A DNA stretch of 23,415 nucleotides from a virus. Lineage: Duplodnaviria > Heunggongvirae > Uroviricota > Caudoviricetes. The translations under genes were made by a program, and so were the position numbers. Below, piece after piece: positions 1 through 23,415 of the stretch. The notes below the pieces were generated by a model, which saw only the letters and a list, made by a program, of their open reading frames with translations, was not told where the DNA came from and made no database searches. Numbering within the stretch: the first letter of the stretch is position 1; each line of letters opens with the position of its first letter. Location of the stretch: IMG/VR virus record IMGVR_UViG_2690316068_000003. The stretch is one strand, 5' to 3'.

Positions 1-1065
1 TTACCCGATCTCGATGGAAGTTATTGAGTGATCTCCTTTCATGAAAATACGCAAGTAGTTTTTAAAGCGGATGACCTCCTGACCGAGCCAGCCGTTTATC
101 TCGCGGATCCTGTCCTGTAACGGGATAAGCTCATTGCGGACAAAGACCTTTGCCACTTTCTCAATATCACCCAGCGACCCGACGTTCTCCGGCTTGCCGC
201 CCATCAACTGAAAGGGGATGCGGTGCGCGTCCAGCAGGTCAGCGGCGCTGGATTTTTTGATATTAAAAAAATCGTCCTTCGTTGCCACTTCACTGAGGGG
301 GATAATTTTAATGCCGTCGGCTTTCCCCTGCGGGGCATAGAGAAACAGATTTTTAAAGTTATTGCGGCCTTTCGACTTCACCATGTTTTCGCGAAGCATT
401 TCGATATCGTTGCGATCCTGCACGGCATCGGTGACGTACATGATGTATCCGGCATGTGCGCCGTTTTCGTAATACTTGCGGCGGAACAGCGTGGCCGACT
501 CATTCAGCCAGGCAGAGTTAAGGGCGCTGAGATATTCCGGCAGGCCGTACAGCTCCTGATTAATATCGGGCTCCAGCAGGTGAAACACGGAGCCGGGCGC
601 GAAGGCTGTCGGCTCGTTGAAGGACGGCACCCACCAGTAAACATCCTCTTCCACGCCACGACGGGTATATTTCGCCGGTGAGGTTTCCAGTCTGATGACC
701 TTACCGGTGGTGCTGTAACGCTTTTCCAGAAACGCATTACCGAACACCAGAAAATCCAGCACAAAGCGGCTGAAATCCTGCTGGGAAAACCACGGGTGCG
801 GGATAAATGTTGAAGCCAGAATATTACGTTTGACGTAAATCGGTGAGCTGTGATGTACGGCAGCACGCAGGCTTTTTGCCAGACCGGTAAAGCTGACCGG
901 TGGCTCATACCATCTGCCGTTACTGATGCACTCGACGTAATCCAGAATGTCACGGCGATCGAGTACCGGCACCGGCTCACCAAAGGTGAATGCTTCCATT
1001 TTCGGGGCGCTGGCGGTCGTTGTTTTTGCCGCTGGTCGCGGTGTTTTCCCTTTTTTCTTGCTCAT
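1..1065 (-). CDS. Q: Portal (capsid portal) protein, P2 gpQ-like, 354 aa
   Basis: Complete minus-strand ORF with ATG at 1065-1063 and TAA at 3-1. Start overlaps the stop of the upstream terminase gene (ATGA). Identified by position and by my recollection of P2 Q. Confidence 0.93.
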   Translation of the reverse strand: MSKKKGKTPRPAAKTTTASAPKMEAFTFGEPVPVLDRRDILDYVECISNGRWYEPPVSFTGLAKSLRAAVHHSSPIYVKRNILASTFIPHPWFSQQDFSRFVLDFLVFGNAFLEKRYSTTGKVIRLETSPAKYTRRGVEEDVYWWVPSFNEPTAFAPGSVFHLLEPDINQELYGLPEYLSALNSAWLNESATLFRRKYYENGAHAGYIMYVTDAVQDRNDIEMLRENMVKSKGRNNFKNLFLYAPQGKADGIKIIPLSEVATKDDFFNIKKSSAADLLDAHRIPFQLMGGKPENVGSLGDIEKVAKVFVRNELIPLQDRIREINGWLGQEVIRFKNYLRIFMKGDHSITSIEIG

Positions 1066-2837
1066 CAGTAAAACTCCAGAATGGTGGATGTCAGCGGGGT
1101 GCTGATACCGGCGGTGAGTGGCTCATTTAACAGGGCGTGCATGGTCGCCCAGGCGAGGTCGGCGTGGCTGGCTTCCTCGCTGCGGCTGGCCTCATAGGTG
1201 GCGCTGCGTCCGCTGCTGGTCATGGTCTTGCGGATAGCCATAAACGAGCTGGTGATGTCGGTGGCGCTGACGTCATATTCCAGACAGCCACGGCGGATAA
1301 CGTCTTTTGCCTTGAGCACCATTGCGGTTTTCATTTCCGGCGTGTAGCGGATATCGCGCGCGGCGGGATAGAACGAGCGCACGAGCTGGAACACGCCGAC
1401 ACCGAGGCCGGTGGCATCAATACCGATGTATTCGACGTTGTATTTTTCGGTGAGTTTGCGGATGGATTCAGCCTGAGTGGCAAAGTCCATGCCTTTCCAC
1501 TGGTGACGCTCAAGTATTCTGAATTTGCCACCGGCCACCACCGGCGGTGCCAGTACCACGCATCCGGCGCTGTCGCCACGGTGTGACGGGTCGTAACCAA
1601 TCCATACCGGGCGGGAGCCGAACGGATTGGCGGCAAACGGTGCATAGTCTTCCCATTCTTCCAGCGTGTCGACCATGCAGCGTTGCAGCTCCTCGAACGG
1701 GAACACCGATGCCTTGTCGTCAACAAATTCACACATGAACAGGTTTTTAAAATCGTCGGCGCTGTTTTCGCGTTTGAGCTGCTCAATGTCGAACAACGTG
1801 CAGCCACCTTTCAGGGCGTCCTCAATGGTGACAATCTGCCGCCACTGGCCGTCCGCACAGAGAAGCCCACCGGCAAGGGCGTTATGACTGACGTCGATTT
1901 CCACGCGTTCGGCGGCGCTGGCGCGTCCCCGGTTAAACAGTTCACCCGACCAGAACGGGTAGGCGTCGTGCGCCAGCGTGGACGGGGTGGAGAAATAGGT
2001 CGAGCGCAGGTGGCTCTGTGAGGCCATACCGGATGCCACCTTACGCAGTACCTGAAAATTCGGGATCCAGAAAATCTCATCGACGTACAGGTCGCCGTTA
2101 TGGCTCTGTGCGGTGTTGGAGTTGGTGCCGAGAAAAATCAGTTTTGCGCCGTTATTACCCAGGACAATCGGGTCACCGGTCAGGTCAACGTCAACCAGCC
2201 GGGCAAAGGCGATGATGTATTCGCGGAACACATACGCCTGCGTTTTACTGGCCGACAGAAAAATCTGGTTATGACCGGTTTTCAGGGCGCGCAGCAGCGC
2301 CTCGCGGGAAAAATAAAACGTCGCGCCAATCTGGCGGGATTTCAGAATATCGCGGATGCGGTGCTCAAGCCCGGCGCGATACCAGTGCAACTGATATTCA
2401 AAAGACTGCTCAAAGAAAATCTGCTCCAGCTTTTCGATGGCCTCGTCACTGAAAAAATTCTTTTTCGGTTTGCGGCGCCCGCCTTTGTTGCGGTTAGCGA
2501 CGTTCGGATTAAGGTCTGCCTCGTTGCCGGTCTGACTGTAACGGTTTACCCGTGCCAGTCGTTCAATCTGGCGTCCCAGCAGGTCAATTTCCTTGAAGTC
2601 ACCGCCGGTTTTCTGCGGTTTGATGATGAGCTGGGTCAGCCGCGCTTCCAGACTCATTTCGACACGGCTGATGGGGGCAACGCTGTCCCAGCCGTCGCGC
2701 TGTTTCCAGCTCTGCACCGTCGGGCGTTTCATCTGCAACATGGCGGCAATCTGCGGCACGGAAAACCCCTGCCAGTACAGCAGCGCCGCCTGACGACGCG
2801 GGTCGTGTAAAAGAGTGGTGTCTGTGGTGATGGTCAT
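1065..2837 (-). CDS. P: Terminase large (ATPase) subunit, P2 gpP-like, 590 aa
   Basis: The track ORF begins at a TTG (2867). I place the start at ATG 2837-2835 (MTITTD...), which has GAGGT four nt upstream on the minus strand and gives the P2 length. Stop TGA at 1067-1065. Confidence 0.92.
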   Translation of the reverse strand: MTITTDTTLLHDPRRQAALLYWQGFSVPQIAAMLQMKRPTVQSWKQRDGWDSVAPISRVEMSLEARLTQLIIKPQKTGGDFKEIDLLGRQIERLARVNRYSQTGNEADLNPNVANRNKGGRRKPKKNFFSDEAIEKLEQIFFEQSFEYQLHWYRAGLEHRIRDILKSRQIGATFYFSREALLRALKTGHNQIFLSASKTQAYVFREYIIAFARLVDVDLTGDPIVLGNNGAKLIFLGTNSNTAQSHNGDLYVDEIFWIPNFQVLRKVASGMASQSHLRSTYFSTPSTLAHDAYPFWSGELFNRGRASAAERVEIDVSHNALAGGLLCADGQWRQIVTIEDALKGGCTLFDIEQLKRENSADDFKNLFMCEFVDDKASVFPFEELQRCMVDTLEEWEDYAPFAANPFGSRPVWIGYDPSHRGDSAGCVVLAPPVVAGGKFRILERHQWKGMDFATQAESIRKLTEKYNVEYIGIDATGLGVGVFQLVRSFYPAARDIRYTPEMKTAMVLKAKDVIRRGCLEYDVSATDITSSFMAIRKTMTSSGRSATYEASRSEEASHADLAWATMHALLNEPLTAGISTPLTSTILEFY

Positions 2838-3010
2838 GAATACCTCGCCGTGATGAATACACGGCAAGGCTACTGAGTCGCGTCCCGCGATTCGCTAAGG
2901 TGCTGTTGTGTCAGTGATAAGCCATCCGGGACTGATGGCGGAGGATGCGCATCGTCGGGAAACTGATGCCGACATGTGACTCCTCTAATCACTATTCAGG
3001 ACTCCTGACA
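2838..3010. promoter_or_regulatory. Divergent late-promoter region between P and O (P2 P_P/P_O equivalent)
   Basis: 173-bp intergenic gap between divergently oriented P and O, as in P2. I found no perfect TGT-N12-ACA Ogr box by eye; the closest is TGT at 2975 with CAC 12 nt downstream. Contains a 5-bp inverted repeat CCGTG-N7-CACGG at 2848-2864. Confidence 0.4.
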
Positions 3011-3865
3011 ATGGCAAAAAAAGTTTCAAAATTCTTTCGTATCGGCGTTGAGGGTGACACCTGTGACGGGCGTGTCATCAGTGCGCAGGATATTCAGGAA
3101 ATGGCCGAAACCTTTGACCCGCGCGTCTATGGTTGCCGCATTAACCTGGAACATCTGCGCGGCATCCTGCCTGACGGTATTTTTAAACGTTATGGCGATG
3201 TGGTCGAACTGAAGGCCGAAAAGATTGACGATGATTCGGCGCTGAAAGGCAAATGGGCGCTGTTTGCGAAAATCACCCCGACCGATGACCTTATCGCGAT
3301 GAACAAGGCCGCGCAGAAGGTCTATACCTCAATGGAAATTCAGCCGAACTTTGCCAACACCGGCAAATGTTATCTGGTGGGGCTGGCCGTCACCGATGAC
3401 CCGGCAAGCCTCGGCACGGAATACCTGGAATTCTGCCGCACGGCAAAACACAACCCCCTGAATCGCTTCAAATTAAGCCCTGAAAACCTGATTTCAGTGG
3501 CAACGCCTGTTGAGCTGGAATTTGAAGACCTGCCTGAAACCGTGTTCACCGCCCTGACCGAAAAGGTGAAGTCCATTTTTGGCCGCAAACAGGCCAGCGA
3601 TGATGCCCGTCTGAATGACGTGCATGAAGCGGTGACCGCTGTTGCTGAACATGTGCAGGAAAAACTGAGCGCCACTGAGCAGCGCCTCGCTGAGATGGAA
3701 ACCGCCTTTTCTGCACTTAAGCAGGAGGTGACTGACAGGGCGGATGAAACCAGCCAGGCATTCACCCGCCTGAAAAACAGTCTCGACCACACCGAAAGTC
3801 TGACCCAGCAGCGCCGCAGCAAGGCCACCGGTGGTGGCGGTGACGCCCTGATGACGAACTGCTGA
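3011..3865 (+). CDS. O: Capsid scaffolding protein, P2 gpO-like, 284 aa
   Basis: Start set at ATG 3011 (MAKKVSKFF...) rather than the track ATG at 2945, which has GGAGG directly abutting it. AGGA lies 11 nt upstream of 3011. The length matches P2 O as recalled. Confidence 0.9.
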   Translation: MAKKVSKFFRIGVEGDTCDGRVISAQDIQEMAETFDPRVYGCRINLEHLRGILPDGIFKRYGDVVELKAEKIDDDSALKGKWALFAKITPTDDLIAMNKAAQKVYTSMEIQPNFANTGKCYLVGLAVTDDPASLGTEYLEFCRTAKHNPLNRFKLSPENLISVATPVELEFEDLPETVFTALTEKVKSIFGRKQASDDARLNDVHEAVTAVAEHVQEKLSATEQRLAEMETAFSALKQEVTDRADETSQAFTRLKNSLDHTESLTQQRRSKATGGGGDALMTNC

Positions 3866-3923
3866 CCGGCGTCAGTCAGTCCGGGAAAACCTTCACGATT
3901 AACCCTTAATTTCAGGAAAAACT

Positions 3924-4997
3924 ATGCGCCAGGAAACCCGCTTTAAATTTAATGCCTACCTGTCCCGTGTTGCCGAACTGAACGGCATCGACGCCGGTGA
4001 TGTGTCGAAAAAATTCACCGTTGAACCGTCGGTCACCCAGACCCTGATGAACACCATGCAGGAGTCCTCTGACTTTCTGACCCGCATCAACATTGTGCCG
4101 GTCAGCGAAATGAAAGGGGAAAAAATTGGCATCGGTGTCACCGGCTCCATCGCCAGCACCACCGACACCGCCGGTGGCACCGAGCGTCAGCCGAAGGACT
4201 TCTCGAAGCTGGCGTCAAACAAGTACGAATGCGACCAGATTAACTTCGATTTTTATATCCGCTACAAAACGCTTGACCTGTGGGCGCGTTATCAGGATTT
4301 CCAGCTCCGTATCCGTAACGCCATTATCAAACGCCAGTCCCTTGATTTCATCATGGCCGGTTTTAACGGCGTGAAGCGTGCCGAAACCTCTGACCGCAGC
4401 AGCAATCCGATGCTGCAGGATGTGGCGGTCGGCTGGCTGCAGAAATACCGCAATGAAGCCCCGGCGCGCGTGATGAGCAAGGTTACTGACGAGGAAGGTC
4501 ACACCACCTCTGAGGTCATCCGCGTGGGTAAGGGTGGTGATTATGCCAGCCTCGATGCACTGGTGATGGATGCGACCAACAACCTGATTGAGCCGTGGTA
4601 TCAGGAAGACCCTGACCTTGTGGTGATTGTGGGGCGTCAGCTACTGGCGGACAAGTATTTCCCCATCGTCAACAAGGAGCAGGACAACAGCGAAATGCTG
4701 GCCGCTGACGTCATCATCAGCCAGAAACGCATCGGTAACCTGCCGGCGGTACGTGTCCCGTACTTCCCGGCGGATGCGATGCTCATCACGAAGCTGGAAA
4801 ACCTGTCCATCTACTACATGGATGACAGCCATCGCCGCGTTATTGTGGAAAACCCGAAACTCGACCGCGTGGAGAACTACGAGTCAATGAACATTGATTA
4901 CGTGGTGGAAGACTACGCCGCCGGTTGTCTGGTGGAAAAAATTAAGGTCGGTGATTTCTCCACACCGGCTAAAGCGACCGCAGAGCCGGGAGCGTAA
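3924..4997 (+). CDS. N: Major capsid protein, P2 gpN-like, 357 aa
   Basis: ATG 3924 preceded by AGGA. Position between scaffold and small terminase. Sequence matches P2 N as recalled. Confidence 0.94.
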   Translation: MRQETRFKFNAYLSRVAELNGIDAGDVSKKFTVEPSVTQTLMNTMQESSDFLTRINIVPVSEMKGEKIGIGVTGSIASTTDTAGGTERQPKDFSKLASNKYECDQINFDFYIRYKTLDLWARYQDFQLRIRNAIIKRQSLDFIMAGFNGVKRAETSDRSSNPMLQDVAVGWLQKYRNEAPARVMSKVTDEEGHTTSEVIRVGKGGDYASLDALVMDATNNLIEPWYQEDPDLVVIVGRQLLADKYFPIVNKEQDNSEMLAADVIISQKRIGNLPAVRVPYFPADAMLITKLENLSIYYMDDSHRRVIVENPKLDRVENYESMNIDYVVEDYAAGCLVEKIKVGDFSTPAKATAEPGA

Positions 4998-5000
4998 CCG

Positions 5001-5744
5001 ATGACGAGTCCCGCACAACGCCACATGATGCGGGTCTCGGCAGCGATAACCGCGCAGCGGGAGGCCGCCCCGCTGCGACATGCAACTGTCTATGAGCAGA
5101 TGCTGGTTAAGCTCGCCGCAGACCAGCGCACACTGAAAGCGATTTATTCAAAAGAGCTGAAGGCCGCGAAAAAGCGCGAACTGCTGCCGTTCTGGTTGCC
5201 GTGGGTGAACGGCGTGCTGGAGCAGGGCAAAGGTGCACAGGATGACATTCTGATGACGGTCATGCTGTGGCGTCTGGATACCGGCGATATTGCCGGTGCG
5301 CTGGAGATTGCCCGTTATGCTCTGAAGTACGGTCTGACCATGCCGGGTAAACACCGCCGCACCCCGCCGTACATGTTCACCGAGGAGGTCGCGCTTGCGG
5401 CCATGCGTGCCCACGCTGCCGGTGAGTCTGTGGATACCCGCCTGCTGACGGACACCCTCGAACTGACCGCCACGGCTGACATGCCTGATGAAGTGCGCGC
5501 AAAGCTGCACAAAATCACCGGTCTGTTTCTGCGTGACGCTGGTGATGCCGCCGGTGCGCTGGCTCACCTGCAACGTGCGACACAGCTCGACTGTCAGGCA
5601 GGTGTCAAAAAAGAGATTGAACGACTGGAGCGGGAGCTGAAACCGAAGCCGGAGCCGCAGTCCAAAGCGGCCACCCGCGCCCCGCGTAAGACCCGGAGCG
5701 TGACACCGGCAAAACGTGGACGCCCGAAAAAGAAAGCCAGTTAA
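5001..5744 (+). CDS. M: Terminase small (endonuclease) subunit, P2 gpM-like, 247 aa
   Basis: ATG 5001, three nt after the N stop. Basic C-terminal tail (PAKRGRPKKKAS). P2 order. Confidence 0.9.
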   Translation: MTSPAQRHMMRVSAAITAQREAAPLRHATVYEQMLVKLAADQRTLKAIYSKELKAAKKRELLPFWLPWVNGVLEQGKGAQDDILMTVMLWRLDTGDIAGALEIARYALKYGLTMPGKHRRTPPYMFTEEVALAAMRAHAAGESVDTRLLTDTLELTATADMPDEVRAKLHKITGLFLRDAGDAAGALAHLQRATQLDCQAGVKKEIERLERELKPKPEPQSKAATRAPRKTRSVTPAKRGRPKKKAS

Positions 5745-5843
5745 CAACCGAATGCGCCCCGCGCCAGGGCGGCACGCCGGTCAGTGTGGGTGAATCACCT
5801 GACGCTGTACCGGCGTCCACCGCCCGACTTTTCTGAGGTAGTC

Positions 5844-6353
5844 ATGATGACGCTGATTATTCCGCGAAAGGAGGCTCCCGTGTCCGGTGAGGGTACGGTG
5901 GTCATCCCGCAACCGGCAGGCGACGAGCCGGTGATTAAAAACACGTTCTTTTTTCCCGATATCGACCCGAAGCGCGTCCGGGAACGTATGCGCCTTGAGC
6001 AGACCGTCGCCCCCGCCCGTCTGCGTGAGGCCATCAAGTCAGGCATGGCGGAAACAAATGCGGAGCTGTACGAGTACCGCGAACAGAAAATTGCCGCCGG
6101 TTTTACGCGTCTGGCGGACGTCCCGGCGGACGACATCGACGGTGAAAGCATCAAAGTTTTTTACTACGAGCGCGCCGTGTGTGCGATGGCGACCGCGTCG
6201 CTTTATGAGCGTTACCGCGGCGTGGATGCCAGTGCGAAAGGCGACAAGAAGGCTGACAGCATTGACAGCACCATTGATGAACTGTGGCGGGATATGCGCT
6301 GGGCGGTGGCGCGTATCCAGGACAAGCCGCGCTGCATCGTGAGTCAAATCTGA
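5844..6353 (+). CDS. L: Head completion/stabilisation protein, P2 gpL-like, 169 aa
   Basis: Start set at ATG 5844 (MMTLIIP...) with GAGG at 5835-5838. The track extension upstream lacks an RBS. Confidence 0.88.
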   Translation: MMTLIIPRKEAPVSGEGTVVIPQPAGDEPVIKNTFFFPDIDPKRVRERMRLEQTVAPARLREAIKSGMAETNAELYEYREQKIAAGFTRLADVPADDIDGESIKVFYYERAVCAMATASLYERYRGVDASAKGDKKADSIDSTIDELWRDMRWAVARIQDKPRCIVSQI

Positions 6354-6556
6354 TGAAGACCTTTGCGCTACAGGGCGACACGCTCGACGCCATTTGTGTC
6401 CGGTATTACGGGCGCACTGAGGGCGTGGTTGAGACCGTGCTCGCCGCAAATCCGGGACTGGCTGAACTGGGTGCGGTGCTGCCACACGGCACCGCCGTCG
6501 AACTGCCCGACGTTCAGACCGCGCCCGTGGCTGAAACTGTCAATCTGTGGGAGTAA
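6353..6556 (+). CDS. X: Tail protein X (small LysM-like protein), 67 aa
   Basis: ATG 6353 overlaps the L stop (TGATG). MKTFALQGDTLDAICVRYYGRTEG... matches P2 X as recalled. Confidence 0.85.
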   Translation: MKTFALQGDTLDAICVRYYGRTEGVVETVLAANPGLAELGAVLPHGTAVELPDVQTAPVAETVNLWE

Positions 6557-6559
6557 CGC

Positions 6560-6841
6560 ATGACAGCAGAAGAAAAAAGCGTCCTGTCGCTTTTCATGAT
6601 TGGAGTGCTGATTGTTGTCGGCAAGGTGCTTGCCGGTGGTGAACCCATCACCCCGCGTCTGTTTATCGGGCGCATGTTGCTCGGTGGTTTTGTCTCGATG
6701 GTTGCCGGTGTTGTTCTGGTGCAGTTTCCTGACCTGTCACTGCCTGCGGTGTGCGGCATCGGCTCCATGCTGGGTATCGCCGGTTATCAGGTGATTGAGA
6801 TTGCCATTCAGCGCCGCTTTAAGGGCAGGGGGAAACCGTAA
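6560..6841 (+). CDS. Y: Holin, P2 gpY-like, 93 aa
   Basis: Small protein with hydrophobic helices, immediately upstream of the endolysin gene. Stop overlaps the K start (TAATG). Confidence 0.85.
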   Translation: MTAEEKSVLSLFMIGVLIVVGKVLAGGEPITPRLFIGRMLLGGFVSMVAGVVLVQFPDLSLPAVCGIGSMLGIAGYQVIEIAIQRRFKGRGKP

Positions 6842-7338
6842 TGCCGGTAATTAACACGCATCAGAATATCGCCGCCTTTCTCGACATGCTGGCCGTGTCC
6901 GAAGGGACGGCGAATCATCCGCTGACGAAAAACCGGGGCTATGACGTGATAGTCACCGGACTGGACGGAAAGCCGGAAATTTTCACCGACTACAGTGACC
7001 ACCCGTTCGCACATGGCCGACCGGCGAAGGTGTTTAACCGTCGCGGTGAAAAATCAACGGCCTCCGGTCGCTATCAGCAGCTTTACCTGTTCTGGCCGCA
7101 TTACCGCAAACAGCTTGCCCTGCCGGATTTCAGTCCGTTGTCACAGGACAGACTCGCCATTCAGTTGATCCGCGAACGCGGTGCGCTGGATGACATCCGG
7201 GCGGGACGCATTGAGCGCGCCATTTCACGCTGTCGCAATATCTGGGCGTCCCTGCCGGGTGCCGGTTACGGTCAGCGTGAGCATTCACTGGAAAAACTGG
7301 TCACCGTCTGGCGTACCGCTGGCGGCGTACCGGCTTAA
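6841..7338 (+). CDS. K: Endolysin (lysozyme-like), P2 gpK-like, 165 aa
   Basis: Position in the lysis cassette and length. Sequence matches P2 K as recalled. Confidence 0.9.
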   Translation: MPVINTHQNIAAFLDMLAVSEGTANHPLTKNRGYDVIVTGLDGKPEIFTDYSDHPFAHGRPAKVFNRRGEKSTASGRYQQLYLFWPHYRKQLALPDFSPLSQDRLAIQLIRERGALDDIRAGRIERAISRCRNIWASLPGAGYGQREHSLEKLVTVWRTAGGVPA

Positions 7339-7352
7339 ACGGAGTAAACACC

Positions 7353-7778
7353 ATGAAGAAATTATCCCTTTCACTGATGCTGAACGTGTCGCTGGCGCTG
7401 ATGCTGGCACTGTCCCTGATTTACCCGCAGAGCGTGGCCGTCAGTTTTGTCGCCACCTGGGCGATTCTGGCGACGGTTATCTGTGTGGTTGCCGGTGGTG
7501 TCGGCGTGTATGCCACGGAGTATGTGCTGGAACGCTACGGGCGGGAGCTGCCGCCGGAATCGCTGGCCGTGAAGATTGTCACGTCGCTGTTTTTGCAGCC
7601 GGTAACGTGGTGCCGACGGGCTGTGGGGCTGGTGGTGATGGTGGCGACGTTTATCTCGCTGGTCGCTGCCGGGTGGATTTTTACCGCGCTGATTTATCTC
7701 GTGGCGTCGCTGTTCTTCCGGCTGATACGTACGGCCTGTCGTCAGCGTCTTGAGGAGCGGGAACTATGTCAAAGCTGA
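7353..7778 (+). CDS. lysA: LysA, membrane protein of the lysis cassette (lysis timing/antiholin-like), 141 aa
   Basis: ATG 7353 preceded by GGAG. Protein has multiple hydrophobic helices. P2 order and size. Confidence 0.8.
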   Translation: MKKLSLSLMLNVSLALMLALSLIYPQSVAVSFVATWAILATVICVVAGGVGVYATEYVLERYGRELPPESLAVKIVTSLFLQPVTWCRRAVGLVVMVATFISLVAAGWIFTALIYLVASLFFRLIRTACRQRLEERELCQS

Positions 7779-8191
7779 TGATTGTGCTGGTCGTGTTGTT
7801 ATCGCTGGCGGTGGCCGGTCTGTTTCTGGTGAAGCATGAAAACGCCAGCTTGCGCGCCTCGCTGGACAGGGTGAACAACGTCGCCAGTGAACAGCAGACG
7901 ACCATCACTATGCTGAAAAATCAGCTTCATGTTGCCCTCACCAGGGCAGACAAAAACGAGCTGGCGCAGGTGGCACTGCGTCAGGAACTGGAGAACGCCG
8001 CGAAGCGTGAAGCACAGCGCGAGAAAACCATCACGAGGTTACTTAATGAAAACGAAGATTTTCGCCGCTGGTACGGTGCTGGCCTGCCTGATGCTGTGCG
8101 CCGGTTGCACCAGCGCCCGGCCTGCACCGACGCCAGTGATTGTCCACAACGCCTGCCCGAAAGTGAGTCTTTGCCCGATGCCGGGCAGTGA
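7766..8191 (+). CDS. lysB: LysB, Rz-like inner-membrane spanin, 141 aa
   Basis: N-terminal transmembrane helix followed by a coiled-coil-like charged domain. Overlaps the lysA 3' end. P2 size. Confidence 0.8.
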   Translation: MSKLMIVLVVLLSLAVAGLFLVKHENASLRASLDRVNNVASEQQTTITMLKNQLHVALTRADKNELAQVALRQELENAAKREAQREKTITRLLNENEDFRRWYGAGLPDAVRRLHQRPACTDASDCPQRLPESESLPDAGQ

Positions 8192-8336
8192 CCCGCAGAA
8201 GAACGGCGATTTAAGTGCCGATATCCGGCAGCTTGAGAACGCGCTGGCACGCTGTGCCAGCCAGGTAAAAATGATTAAACACTGTCAGGACGAAAACGAT
8301 GCTCAAACCCGACAGCCTGCGCAGGGCGCTGACTGA
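8046..8336 (+). CDS. lysC: LysC, Rz1-like outer-membrane lipoprotein spanin, 96 aa, in an alternate frame within lysB and extending into R
   Basis: ATG 8046 in the +1 frame relative to lysB. Signal-peptide-like N-terminus with a CAGC lipobox-like motif, and Pro/Cys-rich as expected for an o-spanin. Stop at 8334-8336 lies inside R. Confidence 0.7.
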   Translation: MKTKIFAAGTVLACLMLCAGCTSARPAPTPVIVHNACPKVSLCPMPGSDPQKNGDLSADIRQLENALARCASQVKMIKHCQDENDAQTRQPAQGAD

Positions 8337-8766
8337 TGCCGTCACGGTGCTGAAAACCAGTCCAGAGATGCTTCGGATATTCGTGGATAACGGGAGTATT
8401 GCCTCCACGCTGGCGACGTCGCTGTCATTTGAAAAGCGTTACACGCTCAATGTCATTGTGACCGACTTTACCGGTGATTTTGACCTGCTCATTGTGCCGG
8501 TGCTGGCGTGGCTGCGGGAAAATCAGCCCGACATCATGACCACCGACGCAGGCCAGAAAAAGGGCTTCACGTTTTATGCAGACATCAACAATGACAGCAG
8601 CTTTGATATCAGCATCAGCCTGATGCTGACCGAGCGCACGCTGGTCAGAGAGGTGGACGGCGCGCTGCATGTGAAGAATATCCCGGAACCTCCGCCGCCG
8701 GAGCCGGTCACCCGCCCGATGGAGCTTTATATCAATGGCGAACTGGTGAGTAAGTGGGATGAATGA
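8299..8766 (+). CDS. R: Tail completion protein, P2 gpR-like, 155 aa
   Basis: ATG 8299. P2 order and length. Confidence 0.88.
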   Translation: MLKPDSLRRALTDAVTVLKTSPEMLRIFVDNGSIASTLATSLSFEKRYTLNVIVTDFTGDFDLLIVPVLAWLRENQPDIMTTDAGQKKGFTFYADINNDSSFDISISLMLTERTLVREVDGALHVKNIPEPPPPEPVTRPMELYINGELVSKWDE

Positions 8767-9211
8767 GTTTAAGCGTTTTGAAGACCGGCTGACCGGACTT
8801 ATTGAATCGCTGTCACCGTCATGGCGTCGGCGACTGAGCGCCGAACTGGCGAAACGTCTGCGGCAGAGTCAGCAGCGCCGGGTGATGGCACAGAAAGCCC
8901 CGGACGGCACACCCTACGCACCACGCCAGCAGCAGAGCGCCAGAAAAAAAACCGGTCGCGTTAAGCGAAAAATGTTTGCGAAACTTATCACCAGTCGTTT
9001 TTTGCATATCCGCGCCAGCCCTGAACAGGCAGCAATGGAGTTTTACGGCGGGAAGTCACCGAAAATCGCCAGTGTGCATCAGTTCGGTCTGTCGGAAGAA
9101 ACCCGGAAAGACGGTAAGAAAATTGATTATCCGGCGCGTCCTCTGCTCGGCTTTACCGGTGAGGATGTGCAGATGATTGAAGAGATTATCCTGGCTCACC
9201 TCGACCGTTAG
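8759..9211 (+). CDS. S: Tail completion / virion morphogenesis protein, P2 gpS-like, 150 aa
   Basis: ATG 8759 overlaps the R 3' end by 8 nt. P2 order and length. Confidence 0.88.
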   Translation: MNEFKRFEDRLTGLIESLSPSWRRRLSAELAKRLRQSQQRRVMAQKAPDGTPYAPRQQQSARKKTGRVKRKMFAKLITSRFLHIRASPEQAAMEFYGGKSPKIASVHQFGLSEETRKDGKKIDYPARPLLGFTGEDVQMIEEIILAHLDR

Positions 9212-9277
9212 TTGTGCCATTCCCGACACCTCATCGTCACATTGCCGCCGGTATGACCCGGCGGCATCCTTCCCGTT
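9212..9277 (+). promoter_or_regulatory. Intergenic region upstream of V (P2 P_V equivalent) with a near Ogr box and a GC hairpin
   Basis: TGT-N12-ACC at 9213-9230 is a 5/6 match to the TGT-N12-ACA late-promoter element. A 7-bp GC stem, CCGCCGG/CCGGCGG, lies at 9245-9264. Confidence 0.3.
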
Positions 9278-9913
9278 ATGAACACTCTCGCAAATATTCA
9301 GGAAATCGCGCGCGCACTGCGCAACATGATCCGCACCGGCCTTGTCGTCGAAACCGACCTTAACGCCGGTCGCTGCCGTGTGCAGACCGGCGGCATGTGC
9401 ACCGACTGGCTTCAGTGGCTGACCCATCGCGCCGGGCGTTCGCGCACATGGTGGGCACCTTCCGTGGGGGAGCAGGTGCTGATTCTGGCCGTGGGCGGTG
9501 AACTTGACACGGCGTTTGTTCTGCCGGGGATTTATTCCGGCGATAACCCCGCGCCGTCTGCATCGGCGGATGCCCTGCATATCCGTTTCCCTGACGGGGC
9601 GGTGATTGAGTATGAACCCGAAACCAGTGCACTCACGGTAAGCGGAATTAAAACGGCCAGCGTGACGGCTTCTGATTCTGTTACTGCCACGGTGCCGGTG
9701 GTCACGGTGAAAGCATCAACCCGCGTCACCCTGGACACACCGGAGGTGGTCTGCACCAACAGGCTGATTACCGGCACGCTGGAAGTGCAGAAGGGCGGGA
9801 CGATGCGCGGCAACATTGAACACACCGGCGGTGAACTCTCATCAAACGGTAAGGTACTGCATACCCATAAACACCCCGGCGACAGCGGCGGCACAACCGG
9901 GAGTCCTCTATGA
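9278..9913 (+). CDS. V: Baseplate spike/hub protein, P2 gpV-like, 211 aa
   Basis: ATG 9278. Matches P2 V as recalled. Stop overlaps the W start (ATGA). Confidence 0.92.
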   Translation: MNTLANIQEIARALRNMIRTGLVVETDLNAGRCRVQTGGMCTDWLQWLTHRAGRSRTWWAPSVGEQVLILAVGGELDTAFVLPGIYSGDNPAPSASADALHIRFPDGAVIEYEPETSALTVSGIKTASVTASDSVTATVPVVTVKASTRVTLDTPEVVCTNRLITGTLEVQKGGTMRGNIEHTGGELSSNGKVLHTHKHPGDSGGTTGSPL

Positions 9914-10257
9914 CAGCGCGTTATCTCGGAATGAATCGCAGTGATGGCCTGACTGTCACTGACCTTGAGCATATCAGCCAGAGTATCGGCGATATCCTGC
10001 GCACACCGGTCGGCTCACGGGTGATGCGTCGTGATTACGGCTCGTTGCTGGCGTCAATGATTGACCAGCCGCAGACTCCGGCGCTTGAGTTGCAGATTAA
10101 GGTCGCCTGTTACATGGCGGTGCTGAAATGGGATCCCCGCGTCACCCTGTCATCCGTCACCACTGAGCGCAGTTTTGACGGGCGAATGACTGTCACTTTG
10201 ACCGGCCAGCACAACGACACCAGCCAGCCACTTTCGTTAACCATCCCTGTGAGTTGA
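9910..10257 (+). CDS. W: Baseplate wedge protein, P2 gpW-like (gp25 family), 115 aa
   Basis: P2 order and length. Confidence 0.9.
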   Translation: MTARYLGMNRSDGLTVTDLEHISQSIGDILRTPVGSRVMRRDYGSLLASMIDQPQTPALELQIKVACYMAVLKWDPRVTLSSVTTERSFDGRMTVTLTGQHNDTSQPLSLTIPVS

Positions 10258-10261
10258 AACC

Positions 10262-11170
10262 ATGCCGATTATCGACCTGAACCAGCTACCCGCACCGGAT
10301 GTGGTCGAGGAGCTGGACTTTGAAACCATTCTTGCCGAACGCAAGGCGACACTGATTTCCCTTTACCCGGAAGACCAGCAGGAGGCGGTTGCCCGTACCC
10401 TGACGCTGGAATCTGAGCCTCTCGTCAAACTGCTGGAGGAAAATGCTTATCGTGAGCTTATCTGGCGTCAGCGTGTGAATGAGGCCGCACGGGCGGTAAT
10501 GCTGGCCTGTGCCGCCGGTAATGACCTTGATGTGATTGGTGCCAATTACAACACCACGCGCCTGATTATCACCCCGGCAGATGATTCGACTATCCCGCCG
10601 ACACCGGCAGTGATGGAATCTGACACGGATTATCGTCTGCGTATTCAGCAGGCGTTTGAAGGTTTAAGCGTCGCCGGGTCAGTGGGAGCCTATCAGTATC
10701 ATGGTCGTAGTGCCGACGGGCGTGTCGCGGATATCTCTGTTACCAGTCCGTCTCCGGCCTGCGTCACCATCTCTGTGCTGTCACGTGAAAATAACGGTGT
10801 CGCATCCGAAGACCTGCTGGCGGTGGTGCGTAACGCCCTTAATGGCGAGGACGTCAGGCCGGTGGCCGACCGCGTGACCGTGCAGTCTGCCGCCATCGTT
10901 GAATACCAGATAAACGCCACGCTTTACCTTTACCCTGGTCCCGAAAGCGAACCCATACGCGCTGCCGCCGTGAAAAAACTGGAAGCGTACATCACGGCAC
11001 AGCACCGGCTGGGGCGCGACATCCGTCTGTCTGCCATTTATGCCGCTTTGCATGTGGAAGGCGTGCAGCGTGTCGAGCTGGCCGCACCACTGGCCGACAT
11101 CGTGCTCAACAGTACGCAGGCGTCTTTCTGTACCGAATACCGCGTCGTGACCGGAGGCTCGGATGAGTGA
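10262..11170 (+). CDS. J: Baseplate protein, P2 gpJ-like, 302 aa
   Basis: P2 order and length. ATG 10262. Confidence 0.92.
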   Translation: MPIIDLNQLPAPDVVEELDFETILAERKATLISLYPEDQQEAVARTLTLESEPLVKLLEENAYRELIWRQRVNEAARAVMLACAAGNDLDVIGANYNTTRLIITPADDSTIPPTPAVMESDTDYRLRIQQAFEGLSVAGSVGAYQYHGRSADGRVADISVTSPSPACVTISVLSRENNGVASEDLLAVVRNALNGEDVRPVADRVTVQSAAIVEYQINATLYLYPGPESEPIRAAAVKKLEAYITAQHRLGRDIRLSAIYAALHVEGVQRVELAAPLADIVLNSTQASFCTEYRVVTGGSDE

Positions 11171-11693
11171 TTCGCGACTGCTGCCGACCGGCTCATCACC
11201 GCTTGAGGTCGCCGCCGCAAAAGCCTGTGCGGAAATTGAAAAAACACCGGTCAGTATTCGTGAGCTGTGGAACCCGGACTCCTGTCCGGCAAATCTGCTG
11301 CCGTGGCTGGCGTGGGCGTTTTCGGTCGACAGATGGGATGAAAAGTGGCCGGAAGCGACAAAACGCGCTGTTATCCGCGATGCCTATTTCATCCACTGTC
11401 ATAAAGGCACTATAGGTGCAATCCGGCGTGTGGTGGAGCCGCTGGGCTATCTCATCAACGTGACGGAGTGGTGGGAAACCAGTGACCCGCCGGGCACCTT
11501 CCGGCTTGATATTGGTGTACTGGAAAGTGGCATCACAGAGGCAATGTATCAGGAAATGGAACGGCTGATTGCTGATGCCAAACCTGCAAGCCGCCACCTT
11601 ATTGGCCTGAACATTACCCGGGACATTCCCGGCTACCTGTTCGCCGGTGGTGTGGCTTACGACGGCGATGTAATTACGGTTTACCCCGGATAA
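11163..11693 (+). CDS. I: Baseplate protein, P2 gpI-like, 176 aa
   Basis: Overlaps the J 3' end by 8 nt. P2 order and length. Confidence 0.9.
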   Translation: MSDSRLLPTGSSPLEVAAAKACAEIEKTPVSIRELWNPDSCPANLLPWLAWAFSVDRWDEKWPEATKRAVIRDAYFIHCHKGTIGAIRRVVEPLGYLINVTEWWETSDPPGTFRLDIGVLESGITEAMYQEMERLIADAKPASRHLIGLNITRDIPGYLFAGGVAYDGDVITVYPG

Positions 11694-11703
11694 GTGAGGA
11701 ATA

Positions 11704-13998
11704 ATGAGCACAAAATTCAAAACCGTTATCACCACTGCCGGTGCAGCAAAGCTGGCAGCGGCAACCGCACCGGGAGGGCGGAAGGTCAACATTACCACGA
11801 TGGCCGTCGGGGATGGCGGTGGTAAATTGCCTGTCCCGGATGCCGGACAGACCGGGCTTATCCACGAAGTCTGGCGACATACGCTGAACAAAATCAGCCA
11901 GGACAAACGAAACAGTAATTATATTATCGCAGAGCTGGTTATTCCGCCGGAGGTGGGCGGTTTCTGGATGCGTGAGCTTGGCCTGTACGATGATGCGGGA
12001 ACGTTAATTGCCGTGGCGAACATGGCCGAAAGTTATAAGCCAGCTCTTGCCGAAGGCTCAGGGCGTTCGCAGACCTGTCGCATGGTCATCATCGTCAGCA
12101 GTGTGGCCTCGGTGGAGCTGACCATTGACACCACAACGGTGATGGCGACACAGGATTACGTTGATGACAAAATTGCAGAGCACGAACAGTCACGACGTCA
12201 CCCGGACGCCTCGCTGACCGCCAAAGGTTTTACTCAGTTAAGCAGTGCGACCAACAGCACGTCTGAAACACTGGCCGCAACGCCGAAAGCGGTAAAGGCC
12301 GCGTATGACCTTGCTAACGGGAAATATACTGCGCAGGATGCCACCACAGCGCGAAAAGGTCTTGTCCAGCTCAGTAGTGCCACCAACAGCACGTCTGAAA
12401 CGCTCGCCGCAACACCAAAAGCGGTAAAGGCCGCGTATGACCTTGCTAACGGGAAATACACTGCACAGGACGCCACCACAGCGCGAAAAGGTCTTGTCCA
12501 GCTCAGTAGCGTCACCAACAGCGATTCTGAAACGCTTGCGGCAACACCAAAGGCGGTTAAGACAGCGTATGACCTTGCTAACGGGAAATACACTGCACAG
12601 GATGCCACCACGGCGCGAAAAGGTCTTGTCCAGCTCAGTAGCGCCACCAACAGTGATTCTGAAACCCTCGCGGCAACGCCAAAAGCAGTGAAGTCTGCCT
12701 ATGACAATGCTGAAAAACGTCTTCAGAAAGATCAGAACGGTGCGGATATTCCGGGAAAGGATACCTTCACGAAAAATATCGGTGCCTGTCGTGCTTATAG
12801 CGGCGCTTTGAGCACTGAAGCCGGAAACTGGACAACCGCTCAGTTTATTGAATGGCTGGATTCCCGTGGTGCATTTAATCATCCGTACTGGATGTGCAAA
12901 GGCTCCTGGTCATATGCAAATAACAAAATCATTACGGATACCGGATGTGGTGATATCCACCTGGCTGGTTGTGTCGTCGAGGTCATGGGAACTAAATCTG
13001 CAATCACTATCCGAGTGACCACGCCGACAACATCAAGTGGTGGCGGTACAACCAGCGCGCAATTCACTTACATTAATCATGGGGACGGCTACTCCCCCGG
13101 CTGGCGTCGTGACTGGAATCGTCAGGGCGACTCAATGACCGGAACGATTAATCAGGATGGCGGAAGCCAGAATGCCTATATGTCTACGGCCTTATGTTCA
13201 GGCACCAGAGGCGGCAAAAAATATCTCAGAAAGTTTCGTGGTGGAGAAGGAGACACTATCTGGCATGAAACAGTACAGGGCGGGGTAGTTCGCTGGGCGA
13301 CTGGTAATACTGATGCTCAGGAAGAATTATCACTCAGCTCCGCTTATGGTCTCCGTTCAAGAGGTGAGATTACATCACTCAGTGCTAATGGTCTGCGCAT
13401 TGCTTATGGCAATTATGGATTCTTTATCAGGAATGATGGCAGCAGCACTTATTTTATGTTGACTAAATCAGGTGACAGATTAGGTACTTATAATAATTTA
13501 AGACCACTGATTATAAATGATGCCACGGGTGCTGTATCAATGGGGCATGGCCTGAGTGTTACTGGTGATATTGTCTCAAGTACCAAAGTACGTGCCGGTA
13601 GCGGGAAAAAATTCACGGTCAGCAGCAGTAATACATCCACGAAGGAAGCCGCATTCAATTTGTGGGGAAACTCAAGTCGTCCGGTGGTGGCTGAATTAGG
13701 TGATGATGCAGGCTGGCATTTTTACAGTCAGAGAAATACAGATAACAGCATCACTTTTGCTGTTAACGGTCAGGTATCACCATCTAACTATAGTAATTTT
13801 GATTCCCGTTATGTACGCGATATCCGGCTTGGGACTCGAGTTGTCCAGACCATGCAGAAAGGGGTGATGTATGAGAAAGCAGGGCACGTAATTACCGGGC
13901 TTGGTATTGTCGGTGAAGTCGATGGTGATGACCCCGCAGTATTCAGACCAATACAAAAATACATCAATGGCACATGGTATAACGTCGCACAGGTGTAA
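11704..13998 (+). CDS. H: Tail fibre protein, P2 gpH-like but longer (764 aa), with a mosaic low-GC distal domain
   Basis: The GC-rich N-terminal part is P2 H-like. Contains four in-frame 44-aa repeats carrying the phage tail-fibre repeat motif (SETLAATPKAVK). The distal half is AT-rich (about 30% GC on a sampled line) and is presumably the receptor-binding domain. Confidence 0.9.
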   Translation: MSTKFKTVITTAGAAKLAAATAPGGRKVNITTMAVGDGGGKLPVPDAGQTGLIHEVWRHTLNKISQDKRNSNYIIAELVIPPEVGGFWMRELGLYDDAGTLIAVANMAESYKPALAEGSGRSQTCRMVIIVSSVASVELTIDTTTVMATQDYVDDKIAEHEQSRRHPDASLTAKGFTQLSSATNSTSETLAATPKAVKAAYDLANGKYTAQDATTARKGLVQLSSATNSTSETLAATPKAVKAAYDLANGKYTAQDATTARKGLVQLSSVTNSDSETLAATPKAVKTAYDLANGKYTAQDATTARKGLVQLSSATNSDSETLAATPKAVKSAYDNAEKRLQKDQNGADIPGKDTFTKNIGACRAYSGALSTEAGNWTTAQFIEWLDSRGAFNHPYWMCKGSWSYANNKIITDTGCGDIHLAGCVVEVMGTKSAITIRVTTPTTSSGGGTTSAQFTYINHGDGYSPGWRRDWNRQGDSMTGTINQDGGSQNAYMSTALCSGTRGGKKYLRKFRGGEGDTIWHETVQGGVVRWATGNTDAQEELSLSSAYGLRSRGEITSLSANGLRIAYGNYGFFIRNDGSSTYFMLTKSGDRLGTYNNLRPLIINDATGAVSMGHGLSVTGDIVSSTKVRAGSGKKFTVSSSNTSTKEAAFNLWGNSSRPVVAELGDDAGWHFYSQRNTDNSITFAVNGQVSPSNYSNFDSRYVRDIRLGTRVVQTMQKGVMYEKAGHVITGLGIVGEVDGDDPAVFRPIQKYINGTWYNVAQV
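12226..12704 (+). repeat. Tandem in-frame 132-bp repeats, about 3.6 copies, inside H
   Basis: Unit starts at 12226, 12358, 12490 and 12622, each beginning GGT (Gly). Encoded units are near-identical (GLVQLSSATNSTSETLAATPKAVKAAYDLANGKYTAQDATTARK). The minus-strand track ORFs 12234-12650 and 12238-12882 are mirror artefacts of this array. Confidence 0.9.
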
Positions 13999-14001
13999 TT
14001 T

Positions 14002-14529
14002 ATGCAACATTTAAAAAATATTACTGCGGGTAATCCAAAAACTGTTGCCCAATATCAACTGACAAAAAATTTTGATGTTATCTGGTTATGGTCCGAAGAG
14101 GGAAAAAACTGGTATGAGGAAGTAAGTAATTTTCAGGAGGACACGATAAAGATTGTTTACGACGAGAATAATATAATTGTCGGCATCACCAGAGATGCTT
14201 CAACGCTTAACCCTGAAGGTTTTAGCGTTGTCGAGGTTCCTGATATTACCGCCAACCGACGTGCTGATGACTCAGGTAAATGGATGTTTAAGGATGGTGC
14301 CGTGATTAAGCGGATTTATACGGCAGACGAACAGCAGCAACTGGCAGAATCACAAAAGGCAACTTTGCTTTCCGAAGCCGAATCCGTGATTTTGCCGCTG
14401 GAGCGCGCTGTCAGGCTGAATATGGCAACAGATGAGGAACGCAGCCGACTGGAAGCATGGGAACGCTACAGCGTTCTGGTCAGCCGTGTGGATCCTGCAA
14501 ATCCTGAATGGCCGGAAATGCCGCAATAA
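14002..14529 (+). CDS. G: Tail fibre assembly chaperone, P2 gpG-like (Tfa family), 175 aa
   Basis: Immediately after H. The C-terminal ...[25 protein letters not shown] is Tfa-like. The 5' two-thirds is AT-rich and the 3' third is GC-rich. Confidence 0.85.
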
Positions 14530-14564
14530 GTTGTATAAGCTCTGGTGTGAGATTACATATCTAT

Positions 14565-14604
14565 GGCACAGAGTAAAGCCTAATCTGATAGGCCGCTCTG
14601 TGTC
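14565..14604 (+). other. Stem-loop downstream of G (9-bp stem with one G-U pair, about 22-nt loop with an internal GCCT/AGGC mini-stem)
   Basis: GGCACAGAG at 14565-14573 pairs with CTCTGTGTC at 14596-14604. There is no clean U-tract, so it is not a canonical intrinsic terminator. Confidence 0.3.
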
Positions 14605-14644
14605 TGGAGTAGATTTTAGTAAAGCATTATTTTATTAGTGCAAA

Positions 14645-14673
14645 TTCTAAACAATACATTTTATGTATATGAT
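14645..14673 (+). promoter_or_regulatory. Putative sigma70-type promoter for the cargo ORF
   Basis: TTCTAA at 14645-14650, a 17-bp spacer, then TATGAT at 14668-14673, in an AT-rich context about 80 nt upstream of ATG 14751. The -35 is weak and the call is by eye only. Confidence 0.2.
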
Positions 14674-14750
14674 ATCCTGCGGACTTTAATGACTTGGTTT
14701 AGGCTAACCAGATAACACTGAAGGAATATTTTTGATAATTAAGGTGCGGT

Positions 14751-15344
14751 ATGTTTACTAAGCGACGATTAAAAAATATTAATTGGGAGGCAAGTTCAGT
14801 GATTCTTGCTATGGTTCTCTTTGCTGGAAATATATTTTATACAAATCATCGTGATGATATAAGCATGGAGGCTGAGAGAGACAGTATCAGAACAATGTTT
14901 GCATATGAAATCGCTAATAACCATCGCGCTCTCACCTTTCTTGATAAAACGAGAAATATTGGCTTTGACGAAAATTCGGAGCATTTTGTTGGCGAGCCTT
15001 TTGCCATTAATGTCAAATCATTAGGAGGGCCTCGCTTACAGGTTGCATTAAACCAGACTGATAAAGTTTTTAAAGCCTACTTCAGTGAATTAAGTAAACT
15101 TGATAAAGAGGATGTTACTCTTCTTATGGACTATTACCATGAGCAAAGCATCCTGCTGGAGTGTGTAAAATCTACGTTACAGAAGATGAAAAGCAATAAT
15201 GATATTAAAGTTGATATTGATGGTTACTTATTAGAAGAACACTTCATGAATGAGTTTAATCTTTCTAATATTTTGCTTAAACGCTATAGCCATTTGTTGT
15301 CACAACACCTCAAAAAACCTGAAACAAAAGATTTACATAATTGA
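14751..15344 (+). CDS. Hypothetical membrane-anchored protein (197 aa), cargo gene in the G-FI accessory slot; candidate phage-exclusion/defence protein
   Basis: ATG 14751 with AAGGTG 4 nt upstream. Sampled 60-nt lines give 25-40% GC against about 60% in FI. Basic N-terminus (KRRLK) followed by one hydrophobic helix (SSVILAMVLFAGNIFY), then a charged, probably helical domain of about 165 aa with no motif I recognise. Confidence 0.7.
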   Translation: MFTKRRLKNINWEASSVILAMVLFAGNIFYTNHRDDISMEAERDSIRTMFAYEIANNHRALTFLDKTRNIGFDENSEHFVGEPFAINVKSLGGPRLQVALNQTDKVFKAYFSELSKLDKEDVTLLMDYYHEQSILLECVKSTLQKMKSNNDIKVDIDGYLLEEHFMNEFNLSNILLKRYSHLLSQHLKKPETKDLHN

Positions 15345-15550
15345 TGATCTGCTAATGGTTATTCATGGGATAACTATGTTTTATATGTAATCCAACTCAG
15401 ATGAATTATTGATTCTGGATAATAACCGCAGAGCGGCATATACCCTGACAGGCAAATGTCCGCTTCTTGCTCAAAGCAGACTGTCAGATTTGATAACTTT
15501 TGGGTTATGTAAATTGTCAGGCGGAAAATGAGTGAGTACAAATCAGGACA

Positions 15551-15577
15551 GGCGGGCGAATTGCCCGCCTTTTCTTT
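15551..15577 (+). terminator. Rho-independent terminator downstream of the cargo ORF
   Basis: GGCGGGC (15551-15557), loop GAATT, GCCCGCC (15563-15569), then TTTTCTTT. Confidence 0.6.
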
Positions 15578-15673
15578 ATCTGTTGTTTCATCCACTGACC
15601 AGCCAGGTCAAATAGCGTCTTATGCTCTGCACAACAGAAAATAGTTGCACCCATTAACCACGGAGTTAAACGG
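15578..15673 (+). promoter_or_regulatory. Region upstream of FI expected to carry the late promoter (P2 P_F equivalent)
   Basis: Positional inference from P2 operon structure. I could not identify a perfect TGT-N12-ACA box. GGAG at 15662-15665 serves as the FI RBS. Confidence 0.3.
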
Positions 15674-16864
15674 ATGAGTGACTATCATCATGGCGTGCAG
15701 GTGCTGGAGATTAACGACGGCACCCGCGTCATTTCCACCGTATCCACGGCCATTGTCGGCATGGTCTGCACGGCCAGCGATGCGGATGCGGAAACCTTCC
15801 CCCTCAATAAACCGGTGCTGATTACCAATGTGCAGAGCGCAATTGCAAAGGCCGGTAAAAAAGGCACGCTGGCGGCGTCGTTACAGGCCATCGCAGACCA
15901 GTCAAAACCGGTCACCGTTGTTGTGCGCGTGGAAGACGGCACCGGCGACGACGAAGAAACGAAACTCGCGCAGACCGTTTCCAATATCATCGGCACCACC
16001 GACGAAAACGGTCAGTACACCGGACTAAAAGCCCTGCTGGCGGCGGAGTCGGTAACCGGTGTTAAACCGCGTATTCTCGGTGTGCCGGGACTGGATACCA
16101 AAGAGGTGGCTGTTGCACTGGCATCCGTCTGTCAGAAGCTGCGCGCTTTCGGATATATCAGCGCATGGGGCTGTAAGACCATTTCCGAGGTGAAAGCCTA
16201 CCGCCAGAATTTCAGCCAGCGTGAGCTGATGGTCATCTGGCCGGATTTCCTCGCATGGGATACGGTCACCAGTACCACCGCCACCGCGTATGCCACCGCC
16301 CGTGCGCTGGGTCTGCGCGCTAAAATCGACCAGGAGCAGGGCTGGCATAAAACGCTGTCCAACGTCGGGGTAAACGGTGTTACCGGCATCAGCGCATCTG
16401 TATTCTGGGATTTGCAGGAGTCCGGCACCGATGCTGACCTGCTTAACGAGTCAGGCGTCACTACGCTGATTCGCCGCGACGGTTTCCGATTCTGGGGTAA
16501 CCGTACCTGCTCTGATGACCCGCTGTTCCTCTTTGAAAACTACACCCGCACCGCGCAGGTGATGGCCGACACGATGGCTGAGGCGCACATGTGGGCGGTG
16601 GACAAGCCCATCACCGCAACGCTGATTCGCGACATCGTTGACGGCATCAATGCCAAATTCCGTGAGCTGAAAACAAACGGCTATATCGTGGATGCGACCT
16701 GCTGGTTCAGCGAAGAATCCAACGATGCGGAAACCCTCAAGGCCGGAAAACTGTATATCGACTACGACTATACCCCGGTGCCTCCTCTTGAAAACCTGAC
16801 CCTGCGCCAGCGTATTACCGATAAATACCTGGCAAATCTGGTCACCTCGGTTAACAGCAATTAA
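15674..16864 (+). CDS. FI: Tail sheath protein, P2 gpFI-like, 396 aa
   Basis: ATG 15674. P2 order and length; sequence matches P2 FI as recalled. Confidence 0.95.
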   Translation: MSDYHHGVQVLEINDGTRVISTVSTAIVGMVCTASDADAETFPLNKPVLITNVQSAIAKAGKKGTLAASLQAIADQSKPVTVVVRVEDGTGDDEETKLAQTVSNIIGTTDENGQYTGLKALLAAESVTGVKPRILGVPGLDTKEVAVALASVCQKLRAFGYISAWGCKTISEVKAYRQNFSQRELMVIWPDFLAWDTVTSTTATAYATARALGLRAKIDQEQGWHKTLSNVGVNGVTGISASVFWDLQESGTDADLLNESGVTTLIRRDGFRFWGNRTCSDDPLFLFENYTRTAQVMADTMAEAHMWAVDKPITATLIRDIVDGINAKFRELKTNGYIVDATCWFSEESNDAETLKAGKLYIDYDYTPVPPLENLTLRQRITDKYLANLVTSVNSN

Positions 16865-16876
16865 GGAGCCTGACCG

Positions 16877-17395
16877 ATGGCAATGCCGCGCAAACTCAAG
16901 TTAATGAACGTCTTTCTGAACGGCTACAGCTATCAGGGCGTTGCAAAGTCCGTCACGCTGCCAAAACTGACCCGTAAGCTCGAAAACTATCGCGGTGCGG
17001 GGATGAACGGCAGCGCACCGGTAGACCTCGGCCTTGATGACGATGCGCTGTCAATGGAGTGGTCGCTCGGGGGCTTCCCGGATTTGGTTATCTGGGAGCT
17101 TTACGCCGCAACCGGTGTGGATGCCGTGCCGATTCGTTTTGCAGGCTCTTACCAGCGCGACGATACCGGCGAAACGGTGGCCGTCGAAGTGGTCATGCGT
17201 GGACGTCAGAAAGAAATCGACACCGGCGAGGGCAAACAGGGAGAAGACACCGAGTCGAAAATCTCCGTGGTCTGTACCTATTTCCGGCTGACGATGGACG
17301 GTAAGGAGCTGGTCGAAATCGATACCATCAACATGATTGAGAAGGTGAACGGCGTCGACCGGCTGGAGCAACACCGCCGCAATATCGGCCTGTGA
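16877..17395 (+). CDS. FII: Tail tube protein, P2 gpFII-like, 172 aa
   Basis: ATG 16877 preceded by AGGAG. P2 order and length. Confidence 0.93.
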   Translation: MAMPRKLKLMNVFLNGYSYQGVAKSVTLPKLTRKLENYRGAGMNGSAPVDLGLDDDALSMEWSLGGFPDLVIWELYAATGVDAVPIRFAGSYQRDDTGETVAVEVVMRGRQKEIDTGEGKQGEDTESKISVVCTYFRLTMDGKELVEIDTINMIEKVNGVDRLEQHRRNIGL

Positions 17396-17402
17396 TTTTC
17401 AT

Positions 17403-17423
17403 CCGGTCAGCCAGGCTGACCGG
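17403..17423 (+). other. Perfect 9-bp stem / 3-nt loop hairpin between FII and E
   Basis: CCGGTCAGC-CAG-GCTGACCGG, eight nt after the FII stop. No U-tract follows. Confidence 0.4.
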
Positions 17424-17451
17424 TTAACCCCGATTCAGAAGTGAGAAAACC

Positions 17452-17727
17452 ATGAACAAAGAAAATGTCATTACCCTGGAAAATCCGGTCAAGCGTGGTG
17501 AGCAGGTCATCGAACAGGTCACGCTGATGAAACCCAGTGCCGGGACGCTGCGCGGTGTCAGTCTGGCTGCGGTCGCGAACTCCGAAGTCGATGCACTGAT
17601 TAAGGTGCTGCCGCGCATGACGGCACCGATGCTGACCGAGCAGGAAGTCGCCGCGCTGGAACTGCCTGACCTTGTGGCGCTGGCCGGTAAGGTGGTCGGT
17701 TTTTTGTCGCCGAACTCGGTGCAGTGA
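17452..17727 (+). CDS. E: Tail assembly chaperone, P2 gpE-like, 91 aa
   Basis: ATG 17452, stop TGA at 17725-17727. P2 order and length. Confidence 0.9.
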   Translation: MNKENVITLENPVKRGEQVIEQVTLMKPSAGTLRGVSLAAVANSEVDALIKVLPRMTAPMLTEQEVAALELPDLVALAGKVVGFLSPNSVQ

Positions 17728-17879
17728 CGTTCCCGAAAAACCTGTCGGTCGATGACCTGATGGCGGATGTGGCAGTGATATTTCACTGGCCGCCATCAGA
17801 ACTGTATCCCATGAGTCTGACCGAACTCATCACATGGCGCGAAAAGGCGCTCCGGCGAAGCGGAAACACGAATGAGTGA
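17452..17879 (+). CDS. E+E': Tail assembly chaperone fusion E+E' made by programmed -1 ribosomal frameshift (about 142 aa)
   Basis: Slippery heptamer T_TTT_TTG at 17700-17706 in the E frame. The -1 frame is then open to TGA at 17877-17879 and overlaps the T start. Same arrangement as the lambda G/GT and P2 E/E' genes. Confidence 0.75.
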
Positions 17880-20319
17880 CAATGTAAAATTACAGGTATT
17901 GCTCAGGGCTGTTGACCAGGCATCCCGCCCGTTTAAATCCATCCGCACAGCGAGCAAATCGCTGTCGGGGGATATCCGGGAAACACAAAAATCACTGCGC
18001 GAGCTGAACGGTCAGGCATCCCGTATTGAGGGATTCCGCAAGACCAGTGCACAGCTCGCCGTGACTGGTCATGCACTTGAAAAGGCACGGCAGGAGGCCG
18101 AAGCCCTTGCCACACAGTTTAAAAACACCGAACGTCCGACACGTGCTCAGGCGAAGGTGCTGGAATCCGCGAAGCGTGCGGCAGAGGACTTACAGGCGAA
18201 ATATAACCGCCTGACGGATTCCGTTAAACGCCAGCAGCGGGAACTGGCCGTTGTGGGAATTAATACCCGCAATCTTGCACATGATGAGCAGGGACTGAAA
18301 AACCGTATCAGTGAAACCACCGCCCAGCTTAACCGGCAGCGTGACGCGCTGGCGCGTGTCAGTGCACAACAGGCAAAACTTAACGCAGTCAAACAGCGTT
18401 ATCAGGCCGGAAAGGAACTGGCTGGAAATATGGCCTCAGTTGGCGCTGCCGGTGTGGGGATTGCGGCGGCGGGAACGATGGCCGGTGTTAAGCTGTTGAT
18501 GCCCGGTTATGAGTTTGCGCAGAAAAACTCAGAATTGCAGGCCGTGCTAGGTGTGGCAAAAGACTCCGCCGAAATGGCCGCGCTCCGCAAGCAGGCGCGC
18601 CAGCTCGGCGATAATACCGCCGCCTCGGCGGATGATGCAGCCGGTGCGCAGATTATCATTGCGAAAGCCGGCGGGAATGTTGATGCCATTCAGGCGGCAA
18701 CGCCGGTCACGCTGAATATGGCGCTGGCGAACCGTCGCACGATGGAAGAAAACGCCGCCCTGTTGATGGGGATGAAATCCGCCTTTCAGCTTTCAAACGA
18801 TAAGGTCGCTCATATCGGGGATGTTCTCTCCATGACGATGAACAAAACCGCCGCCGATTTTGACGGCATGAGCGATGCGCTGACCTATGCCGCACCTGTG
18901 GCAAAAAATGCCGGTGTCAGCATTGAAGAAACCGCCGCAATGGTCGGGGCGCTGCATGATGCAAAAATTACCGGTTCAATGGCGGGGACGGGAAGCCGTG
19001 CCGTGTTAAGCCGCCTGCAGGCACCGACGGGAAAAGCATGGGATGCACTGAAAGAGCTTGGTGTGAAAACCTCAGACAGCAAGGGAAACACCCGACCAAT
19101 ATTTACCATTCTGAAAGAAATGCAGGCCAGTTTTGAGAAAAACCGGCTCGGTACTGCCCAGCAGGCTGAATACATGAAAACCATTTTCGGGGAGGAGGCC
19201 AGCTCAGCCGCCGCCGTGCTGATGACTGCCGCCTCAACCGGAAAGCTGGACAAACTGACCGCTGCGTTTAAAGCCTCAGACGGGAAGACCGCCGAGCTGG
19301 TAAATATCATGCAGGACAACCTCGGCGGTGACTTTAAGGAGTTTCAGTCCGCTTATGAGGCGGTGGGGACAGACCTGTTTGACCAGCAGGAAGGCGCACT
19401 GCGTAAACTCACTCAGACGGCCACAAAGTATGTGTTAAAACTCGACGGCTGGATCCAGAAAAACAAATCACTGGCGTCAACCATCGGCCTCATTGTCGGT
19501 GGCGCGCTGGCGCTTACTGGCATCATCGGTGCCATTGGTCTTGTAGCCTGGCCGGTTATCACCGGCATCAATGCCATTATCGCGGCAGCAGGCGCAATGG
19601 GAGCAATCTTCACGACGGTTGGCAGTGCTGTTATGACGGCCATCGGGGCGATTAGCTGGCCGGTTGTGGCCGTGGTGGCCGCCATTGTCGCCGGGGCGTT
19701 ACTTATCCGTAAATACTGGGAGCCTGTCAGCGCATTCTTTGGCGGTGTGGTTGAAGGGCTGAAAGCGGCATTTGCGCCGGTGGGGGAACTGTTCACGCCA
19801 CTTAAGCCGGTGTTTGACTGGCTGGGCGAAAAGTTACAGGCCGCGTGGCAGTGGTTTAAAAACCTGATTGCCCCGGTCAAAGCCACCCGGGACATCCTGA
19901 ACCGTTGCCGTGATACGGGCGTCATGTTCGGGCAGGCACTGGCTGACGCGTTGATGCTGCCGCTTAATGCGTTCAACAAACTGCGCAGCGGTATTGACTG
20001 GGTACTGGAAAAACTTGGTGTTATCAACAAAGAGTCAGGCACGCTTGACCAGACCGCCGCCAGAACTCATGCCGCCACGTATGGCACCGGTGGTTATATT
20101 CCGGCGACCAGCTCTTATGCAGGCTATCAGGCTTATCAGCCGGTTACGGCACCGGCTGGCCGCTCTTATGTGGACCAGAGTAAAAACGAATATCACATCA
20201 GTCTGACGGGCGGTACTGCGCCGGGGACTCAGCTCGACCGCCAGTTACAGGATGCGCTCGAAAAATACGAGCGGGATAAACGTGCGCGCGCCCGTGCCAG
20301 CATGATGCATGACGGTTAA
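17872..20319 (+). CDS. T: Tail tape measure protein, P2 gpT-like, 815 aa
   Basis: Largest tail gene, lying after the chaperone pair. Coiled-coil N-terminal half and a hydrophobic Gly/Ala-rich segment. P2 length. Confidence 0.92.
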   Translation: MSDNVKLQVLLRAVDQASRPFKSIRTASKSLSGDIRETQKSLRELNGQASRIEGFRKTSAQLAVTGHALEKARQEAEALATQFKNTERPTRAQAKVLESAKRAAEDLQAKYNRLTDSVKRQQRELAVVGINTRNLAHDEQGLKNRISETTAQLNRQRDALARVSAQQAKLNAVKQRYQAGKELAGNMASVGAAGVGIAAAGTMAGVKLLMPGYEFAQKNSELQAVLGVAKDSAEMAALRKQARQLGDNTAASADDAAGAQIIIAKAGGNVDAIQAATPVTLNMALANRRTMEENAALLMGMKSAFQLSNDKVAHIGDVLSMTMNKTAADFDGMSDALTYAAPVAKNAGVSIEETAAMVGALHDAKITGSMAGTGSRAVLSRLQAPTGKAWDALKELGVKTSDSKGNTRPIFTILKEMQASFEKNRLGTAQQAEYMKTIFGEEASSAAAVLMTAASTGKLDKLTAAFKASDGKTAELVNIMQDNLGGDFKEFQSAYEAVGTDLFDQQEGALRKLTQTATKYVLKLDGWIQKNKSLASTIGLIVGGALALTGIIGAIGLVAWPVITGINAIIAAAGAMGAIFTTVGSAVMTAIGAISWPVVAVVAAIVAGALLIRKYWEPVSAFFGGVVEGLKAAFAPVGELFTPLKPVFDWLGEKLQAAWQWFKNLIAPVKATRDILNRCRDTGVMFGQALADALMLPLNAFNKLRSGIDWVLEKLGVINKESGTLDQTAARTHAATYGTGGYIPATSSYAGYQAYQPVTAPAGRSYVDQSKNEYHISLTGGTAPGTQLDRQLQDALEKYERDKRARARASMMHDG

Positions 20320-20333
20320 GGAGGTGACGAAAA

Positions 20334-20813
20334 ATGATGCTTGCGTTAGGTATGTTTGTTTTTATGCGCCAGACGCTGCCACACCAGACCATGCAGCGTG
20401 AATCAGATTATCGCTGGCCGTCAAATTCCCGTATCGGTAAACGGGATGCCTTTCAGTTTCTCGGTGTTGGCGAGGAAAACATCACGCTTGCCGGCGTGCT
20501 TTATCCCGAACTGACCGGCGGAAAGCTGACGATGACCACGCTCAGGCTGATGGCAGAGGAAGGTCGGGCGTGGCCGTTACTGGATGGCACCGGCATGATT
20601 TACGGCATGTATGTCATCAGCAGGGTGAATGAAACAGGGAGTATTTTCTTTGCAGATGGCACACCCCGGAAAATTGATTTTACGCTGTCGCTCACCCGCG
20701 TTGATGAATCACTGGCCGCGCTTTATGGCGATATCGGTAAACAGGCGGAATCGCTCATCGGTAAGGCTGGCAGTATGGCGACTAAATTCACGGGTATGAC
20801 GGGGGCGGGATAA
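20334..20813 (+). CDS. U: Tail protein, P2 gpU-like, 159 aa
   Basis: P2 order and length. Stop overlaps the D start (TAATG). Confidence 0.9.
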   Translation: MMLALGMFVFMRQTLPHQTMQRESDYRWPSNSRIGKRDAFQFLGVGEENITLAGVLYPELTGGKLTMTTLRLMAEEGRAWPLLDGTGMIYGMYVISRVNETGSIFFADGTPRKIDFTLSLTRVDESLAALYGDIGKQAESLIGKAGSMATKFTGMTGAG

Positions 20814-21976
20814 TGCTGGATGCGCTGACATTTGATGCAGGCAGTACGCTGACGCCGGATTACATGCTGATGCTCGACAGCAGGGATATTACCGGCAATA
20901 TCAGTGACCGTCTGATGAGCATGACCCTGACGGATAACCGGGGCTTTGAGGCTGACCAGCTTGATATTGAACTGAACGATGCCGACGGGCAGGTCGGGCT
21001 GCCGGTTCGTGGCGCTGTCCTGACGGTGTATATCGGCTGGAAAGGTTTTGCCCTGGTATGCAAAGGGAAATTCACCGTTGATGAGGTTGAACACCGGGGC
21101 GCACCGGATGTGGTTACCATCCGCGCCCGGAGTGCAGATTTCCGCGGGACGCTCAATTCCCGCCGTGAAGGTTCCTGGCATGACACCACGCTCGGTGCGA
21201 TTGTTGAGGCGATAGCCTCCCGTAACAGGCTGGAAGCCAGTGTCGCTCCGTCACTGGCCGGAATTAAAATCCCGCACATCGACCAGTCGCAGGAGTCTGA
21301 TGCGAAATTCCTGACCCGTCTTGCAGAACGCAACGGCGGTGAGGTGTCGGTAAAAATGGGAAAACTGTTGTTTCTCAAAGCGGGGCAGGGGGTGACGGCC
21401 AGCGGTAAAAAAATCCCGCAGGTCACCATCACCCGCAGCGACGGCGACCGTCATCATTTTGCGATTGCTGACCGTGGAGCCTATACCGGCGTTACGGCAA
21501 AGTGGTTACACACCAAAGACCCGAAGCCACAAAAGCAGAAGGTAAAACTGAAACGCAAAAAGAAAGAAAAACACCTGCGCGCACTGGAGCACCCGAAAGC
21601 AAAACCGGTCACGCAGAAGAAAGCGCCAAAAGTACCGGAAGCGCGCGAAGGTGAATACATGGCCGGTGAGGCTGACAACGTTTTTGCACTGACCACGGTA
21701 TATGCCACGAAAGCACAGGCCATGCGCGCCGCTCAGGCGAAGTGGGATAAACTGCAACGGGGTGTAGCGGAGTTCTCCATCAGTCTGGCTACTGGTCGGG
21801 CAGATATTTACACGGAAACGCCGGTCAAAGTGTCAGGCTTTAAGCGCGTCATAGACGAGCAGGACTGGACAATCACTAAGGTGACACATTTTCTGAATAA
21901 TAGCGGCTTCACGACGTCCTTGGAGCTTGAGGTCAGGCTTTCTGATGTGGAGTACGAAACCGAAGATGATGAGTGA
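20813..21976 (+). CDS. D: Tail protein / late control protein, P2 gpD-like, 387 aa
   Basis: P2 order and length. Contains a lysine-rich low-complexity linker. Confidence 0.92.
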   Translation: MLDALTFDAGSTLTPDYMLMLDSRDITGNISDRLMSMTLTDNRGFEADQLDIELNDADGQVGLPVRGAVLTVYIGWKGFALVCKGKFTVDEVEHRGAPDVVTIRARSADFRGTLNSRREGSWHDTTLGAIVEAIASRNRLEASVAPSLAGIKIPHIDQSQESDAKFLTRLAERNGGEVSVKMGKLLFLKAGQGVTASGKKIPQVTITRSDGDRHHFAIADRGAYTGVTAKWLHTKDPKPQKQKVKLKRKKKEKHLRALEHPKAKPVTQKKAPKVPEAREGEYMAGEADNVFALTTVYATKAQAMRAAQAKWDKLQRGVAEFSISLATGRADIYTETPVKVSGFKRVIDEQDWTITKVTHFLNNSGFTTSLELEVRLSDVEYETEDDE

Positions 21977-21994
21977 TGTTTTTGTTTTATCTGT

Positions 21995-22023
21995 TTGTTT
22001 TATAAGAATAAATTAACTAAAAT
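21995..22023 (+). promoter_or_regulatory. Putative sigma70 promoter of ogr
   Basis: TTGTTT at 21995-22000, a 17-bp spacer, then TAAAAT at 22018-22023. RBS GAAGAGG at 22042-22049 precedes ATG 22058. Called by eye. Confidence 0.3.
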
Positions 22024-22057
22024 GGCACCATCAACAAAACCGGAAGAGGTGCTCGCG

Positions 22058-22276
22058 ATGTTTCATTGTCCTTTATGCCAGCATGCCGCACATGCGCGTA
22101 CAAGTCGCTATATCACTGACACGACAAAAGAGCGTTATCACCAGTGCCAGAACGTGAATTGCAGCGCCACGTTCATCACTTATGAGTCGGTACAGCGATA
22201 CATCGTGAAGCCGGGAGAAGTCCACGCCGTAAGGCCGCACCCGTTGCCGTCAGGGCAGCAAATTATGTGGATGTGA
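22058..22276 (+). CDS. ogr: Late-gene transcriptional activator Ogr (Cys4 zinc-finger protein), 72 aa
   Basis: MFHCPLCQHAAHARTSRYITDTTKERYHQCQNVNCSATF... matches P2 Ogr as I recall it, with CxxC...CxxxxC zinc ligands. The track ORF is extended upstream; the true start is ATG 22058. Confidence 0.93.
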   Translation: MFHCPLCQHAAHARTSRYITDTTKERYHQCQNVNCSATFITYESVQRYIVKPGEVHAVRPHPLPSGQQIMWM

Positions 22277-22286
22277 TCACAAAAAT

Positions 22287-22314
22287 AGCCCCTCAGTTGA
22301 GGGGCTTTATTTAT
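22287..22314 (+). terminator. Rho-independent terminator after ogr
   Basis: AGCCCCTC (22287-22294), loop AGTT, GAGGGGCT (22299-22306), then TTATTTAT. Confidence 0.65.
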
Positions 22315-22319
22315 GGTCG

Positions 22320-22338
22320 ATGTGGACGCTATGTGGAC
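22320..22338 (+). repeat. Two direct repeats ATGTGGAC spaced 11 bp apart; candidate integrase arm-type binding sites of the att arm
   Basis: ATGTGGAC at 22320-22327 and 22331-22338, the second extending to TGTGGACA. This resembles the P2 Int arm-site consensus as I recall it (TGTGGACA). Lies between ogr and the chromosomal junction, where P2 attP sits. Confidence 0.4.
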
Positions 22339-22344
22339 AGTGCT

Positions 22345-22366
22345 TGATATAAATCCATTTATATCA
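22345..22366. repeat. Perfect 10-bp inverted repeat with a 2-bp spacer (22-bp AT-rich palindrome)
   Basis: TGATATAAAT-CC-ATTTATATCA. The palindrome is read directly from the sequence; its function (core-type Int, Cox or IHF-type site) is inferred. Confidence 0.5.
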
Positions 22367-22404
22367 TCAGGTTAGGTGCTTTTTTATGACACCATCCCTG
22401 TCTT

Positions 22405-22431
22405 CCCCCACATGATGTGGGGGTTTTTTTT
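22405..22431 (+). terminator. Strong rho-independent terminator, probably the cpxP/CpxQ 3' terminator at the prophage-chromosome junction
   Basis: CCCCCACAT (22405-22413), G, ATGTGGGGG (22415-22423), then eight T. Lies 82 bp upstream of fieF, matching my recollection of the native cpxP-fieF spacing. Confidence 0.7.
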
Positions 22432-22512
22432 ATCCTCAATTTGCCTGCTGCTTAATGCATTGCAGATGATTTGCTTCCGTTATACTACCGTCAGTTGATA
22501 GCGGGAGTATTT

Positions 22513-23415
22513 ATGAATCAATCTTATGGACGGCTGGTCAGTCGGGCGGCGATTGCTGCGACGGCGATGGCTTCGCTGCTATTGCTGATTAAAATTTTTG
22601 CATGGTGGTATACCGGGTCGGTGAGTATTCTCGCCGCGCTGGTGGATTCGCTGGTGGATATCGGCGCGTCGTTGACGAATTTACTGGTGGTGCGATATTC
22701 CCTGCAACCTGCCGACGATAATCACTCGTTTGGTCACGGTAAAGCTGAGTCCCTCGCGGCGCTGGCGCAAAGTATGTTTATCTCCGGTTCGGCACTATTC
22801 CTGTTTTTGACGGGTATTCAACATCTGGTATCTCCAACACCGATGACAGATCCAGGCGTCGGGGTTATCGTGACAATTGTGGCGCTAATTTGTACGATTA
22901 TCCTTGTCTCGTTTCAGCGTTGGGTGGTGCGCCGGACGCAAAGCCAGGCGGTGCGGGCTGATATGCTACATTACCAGTCTGATGTTATGATGAACGGCGC
23001 AATTCTGCTGGCGCTGGGGTTGTCCTGGTACGGCTGGCATCGCGCCGATGCTCTGTTTGCATTGGGGATCGGCATCTATATTTTATATAGCGCGTTACGC
23101 ATGGGATATGAGGCGGTACAGTCATTACTGGATCGCGCATTGCCTGATGAGGAACGGCAAGAAATTATTGATATCGTGACTTCCTGGCCGGGTGTTAGCG
23201 GCGCTCACGATCTTCGCACGCGGCAGTCAGGGCCGACCCGCTTTATTCAGATTCATTTGGAAATGGAAGACTCTCTGCCTTTGGTTCAGGCACATATGGT
23301 GGCGGATCAGGTAGAGCAGGCTATTTTACGGCGTTTTCCGGGATCGGATGTGATTATCCATCAGGACCCCTGTTCCGTCGTACCCAGGGAGGGTAAACGG
23401 TCTATGCTTTCATAA
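22513..23415 (+). CDS. fieF: Cation-diffusion-facilitator family Fe(II)/Zn(II) efflux transporter FieF (YiiP), 300 aa, chromosomal
   Basis: [54 protein letters not shown]... matches E. coli FieF as recalled. The track ORF begins at an upstream TTG; the true start is ATG 22513. Typical chromosomal composition. Confidence 0.93.

Follow-up and report, generated by a model that had tools for sequence, protein, structure and literature searches.

In the current analysis, a tandem array in a 23,415-nucleotide stretch of viral DNA (the window) was found to be the long-known 44-amino-acid "phage tail fibre repeat," an ordinary and well-documented feature, here located in gene H, which encodes the tail fibre of a P2-like prophage of E. 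coli. We think it likely that this array consists of four shaft modules of the PF03406 (Phage_fiber_2) family, which vary internally in copy number and mark the junction at which distal domains are swapped. According to this proposal, the modules would lie in the shaft of a trimeric fibre, between a conserved N-terminal part that plugs the fibre into the baseplate and a distal receptor-binding part that was acquired horizontally and moves together with the chaperone gene G. Unit number would change through unequal homologous recombination or replication slippage at the 29 to 41 bp that are identical in register, with each additional unit presumably giving a longer shaft. The conserved core (…QLSSATNSxSETLAATPKAVK) would in turn amount to a patch of ca. 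75 to 88% identical DNA in otherwise unrelated prophages, at which homologous (or relaxed homologous) recombination could join the resident N terminus to a foreign distal module and its chaperone, with frame and fold both kept.

Gene H occupies positions 11704 to 13998 (plus strand, as are the repeat units, the distal modules, and gene G) and encodes a protein of 764 aa that is 100% identical to the RefSeq "tail fiber protein" WP_060588545.1 of E. coli Z1323HEC0477; many E. coli genomes encode the identical protein. The RefSeq annotation of the identical locus gives the gene order V-W-J-I-H-G-(cargo)-FI-FII of a P2-like (Peduovirus) late operon, and Pfam places Tail_P2_I upstream of H and Caudo_TAP downstream. 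Within H, Pfam finds PF12571, four PF03406 repeats, and PF21446, the last spanning aa 540 to 604. The conserved N-terminal baseplate-attachment part (11704 to 12225) contains the tail-collar fibre N-terminal domain (PF12571, aa 1 to 151, E value of 3e-58) and shows 98 to 100% identity across 80 IMG/VR loci with H genes of 642 to 816 aa. At the other end of the protein, the C terminus (YINGTWYNVAQV) is kept in every allele class. Judging from these sequence relationships, H probably forms the six tail fibres of the virion and would thus determine adsorption. For annotation, the gain is confirmation of a standard mosaic P2-type fibre gene, and no more.

The array runs from 12226 to 12704 and is far beyond chance expectation. 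Tandem Repeats Finder reported a period of 132 with 3.5 copies at 12250 to 12705 (90% matches, 0% indels, score of 695), and a repeat search of the window returned three 225-nt copies spaced 132 nt apart, the first at 12223; nothing comparable was found in the rest of the 23,415 nt. Aligned in the H frame, the array resolves into three full 132-bp units, namely, U1 (12226 to 12357), U2 (12358 to 12489), and U3 (12490 to 12621), followed by a partial terminal unit, U4 (12622 to 12704, core GLVQLSSATNSDSETLAATPKAVKSAY), which is always the last unit in type-B alleles. Each encodes the motif G[FL][TV]QLSS.TNS.SETLAATPKAVK.AYDLANGKYTAQDATTARK. The coordinates, the 132-bp period, the ca. 3.6 copies, and the 44-aa motif given in an earlier reading made from the sequence alone (the sequence-only reading) were all correct, as was its assignment of the units to the conserved phage tail-fibre repeat: PF03406 matches H four times (255.5 bits against a cutoff of 22, E value of 1.4e-77), most strongly at aa 170 to 210, which align with profile positions 1 to 41 of 42. 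These matches fall between PF12571 and the Mu S'/S-like distal region (aa 333 to 763), that is, upstream of the receptor-binding part.

The same reading called the DNA repeats near identical, and this did not hold. Pairwise identity among the full units is only 81 to 90% (88.6% between U1 and U2 and 90.2% between U2 and U3), and U4 is 73 to 86% identical to the others. The longest exact matches in register are 41 and 29 bp, the former shared by U1 and U2 and beginning at 12286. Codons that differ between U1 and U2 do so synonymously in 10 cases and nonsynonymously in 2, and across the units dN/dS is ca. 0.05 to 0.15, with dS at 0.3 to 0.8. Strong selection on the protein sequence thus maintains the units, so that failure of conservation at the protein level, named at the outset as grounds for abandoning the interpretation, was not what we found; the units are old paralogues, not fresh duplications. 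Three further open reading frames overlap the array (12238 to 12882 and 12234 to 12650 on the minus strand and 12437 to 12691 on the plus strand). None of them matched a Pfam family above threshold, and the differences between units are mostly synonymous in the H frame; we regard these antisense and out-of-frame frames as by-products of a stop-free repeat.

One trivial explanation is that the repeat number is an artifact of assembly, with repeats collapsed or expanded. Short-read assemblies do often break at the repeat, and the proteins recovered in a search with the array by itself were mostly labeled "partial." However, the four-unit gene is present at 99.9 to 100% identity in two finished E. 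coli chromosomes and at 93 to 98% in about 30 more, a 99% identical copy occurs in two independently sequenced Yersinia phage isolates, and the units differ from one another by 10 to 19%, which is enough to place them unambiguously. We reject this explanation, whose probability we regard as negligible; the artifact foreseen as a possible objection did not materialize, the same array being carried by finished chromosomes and phage isolates alike.

The comparison of H length and copy number among relatives, which had been proposed as a check, bore out the expectation that copy number varies. Among alleles that share a distal domain, unit number takes the values 2, 3, 4, 5, and 6, and H lengthens by exactly 44 aa at each step, giving length series of 676/720/764/808 aa, 728/772/816/860 aa, and 811/855 aa that together cover 2 to 6 units; natural alleles overall have 1 to 6. 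Genes spanning 2295 and 2163 nt (four- and three-unit alleles) are both present in finished genomes, and one three-unit allele from a complete genome shows a clean 132-bp in-frame deletion that fuses U2 to U3, with flanks 99.8% and 99.4% identical to those of the window. The order of units is constant, U1-(U2/U3)n-U4. In all of 90 distinct H genes the first unit best matches U1, and the U3-type unit occurs 0 to 3 times in relatives (as in the order 1-2-3-3-3-4 of locus L094). The outer units, U1 and U4, are positionally fixed, and it is the internal U2- and U3-type units whose number differs between alleles, from 0 to 4.

Such a series might bring to mind a fast-switching contingency locus, in which unit number changes at high frequency in the phage population and tunes the reach of the fibre to host surface layers. 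The alleles of 2 to 6 units do share the same flanks, and between one three-unit allele and a four-unit one the flanks are less than 1% divergent. Against this, units that are just 81 to 90% identical, at the dS given above, are contrary to frequent homogenizing exchange; their positional orthology is kept across lineages, and the four-unit form dominates, accounting for 93 of 146 distinct sequences with this distal domain and 33 of the 38 full-length matches listed among complete genomes. Moreover, hypermutable contingency loci are recognized by highly identical units, frequent gain or loss, and usually a switch in expression or a change of phase, whereas the units here are 132 bp long and always in frame. 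We consider this alternative very unlikely. A bolder version, to which we give similarly little credence, would make the internal unit number (0 to 4 in nature and two here) an adaptive length dial that changes often by unequal recombination within a lysogen lineage and matches fibre reach to the depth of LPS, O antigen, or capsule, and in enterobacterial fibre genes the repeat would double as a ruler and a universal splice site. What is observed of such a dial is confined to alleles that differ by multiples of 44 aa while their flanks remain nearly identical.

Downstream of the array lies a short junction segment (12705 to 12761, DNAEKRLQKDQNGADIPGKDT), the counterpart of the Mu Sc/gix/Sv' region but without a gix site, and then the distal part of H. 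Distal module 1 (12700 to 13164, aa 333 to 487) is of the Mu/P1 S' type and matches Mu S' (PDB 8JU3, Mu S/S'; domain i-E value of 1.2e-69); distal module 2 (13333 to 13992, aa 544 to 763) is of the Mu S/T4 gp34 C-terminal type and matches Mu S (PDB 5YVQ; domain i-E value of 1.3e-47) as well as the T4 gp34 structures 4UXE and 5NXF. Gene G follows at 14002 to 14529 and encodes the tail-fibre assembly chaperone (PF02413, E value of 9e-35). G is coinherited with distal H: the stretch that the non-P2 phage vB_YpM_44 has in common with the window runs from H gene nt 1021 through G. A 99% identical H gene is found in the viable phage isolates vB_YpM_115 and vB_YpM_117.

Base composition changes at this same point. 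The GC content is 55.7% in the N-terminal part of H, 54.5% in the array, and 47.0% in the distal part, compared with 56.8% in the backbone; distal module 1 is at ca. 50% and module 2 at 44%, and gene G, at 45.3%, resembles distal H. The maximum-likelihood change point falls at 12681 (support, 12486 to 12722), within U4 at the 3' edge of the array, with 57.3% to its left and 46.3% to its right. The sequence-only reading was thus right to place the array at a compositional switch but overstated the contrast, since the step is from 57% to 46% and no part of H exceeds 60% GC.

A role of the repeat as a junction for swapping receptor-binding domains, proposed from the outset, is supported by three lines of comparative evidence: clustering of breakpoints, DNA shared with stf genes, and the occurrence of the same module behind other N termini. 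With regard to the first, 14 of 19 allele classes diverge within the array or no more than 56 nt beyond it, a zone that makes up 30% of the available length (binomial P of ~1e-4, for loci that were chosen for an identical N terminus and are not independent lineages). Two blastn breakpoints, gene nt 594 and 726, are in the same phase, directly after TPKAVK, and those at gene nt 1008, 1049, and 1058 correspond to window positions 12711, 12752, and 12761. The remaining five classes break elsewhere in H (gene nt 1411, 1862, and 2129), so the array is not the sole joint. A mosaic boundary has likewise been placed inside unit 1, at ca. aa 207, in gpH of L-413C (PMC7460101). With regard to shared DNA, a match was found in 2427 of 5426 complete E. 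coli genomes, and ca. 45% of evenly sampled records matched nowhere outside the array, the partner in most cases being a lambdoid stf gene with ca. 86% identity. The DNA that H has in common with unrelated lambdoid prophages lies mainly in the array, and there are up to 16 matching places per genome. Finally, the repeat stands directly 5' of the same distal sequence behind N termini that are lambda-Stf-like (L160 to L163) or P1-S-like (L143 and L159).

It may be, however, that the repeat is only a structural adaptor: recombination would strike at random positions, only joints at this self-contained module would fold and assemble, and the cluster of breakpoints would reflect functional selection and no hot spot. 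The strong purifying selection on the protein fits this explanation well, as does the single codon phase of the breakpoints just after TPKAVK, which a module boundary predicts. Furthermore, dS between window and lambdoid stf units is 0.7 to 1.6, high enough that the DNA identity they share is largely a by-product of protein conservation and not of recent exchange, and engineered chimeras joined elsewhere, at P2 aa 370, are also functional (PMC9942202). Nevertheless, the array still offers 29- to 41-bp exact matches within H and stretches of ca. 200 bp at ca. 86% identity in unrelated prophage genes of the same cell, and relaxed homologous recombination between lambda and the stf genes of defective prophages has been demonstrated experimentally (PMC3945230). 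We judge a purely structural role to be possible but on balance improbable; the adaptor and recombination-linker explanations are in any case compatible with each other.

Much of this organization is familiar from other phages. P2 gpH (NP_046775) has the same gene position (V-W-J-I-H-G), N-terminal domain, and repeat motif as H of the window. The two DNAs are colinear as far as gene nt 726, which lies inside unit 2, and once more across the last ca. 390 nt and gene G, the joined match covering 63% of the H-G query at 88.6% identity. After the TPKAVK of unit 2, P2 continues into a lambda-Stf/P1-"b"-type segment (…TVMDETNKKAPLNSPALTG), whereas the window eventually enters its Mu/P1 S'-type module. 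P2 has two units and the window four, and the length of 669 aa given at the outset for P2 H and the estimate of two extra units here proved accurate; the other 7 aa of the length difference come from the different distal domain. Lambda-type Stf/StfR proteins of lambdoid prophages contain 2 or 3 copies of the same unit, the Pf2 domain in Ghosh et al. 2012 (PMC3368898). In O157:H7 Stf, the units share 77 to 82% DNA identity with those of the window, and some lambdoid contigs (the L160 to L163 group) have the distal sequence of the window after the unit; Stf nonetheless differs from H in having an unrelated N-terminal domain (PF08400 type) and a siphovirus tail, with the repeat near aa 470 to 580 of a ca. 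970- to 1040-aa protein.

In phage P1, the constant part of gene S (Sc) contains annotated "repeated elements a0/a1" (GenBank M81956). Element a1, exactly 132 bp in length, codes for the same 44-aa unit (YTAQDASTTQKGLVQLSSATNSDSETMAATPKAVKSIKDLADTK); aligned in register, its DNA shows 69% identity to the window units, and it too precedes the variable receptor-binding part. P1 possesses a single full unit and a 36-bp fragment, followed by "b" repeats, a cix site, and the invertible C segment; the window, in contrast, has four units and lacks the b repeats, the cix site, and the invertase. The repeat was already described in the early 1990s, going by the M81956 annotation and citations in other papers; the entry reportedly stems from the 1992 P1 tail-fibre sequencing work of Sandmeier, Iida, and Arber. 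Mu is similar. The Sc region of its S/S' fibre (PDB 5YVQ, 8JU3, and 9KI1) has one copy of the unit (KGLVQLTSATDSPSETLAATAKAVKIAMDNANARLAKDRNGADIP) as opposed to four, and DNA homology with the window starts at 12724, just inside the Gin-invertible G segment. In Mu, inversion at gix swaps two distal modules; in the window there is just one, which is fixed and attached directly to the repeat.

These parallels raise the possibility that the distal module arrived by site-specific recombination, with a Gin/Cin/Pin-family invertase acting at a gix- or cix-like site beside the repeat to move an Sv'-type cassette, the site being lost later. Exchange of tail-fibre genes at invertase sites is said to have been proposed by Sandmeier in 1994. 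The segment from 12724 to 13114 is 72 to 77% identical in DNA to Sv' within the invertible regions of Mu, P1, and P7; its homology to Mu sets in right behind gix, 40 nt inward from the boundary of the G segment; and the breakpoints at 12752 and 12761 fall in codons (…DTFTKNIG) paralogous to the gix-encoded IQNLGLQE. The mechanism has also been cited for stf genes (PMC3945230). Despite this, at no position does the window match Mu gix with 3 or fewer mismatches or the AAACCNNGGTTT core with 1 or none. Nor was an invertase or a second, oppositely oriented Sv'/U' cassette found: before FI there are only H, G, and a 197-aa hypothetical open reading frame, with no recombinase by annotation or Pfam. 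The window therefore has the Sv/Sv'-type module of the invertible systems (Mu Gin/G, P1 Cin/C, p15B Min, and e14 Pin) but not the switching system. In addition, no invertase is needed to explain the changes in copy number or the joints of type A (P2 and lambda type, at gene nt 594 and 726), and the window reads as Mu Sc fused to Sv' through a duplicated L.KD.NGADIP motif, as a homologous deletion would give. We find acquisition by an invertase unlikely.

A structure prediction of the array (AlphaFold2 monomer, aa 163 to 359, 40-sequence alignment) gave a pLDDT of 35.5 and a pTM of 0.20 and was not usable as a model, which is expected when one chain of a fibre trimer is modeled by itself. With only the array as query, a protein search aimed at the upper limit of copy number yielded mostly truncated, "partial" proteins from contig ends, on contigs of <1 kb. 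The repeat is common to several prophages per genome, short-read assemblies break at it as a result, and unit counts from draft genomes should be treated with care.

Engineered chimeric P2-P1(S') fibres have been shown to be functional (PMC9942202), and H of the window is a natural counterpart of them. For this fibre family, the natural in-frame splice points are the core of the unit, up to its terminal TPKAVK, and the segment that follows the last unit. They may serve as a guide for P2/P4 delivery particles and retargeted tailocins, in which the choice of fusion points has until now been empirical (PMC9594776, PMC9942202).

Tandem Repeats Finder reported a single strong array in the window, at 12250-12705, with a period of 132, 3.5 copies, 90% matches, no indels, and a score of 695; a repeat finder returned three 225-nt copies at 132-nt spacing, the first at 12223. 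In the reading frame of the tail fiber gene H (11704-13998, 764 aa), the units are U1 (12226-12357), U2 (12358-12489), U3 (12490-12621), and a partial U4 (12622-12704). Each carries the motif G(F/L)(T/V)QLSS.TNS.SETLAATPKAVK.AYDLANGKYTAQDATTARK, and Pfam recognized four Phage_fiber_2 repeats (PF03406) in H (255.5 bits; cut-off, 22). The coordinates, period, copy number, and motif proposed in the sequence-only reading were right. However, its description of the DNA repeats as near-identical was too strong; full units are just 81 to 90% identical, and U4 is 73 to 86% identical to the others. Synonymous changes dominate the codon differences between units (synonymous to nonsynonymous, 10:2, 13:5, and 7:3), with dN/dS of ca. 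0.05 to 0.15 and dS of 0.3 to 0.8. Protein-level conservation, on which that reading depended, is evident from the four PF03406 repeats and the low dN/dS, and the units are old paralogues kept by protein-level selection rather than fresh duplications. Opposite-strand ORFs across the array were rejected as genes; none is supported by a protein family, and the pattern of substitutions is that of the H frame. An AlphaFold2 model of the array as a monomer had a pLDDT of 35.

The GC content is 55.7% in the N-terminal part of H, 54.5% in the array, 47.0% in the distal part of H, 45.3% in the adjoining assembly chaperone gene G (14002-14529), and 56.8% in the backbone. A maximum-likelihood fit over 9278-14529 puts the change point at 12681 (support, 12486-12722), where the GC content drops from 57.3% on the left side to 46.3% on the right. 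The composition switch claimed for this place is real, although H never rises above 60% GC as had been supposed. Homology changes here too. Among 80 IMG/VR loci whose N-terminal 172 aa are 98 to 100% identical to those of the window, H spans 642 to 816 aa, and we located breakpoints by comparing each H with the window H by blastn (array, gene nt 523-1002). In type A, which includes P2 and the 681-aa and 724-aa classes, colinear homology ends at gene nt 594 or 726, in unit 1 or 2, in matching codon phase and right after TPKAVK. In type B, it ends at nt 1008, 1049, or 1058, no farther than 56 nt past the array. The remaining breakpoints lie farther down the gene, at nt 1411, 1862, and 2129. Fourteen of 19 length and breakpoint classes break within the array or at most 56 nt after it, a zone making up 30% of the available length (binomial P of ca. 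1e-4, for classes that are not independent lineages and were chosen for an identical N terminus). For L-413C gpH, the published mosaic boundary is located there as well, near aa 207 (PMC7460101). As judged from these comparisons, the array lies at a boundary of both composition and homology.

The conserved core probably serves as a recombination foothold, by which a resident N terminus would be joined to a foreign distal module and its chaperone. Alternatively, the breakpoint pattern may reflect selection for those chimeras that are able to fold, a view compatible with the foothold explanation. DNA matches to H were found in 2,427 of 5,426 complete E. coli genomes, and in a sample evenly spaced along the ranking, ca. 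45% of records matched the array only (query nt 454-860). These were mostly lambdoid prophage genes annotated as “prophage tail fiber N-terminal domain-containing protein,” with ca. 86% identity; an O157:H7 Stf has three Phage_fiber_2-type units. Between window and lambdoid units, dS is 0.7 to 1.6, so the shared DNA identity derives largely from protein conservation. This, together with the 5 of 19 classes that break elsewhere in H, weakens a pure hot-spot reading. With the numerical corrections, the observation is confirmed, and the interpretation offered in the sequence-only reading is supported.

The distal part of H has relatives in several fibers, as the comparison suggested earlier now reveals. 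In searches against solved structures, aa 333 to 487 matched the variable part of Mu S' (8JU3), and aa 544 to 763 matched Mu S (5YVQ) and the C-terminal region of T4 gp34; at the DNA level, 12724-13114 is 72 to 77% identical to the Sv' segments that lie within the invertible regions of Mu, P1, and P7. A reciprocal search with the distal 432 aa placed this sequence directly behind a Phage_fiber_2 unit in genes with a lambda-Stf-type N terminus (MAVKISGVLKDG…, L160-163) and in genes with a P1-S-type N terminus (MWYREGT…, L143 and L159, on contigs of 92 to 110 kb). On this sequence evidence, the same type of repeat unit occupies the same joint in unrelated fiber backbones. H has matches in 62 PHROG families, which marks it as extremely mosaic. 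The extreme C terminus of H, YINGTWYNVAQV, is retained in almost every allele class regardless of the middle part, as would fit a docking site for chaperone G.

Homology to Mu begins immediately past the crossover site gix, 40 nt into the G segment. Over the stretch matching Mu Sc/gix/Sv' (window 12700-12790; Mu, L168:1440-1560), Mu reads …AVKIAMDNANARLAKDRNGADIPNKPLF-IQNLGLQE(gix)-TVNQASGALQQNQNGADIPGKDTFTKNIG…, while H reads …AVKSAYDNAEKRLQKDQNGADIPGKDTFTKNIG…. Mu S' has two copies of the motif L.KD.NGADIP(G/N)K..F, one in Sc ahead of gix and one where Sv' begins, but H has a single copy, as would be expected had two L.KD.NGADIP copies recombined, deleting the crossover site and fixing one distal module. 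Invertase-mediated cassette transfer could also have produced the type B joint, which is compatible with the foothold explanation. No gix-like site was found in the window, and no invertase gene is annotated in the RefSeq locus; the window has the distal module in common with these phages but lacks their switching system.

That copy number varies, as had been proposed, is borne out by the H lengths of relatives. P2 H is indeed 669 aa, with two units against four in the window, and the 720-aa H of Yersinia phage P37 has three. Units were counted in 202 distinct H proteins with an HMM derived from the units of the window. In the subset that has the window's distal domain (≥85% identity across ≥400 aa), H lengths form three series that rise in exact 44-aa steps: 676, 720, 764, and 808 aa (2 to 5 units); 728, 772, 816, and 860 aa (3 to 6 units); and 811 and 855 aa (5 and 6 units). 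Natural alleles range over 1 to 6 units. Among the full-length matches listed for finished genomes, 33 of 38 span 2295 nt (four units) and 5 span 2163 nt (three). E. coli GTVSS-020, with three units, differs from the window by one exact 132-bp in-frame deletion between flanks 99.8 and 99.4% identical; the 5' part of U2 is fused to the 3' part of U3 within identical sequence, so that the allele has the form of a clean unequal-exchange product. Unit typing of 90 distinct genes showed that the first unit is always U1-like, that the last is U4-like in type B alleles, and that variation is confined to the internal U2/U3-like units, of which there are 0 to 4 (e.g., 1-4, 1-2-4, 1-2-3-4, and 1-2-3-3-3-4). 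The longest exact in-register matches are 41 bp between adjacent units and 29 bp between units two apart, and matches of 29 to 41 bp should be long enough for unequal homologous exchange by RecA-dependent recombination. Unit number may thus change by unequal homologous recombination or slippage, and added units would lengthen the shaft. P2/lambda-type distal alleles (joint just after TPKAVK) have one or two units and those with the S'-type joint two to six (L004-L083 and the length series); copy-number polymorphism therefore seems limited to one junction type.

An assembly artifact is ruled out by the four-unit gene in finished E. coli chromosomes (two at 99.9 to 100% identity, ca. 30 more at 93 to 98%) and, at 99% identity, in Yersinia phages vB_YpM_115 and vB_YpM_117, which were isolated independently. 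When the array by itself served as the query, most of the proteins retrieved were “partial” tail fiber proteins on contigs of <1 kb (proteins P0121-P0240), and as many as 16 places in a complete E. coli genome match H DNA. The repeat is common to several prophages per cell and often breaks short-read assemblies, and unit counts from draft genomes are consequently unreliable.

In phage P1, the annotation of Sc, the constant part of gene S, includes “repeated element a0” (36 bp) and “repeated element a1” (132 bp) (GenBank M81956); they encode the same 44-aa unit type, with DNA 69% identical to the window's units in register. Horizontal exchange of tail fiber gene parts among P2, lambda, Mu, P1, and T4 was described by Haggård-Ljungquist et al. 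(1992), Sandmeier et al. (1992), and Sandmeier (1994), as relayed in PMC3945230 and PMC13100340, and engineered P2-P1(S') chimeric fibers are functional (PMC9942202). Given these precedents, the array is an already known feature, correctly read from the sequence. The Pf2 domain has also been noted in lambdoid Stf and EHEC collagen-like fiber proteins, its structure being little known (PMC3368898).

The window covers the late-gene region of a P2-like (Peduovirus) prophage. H is 100% identical throughout to the E. coli Z1323HEC0477 chromosome (NZ_CP148323.1), where the RefSeq order is portal, terminase, capsid, lysis, baseplate V-W-J-I, tail fiber protein, tail fiber assembly protein, hypothetical gene, sheath, tube, tape measure, D, ogr, and host fieF; many assemblies of E. 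coli and E. albertii encode an identical 764-aa protein. The window leaves the prophage within 22277-23415, and since ogr stops near 22276 and fieF occupies 22471-23415, the right attachment junction must fall in 22277-22470. Between G and the sheath gene FI lies an AT-rich island (14530-15673, 36.6% GC) with a 197-aa ORF (14751-15344, + strand) in the cargo position where P2 has fun(Z). The ORF matches phrog_3829 (unknown function; E, 1e-132), had no match in Pfam or PADLOC, and may be an uncharacterized defense or lysogenic-conversion gene. Sibling prophages carry at this spot a LysR-type regulator (vB_YpM_115), a Shedu nuclease (E. coli GTVSS-020, L166), or no cargo (P37).

Follow-up and report, generated by a model that had tools for sequence, protein, structure and literature searches.

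What is carried between the tail-fibre assembly gene and the tail sheath gene of this P2-like prophage, and what might it do? The question arises at one place in the window, the term used here for the whole 23,415-nt stretch of viral DNA that was analysed: a gpG-like gene stops at 14529, the gpFI sheath gene starts at 15674, and between them lies an AT-rich insert. An earlier note on this DNA had recognized the insert and had placed it at the Z/fun position of P2. Both observations were confirmed, the first by gene calls and the G+C profile and the second by the P2 record, in which fun(Z) lies between G and FI. The G+C content, determined in 200-nt segments, is 0.285–0.385 over 14500–15500, as against 0.52–0.61 in FI; that of the ORF within the insert is 0.34, and that of the whole window is 0.54.

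The note had taken the entire interval 14530–15673 as the foreign island, and this proved too wide. In alignments with P2-like phages bearing other cargo, the phage backbone reaches approximately 14602 on the left and resumes at approximately 15455 on the right, so the actual cargo is confined to approximately 14603–15454. The features of the region are collected in Table 1. A stable hairpin (approximately 14565–14603) is situated in the backbone spacer that follows G, and the segment 14530–14650 folds with −36.6 kcal/mol (z=−3.6). On the right, the strong terminator and the pF promoter region are phage backbone, outside the island. The terminator is conserved in all five of the aligned phages, with a z of −3.2 for the fold of 15530–15590, and it would stop transcripts of the ORF as well as read-through from the V–G operon. 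For pF, an Ogr activator site at approximately 15578–15606 and a transcription start at approximately 15648–15650 would correspond to features 17555–17583 and 17626–17628 of the P2 record. An Rfam scan of 14400–15800 gave no match above noise.

Table 1. Features of the G–FI interval and of the protein encoded there. Nucleotide positions are those of the window.
Feature	Position	Strand	Basis or remark
gpG-like tail-fibre assembly gene, left backbone neighbour	14002..14529	+	Pfam Caudo_TAP, E=9.4e-35; GpG annotation in related phages
Backbone spacer 3′ of G	14530..14602	+	Conserved in DC1, 9W and PhiR44_1 to ~14602 regardless of cargo
Left arm of slot-flanking inverted repeat, AATCTGATAGGCCGCTCTGTG	14582-14602	+	Repeat comparison
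Foreign AT-rich cargo segment, ~850 bp	14603..15454	+	Complete divergence from other-cargo P2-like phages; G+C 0.29-0.39
Weak sigma-70-like match, ATAACA-16-GATAAT	14712..14739	+	Promoter scan
Shine-Dalgarno-like AAGGTG	14741..14746	+	Read from sequence; AAGGAG in L008 and L004
36-nt junction motif AATGTCCGCTTCTTGCTCAAAGCAGACTGTCAGATT, start of right backbone	15455..15490	+	Conserved in P2, DC1, 9W and YpM_115
Right inverted-repeat arm (3′ part of junction motif)	15470-15490	+	Inverted relative to left arm
Strong intrinsic terminator, 9-bp GC-rich stem then TTTTCTTT	15550..15570	+	Terminator scan; just upstream of pF
pF late promoter region	15578..15650	+	Coordinates inferred: P2 annotation transferred by alignment
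gpFI tail sheath gene, right backbone neighbour	15674..16864	+	Pfam Phage_sheath_1, E=1e-33; Phage_sheath_1C, E=4e-23
Basic tail of protein	residues 1-11		AlphaFold model and sequence
Membrane helix	residues ~12-32		Prolonged as stalk to residue 66 (continuous helix 12-66 in model)
Loop	residues 67-91
Helices completing four-helix bundle	residues 92-100, 105-116, 119-148, 151-178

The cargo contains, as had been reported, a single well-formed ORF with a good ribosome-binding site (14751–15344, + strand, ATG start, 197 aa; the AAGGTG stands four bases upstream of the start). It is apparent that this ORF did not arise by chance, because 33 of its 35 copies in P2-like phages are intact, polymorphism is enriched at the third codon position (17, 7 and 25 sites for positions 1, 2 and 3, respectively), and homologues with 55–71 % identity occur in other genera in unrelated contexts. 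Values of dN/dS among close alleles are 0.12–0.66. The cargo segment is 96–98 % identical in 13 P2-like phage records and was found in 203 of 5426 complete Escherichia coli genomes (3.7 %), extraintestinal clinical lineages included; P2-like prophages, as judged by the FI region, are present in 1694 of these genomes, about one third. These results demonstrate a real and intact gene, foreign in composition, under purifying selection and mobile between unrelated mobile elements. Truncated alleles of 99 aa were also observed, on approximately 40 contigs. The insert is best explained as a moron, an accessory cassette of one gene that is self-contained and moves horizontally, here lodged in the Z/fun cargo slot.

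Database searches place the protein in an uncharacterized family. It matches phrog_3829 (function unknown) over positions 1–197 of 197 with an E value of 9.5e-133, and a cluster representative of 569 members (P0001) is 100 % identical; the only label given to the family by NCBI is 'lysogenic conversion protein'. No match was obtained in Pfam, NCBIfam, PADLOC or PDB sequences with either the single protein or a 27-sequence profile. In PADLOC-DB v2.0.0, which includes PD-T4/T7/Lambda, Rousset's systems, HEC and the PDC candidates, no family was reached at E≤10, and four distant members (P0059, P0064, P0056 and P0067) likewise gave no match to a PADLOC defence family. These Pfam and PADLOC searches bear out the statement of the earlier note that nuclease, TIR, HEPN, SIR2 and Walker signatures are absent. 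In the literature consulted, no paper names the protein, its accessions or phrog_3829. The family is tiny, with a rare and patchy distribution: 1.84 billion representatives yielded 29 clusters, and members were found only in the Enterobacterales; among species-representative genomes only two matches were found, in Kosakonia and Proteus.

How the gene is expressed bears on whether it serves the phage itself. A promoter scan of 14400–15800 returned one site, where shuffled sequences average 4.3; that site is doubtful as a real promoter, since no more than 11 nt separate the end of its −10 element from the ATG, and no convincing promoter belonging to the ORF was therefore found in the scanned region. 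The sole upstream stretch conserved with relatives in other contexts is TTTTTGATAATTAAGG. The ORF points the same way as the late tail operon. No canonical terminator separates it from G, and a strong one is first encountered at 15550–15570. Read-through of the V-W-J-I-H-G transcript, ending at that terminator, could accordingly provide late expression together with the tail genes and a function in the phage life cycle, such as blocking re-adsorption of progeny to lysed cells or tuning lysis. Such a function is nevertheless very unlikely. Close homologues do without phage structural genes around them, being found on an IncFII plasmid, in P4-like satellites, in ICE-type islands and on a small integrative island; most P2-like phages lack the gene (it is present in approximately 203 of the 1694 E. 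coli genomes that bear the FI region); and most transcripts of the V operon may already stop at the stable backbone hairpin that follows G.

The slot itself is better known than its occupant. That it is an accessory hotspot, as the earlier note held, and one for defence genes as well, is documented in Vassallo 2022 and in the Egorov 2024 preprint; the former describes it as a second defence hotspot of P2 and reports three validated systems there. The survey of the slot across P2-like prophages that the note had proposed gave 37 cargo types in a sample of 48 slots, and in IMG/VR the two inverted-repeat arms lie 1.0–5.9 kb apart and bracket 37 different cargos. PADLOC models were matched by three of 10 alternative cargos. 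The hotspot is already known to hold dozens of uncharacterized cargo genes. Two of these, both unannotated, share with the present cargo its slot, its AT-richness and a similar architecture: a 259-aa type (in L080) and a 251-aa type (in phage 9W and in L065), each with an N-terminal membrane helix and a helical domain as read from the sequences, the 251-aa type being encoded on the opposite strand. The 259-aa protein is the commonest alternative transmembrane cargo, and it has no detectable homology with the family (hhalign probability 0.2 %).

Occupancy of the same slot raises the possibility that the protein is a diverged homologue of P2 Fun(Z), the T5 exclusion and FUdR sensitivity gene. 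The note had left open whether the gene was a homologue of fun or an unrelated replacement, and the comparison identifies it as an unrelated replacement. Both are non-essential, AT-rich lysogenic-conversion genes of the G–FI slot, and neither has a Pfam family, but Fun(Z) comprises 528 aa as against 197 aa here and is encoded on the opposite strand. An hhalign comparison of the family profile with Fun(Z) gave a probability of 0.07 % (E=0.69). Homology with Fun(Z) is rejected at the sequence level and is hardly credible as an explanation of this gene.

It was of interest to see in which company the relatives of this gene are found. They occur as solitary cargo on five kinds of mobile element: in P2-like phages, in P4-like satellites, at the end of a lambdoid prophage, on plasmids and in ICEs. 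Since the relatives on plasmids, ICEs and P4-like satellites reside on elements that lack tail genes, a role in the virion or as a fibre accessory is ruled out, in agreement with the view that the gene is not needed for virion structure. In four P4-like satellites (L005, L009, L057 and L059) the family gene lies just downstream of the primase gene, in the primase-att slot, a site identified in a 2026 NAR study as a minor P4 defence hotspot. Elsewhere it adjoins a type II restriction-modification pair (E about 1e-180) at the end of the lambdoid prophage (L006), LmuA and LmuB on a plasmid-like contig (L023), and a gene with a putAbiC domain in Proteus (L060). In the old/tin hotspot of another P2-like phage (L058) it follows a KAP-NTPase (PDC-S49, E=4e-88) by 45 nt. 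A relative with 28 % identity (L018) is found 39 nt after a coiled-coil ThsB-like TIR protein (PDC-S66, E=2e-112), beside the integrase that borders an integrative element carrying conjugative-transfer genes. In one further case the gene ahead of a co-oriented distant homologue, at a distance of 275 nt, encodes an ATPase of 1524 aa whose N-domain is LmuA-like. In a raw tally of approximately 15 contexts, defence-gene neighbours or defence hotspots thus recur, as is looked for in guilt by association; within the close branch (≥55 % identity), a known defence gene was immediately upstream in none of eight contexts. By location and association the gene is a reasonable candidate for a new phage-defence gene.

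The protein was then considered for clues to its action. A basic N-terminal tail and one hydrophobic segment had been described, and both were borne out, the segment spanning residues ~12–32; no second hydrophobic segment and no known motif was detected. An AlphaFold run with close homologues only was uninformative (pLDDT 50), whereas a deeper alignment to which distant members had been added gave a confident model (pLDDT 83), in which the N-terminal membrane helix runs on into a four-helix bundle. All 26 members with a preserved N-terminus have a net charge of +1 to +7 in the tail, as compared with −3 to +2 after the helix. This bias and the model are in line with the orientation previously proposed (N-terminus inside, one membrane helix, an extracytoplasmic domain of about 165 aa, which is helical in the model), and the bundle is accordingly predicted from charge bias to face the periplasm. 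CxxxxC pairs in the C-domain of four distant members are consistent with periplasmic disulfides. The fold match is to a generic four-helix bundle and carries no mechanistic information: comparable folds are seen in the periplasmic ligand-binding domains of chemoreceptors and sensor kinases (PDB 6s18, 8bsa, 8wdf and 4k0d), but the 4HB_MCP-type layout, i.e. a bundle between two membrane helices with a cytoplasmic transmitter, was not found here. No sequence match to the PDB was significant, and no match among the BFVD viral predicted structures reached E≤1e-3. As only about 11 residues are predicted to be cytoplasmic and none of 50 homologues has an added domain, any activity would lie in the membrane or the periplasm.

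From these data we infer a topology, a defence role and a mechanism of entry block, as follows. The product would be a bitopic inner-membrane protein with about 11 basic residues in the cytoplasm and a four-helix bundle of about 165 aa in the periplasm. The bundle would interfere with the tail tip, tape measure or DNA-entry route of an incoming phage or, alternatively, with a host inner-membrane protein used by the phage, such that adsorption would be normal and genome entry would fail. That the gene is an envelope-level anti-phage determinant of this superinfection-exclusion type is the most likely of the explanations considered, plausible if somewhat short of probable. HK97 gp15, a small protein of the inner membrane, blocks the entry of DNA; like the present cargo it is a one-gene moron among the tail genes of a temperate coliphage and is followed by a terminator, but it belongs to a siphovirus, and because it has only 62 aa, with no room for a four-helix bundle, it cannot be homologous over the full length. 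T4 Sp and the lactococcal Sie2009 family, likewise encoded by phages, act at DNA entry; they are anchored in the membrane at the N-terminus and expose a domain of about 100–170 aa outside the cytoplasm. In general outline, their architecture matches the one predicted here. HK97 gp15 is cited as a superinfection-exclusion protein, and McGrath 2002 (Sie2009) appears among the references of Rousset 2022.

The membrane helix is unusually conserved, polar residues and S16 included, and it contains a small-xxx-small motif (S16...A20); this conservation suggests a specific helix–helix contact rather than a passive anchor. It counts in favour of the exclusion reading and also of a different one, in which the protein would be a membrane effector, or the partner of one, in abortive infection, its helix oligomerizing and damaging or depolarizing the inner membrane when triggered. 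The distant relatives would be triggered by an upstream cytoplasmic TIR or KAP-NTPase sensor, while the P2 branch of the Enterobacterales would have become autonomous. The co-oriented distant homologues downstream of the TIR, KAP-NTPase and 1524-aa ATPase genes accord with such an arrangement, as does the belief, expressed in Rousset 2022, that transmembrane proteins of known anti-phage systems are suicide effectors. We consider this explanation rather unlikely, however. The adjacency to TIR and KAP-NTPase genes may only reflect clustering in defence islands, because both PDC-S66 and PDC-S49 are listed as candidates consisting of a single gene; no known defence gene stands immediately upstream in the eight close-branch contexts; and a predicted periplasmic domain with an 11-residue cytoplasmic tail offers no obvious route for a cytoplasmic signal. 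Nor is the gene related to the transmembrane proteins encoded by the TIR system of AC1 (Rst 2TM-1TM-TIR), the two AC1 hotspot proteins that were compared, the 185-aa 1TM protein and a 305-aa protein, giving hhalign probabilities below 1 %. The AC1 1TM and 2TM proteins match PADLOC models of their own, and no TIR gene lies in the slot here, so that a TIR plus transmembrane-effector system (Thoeris type II-like or Rst) is not indicated.

A more speculative proposal, and a distinctly improbable one, would make the family a new kind of outside-in sensor or adaptor of infection. The periplasmic bundle, held by a conserved membrane helix prone to interactions, would detect or intercept the tail tip or tape measure, acting alone in the P2/P4 branch or coupled through the membrane to cytoplasmic TIR or KAP-NTPase effectors in the branch with 28–32 % identity. 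The family would then be a modular envelope-level sensing component shared by otherwise unrelated defence systems.

Published challenges of lysogens give the only experimental hint as to a defence role, and it is mildly negative. AC1 and SIDE7 encode proteins 98.5 and 93.9 % identical, respectively, to the family member studied here, and E. coli C lysogens of both phages have been challenged with lambda, T4, P1, 186, CLB_P2, LF82_P8, AL505_P2 and T7. The AC1 lysogen alone was reported to be protective, and the AC1 TIR system alone reproduced that protection. At native expression, then, these phages reveal no effect of the present gene; T5-like phages are absent from the panel, and for SIDE7 the lack of protection is implied rather than stated.

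The lack of attributable protection on these panels also fits a lysogenic conversion unrelated to phages, in which the product would be an envelope factor of benefit to the host, such as an orphan immunity protein directed against a periplasmically acting toxin or a modulator of an envelope process. The predicted anchor and periplasmic domain do resemble those of immunity proteins, e.g. the membrane-anchored colicin M immunity protein Cmi, and the NCBI label of the family points in the same direction. The slot can hold cargo of other than defensive nature, as in YpM_115, where it contains a regulator and an efflux pump, and a locus for an Rhs toxin is found within a few kb of one relative. Set against this, the immediate neighbours of the family are repeatedly anti-phage genes and not toxin genes, a cognate toxin gene was adjacent in none of the contexts examined, and the family is as rare and patchy as described above. 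We consider a host-benefiting role of this sort likewise rather unlikely.

The gene is, in sum, a real, selected and uncharacterized cargo gene in a slot that, together with its role in defence, was already known. The differences in phage sensitivity between strains have a main source in the cargo slots of P2-like prophages. The inverted arms of 22–36 nt that surround at least 37 AT-rich cargos provide a simple handle by which further candidates may be harvested. The present gene, a single one of 594 bp of which allelic variants and partnered versions both exist in nature, constitutes a cheap and well-defined test case. If it does block phage entry, a family lacking a Pfam, NCBIfam or PADLOC model would join the short list of envelope-level defences, and its presence would have a bearing on the choice of phages in therapy.

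The window is a P2-like prophage; Peduovirus genomes are 95-97% identical to it over ~90% of its length. The gene under study lies in the Z/fun slot, between a gpG-like chaperone gene and the gpFI sheath gene, where the earlier note had described one ORF with a ribosome-binding site and foreign, AT-rich composition. That description was confirmed: the ORF is the single substantial one in the interval, its AAGGTG is in place, and the G+C content is 0.29-0.39 across 14500-15500, whereas the structural genes on either side have 0.52-0.61 (ORF, 0.34; whole window, 0.54). The limits of the insert were set by alignment to P2-like phages with other cargo (P2, DC1, 9W and vB_YpM_115). The backbone reaches ~14602 and resumes from ~15455, and the foreign DNA is therefore 14603-15454, ~850 bp.

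Features of the cargo slot, of loci carrying homologues or motif copies, and of the predicted protein
Feature	Location	Strand	Remarks
gpG-like chaperone gene	window, end 14529		left neighbour of slot
Stable backbone hairpin after G	window ~14565-14603		z=-3.6 for segment 14530-14650
Left arm	window 14582-14602		inverted relative to right arm
Cargo ORF	window 14751-15344	+	197 aa; AAGGTG 4 bases 5' of ATG
Right arm	window 15455-15490		inverted relative to left arm
Strong intrinsic terminator	window 15550-15570		backbone; common to all aligned P2-like phages
gpFI sheath gene	window, start 15674		right neighbour of slot
Distant member after coiled-coil TIR protein	L018 5090-6657		ThsB-like; PDC-S66, E=2e-112
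Distant member after KAP-NTPase	L058 4172-6585		PDC-S49, E=4e-88; old/tin hotspot of another P2-like phage
Right-arm motif, Enterobacter IncFII plasmid and Pantoea island	L004 5708-5743; L008 5706-5741		~115-150 nt downstream of homologue
Near-perfect right-arm copy, ICE	L025 10673-10708		~4 kb from distant homologue
Continuous helix	residues 12-66		spans membrane segment and stalk (AlphaFold2)
Loop	residues 67-91		AlphaFold2
Four helices	residues 92-100, 105-116, 119-148, 151-178		pack as up-down four-helix bundle (AlphaFold2)

No canonical terminator was found between G and the ORF, nor a convincing sigma-70 promoter for the gene. The pF late promoter, placed here by annotation transfer from P2, is a backbone feature common to the aligned phages. 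Several phage records annotate a minus-strand ORF of 38-45 aa (15517-15654) as hypothetical protein FIG00643520. It lies across the terminator and pF promoter region of the backbone and is probably an annotation artefact.

In P2 the same slot holds fun(Z), but Fun(Z) is a 528-aa product encoded on the opposite strand. Homology between the two proteins was rejected, as profile comparison gave a probability of only 0.07%. The idea that the window gene might encode a P2 Fun homologue is thereby contradicted, and the alternative raised with it, that the gene is an unrelated replacement for fun(Z), is borne out at the level of profiles.

The cargo is flanked by inverted copies of a 22-36-nt motif with the core GCWCARAGCRGAMTGTCAGATT (slot loci: window, L015, L017 and L062-L140). 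An exact-pattern scan located this motif in at least 120 IMG/VR contigs; where two exact copies were present, they were inverted (minus then plus) and 1.0-5.9 kb apart. When arm mismatches were allowed, 48 non-identical IMG/VR slots held 37 cargo types, all with G+C contents of 0.32-0.45. The window's cargo type is among the commoner ones (4 of 48), and 3 of 10 sampled alternative cargos matched PADLOC models. The arms may mark crossover points for cargo exchange, or may simply be conserved backbone. Right-arm copies also occur outside the P2 slot; either a piece of P2 backbone moved with the gene, or the motif belongs to a mobile cassette.

The commonest cargo in the sample, a 259-aa type (L080), and the 251-aa gene of phage 9W (L065/L017) likewise have products in which a membrane helix at the N-terminus precedes a helical domain. 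Homology of the 259-aa type to the window family was not detectable, and PADLOC matched neither. In Yersinia phage vB_YpM_115 (L016), the slot contains genes for a NepI-like efflux pump and a LysR-type regulator (pgrR by annotation), together with one hypothetical gene; use of the slot is therefore not limited to defence cargo. Elsewhere in the window, the translation of tail-fibre gene H (11704-13998) contains ~4 tandem copies of a ~44-aa unit, ...KGxxQLSSATNSxSETLAATPKAVKxAYDLANGKYTAQDATTAR...

Published surveys support the earlier note's account of a variable accessory hotspot. The Z/fun slot was a second defence-enriched P2 locus, with three of the systems validated there, in the study of Vassallo et al. 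(2022), and a mixed-purpose hotspot in the preprint of Egorov & Atkinson (2024). Moura de Sousa et al. (2026) placed one P2 defence hotspot among the tail genes, downstream of GpL, and assigned to it 16% of the P2 defence systems that they found. The window protein is mentioned in none of these, nor in any other paper of the library searched.

The entire insert is 96-98% identical across 13 P2-like phage records. It is present, always chromosomally, in 203 of 5426 complete E. coli genomes, its carriers representing ~12% of the 1694 that have the FI region. The conservation check gave an intact gene in 33 of 35 copies; of the other two, the first runs off its contig and the second lacks 1 nt near the 3' end. 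In L040, an IMG/VR copy, a 1-nt deletion changes the last ~10 residues. Shortened 99-aa alleles (P0040 and P0042 cluster members) were seen on ~40 E. coli contigs, and the gene would appear to be on its way out in some lineages. Polymorphic sites are distributed 17/7/25 over codon positions 1/2/3, and pairwise dN/dS among close alleles is 0.12-0.66; by these sequence measures, the gene is real and under selection. Homologues with 55-71% identity come from Pantoea, Kosakonia, Salmonella, Pluralibacter and Enterobacter, and remoter ones (21-38%) from Dickeya, Pectobacterium, Proteus and Salmonella. This is a very small family: a search of 1.84 billion representatives gave 29 clusters at E<=1e-3, and the gene was detected in 2 of 185,579 species-representative genomes.

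The protein matches phrog_3829, a family without assigned function, over its full length; its NCBI name, 'lysogenic conversion protein', has no traceable functional content behind it. Searches of Pfam, NCBIfam, PADLOC and PDB sequences, with the single sequence and with a 27-member profile, gave no match. AlphaFold2 modelling with close homologues only reached a pLDDT of 50; with distant members added, it reached a pLDDT of 83 (pTM 0.72) and yielded a membrane helix and a helical bundle. The basic N-terminus and single hydrophobic helix noticed earlier were confirmed. An N-in, C-out topology is predicted because the N-tail has a net charge of +1 to +7 in 26 of 26 members keeping the N-terminus and the 15 residues after the helix one of -3 to +2, there is one hydrophobic segment, and CxxxxC pairs are present in the C-domain of four distant members. 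The bundle would then be periplasmic. A non-phage envelope function, e.g. as an immunity protein against a periplasmically acting toxin, is considered unlikely. Conservation of the membrane helix is strong and extends to its polar residues: S16, near-invariant family-wide, makes up a small-xxx-small motif together with A20. Full invariance is seen at R47, N57 and L117 and near-invariance at A51, E53, I54 and Y129, and an extra domain is absent from every homologue examined.

Among the 8 contexts examined for close relatives (identity 55% or more), none has a known defence gene immediately upstream. In Pantoea and Kosakonia P4-like satellites (L005, L009, L057 and L059), the gene lies downstream of the primase gene, a position described in a 2026 study as a minor P4 defence hotspot. 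Other sites are one end of a lambdoid prophage in Salmonella, where a type II methyltransferase and endonuclease pair lies immediately downstream (PADLOC E ~1e-180); an Enterobacter IncFII plasmid, where a PIN/HTH pair and an IS91 element adjoin the gene; a small Pantoea island of the AlpA type; and, in Pantoea rodasii, the vicinity of an AbiJ-like gene. Distant members adjoin LmuA and LmuB on a plasmid-like contig, lie inside an ICE transfer region and beside a putAbiC-domain gene in Proteus mirabilis, and follow a 1524-aa ATPase with an LmuA-like N-domain. Nucleotide similarity between contexts covers the ORF and ~20 nt upstream, extending ~140 nt downstream in two cases only. This pattern, an association rather than proof, is as expected for a mobile defence or exclusion gene. 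A virion-assembly role is excluded by these contexts. That the gene serves the phage itself late in its life cycle is highly improbable.

The members in L018 and L058 share 28-32% identity with the window protein. PDC-S66 and PDC-S49 are both catalogued as single-gene candidates, but because a family gene follows them by 39 and 45 nt, respectively, these loci may be two-gene systems. The L018 pair adjoins an integrase and sits at one edge of an integrative element that carries conjugative-transfer genes. A rival reading of the window protein, considered unlikely, is an abortive-infection effector that damages the membrane; in view of these TIR and KAP-NTPase partners, it could be what is left of a two-gene system. 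Only ~11 residues are predicted to be cytoplasmic and the window slot encodes no partner; any activity would therefore lie in the inner membrane or periplasm. As the leading reading, an exclusion-type block of phage genome entry is tentatively proposed: the tail tip or tape measure of an incoming phage, or else an inner-membrane protein of the host on which that phage relies, would be engaged by the periplasmic bundle or by the conserved membrane helix.

The gene is carried by AC1 (protein 98.5% identical) and SIDE7 (93.9%), phages of Rousset et al. (2022), who challenged E. coli C lysogens of four new phages with lambda, T4, P1, 186, CLB_P2, LF82_P8, AL505_P2 and T7. AC1 alone was reported protective, against lambda and LF82_P8, and the cloned AC1 TIR system gave the same phenotype. 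Because that system alone reproduces it, no protection due to the window-type gene is visible on this panel at native expression, the SIDE7 negative being only implied and T5-like phages being absent from the panel. Such AT-rich cargo might, however, be kept silent in a lysogen. What little experimental evidence exists is mildly negative.

Taken together, some anti-phage role is somewhat favoured. Candidacy for defence or exclusion is reasonable and strengthened by the contexts examined, though still unproven. The type of locus is already known; the gene family occupying it is uncharacterised.

Follow-up and report, generated by a model that had tools for sequence, protein, structure and literature searches.

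The window, by which we mean the whole stretch of 23,415 nucleotides that was analyzed, is a P2-like (Peduovirus) prophage of E. coli, and the gene of interest lies as cargo in the known Z/fun hotspot, the interval between gpG and FI. The open reading frames at 11704-13998, 14002-14529, and 15674-16864 are gpH, gpG, and FI, respectively. gpG, the tail fibre assembly gene, was assigned from the ORF list and from near-identical records in which it is annotated as gpG or tail fiber assembly protein; it is encoded on the plus strand and is the last gene of the late V-W-J-I-H-G operon. FI, also on the plus strand, is the tail sheath gene and opens the F operon. Z/fun of P2 is one of the classical variable loci of P2-like phages.

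In alignments, the homology with P2-like phages of other cargo (P2-EC31, P2-EC58, and P2) stopped at about 14602-14605, where the "left inverted repeat" of the depositors ends, and resumed at about 15455 with their "right inverted repeat". The GenBank records of the P2 Z region in which these repeats are annotated are said to go back to Nilsson et al. in 2004. On the left, the conserved backbone spacer (14530-14605) corresponds to the left inverted repeat known from the P2 Z region; its identity in alignments to P2 and to the left repeats annotated for P2-EC31 and P2-EC58 was 87-94%. The conserved backbone on the right (15455-15544) is the right inverted repeat annotated in AJ512677 and AJ512683. 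The latter repeat contains an imperfect hairpin, GTCCGCTT-N8-AAGCAGAC (15458-15481), whose EC31 version was flagged as terminator-like. With its position between gpG and FI and with both conserved inverted repeats as bounds, the cargo is a Z/fun cassette in comparison with AJ512677, AJ512683, and NC_001895. As homology ends at both borders and the GC content drops in between, from 0.52-0.60 in gpH/gpG and FI to 0.29-0.38 over 14600-15400, we regard 14606-15454 (plus strand) as a foreign low-GC cargo cassette (moron). In other P2-like phages, the slot between gpG and FI is occupied by different cargo, and in PSP3 and FSL SP-004 the insert is absent; there, gpG is directly followed by the terminator, PF, and FI.

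The whole 1144-nt spacer was found by megablast at 96-98% identity in 13 phage records, and about 50 further phage records matched from about 15445-15455 onward only. Among 5426 complete E. coli genomes, 1020 matched some part of the query, mostly the conserved right flank alone, and 201 contained the full-length spacer, which means that the cassette is present in roughly a fifth of the E. coli genomes that share at least the conserved flank. It was also detected in 28 IMG/VR contigs, always in the same orientation; the ribosome-binding-site block matched 40 viral contigs, and the 12 of them without a homologue were chance matches and were left out. The arrangement is ordinary for P2-like phages, and the cassette itself is uncharacterized but common. 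Z/fun has been described as a second defence-enriched hotspot (PMC9519451; bioRxiv 10.1101/2024.10.15.618418; PMC13586616), and the cassette is one of the commoner uncharacterized passengers of this defence-bearing locus, which makes it a reasonable candidate for phage challenge. Among phages with the same cassette, the cassette (14606-15454) differed by 2-8%, as compared to about 30% variable columns in the adjacent 3' region of gpH/gpG (13930-14529). This implies an independent reassortment of tail-fibre module and cargo, as has been reported for the Z/fun hotspot.

The cargo CDS (14751-15344, plus strand) encodes 197 aa and is preceded by the Shine-Dalgarno sequence AAGGTG (14741-14746, plus strand), 4 nt before the ATG. 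This site, the conserved homologues, and dN/dS values of 0.12-0.38 against six homologues show that the ORF is real. The shorter starts given in some phage records were rejected, as the N-terminal residues are conserved in all homologues. The TTTTGAT..TTAAGG block was invariant in six divergent cassettes, and the full TTTTGATAATTAAGG was present in five of these six. The CDS is followed by a cassette-specific 3' untranslated segment (15345-15454, plus strand), which was recognized by homology with the relatives L008, L019, L021, and L022 that continues past the stop codon to about 15487, and which moves with the gene in non-P2 contexts. The terminator scan called no plus-strand terminator within 15345-15454.

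The cargo protein is predicted to cross the membrane once, with an N-in anchor at residues ~12-31, and to continue as a four-helix bundle. On the basis of this model, it is probably a bitopic inner-membrane protein with the four-helix bundle in the periplasm. It belongs to phrog_3829, an unnamed PHROGs family that was the sole PHROGs result, and PGAP names it "lysogenic conversion protein". Pfam and NCBIfam hold no family for it, a sequence-profile search of the PDB gave no match, and 0 families of the PADLOC-DB v2 defence models matched at E <= 1. The fold matches were generic helical bundles, and four-helix-bundle periplasmic ligand-binding domains of the 4HB_MCP/TarH type are among the closest known systems. 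The family is tiny and confined to Enterobacterales. It comprises 38 clusters at 90% identity, and a set of 1.84 billion proteins contained 28 representatives; homologues with 58-71% identity come from Pantoea, Kosakonia, Pluralibacter, Salmonella, and other assemblies.

A further system for comparison is the HK97 gp15 moron (Juhala et al. 2000; Cumby et al. 2012). PMC3594210 describes it as a foreign gene of different GC content in the tail-gene region of a temperate phage, which encodes a small inner-membrane protein and has a promoter in front and a terminator behind. The cargo resembles gp15 in its foreign GC content, its site among tail genes, its small membrane protein, and a layout with a candidate promoter in front and a terminator behind, but the two share no sequence or demonstrated structural kinship, the terminator behind the cargo belongs to the phage operon, and the cargo promoter is putative. 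By analogy with gp15, one may speculate that the cargo functions in envelope-level superinfection exclusion or lysogenic conversion.

Downstream of the gene, the hairpin AGGCGGGC-GAATT-GCCCGCCT (15550-15570), with GAATT as its loop, is followed by the tail TTTTCTTTAT, whose T-tract reaches to 15579. With a GC-rich stem-loop and a U-rich tract directly behind it at 15550-15579, this has the build of a rho-independent terminator (feature at 15545-15579, plus strand). It folded with -20.1 kcal/mol as compared to -9.3 +/- 2.5 kcal/mol in shuffles (z -4.3; 0/200 shuffles as good), and it was the top terminator-like site in 10 kb in the terminator scan. The inner stem has 8 bp, seven of them G-C; the scan itself counts nine pairs and a 3-nt loop. 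Over six divergent phages, ranging from P2 to PSP3 and FSL SP-004, 95.7% of the stem cells were paired, versus 34-60% with slid partners, and one double change from C-G to U-A in the stem was compensatory. Among the 28 unique copies of the cassette type, the stem variants were mostly G-U wobbles. With a single covarying pair, these comparisons modestly suggest that the stem structure was maintained in evolution.

The Ogr/delta activator binding site of PF is predicted at 15581-15607 (plus strand), based on alignments and on homology to the P2 annotation at 17555-17583. Its TGT-N12-CCA motif starts at 15584 (plus strand) in the motif search, and the transcription start of PF is predicted at 15648-15650 (plus strand) by homology to P2 17626-17628. 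The terminator thus ends 1-4 nt ahead of the activator site, and the homologous hairpin and T-tract of PSP3-type phages have the same distance to the Ogr site and to FI. An earlier note on this DNA had placed an intrinsic terminator behind the ORF (15551-15577) and just ahead of the Ogr-dependent FI promoter, and both statements were confirmed.

What could not be upheld is the assignment of this terminator to the cargo. The hairpin is separated from the cassette border by about 95 nt and belongs to the right flank, which P2-like phages have in common irrespective of which cargo they carry and on which strand; the same flank terminator accompanies minus-strand cargo (P2 fun(Z), pro147) as well as different cargo on the plus strand (Wphi, EC31). 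In a more sensitive search, the homology of distant Peduoviridae (PSP3, FSL SP-004, SEN1, and others) to the window began exactly at 15545-15550, and in PSP3 and FSL SP-004 the hairpin is positioned 6 nt after the gpG stop codon and followed by PF and FI. Because the hairpin is found in the shared flank with any cargo and directly behind gpG in PSP3-type phages, we conclude that it is the ancestral terminator of the V-G operon, and because it directly follows gpG in PSP3 and FSL SP-004, that the Z-region cargo was inserted between gpG and this terminator. In the window, inverted repeats and cargo amounting to about 1 kb thus separate gpG from the homologous hairpin. A terminator behind Z/fun cargo therefore says nothing about the autonomy of the gene, as the slot lies upstream of the V-G terminator of the phage. 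The insulation of the tail operon, which had been seen as a feature of the cargo unit, fits with a strong terminator between cargo and PF, but such a shielding would be a property of the phage and not of the cargo.

Morons have been defined by a different GC content, an insertion between neighbors, an own promoter and terminator, and expression in the prophage (PMC3594210). For the cargo, the insertion between genes that are adjacent in relatives and the deviant GC content were found. A terminator of its own was not: there is none inside the cassette, and the one that is used belongs to the backbone and is missing from the non-P2 copies. It is very improbable that we are dealing with a fully autonomous moron that brought its own promoter and terminator and is insulated on both sides. 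Promoter-like hexamers and the hairpin do exist, and their layout matches the textbook moron (PMC3594210), but the terminator is located outside the border in sequence of phages with other cargo or none, the cassette copies outside P2 do without it, and there is no insulation on the 5' side.

With respect to this 5' side, the plus-strand terminator scan yielded no terminator-like site from the gpG stop codon (14529) to the cargo ATG (14751). A conserved hairpin at 14565-14604 in the left backbone spacer was identified by folding and received no terminator call; as it has no U-tract, it was rejected as a terminator of the V operon. The annotated V-operon terminator of P2 is a different hairpin, located inside the cargo region of P2 itself, and the P2 cassette thus has its own terminator just after the spacer of gpG, whereas the E. 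coli cargo cassette has none. Since no terminator separates gpG from the cargo, late read-through into the cargo is expected. Late transcription from PV should pass through the cargo and stop at 15550-15579, and rather than being an insulated unit that separates two operons, the cargo is better regarded as lying in a 3' extension of V-G. A late promoter in front of the cargo, which would require a TGT-N12-ACA dyad about 55 nt upstream of the start if it were Ogr/delta-dependent, was not found: no such dyad was present in 14530-14750, even with one mismatch, while the same search recovered the TGT-N12-CCA of PF. The earlier view of a moron-like autonomous unit between two late operons thus has to be corrected. 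The foreign low-GC nature of the insert, its position between the V-G and F operons, and the occurrence of the lone cargo elsewhere are in agreement with it, but the terminator is that of the V-G operon and the unit is open on the 5' side.

Outside P2, the cargo gene was found as a lone cargo in several settings. It follows the primase in P4-like satellites (L006, L011), lies in an AlpA-type island (L008), and has CbtA/CbeA, RadC, and DUF932 as neighbors in L020 and a transposase and ArdA in L021. It also occurs in a plasmid-like TraD/PilS-shufflon region (L022) and, in Salmonella, behind a tail-fibre-assembly-like gene with DUF4376 (L009); a scan of genome contigs returned only two loci. As judged by these neighborhoods, the gene is a self-sufficient accessory of mobile elements. 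As it stands alone outside P2, it must be expressible without the late control of P2. In Proteus mirabilis (L007), a 30%-identical homologue (3992-4591) adjoins a 471-aa putAbiC (PF16872) protein (2046-3461, minus strand) beside ahpCF, a weak case of guilt-by-association with phage defence.

The sigma-70-like promoter that had been proposed at 14645-14673 (plus strand) consists of TTCTAA (14645-14650), a 17-nt spacer, and TATGAT (14668-14673). Hexamers and spacing are indeed present in the sequence, with three of six and five of six consensus matches, and the site is below the threshold of the scan tool. In the PWM scan, it reached 9.4 bits and was the best site in the 221-nt spacer between gpG and the cargo, with rank 19 among 233,840 positions when both strands of the window are counted. 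A site that scores at least as high is, however, contained in 59% of the dinucleotide shuffles of the spacer, which is AT-rich, and on sequence alone TTCTAA-17-TATGAT is not above chance. The predicted start at about 14680 would result in a leader of about 70 nt and a transcript of about 0.9 kb. The promoter scan returned fewer promoter-like sites than obtained with shuffles (6 vs 8.6). Usable literature on transcriptomics of P2-type lysogens, on transcripts of this locus, or on accessions of the cargo protein was not found.

We also compared the promoter region with that of the relatives outside P2, to which it has about 72% DNA identity. The -10 block TATATGATAT is intact in L008, L019, and L021, but the -35 hexamer is not kept and reads CTCTAA, CTCTAG, or CCCTAG. 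The best promoter matches of these relatives are TTGACG-16-TAATAT with 11.6 bits (L021) and TTAACG-16-TACTAT (L008, L019). They are located in a segment of about 52 nt, 34 nt upstream of the start codon, which is missing in the E. coli P2 cassette. This segment corresponds to 2914-2970 in L008, with equivalents in L019 and L021, and would fall between positions 14719 and 14720 of the window; it is absent from all P2-borne copies of E. coli. The promoter match of the relatives overlaps a 7-bp palindrome, ATCGTTA...TAACGAT, which looks like an operator.

It is quite unlikely that the gene has its promoter at other hexamers of the spacer, either TTATTA-17-TACATT (14632-14660) or ATAACA-16-GATAAT (14712-14739, plus strand), with TTCTAA-17-TATGAT being a chance match. 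Several sites in the spacer are within 1-2 bits of each other, and ATAACA-16-GATAAT, which has 7.2 bits in the PWM scan, is the sole plus-strand match picked by the scan tool in the spacer. Its GATAAT is part of a block that is conserved in five of six divergent cassettes, with GATGCT in L020, but this conservation is explained by the ribosome-binding site. With a start within the Shine-Dalgarno sequence and a leader of only about 5 nt, transcription from this site is unlikely to be productive. TACATT, in turn, is not kept as a -10 hexamer and is replaced in relatives by TATATT with a different spacing to the -35 hexamer, and among all sites in the spacer TTCTAA-17-TATGAT scores highest.

No part of the locus varies less among the 28 unique P2-borne copies than the 145-nt leader (14606-14750). 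Only 5/145 of its columns varied, compared to 49/594 in the CDS, 24/198 at third codon positions (Fisher p = 0.005), and 12/110 in the 3' UTR (p = 0.02); these p-values are indicative only, as the sequences are related and the columns are not independent events. Neither of the two hexamers contained a variable column among these copies, where only 0.4 would be expected. The leader thus appears to be functionally constrained, although its low variability could also be due to a recent sweep or to a function at the RNA level instead of a promoter. Within this leader, TTCTAA-17-TATGAT is plausible as the best, albeit putative, promoter candidate, with a little indirect backing from the -10 block kept in the relatives and from the low variability of the leader.

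The cargo could alternatively be a mere passenger of the late operon, without a functional promoter, transcribed solely as the Ogr-dependent 3' extension of V-G and producing its protein late in the lytic cycle and not in the lysogen. We consider this to be unlikely but worth attention. The open connection to gpG, a candidate promoter that is no better than chance, the missing segment with the best promoter of the relatives, and a sole downstream terminator that is the operon's own are all in line with it, as is the orientation of the cargo, which is that of the late operon in all ~230 copies. This co-orientation may, however, reflect the common descent of near-identical copies. Moreover, the passenger explanation does not account for a leader that is the most conserved part of the locus, nor for a gene that is carried alone in non-phage contexts, and the characterized cargo of P2 hotspots acts from prophage or native promoters (PMC9519451; PMC9122126).

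We therefore return to the explanation that we regard as probable, namely a single-gene cargo in the Z/fun slot with a probable weak promoter of its own and additional late read-through, both of which are ended by the V-G terminator of the backbone. The low-GC single-gene cassette (14606-15454) sits between the gpG stop codon and the ancestral V-G terminator, which abuts the Ogr-binding site of the FI promoter. The cassette brings its conserved 145-nt leader with a good ribosome-binding site and probably a weak sigma-70 promoter. The putative promoter TTCTAA-17-TATGAT may result in a low constitutive expression in the lysogen, and once Ogr is present, the cargo would also be transcribed as a 3' extension of V-G, given that no terminator intervenes. 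Both kinds of transcripts would end at the backbone terminator, which would leave PF strictly activator-dependent.

The known P2 Z/fun cargo, i.e., fun(Z), the Z-region ORFs of P2-EC31, P2-EC58, and others, and the second defence locus of Vassallo et al. 2022, occupies the same slot between gpG and FI with the same inverted-repeat flanks and likewise consists of a single foreign gene of low GC content; for other alleles, the depositors annotated sigma-70 signals. The cargo protein has no relationship to Fun(Z) or the PD-T4/PD-lambda systems, and the cargo is co-oriented with the late genes, whereas P2 fun(Z) is antisense. For co-oriented Z/fun cargo, expression is probably to be expected in the lysogen, if there is a promoter, and late in infection.

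A module of about 0.95 kb, comprising the leader, the gene, and the 3' UTR, recurs outside P2 prophages with 72-97% DNA identity (L008 2781-3728, L019 2781-3783, L021 2793-3744, and L022 2965-3715). Its ends are short hairpin-forming inverted repeats, GAGCGGACATT ... AATGTCCGCTC in L019, which equal the inner ends of the "left/right inverted repeats" of the P2 Z region (window 14590-14615 and 15455-15490). The left hairpin of the module is degenerate in the window. A second copy of the left-end type, GTGCCAGGAGCGGACAT, is present in L019 about 50 nt past the right end, at the end of the contig, which hints at tandem cassettes. It is conceivable, though in our view doubtful, that the cargo as a whole is a hairpin-bounded module of about 0.95 kb that is shuttled among P2 prophages, P4-like satellites, plasmid-like regions, and genomic islands by a hairpin-recognizing recombination, and that its protein is a lysogen-expressed superinfection-exclusion factor acting at the level of the envelope.

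Some minor aspects concern the flanks. An Rfam scan of 14300-15800 gave two sub-threshold chance matches only, and thus no known RNA element in the flanks. A 38-aa ORF (15528-15644) and minus-strand flank ORFs of 45 aa and 73 aa, which are listed as hypothetical in some records, overlap the terminator and the PF promoter and were rejected as unsupported. Several phage records contain a 38-aa "hypothetical protein", FIG00643520, on the minus strand (15538-15654), which spans the terminator and the PF promoter; this annotation is almost certainly an artefact. The start of FI (ATGAGTGACTA, 15674-15684) is nearly duplicated in the right flank (ATGAGTGAGTA, 15528-15538, behind GGCGGAAA). The 38-aa ORF begins with this duplicate and reads across both the terminator and the PF promoter; it is more likely to be a scar of recombination than a gene.

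Follow-up and report, generated by a model that had tools for sequence, protein, structure and literature searches.

What are the two short direct repeats that lie just beyond ogr, near the right end of a 23,415-nt stretch of viral DNA (the window)? The open reading frames and annotated genomes identify the window as the late region of a P2-like prophage, running from the portal and terminase genes at the left end through the tail genes and D to ogr (Table 1). The last phage gene before the attachment site is ogr, the late-gene activator, and its counterpart is annotated ogrK/ogr in NZ_CP148323 and WPhi. It is followed by an intrinsic terminator with a predicted RNA fold of -16.7 kcal/mol (z = -3.7), whose T-tract runs to 22314. 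This terminator is homologous to the P2 terminator annotated at 24265-24288.

The repeat pair and its surroundings

The closest complete genome is that of E. coli Z1323HEC0477 (NZ_CP148323), with 99.3% identity over the window (164 mismatches in 23,415 bp) and 100% identity over positions 22277-22700, the att region included. The prophage in this genome sits between cpxP and fieF, and its int gene adjoins cpxP. The host part of the window (22435-23415) is matched in all 5426 complete E. coli genomes. A prophage at cpxP-fieF, Wphi1, is listed in the E. coli W genome paper (PMC3032704), and the integration site of WPhi has been stated as already identified (Nilsson et al. 2011, PMC3448106). Judged from its sequence, the window ends in the attR (P-O-B') of a WPhi-type P2-family prophage in the cpxP-fieF spacer, with the elements in the order ogr terminator, two Int arm sites, IHF-like site, 47-bp core and host fieF.

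Two segments elsewhere in the window also deserve mention. Positions 1-53 lie past the end of Q, the portal gene, and bear no relation to the NZ_CP148323 prophage, which is otherwise 99.9% identical; the best full-length match comes from a different strain (97.3%). They mark the edge of a variable region to the left of Q. A low-GC island at 14550-15600 (32-39%, against about 55% for the backbone) lies between the tail-fibre assembly and tail sheath genes, at the position of Z/fun in P2. It contains an open reading frame for a 197-aa protein with a hydrophobic N-terminus. This protein has no Pfam or PADLOC match, and the gene is possibly a moron or defence gene.

Table 1. Coordinates of the features discussed. 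Positions are those of the window unless another sequence is named.
Feature	Position	Strand	Sequence	Basis or remark
Low-GC island ORF, 197-aa protein	14751-15344	+		hydrophobic N-terminus
D	20813-21976			P2-like late region
ogr, late-gene activator	22058-22276	+		Pfam Ogr_Delta, E=1.1e-21
ogr intrinsic terminator	22287-22314	+	stem 22287-22306, then TTATTTAT	terminator scan
Invariant block, 23 bp, outer (left) boundary of conserved att module	22318-22340	.	CGATGTGGACGCTATGTGGACAG	
Probable Int arm-type site 1, P arm	22321-22328	+	TGTGGACG	consensus match, alignment to first half of P2 Int P arm, invariance
Probable Int arm-type site 2, P arm, 11 bp after site 1	22332-22339	+	TGTGGACA	as for site 1
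Probable IHF site	22345-22374	+	A/T-rich tract, then TATCATCAGGTTA (22362-22374)	P2 register
Sub-threshold match to RF02628 Hrs1	22387-22431; attL extract L005 9013-9085	-		
Att core, 47 bp, common core of attR	22388-22434	.	GACACCATCCCTGTCTTCCCCCACATGATGTGGGGGTTTTTTTTATC	junction mapping
Candidate strand-exchange (overlap) region	22392-22398	.	CCATCCC	inferred
Second cpxP/CpxQ terminator copy, within core	22405-22431	+	CCCCCACAT-G-ATGTGGGGG + T8	terminator scan, fold
Host DNA, fieF upstream region and fieF (ATG at 22514)	22435-23415	+		annotated fieF
P2 (NC_001895) Int 'P arm'	24293-24320		TCGATGTGGTCAATGTGTGGACGTGACC	
P2 (NC_001895) IHF	24324-24357			
P2 (NC_001895) Int core	24356-24383			
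P2 (NC_001895) Cox	24399-24472			
P2 (NC_001895) Int 'P' arm'	24470-24496		CTGTGGACACTGTGTGGACACTCTCGG	
Int, arm-binding	residues 1-45			78% identity to P2 Int (35/45; 33/40 over first 40)
Int, core-binding	residues 56-170			37% identity to P2 Int
Int, catalytic	residues 171-326			55% identity to P2 Int

Read directly, the repeat region is ...GGTCG ATGTGGAC GCT ATGTGGACA GTG.... The two copies of ATGTGGAC occupy 22320-22327 and 22331-22338, the 9-mer ATGTGGACA spans 22331-22339, and the TGTGG starts of the two copies are 11 bp apart. This reading and the 11-bp register confirm the first-pass annotation, which had described two direct repeats at helical-turn spacing beside ogr. It had placed them at 22320-22338; the start is correct and the end is one base short, as ATGTGGACA reaches 22339. 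Its distance of 6 bp after the ogr terminator is essentially right, with the first repeat starting 5 nt past the T-tract.

The pair is the sole exact ATGTGGAC pair at an 11-bp offset in the window, and one more single exact copy is found at 20168. As an anonymous repeat it is unremarkable: an exact 8-mer repeat at offset 11 was seen in 28% of 1000 dinucleotide-preserving shuffles of the window, and single matches to TGTGGACA, exact or with one mismatch, occur in the window at chance level. As a match to the pre-specified motif TGTGGAC-N4-TGTGGAC it is far beyond chance, with an expectation of about 2e-4 per window and a single occurrence among 1000 shuffles. A possible third arm site, ATGTGGAT at 22265-22272 (the 3' end of ogr, 55 bp upstream), was rejected, being absent in P2 and of a kind, the one-mismatch match, that is found at chance frequency.

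Arm sites, IHF region and core

The repeats are very probably the tandem arm-type sites of the P arm in a WPhi-type attR, to which the prophage's heterobivalent tyrosine integrase binds through its N-terminal domain. P2-type arm repeats have the consensus tgTGGaCa and are found as direct repeats that flank the core (Nilsson et al. 2011, PMC3448106). Both copies in the window match the TGTGGAC part of this consensus, and the second copy matches all eight bases. In the P2 record (NC_001895), the stretch that immediately follows the ogr terminator (24293-24320) is annotated 'protein_bind Int, P arm', and the window block TCGATGTGGACGCTATGTGGACAGTGCT is in register with this feature. The identity between the window and P2 is 92.9% over positions 21990-22366, covering ogr, the terminator and the P arm and reaching into the IHF region; the homology ends before the core. 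Support for Int binding in P2 is drawn here from the GenBank protein_bind features. Physical binding of Int at the P2 arm sites was reportedly described by Yu and Haggard-Ljungquist in 1993.

The matching pair on the int-proximal arm reads GTGTGGACACTATGTGGACAC and has the same strand. This pair is present in the attP of WPhi (extract L001, 2527-2547), at the attL of the NZ_CP148323 prophage (extract L005, 9171-9191) and at the attL of two other lysogens. In WPhi attP it is located 196 bp downstream of the first pair and 15 bp past the stop codon of int, and the P' pair at the attL of the NZ_CP148323 prophage is likewise 15 bp past the int stop codon.

The consensus, the P2 annotation and the presence of the motif on both arms thereby support what the first-pass annotation had proposed, namely probable integrase arm sites that mark the att arm. 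The place where it expected P2 to carry attP is the spot of the annotated Int P arm in NC_001895, and the P2 Int arm consensus to which it had matched the repeats agrees with the published one. It had suggested looking for the same repeats at the attL end, where the int-proximal arm has the matching pair (in WPhi attP and NZ_CP148323 attL), and aligning the site with P2 and WPhi, which gives the identity to P2 noted above and 98.2% to WPhi from ogr to the core. The combination of a P2-type arm with a different core also holds, since the P2 core has no match in the window at up to three mismatches. What had gone unrecognised is that this arrangement is the characterised att site of WPhi at cpxP-fieF.

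The probable IHF site lies between the arm sites and the core. TATCATCAGGTTA agrees with the IHF consensus, WATCAANNNNTTR, at eight of the nine specified positions, and the same is true of TTTCAATTTATTG in P2. Moreover, AAATCC-N5-TATCATCAGGTTA is in register with AAATCC-N5-TTTCAATTTATTG inside the annotated IHF site of P2. A scan of the window with the IHF consensus found 16 matches, with 14 expected. As the consensus match is at chance level, the assignment of the IHF site rests on position and homology.

The limits of the core were obtained by junction mapping. Most of the 5426 E. coli genomes are without a prophage at cpxP-fieF, and these match the window only from 22388 on, whereas WPhi and about 40 related phage records match it only up to 22434. 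An exact copy of the intervening 47 bp is found beside cpxP at the attL of the NZ_CP148323 prophage, and the same 47 bp are present in WPhi attP. The empty site of K-12 (attB) differs from them by one base, at a terminator-loop position. The 47 bp shared by attL, attR and WPhi attP are therefore the common core, and the window holds attR.

The terminator copy within the core is identical to the terminator of the cpxP 3'UTR at attL. Its loop contains an A/C polymorphism at 22415, with A in all six of the free-phage attP sites examined and C in K-12. Some empty sites also carry A at the equivalent position. In the lysogen CFS3273, attL has the phage allele (A) and attR has the host allele (C) at this position, a pattern expected of strand exchange somewhere leftward of 22415. 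An exchange centred on the hairpin loop of the terminator was dropped on this allele pattern. The candidate overlap region, CCATCCC, is flanked by an inverted repeat that reads GACA/TGTC, or AGACA/TGTCT in attB. With its 7-bp spacer, (A/T)GACA-CCATCCC-TGTCT in the left part of the core would plausibly represent the arrangement of core-type sites around the overlap.

Integrase, conservation and alternative readings

The int gene is located outside the window, and the Int analysed here is that of the 99.3%-identical prophage in NZ_CP148323. This protein begins MSIKKLDDGRYEVDIR... and is identical to WPhi Int at 325 of 326 residues. Compared with P2 Int, its arm-binding region is the most conserved and its core-binding region the least (Table 1). 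The residues Tyr11, Asp14 and Arg16 (Y11/D14/R16) are retained, as in P2 Int, and the Y, D and R positions have been proposed as discriminators of P2-type arms (PMC3448106). The pattern fits the published picture of a conserved arm-binding domain and a swapped core-binding domain.

A comparison of attP sites took in P2, WPhi, Enterobacter phage ENT4, the Salmonella phages SI7 and SEN5, and eight contigs from IMG/VR. At least five unrelated cores occur among these sites, two of which are tRNA-like. The 11-bp register is kept in all 22 arm pairs (one per arm, from 11 attP sites), with two sites per arm in a single orientation, and nrTGTGGAC(a/g)n is the consensus that 26 distinct 11-mers yield. 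A strict scan of IMG/VR for the four-site pattern gave eight loci, which show the diversity of cores and are too few for statistics. Among the 5426 complete E. coli genomes, 784 (about 14%) have the WPhi-type P arm, nearly all of them in one copy. This number agrees with the 790 genomes in which the cpxP-fieF site is occupied.

Nine E. coli and WPhi sequences were aligned, in which the arm is preceded by one of three unrelated left flanks, either ogr followed by its terminator or a cargo gene, of which there are two unrelated kinds, each with a terminator of its own. The homology starts at 22318 every time. The block CGATGTGGACGCTATGTGGACAG is invariant in all nine sequences, and the next eight bases (22341-22348) are polymorphic. 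A conserved recombination module thus has the repeats as its outer edge.

In some lysogens a cargo gene is located between the arm sites and ogr (confirmed in CFS3273, extract L030, 261-902), or it replaces ogr beside the arm. Examples (extracts L023-L027 and L030, aligned to 22277-22318) include a 213-aa hypothetical protein, WP_000416606.1, and other hypothetical proteins on the opposite strand. The homology resumes exactly at the arm sites, which makes the spacer between ogr and attP a cargo hotspot. A heavily degraded prophage occupies the same site in E. coli F070 (NZ_AP023237); its genes for the portal, replication endonuclease, baseplate V and sheath are truncated, and it contains foreign inserts. 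Its arm repeats and core are intact at both ends.

The strong divergence of the core-binding domain (37% identity) could mean that the arm specificity of the WPhi-type Int changed along with its core specificity, leaving the repeats as a relic P2-type arm that this Int does not use. Arm motifs can drift, as SEN5, which shares this core, has the variant TGTAGAC. We nevertheless consider a relic very improbable: 33 of the first 40 residues of Int are identical to P2 Int, perfect TGTGGAC pairs are present on both arms in all WPhi-type sequences, and the block shows no variation in the diverged lysogens that were sampled among the 784 arm-carrying genomes.

Directionality factors and P2-type C repressors are described as binding direct repeats about one turn apart (PMC7498355, PMC2995052), and the repeats could in principle bind Cox or the C immunity repressor and regulate ogr or att instead of docking Int. 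In P2, however, the Cox-protected region is located across the core, and the block homologous to that in the window is annotated as bound by Int. P2 and WPhi differ in their immunity and Cox types but have the same motif, and it tracks the conserved N-terminal domain of Int rather than the divergent C and Cox proteins. There is very little chance that a Cox or C operator is the correct reading. Finally, a functionless chance duplication in the intergenic spacer, with which the frequency of anonymous 8-mer repeats in shuffled windows and the chance-level single copies would be compatible, is effectively refuted by the comparative data, as the motif-specific expectation is so low, the pair is found again on the other arm and, regardless of the core, in all the P2-type attP sites examined, and the block stays invariant amid varying neighbours with an exact start of homology in three flank contexts.

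With the repeats taken as docking sites for Int on the P arm, homology to P2 suggests how the site may work. The two TGTGGAC sites, spaced by one helical turn, would be high-affinity docking places for Int. IHF would bend the A/T-rich spacer (about 22345-22374), and the bend would bring the low-affinity core-type sites of the 47-bp core, at a distance of 50-70 bp, within reach of the same Int molecules. The int-proximal pair of the P' arm, in attL and beyond the window, would complete the excisive complex together with Cox. Binding by this Int, binding of IHF and the position of strand exchange are what we infer.

Overlap of the core with the CpxQ gene

CpxQ is a 58-nt Hfq-dependent sRNA that is cut by RNase E from the cpxP 3'UTR, ends at the terminator and has its seed at the 5' end (PMC9438474, PMC6755755). 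At attL, cpxP ends 23 bp before the core, and its terminator is located inside the core. Counting 58 nt back from the U-tract puts CpxQ at 9028-9085 of extract L005, and the att core covers its nucleotides 15-58. Integration swaps most of the CpxQ gene for a phage-supplied copy at attL, where an intact CpxQ is regenerated. What is left at attR (22388-22431) is a 5'-truncated CpxQ, with the terminator and U-tail intact, behind the ogr terminator.

No sigma-70-like promoter was found in the region 21950-22560, and there is thus no evidence of an autonomous transcript from the CpxQ remnant at attR. Read-through from ogr or the late operon might still yield a chimeric, Hfq-binding CpxQ-like RNA without the 5' seed, although we regard this as unlikely. 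If it does occur, the regulation of envelope stress could be perturbed by this RNA in the approximately 14% of E. coli that carry such prophages.

Other genera of Peduoviridae share the core with the CpxQ terminator. The match of SI7 (Irrigatiovirus) is 100% over 45 bp, and that of SEN5 (Senquatrovirus) is looser. That this core is common to phages of several genera could be accounted for by the extreme conservation of CpxQ. Both arms of SEN5 have TGTAGAC, a variant of the repeat, and this suggests that its arm repeats co-vary with the N-terminal domain of its Int.

No literature linking the att core to CpxQ was found in the searchable texts, and the one paper found there that names both CpxQ and integrase seems unrelated to phage integration. 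A search of Rfam gave nothing above the gathering threshold around the site. On the minus strand of the CpxQ region, a full-length alignment was obtained below the threshold to RF02628 Hrs1 ('Hfq-regulated sRNA 1'), at 44.5 bits with a gathering score of 56.4. The RF02628 model opens with A7 followed by a hairpin, which is the look of a reverse-complemented terminator, and this family may be a CpxQ homologue modelled on the wrong strand. The literature search found no paper that links Hrs1 and CpxQ.

Relation to known attachment systems

For annotation, the repeats fix the right end of the prophage precisely: the att module has its outer boundary at 22318, and the core spans 22388-22434. They also identify the element as WPhi-type, a lineage present at cpxP-fieF in about one-seventh of complete E. 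coli genomes. A known principle is illustrated again, in which the P2-like arm module (the N-terminal domain of Int and the TGTGGAC repeats) is kept and the core-binding domain and the core are swapped, retargeting integration. Only two angles are mildly new, the overlap of the core with the CpxQ sRNA gene and the natural SNP by which strand exchange is assigned to the core's left half.

The attP of phage lambda, with arm sites P1, P2 and P'1-P'3, follows the same logic, in which IHF-induced bends allow a heterobivalent tyrosine integrase to span the distance from high-affinity arm sites to core sites of low affinity. Lambda differs in having another motif, five arm sites, several IHF sites, and Xis and Fis. 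P2-type sites have two arm sites per arm and one IHF site, and Cox is the directionality factor.

The 186-type arm sites likewise come as tandem direct repeats, and both arms of a P2-like phage attP have them (PMC3448106). They differ in their consensus (tgccGCCActt), in the N-terminal signature of Int, which is W/E/Y rather than Y/D/R, and in their targets, which are usually tRNA genes (PMC3448106).

The P arm of P2 resembles that of the window in its location after the ogr terminator, its 11-bp register, its strand, its two sites per arm and its homologous flanks, including AAATCC and the IHF region. In contrast to the window, its first site is TGTGGTC, and the homology ends inside the IHF region (at about 22366). 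The P2 core comprises 27 bp, belongs to a different host site and is absent from the window. The arm-to-arm distance is 174 bp in P2, compared to 196 bp in the WPhi type.

The closest likeness is to the attP of WPhi (Peduovirus Wphi, AY135739), which is 98.2% identical from ogr to the core. The arm repeats and the 47-bp core are identical to those in the window, and the P' pair and the host site at cpxP-fieF are the same. The differences are a small number of spacer SNPs (C versus G at 22343 and A versus G at 22386) and the nature of the site, which is attR in the window and attP in WPhi. The exact arrangement is that of the characterised att site of WPhi at cpxP-fieF, and the combination of arm and core is therefore not new. 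The repeats very probably correspond to the already characterised P-arm Int-binding site of the WPhi-type att, which is textbook biology and not a discovery.

Follow-up and report, generated by a model that had tools for sequence, protein, structure and literature searches.

The question raised by this locus is where precisely a P2-like prophage gives way to host DNA upstream of fieF, and what becomes of the small RNA CpxQ, in whose sequence the junction falls. The DNA analysed here (the window) is the whole stretch of 23,415 nucleotides of IMG/VR record IMGVR_UViG_2690316068_000003, to which all positions refer unless another record is named. A first-pass annotation had proposed that the prophage abuts the terminator of CpxQ and had integrated between cpxP and fieF, and this is borne out by alignment to Escherichia coli K-12 and by the gene order in the lysogens MY732 and Z1323HEC0477.

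Positions 1-22387 (+ strand) hold the right-hand two thirds of a P2-like prophage of the WPhi type (Peduovirus), as judged from the order of open reading frames and from similarity to annotated prophages. A portal gene cut by the window edge is followed by terminase, capsid, lysis, baseplate and tail-fibre genes and by those for sheath, tube, tape measure, D and ogr, after which comes the P arm of an attachment site; this order agrees with that of the annotated prophages of MY732 and Z1323HEC0477. The closest complete genome is that of Z1323HEC0477 (NZ_CP148323.1), which shows 99.5% identity to window positions 54-23415 over 23.4 kb, and positions 21995-22434 are 98.2% identical to phage WPhi (AY135739). 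Two open reading frames were noticed between the tail-fibre assembly and sheath genes, at 14751-15344 (+) and 15374-15595 (-), an interval which presumably is the Z/fun cargo hotspot position of P2. Their products, of 197 and 73 amino acids, match phrog_3829 (over the full length) and phrog_11095, respectively, both of unknown function, and neither gave a match in Pfam or PADLOC.

The last phage gene before the junction is the late-gene activator ogr (22058-22276, +), identified by the Pfam Ogr_Delta zinc finger (E = 1.1e-21) and annotated as ogr or ogrK in homologous records. It is followed by a terminator called on both strands at 22287-22306 (8 pairs, 6 of them G-C, in the terminator scan). 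Two direct repeats, ATGTGGAC-GCT-ATGTGGACA (22320-22339, +), fit the published arm consensus of P2-type integrases, tgTGGaCa (PMC3448106), and were classified as arm-type sites. The attP of WPhi has these repeats too, and at attL a further pair is placed between the core and int. Between repeats and core a putative IHF-like site, TATCATCAGGTTA (22362-22374, +), was read by eye; it agrees at 12 of 13 positions with the IHF consensus WATCAANNNNTTR. The letters 22367-22387 are phage P-arm DNA, of which 22374-22387 is unrelated to CpxQ nt 1-14. The CpxQ segment had at first been drawn at 22367-22431; positions 22388-22431 are indeed the 3' part of CpxQ, and the start had been set 21 nt too far to the left. 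In strain Z142-6 (NZ_CP159689.1, 4057300-4058700; locus L082) a P2-like prophage ends beside the 3' end of pflB. It resembles the window only as far as about 22367, some 21 nt short of the core, so the arm and IHF regions are common to phages with differing cores.

Homology to bacterial chromosomes starts at 22388, and from there rightward it was matched in 5426 of 5426 complete E. coli genomes. The order in K-12 is cpxR, cpxP, the 58-nt ncRNA cpxQ (NC_000913, 4106330-4106387) and, 81 nt on, fieF. Window positions 22388-22431, read from the sequence as GACACCATCCCTGTCTTCCCCCACATG-ATGTGGGGG-T8 and written out as GACACCATCCCTGTCTTCCCCCACATGATGTGGGGG followed by eight T, correspond to K-12 cpxQ nt 15-58 with 43 of 44 letters identical, the sole mismatch being the base in the terminator loop, A in the window and C in K-12. 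From the 3' part of CpxQ the homology to K-12 runs unbroken through the spacer into fieF, and together with the 43/44 identity to the annotated cpxQ this excludes a chance match. The native cpxP-fieF spacer (22435-22512, +) is unaltered host DNA, collinear with positions 1892-1969 of the K-12 locus (L001) and matched by all of the 5426 complete E. coli genomes. The complete fieF gene, encoding a metal exporter of the CDF family, follows at 22513-23415 (+; 300 codons plus stop, reaching the window end); its translation begins MNQSYGRLV, and fieF is annotated beneath the match in every genome.

Within the CpxQ segment, both the terminator scan and folding revealed a Rho-independent terminator at 22405-22431 (+), CCCCCACAT-G-ATGTGGGGG plus T8, in which the arms CCCCCACAT and ATGTGGGGG form a stem at 22405-22423 of 8-9 bp, 8 pairs being called by the scan, with a loop of 3, followed by T8. 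The RNA of the whole 44 nt (22388-22431) folds with -16.5 kcal/mol and z = -2.9 against dinucleotide shuffles. A Rho-independent hairpin with a U-run is the Hfq-binding kind of module, and the copy in the window has it at 22405-22431. The strong terminator upstream of fieF had thus been recognised correctly from the letters; its distance, then given as 82 bp, is 81 nt between the T-run and the fieF ATG at 22513, equal to that in K-12.

The segment of identity between the attachment sites, the core, comprises 47 bp, GACACCATCCCTGTCTTCCCCCACATGATGTGGGGGTTTTTTTTATC (22388-22434, +), that is, CpxQ nt 15-58 plus three nucleotides (ATC), so the att core does lie inside an sRNA-encoding 3'UTR, as had been suspected. 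The core is identical in the attR of the window, in the attL of MY732, Z1323HEC0477 and M217 and in the attP of WPhi; the attB of K-12 differs from it by the loop base only, and the consensus over attB, attL, attR and attP reads GACACCATCCCTGTCTTCCCCCACATG[A/C]TGTGGGGGTTTTTTTTATC. In IMG/VR contigs and in the alignments of att sites the flanks part exactly at both ends of the core. Since both int and attL lie beyond the window, they were read in related genomes. The chromosome of MY732 reads cpxP, attL, int, C, cox ... D, ogrK, attR, fieF, both prophage ends carrying the 47 bp; int is annotated at attL in Z1323HEC0477 as well, and ogr is the last phage gene at attR. The 47 bp also sit between ogr and int in the genome of the free phage WPhi (AY135739), whose Int carries the Pfam domains Int_N and Phage_integrase. 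Karlsson reportedly gave in 2006 a length of 47 nt for the WPhi core. As the 47 bp are common to attR, attL and attP, the window contains the attR of a prophage of the WPhi type that sits in the cpxP-fieF interval. Three features expected of an attR of WPhi specificity were found, namely the shared core, P2-type arm repeats, and ogr and int at opposite junctions. We hold it to be very probable that 22388-22434 is the attR core of a WPhi-type P2-like prophage, whose integrase recombines it with the identical 3' end of CpxQ. Two findings that would have spoken otherwise were looked for: the segment turned out to match the cpxP 3' region rather than phage DNA alone, and attL stands directly after cpxP in the related lysogens rather than far from it.

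The prophage of the window has the core, the arm repeats and the ogr-core-int layout of WPhi (Peduovirus Wphi, AY135739), the core being identical; it is a mosaic relative of WPhi and not WPhi itself, from which it departs at one base immediately to the left of the core. Phage L-413C has its core in common with WPhi (PMC3448106), and L-413C and fiAA91-ss are grouped with WPhi. The integration site as such is ordinary and was mapped earlier. In the genome paper of E. coli W, a table has the entry 'cpxP-fieF: Wphi1 (P2)' next to P2-like prophages at 'rybB ncRNA' and 'cyaR RNA', a study of O157 describes a 31-kb prophage between cpxP and fieF, and the Salmonella Infantis prophage PhiESI (31.7 kb) lies between the same two genes, at the host locus used by the window prophage. 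Bobay et al. recognised sRNA genes (ryeE/cyaR, ryeB) as phage targets and left some conserved 'intergenic' hotspots unexplained. The literature consulted treats the WPhi site as intergenic, with CpxQ, described in 2016, unmentioned. CpxQ is not named as a target of P2-like phages in the literature searched, and no link to an attachment site was found in the portions of papers on CpxQ and prophages that were available. The addition made here is a modest one: the site coincides with the final 44 nt of CpxQ, and the working terminator is supplied by the phage.

Integration at such a core very probably proceeds as follows. The phage carries a CpxQ 3' part of its own, and its tyrosine integrase would recombine these 47 bp with their host counterpart, the final 44 nt of CpxQ plus 3 nt. 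The cpxP gene would retain its own CpxQ nt 1-14, which include the RNase E site and the 5' pairing region, and these 14 nt of the host would be joined to the sequence-identical 3' part of the phage, yielding a 58-nt CpxQ and a working terminator beside int. The displaced host 3' part would end some 33 kb away, at attR, as an orphan terminator between ogr and fieF.

The sequences at both junctions agree with this scheme. The attL of Z1323HEC0477 reads, in order, the cpxP stop, a 58-nt CpxQ, ATC, phage DNA that includes the other two arm repeats, and int; the full 58-nt CpxQ was found at attL in 4 E. coli lysogens and 1 Citrobacter, so a functional sRNA gene survives integration there. The identity segment spans the 3' end of the RNA gene, and one junction carries the gene intact. 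In the window, 22388-22431 (+) is an orphan, 5'-truncated copy which, aligned to the annotated K-12 cpxQ, comprises nt 15-58 only; without nt 1-14 it has neither the native RNase E processing site nor the 5' pairing region. A functional CpxQ has the full length of about 58 nt, including U7 and C11, and a position directly after the cpxP stop. The window copy lacks the former, and what precedes it is ogr, whereas in related lysogens the attL copy does follow cpxP. In comparison with functional CpxQ, the copy in the window has the same nt 15-58, bar the loop base, and is a gene fragment with no cpxP upstream. The duplicated or chimeric CpxQ anticipated by the first-pass annotation is therefore real in both senses: 5'-truncated at attR, and at attL of full length with a host 5' end and a phage 3' end. 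Judging from the sequences, both the CpxQ sequence and the termination of cpxP should be unaffected by integration, the 3' part of the phage being identical, and the attR terminator, together with that of ogr, would shield fieF from phage transcription, its native 81-nt spacer being kept. We infer that the phage copy has been selected to preserve CpxQ and termination.

CpxQ reportedly entered the literature as an sRNA of the cpxP 3'UTR with the 2016 work of Chao and Vogel and of Grabowicz, and Chao and Vogel are said to have distinguished two seed regions in it. A search of Rfam 15 gave no CpxQ family for either the window or the K-12 cpxQ. It did give matches below threshold to RF02628 (Hrs1, Hfq-regulated sRNA 1) on the minus strand, antisense to CpxQ, at window positions 22387-22431 (31.4 bits) and at 1816-1888 of the K-12 locus L001 (41.4 bits), the gathering score being 56.4; a family model built on the wrong strand of a CpxQ homologue may be what Hrs1 represents.

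The single polymorphic base within the core offers a marker of descent. The loop base of the CpxQ terminator (window 22415; K-12 locus L001, 1872) varies within E. coli and leaves the stem unaffected: A is carried by the phage and by many non-lysogens including the ST131 strain H10, C by K-12. One could take the A of non-lysogens for a scar of past lysogeny; this was rejected, as precise excision restores the host allele and as A fills whole lineages such as ST131, which makes a host polymorphism the simpler account. Among the IMG/VR copies of attL that show the host left flank, A occupies the loop in all of about 20, while the attR copies have A in 20 and C in 3 of 23. Many lysogens among the complete genomes match the loop-C attR query at 100%, and among the 530 full-length matches to the loop-C attL query none was better than one mismatch. 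M217 carries, on a single chromosome, attL with A and attR with C, and so does 51008369SK1. With A in the phage and C in the host, attL with A and attR with C place the strand exchange 5' of core position 28, which is also the limit to which the crossover is resolved.

Such an exchange 5' of the loop means that the cpxP terminator in use at attL is phage-supplied, and in the lysogens of loop-C hosts (attL with A, attR with C) the restored 3' part is indeed phage-derived. By the same reasoning the window terminator, from the loop base rightward, would descend from the displaced terminator of the host cpxP; this is extrapolated to the window from other lysogens, as both alleles would be A here, and it covers the loop base rightward only, the 5' arm of the stem lying outside the marker's resolution. 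The terminator had been called native in the earlier reading: the loop polymorphism upholds this for the 3' part of the attR copy, yet the free phage carries the same 47 bp. This last fact, and the window loop base, which is the phage allele A, would also agree with a crossover at the far right of the 47 bp, by which the window terminator would be phage DNA throughout and cpxP would keep its native terminator. That arrangement predicts the reverse of what is seen, namely host C at attR and phage A at attL, and is contradicted by the lack of any loop-C attL among the 530 genomes; we regard it as hardly credible, and retain an exchange to the left of the loop.

M217, Sanji and 51008369SK1 have a single IS-riddled prophage in common and stand for one integration event; an attR with loop C and a different phage flank in IMG/VR (L037) suggests at least a second. 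The prophage which these three strains have between cpxP and fieF (loci L056, L057 and L058) is strongly degraded, with insertions of IS150, of ISEc22 (IS66 family) and of ISEc12 (IS21 family), its replication gene is split, and an extra 642-bp ORF and IS150 stand between ogrK and attR. At the attL of 51008369SK1 (locus L058, 18457-18503) the 3' stem arm of the CpxQ terminator has GGGG where GGGGG is usual. As M217 has GGGGG with the same prophage, the change is probably confined to the strain or a homopolymer sequencing error.

An inverted repeat, AGACA-CCATCCC-TGTCT, is seen in attB at the core's left end; it coincides with a small predicted hairpin in the fold of the 44 nt. From its sequence, the 7 bp CCATCCC, flanked by the core-type half-sites AGACA and TGTCT, are a candidate for the overlap region of strand exchange, and they would fit both the loop-base marker and the point at which identity ends on the left. 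The other approximately 35 bp of identity are found entirely on the side from which CpxQ and its terminator are rebuilt at attL.

Is this long identity maintained by the need to rebuild the sRNA gene, or is the likeness to CpxQ incidental, the integrase requiring a short symmetric site and the length being a matter of history? Tyrosine integrases need only about 20-30 bp, and the identity between P2 and CyaR is 27 bp, both of which agree with an incidental likeness. Divergent phages bear on this question. They were sought by means of the right flank together with part of the terminator 3' arm and the T-run (GGGTTTTTT), and P2-like phages were found whose gpD is 48% and whose Ogr is 36-46% identical to those of the window, with an Int 82-86% identical to that of WPhi. 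Their core is the same from position 3 (CACCATCCC...) to its end, and their left flanks are unrelated, with 25-74% identity, although the search patterns themselves account for part of the perfect agreement of the core among attP variants, an ascertainment effect which also speaks for incidental likeness. Against it stand the cores of these GGGTTTTTT-pattern loci, kept from position 3 through the terminator next to such flanks; the end of identity exactly at the terminator plus 3 nt, on the attL side where the gene is rebuilt; and a lineage with an Int only 56% identical to that of WPhi, which has kept the hairpin by means of a compensated stem variant. We find an incidental likeness improbable in view of these points, and favour selection for rebuilding CpxQ.

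The lineage last mentioned is represented by locus L072 (about 30-102), where an attL is preceded on the left by cpxP-like sequence; its terminator has the variant stem CCCCGCCATGATGGCGGGG, changed in sequence with the hairpin retained. The CpxQ target is thus shared by integrases with just 67% and 56% identity to that of WPhi. The divergent phages (loci L073, L074 and L076) suggest that the int-att module moves between phage backbones. In the WPhi-type phages, comparison of the phage left flank with the 5' 14 nt of CpxQ gave no convincing homology; the left flank ggcTTCCTTagcgCACC of locus L076 (about 3540-3600) has the hexamer TTCCTT in common with the 5' region of CpxQ, perhaps by chance. 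At locus L075 (1-111) an Int 99% identical to that of WPhi is accompanied by a core from position 3 and by an odd flank, tccagtttgttacatgcggaatatctt; being neither cpxP nor the usual phage arm, it may mark a secondary-site junction or a rearrangement.

The first-pass annotation had further supposed that integration could couple the prophage to envelope-stress regulation, and this supposition is not supported: the promoter scan found no sigma-70-like promoter in 21900-22600, which leaves the orphan copy with no promoter-like site before it, and the strong ogr terminator stands 82 nt upstream of the fragment. We considered, nevertheless, that the CpxQ fragment, at attR or in the replicating phage, is a truncated Hfq-binding sRNA or decoy, or is opposed by an antisense RNA at attL, with the Cpx response modulated as a result. 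The fragment does retain an internal C/U-rich single-stranded stretch, the hairpin and U8. On the minus strand at attL no terminator-like site occurs between the int stop codon and the core, so that read-through from the repressor-int side would be antisense to CpxQ, and a preprint reports that CpxQ rises in lambda infection, when it features prominently among Hfq chimeras and is joined to phage RNAs (bioRxiv 10.1101/2024.10.31.621285). Besides the want of a promoter and the ogr terminator, the missing nt 1-14 weigh against such an RNA, as they include C11, needed for pairing with cfa (PMC6755755), and U7, needed for pairing with nhaB (PMC10250213); moreover, the literature searched links CpxQ to no P2-like phage. 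Modulation by any of these routes appears to us quite improbable. Its specific form, in which nt 15-58 of the phage act as an Hfq-binding variant or decoy devoid of seed 1, or meet antisense RNA at attL, and so tune the Cpx stress response of the host, we consider very improbable; if true, P2-like phages in about one seventh of the complete E. coli genomes would tune the inner-membrane stress response governed by Cpx in their hosts.

The junction is widespread. The phage-attR-fieF arrangement, scored over at least 80% of window 22280-22520, occurs in 790 of the 5426 complete E. coli genomes (14.6%), and a 107-nt attR query was matched in 786 of them. Outside E. coli, Citrobacter meridianamericanus shows cpxR, cpxP, the full CpxQ, the core, the arm repeats and int in that order, and the 47 bp recur in IMG/VR contigs whose flanks are of the Salmonella type. 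In that Salmonella-flank lineage both phage flanks differ from those of the window, and its Int is about 67% identical to WPhi Int; PhiESI is assumed by us to belong to it. A strict attR pattern had no match among the GTDB species representatives, and a looser attL pattern matched only Citrobacter meridianamericanus and one Escherichia sp., the outcome being that species representatives are of little use for prevalence. CpxQ is, according to a review, exceptionally conserved among enterobacteria, above any other part of cpxP (PMC9438474), and being conserved more than cpxP it would offer a stable landing site, which would account for a cpxP-fieF hotspot common to Escherichia, Salmonella and Citrobacter.

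Two other kinds of known systems are close to the one presented here. P2 itself has its attachment site at the 3' end of CyaR (RyeE), where K-12 carries the remnant PR-X, likewise with a P2-type integrase and arm sites; in K-12 the P2-like homology starts at CyaR nt 61 of 87 and so takes in the last 27 nt with the terminator, and the arm repeats and ogrK come next. CyaR as a P2 target goes back to Wassarman 2001, as cited in PMC3603311. In both cases the core is the terminator end of an Hfq-dependent sRNA. The two differ in that CyaR is a free-standing sRNA gene and CpxQ is cut from an mRNA 3'UTR, and in the length of identity, 27 bp for CyaR and P2 vs 47 bp for CpxQ and WPhi. The sRNA, furthermore, adjoins the ogr-proximal junction in the former and the int-proximal one in the latter, and the orientation of the core relative to the phage map is therefore opposite. 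The second kind comprises the integrators into tRNA and tmRNA genes (186, HP1, Fels-2 and SopEPhi), in which, as here, the 3' copy of the phage rebuilds the gene and leaves a truncated duplicate (PMC3448106); the P2-like members of this kind mostly have an integrase of the 186 type (PMC3448106). Unlike these cases, the target described here is a regulatory sRNA which doubles as the terminator of a protein-coding gene.

The current understanding of phage integration is unchanged by these results. They add CpxQ to the sRNA attachment sites of P2-like phages, beside CyaR/RyeE, which was known, and RybB, which was tabulated, and in the literature searched it is the first case pointed out with an sRNA cut from an mRNA 3'UTR. 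In practical terms, about 15% of E. coli genomes should be expected to give two cpxQ-like matches, of which the one adjacent to cpxP is the gene, and in lysogens RNA-seq and RIL-seq reads that fall within the 44 nt at the CpxQ 3' end are of ambiguous origin. For the lysogens themselves it means that the cpxP terminator in use is phage DNA.
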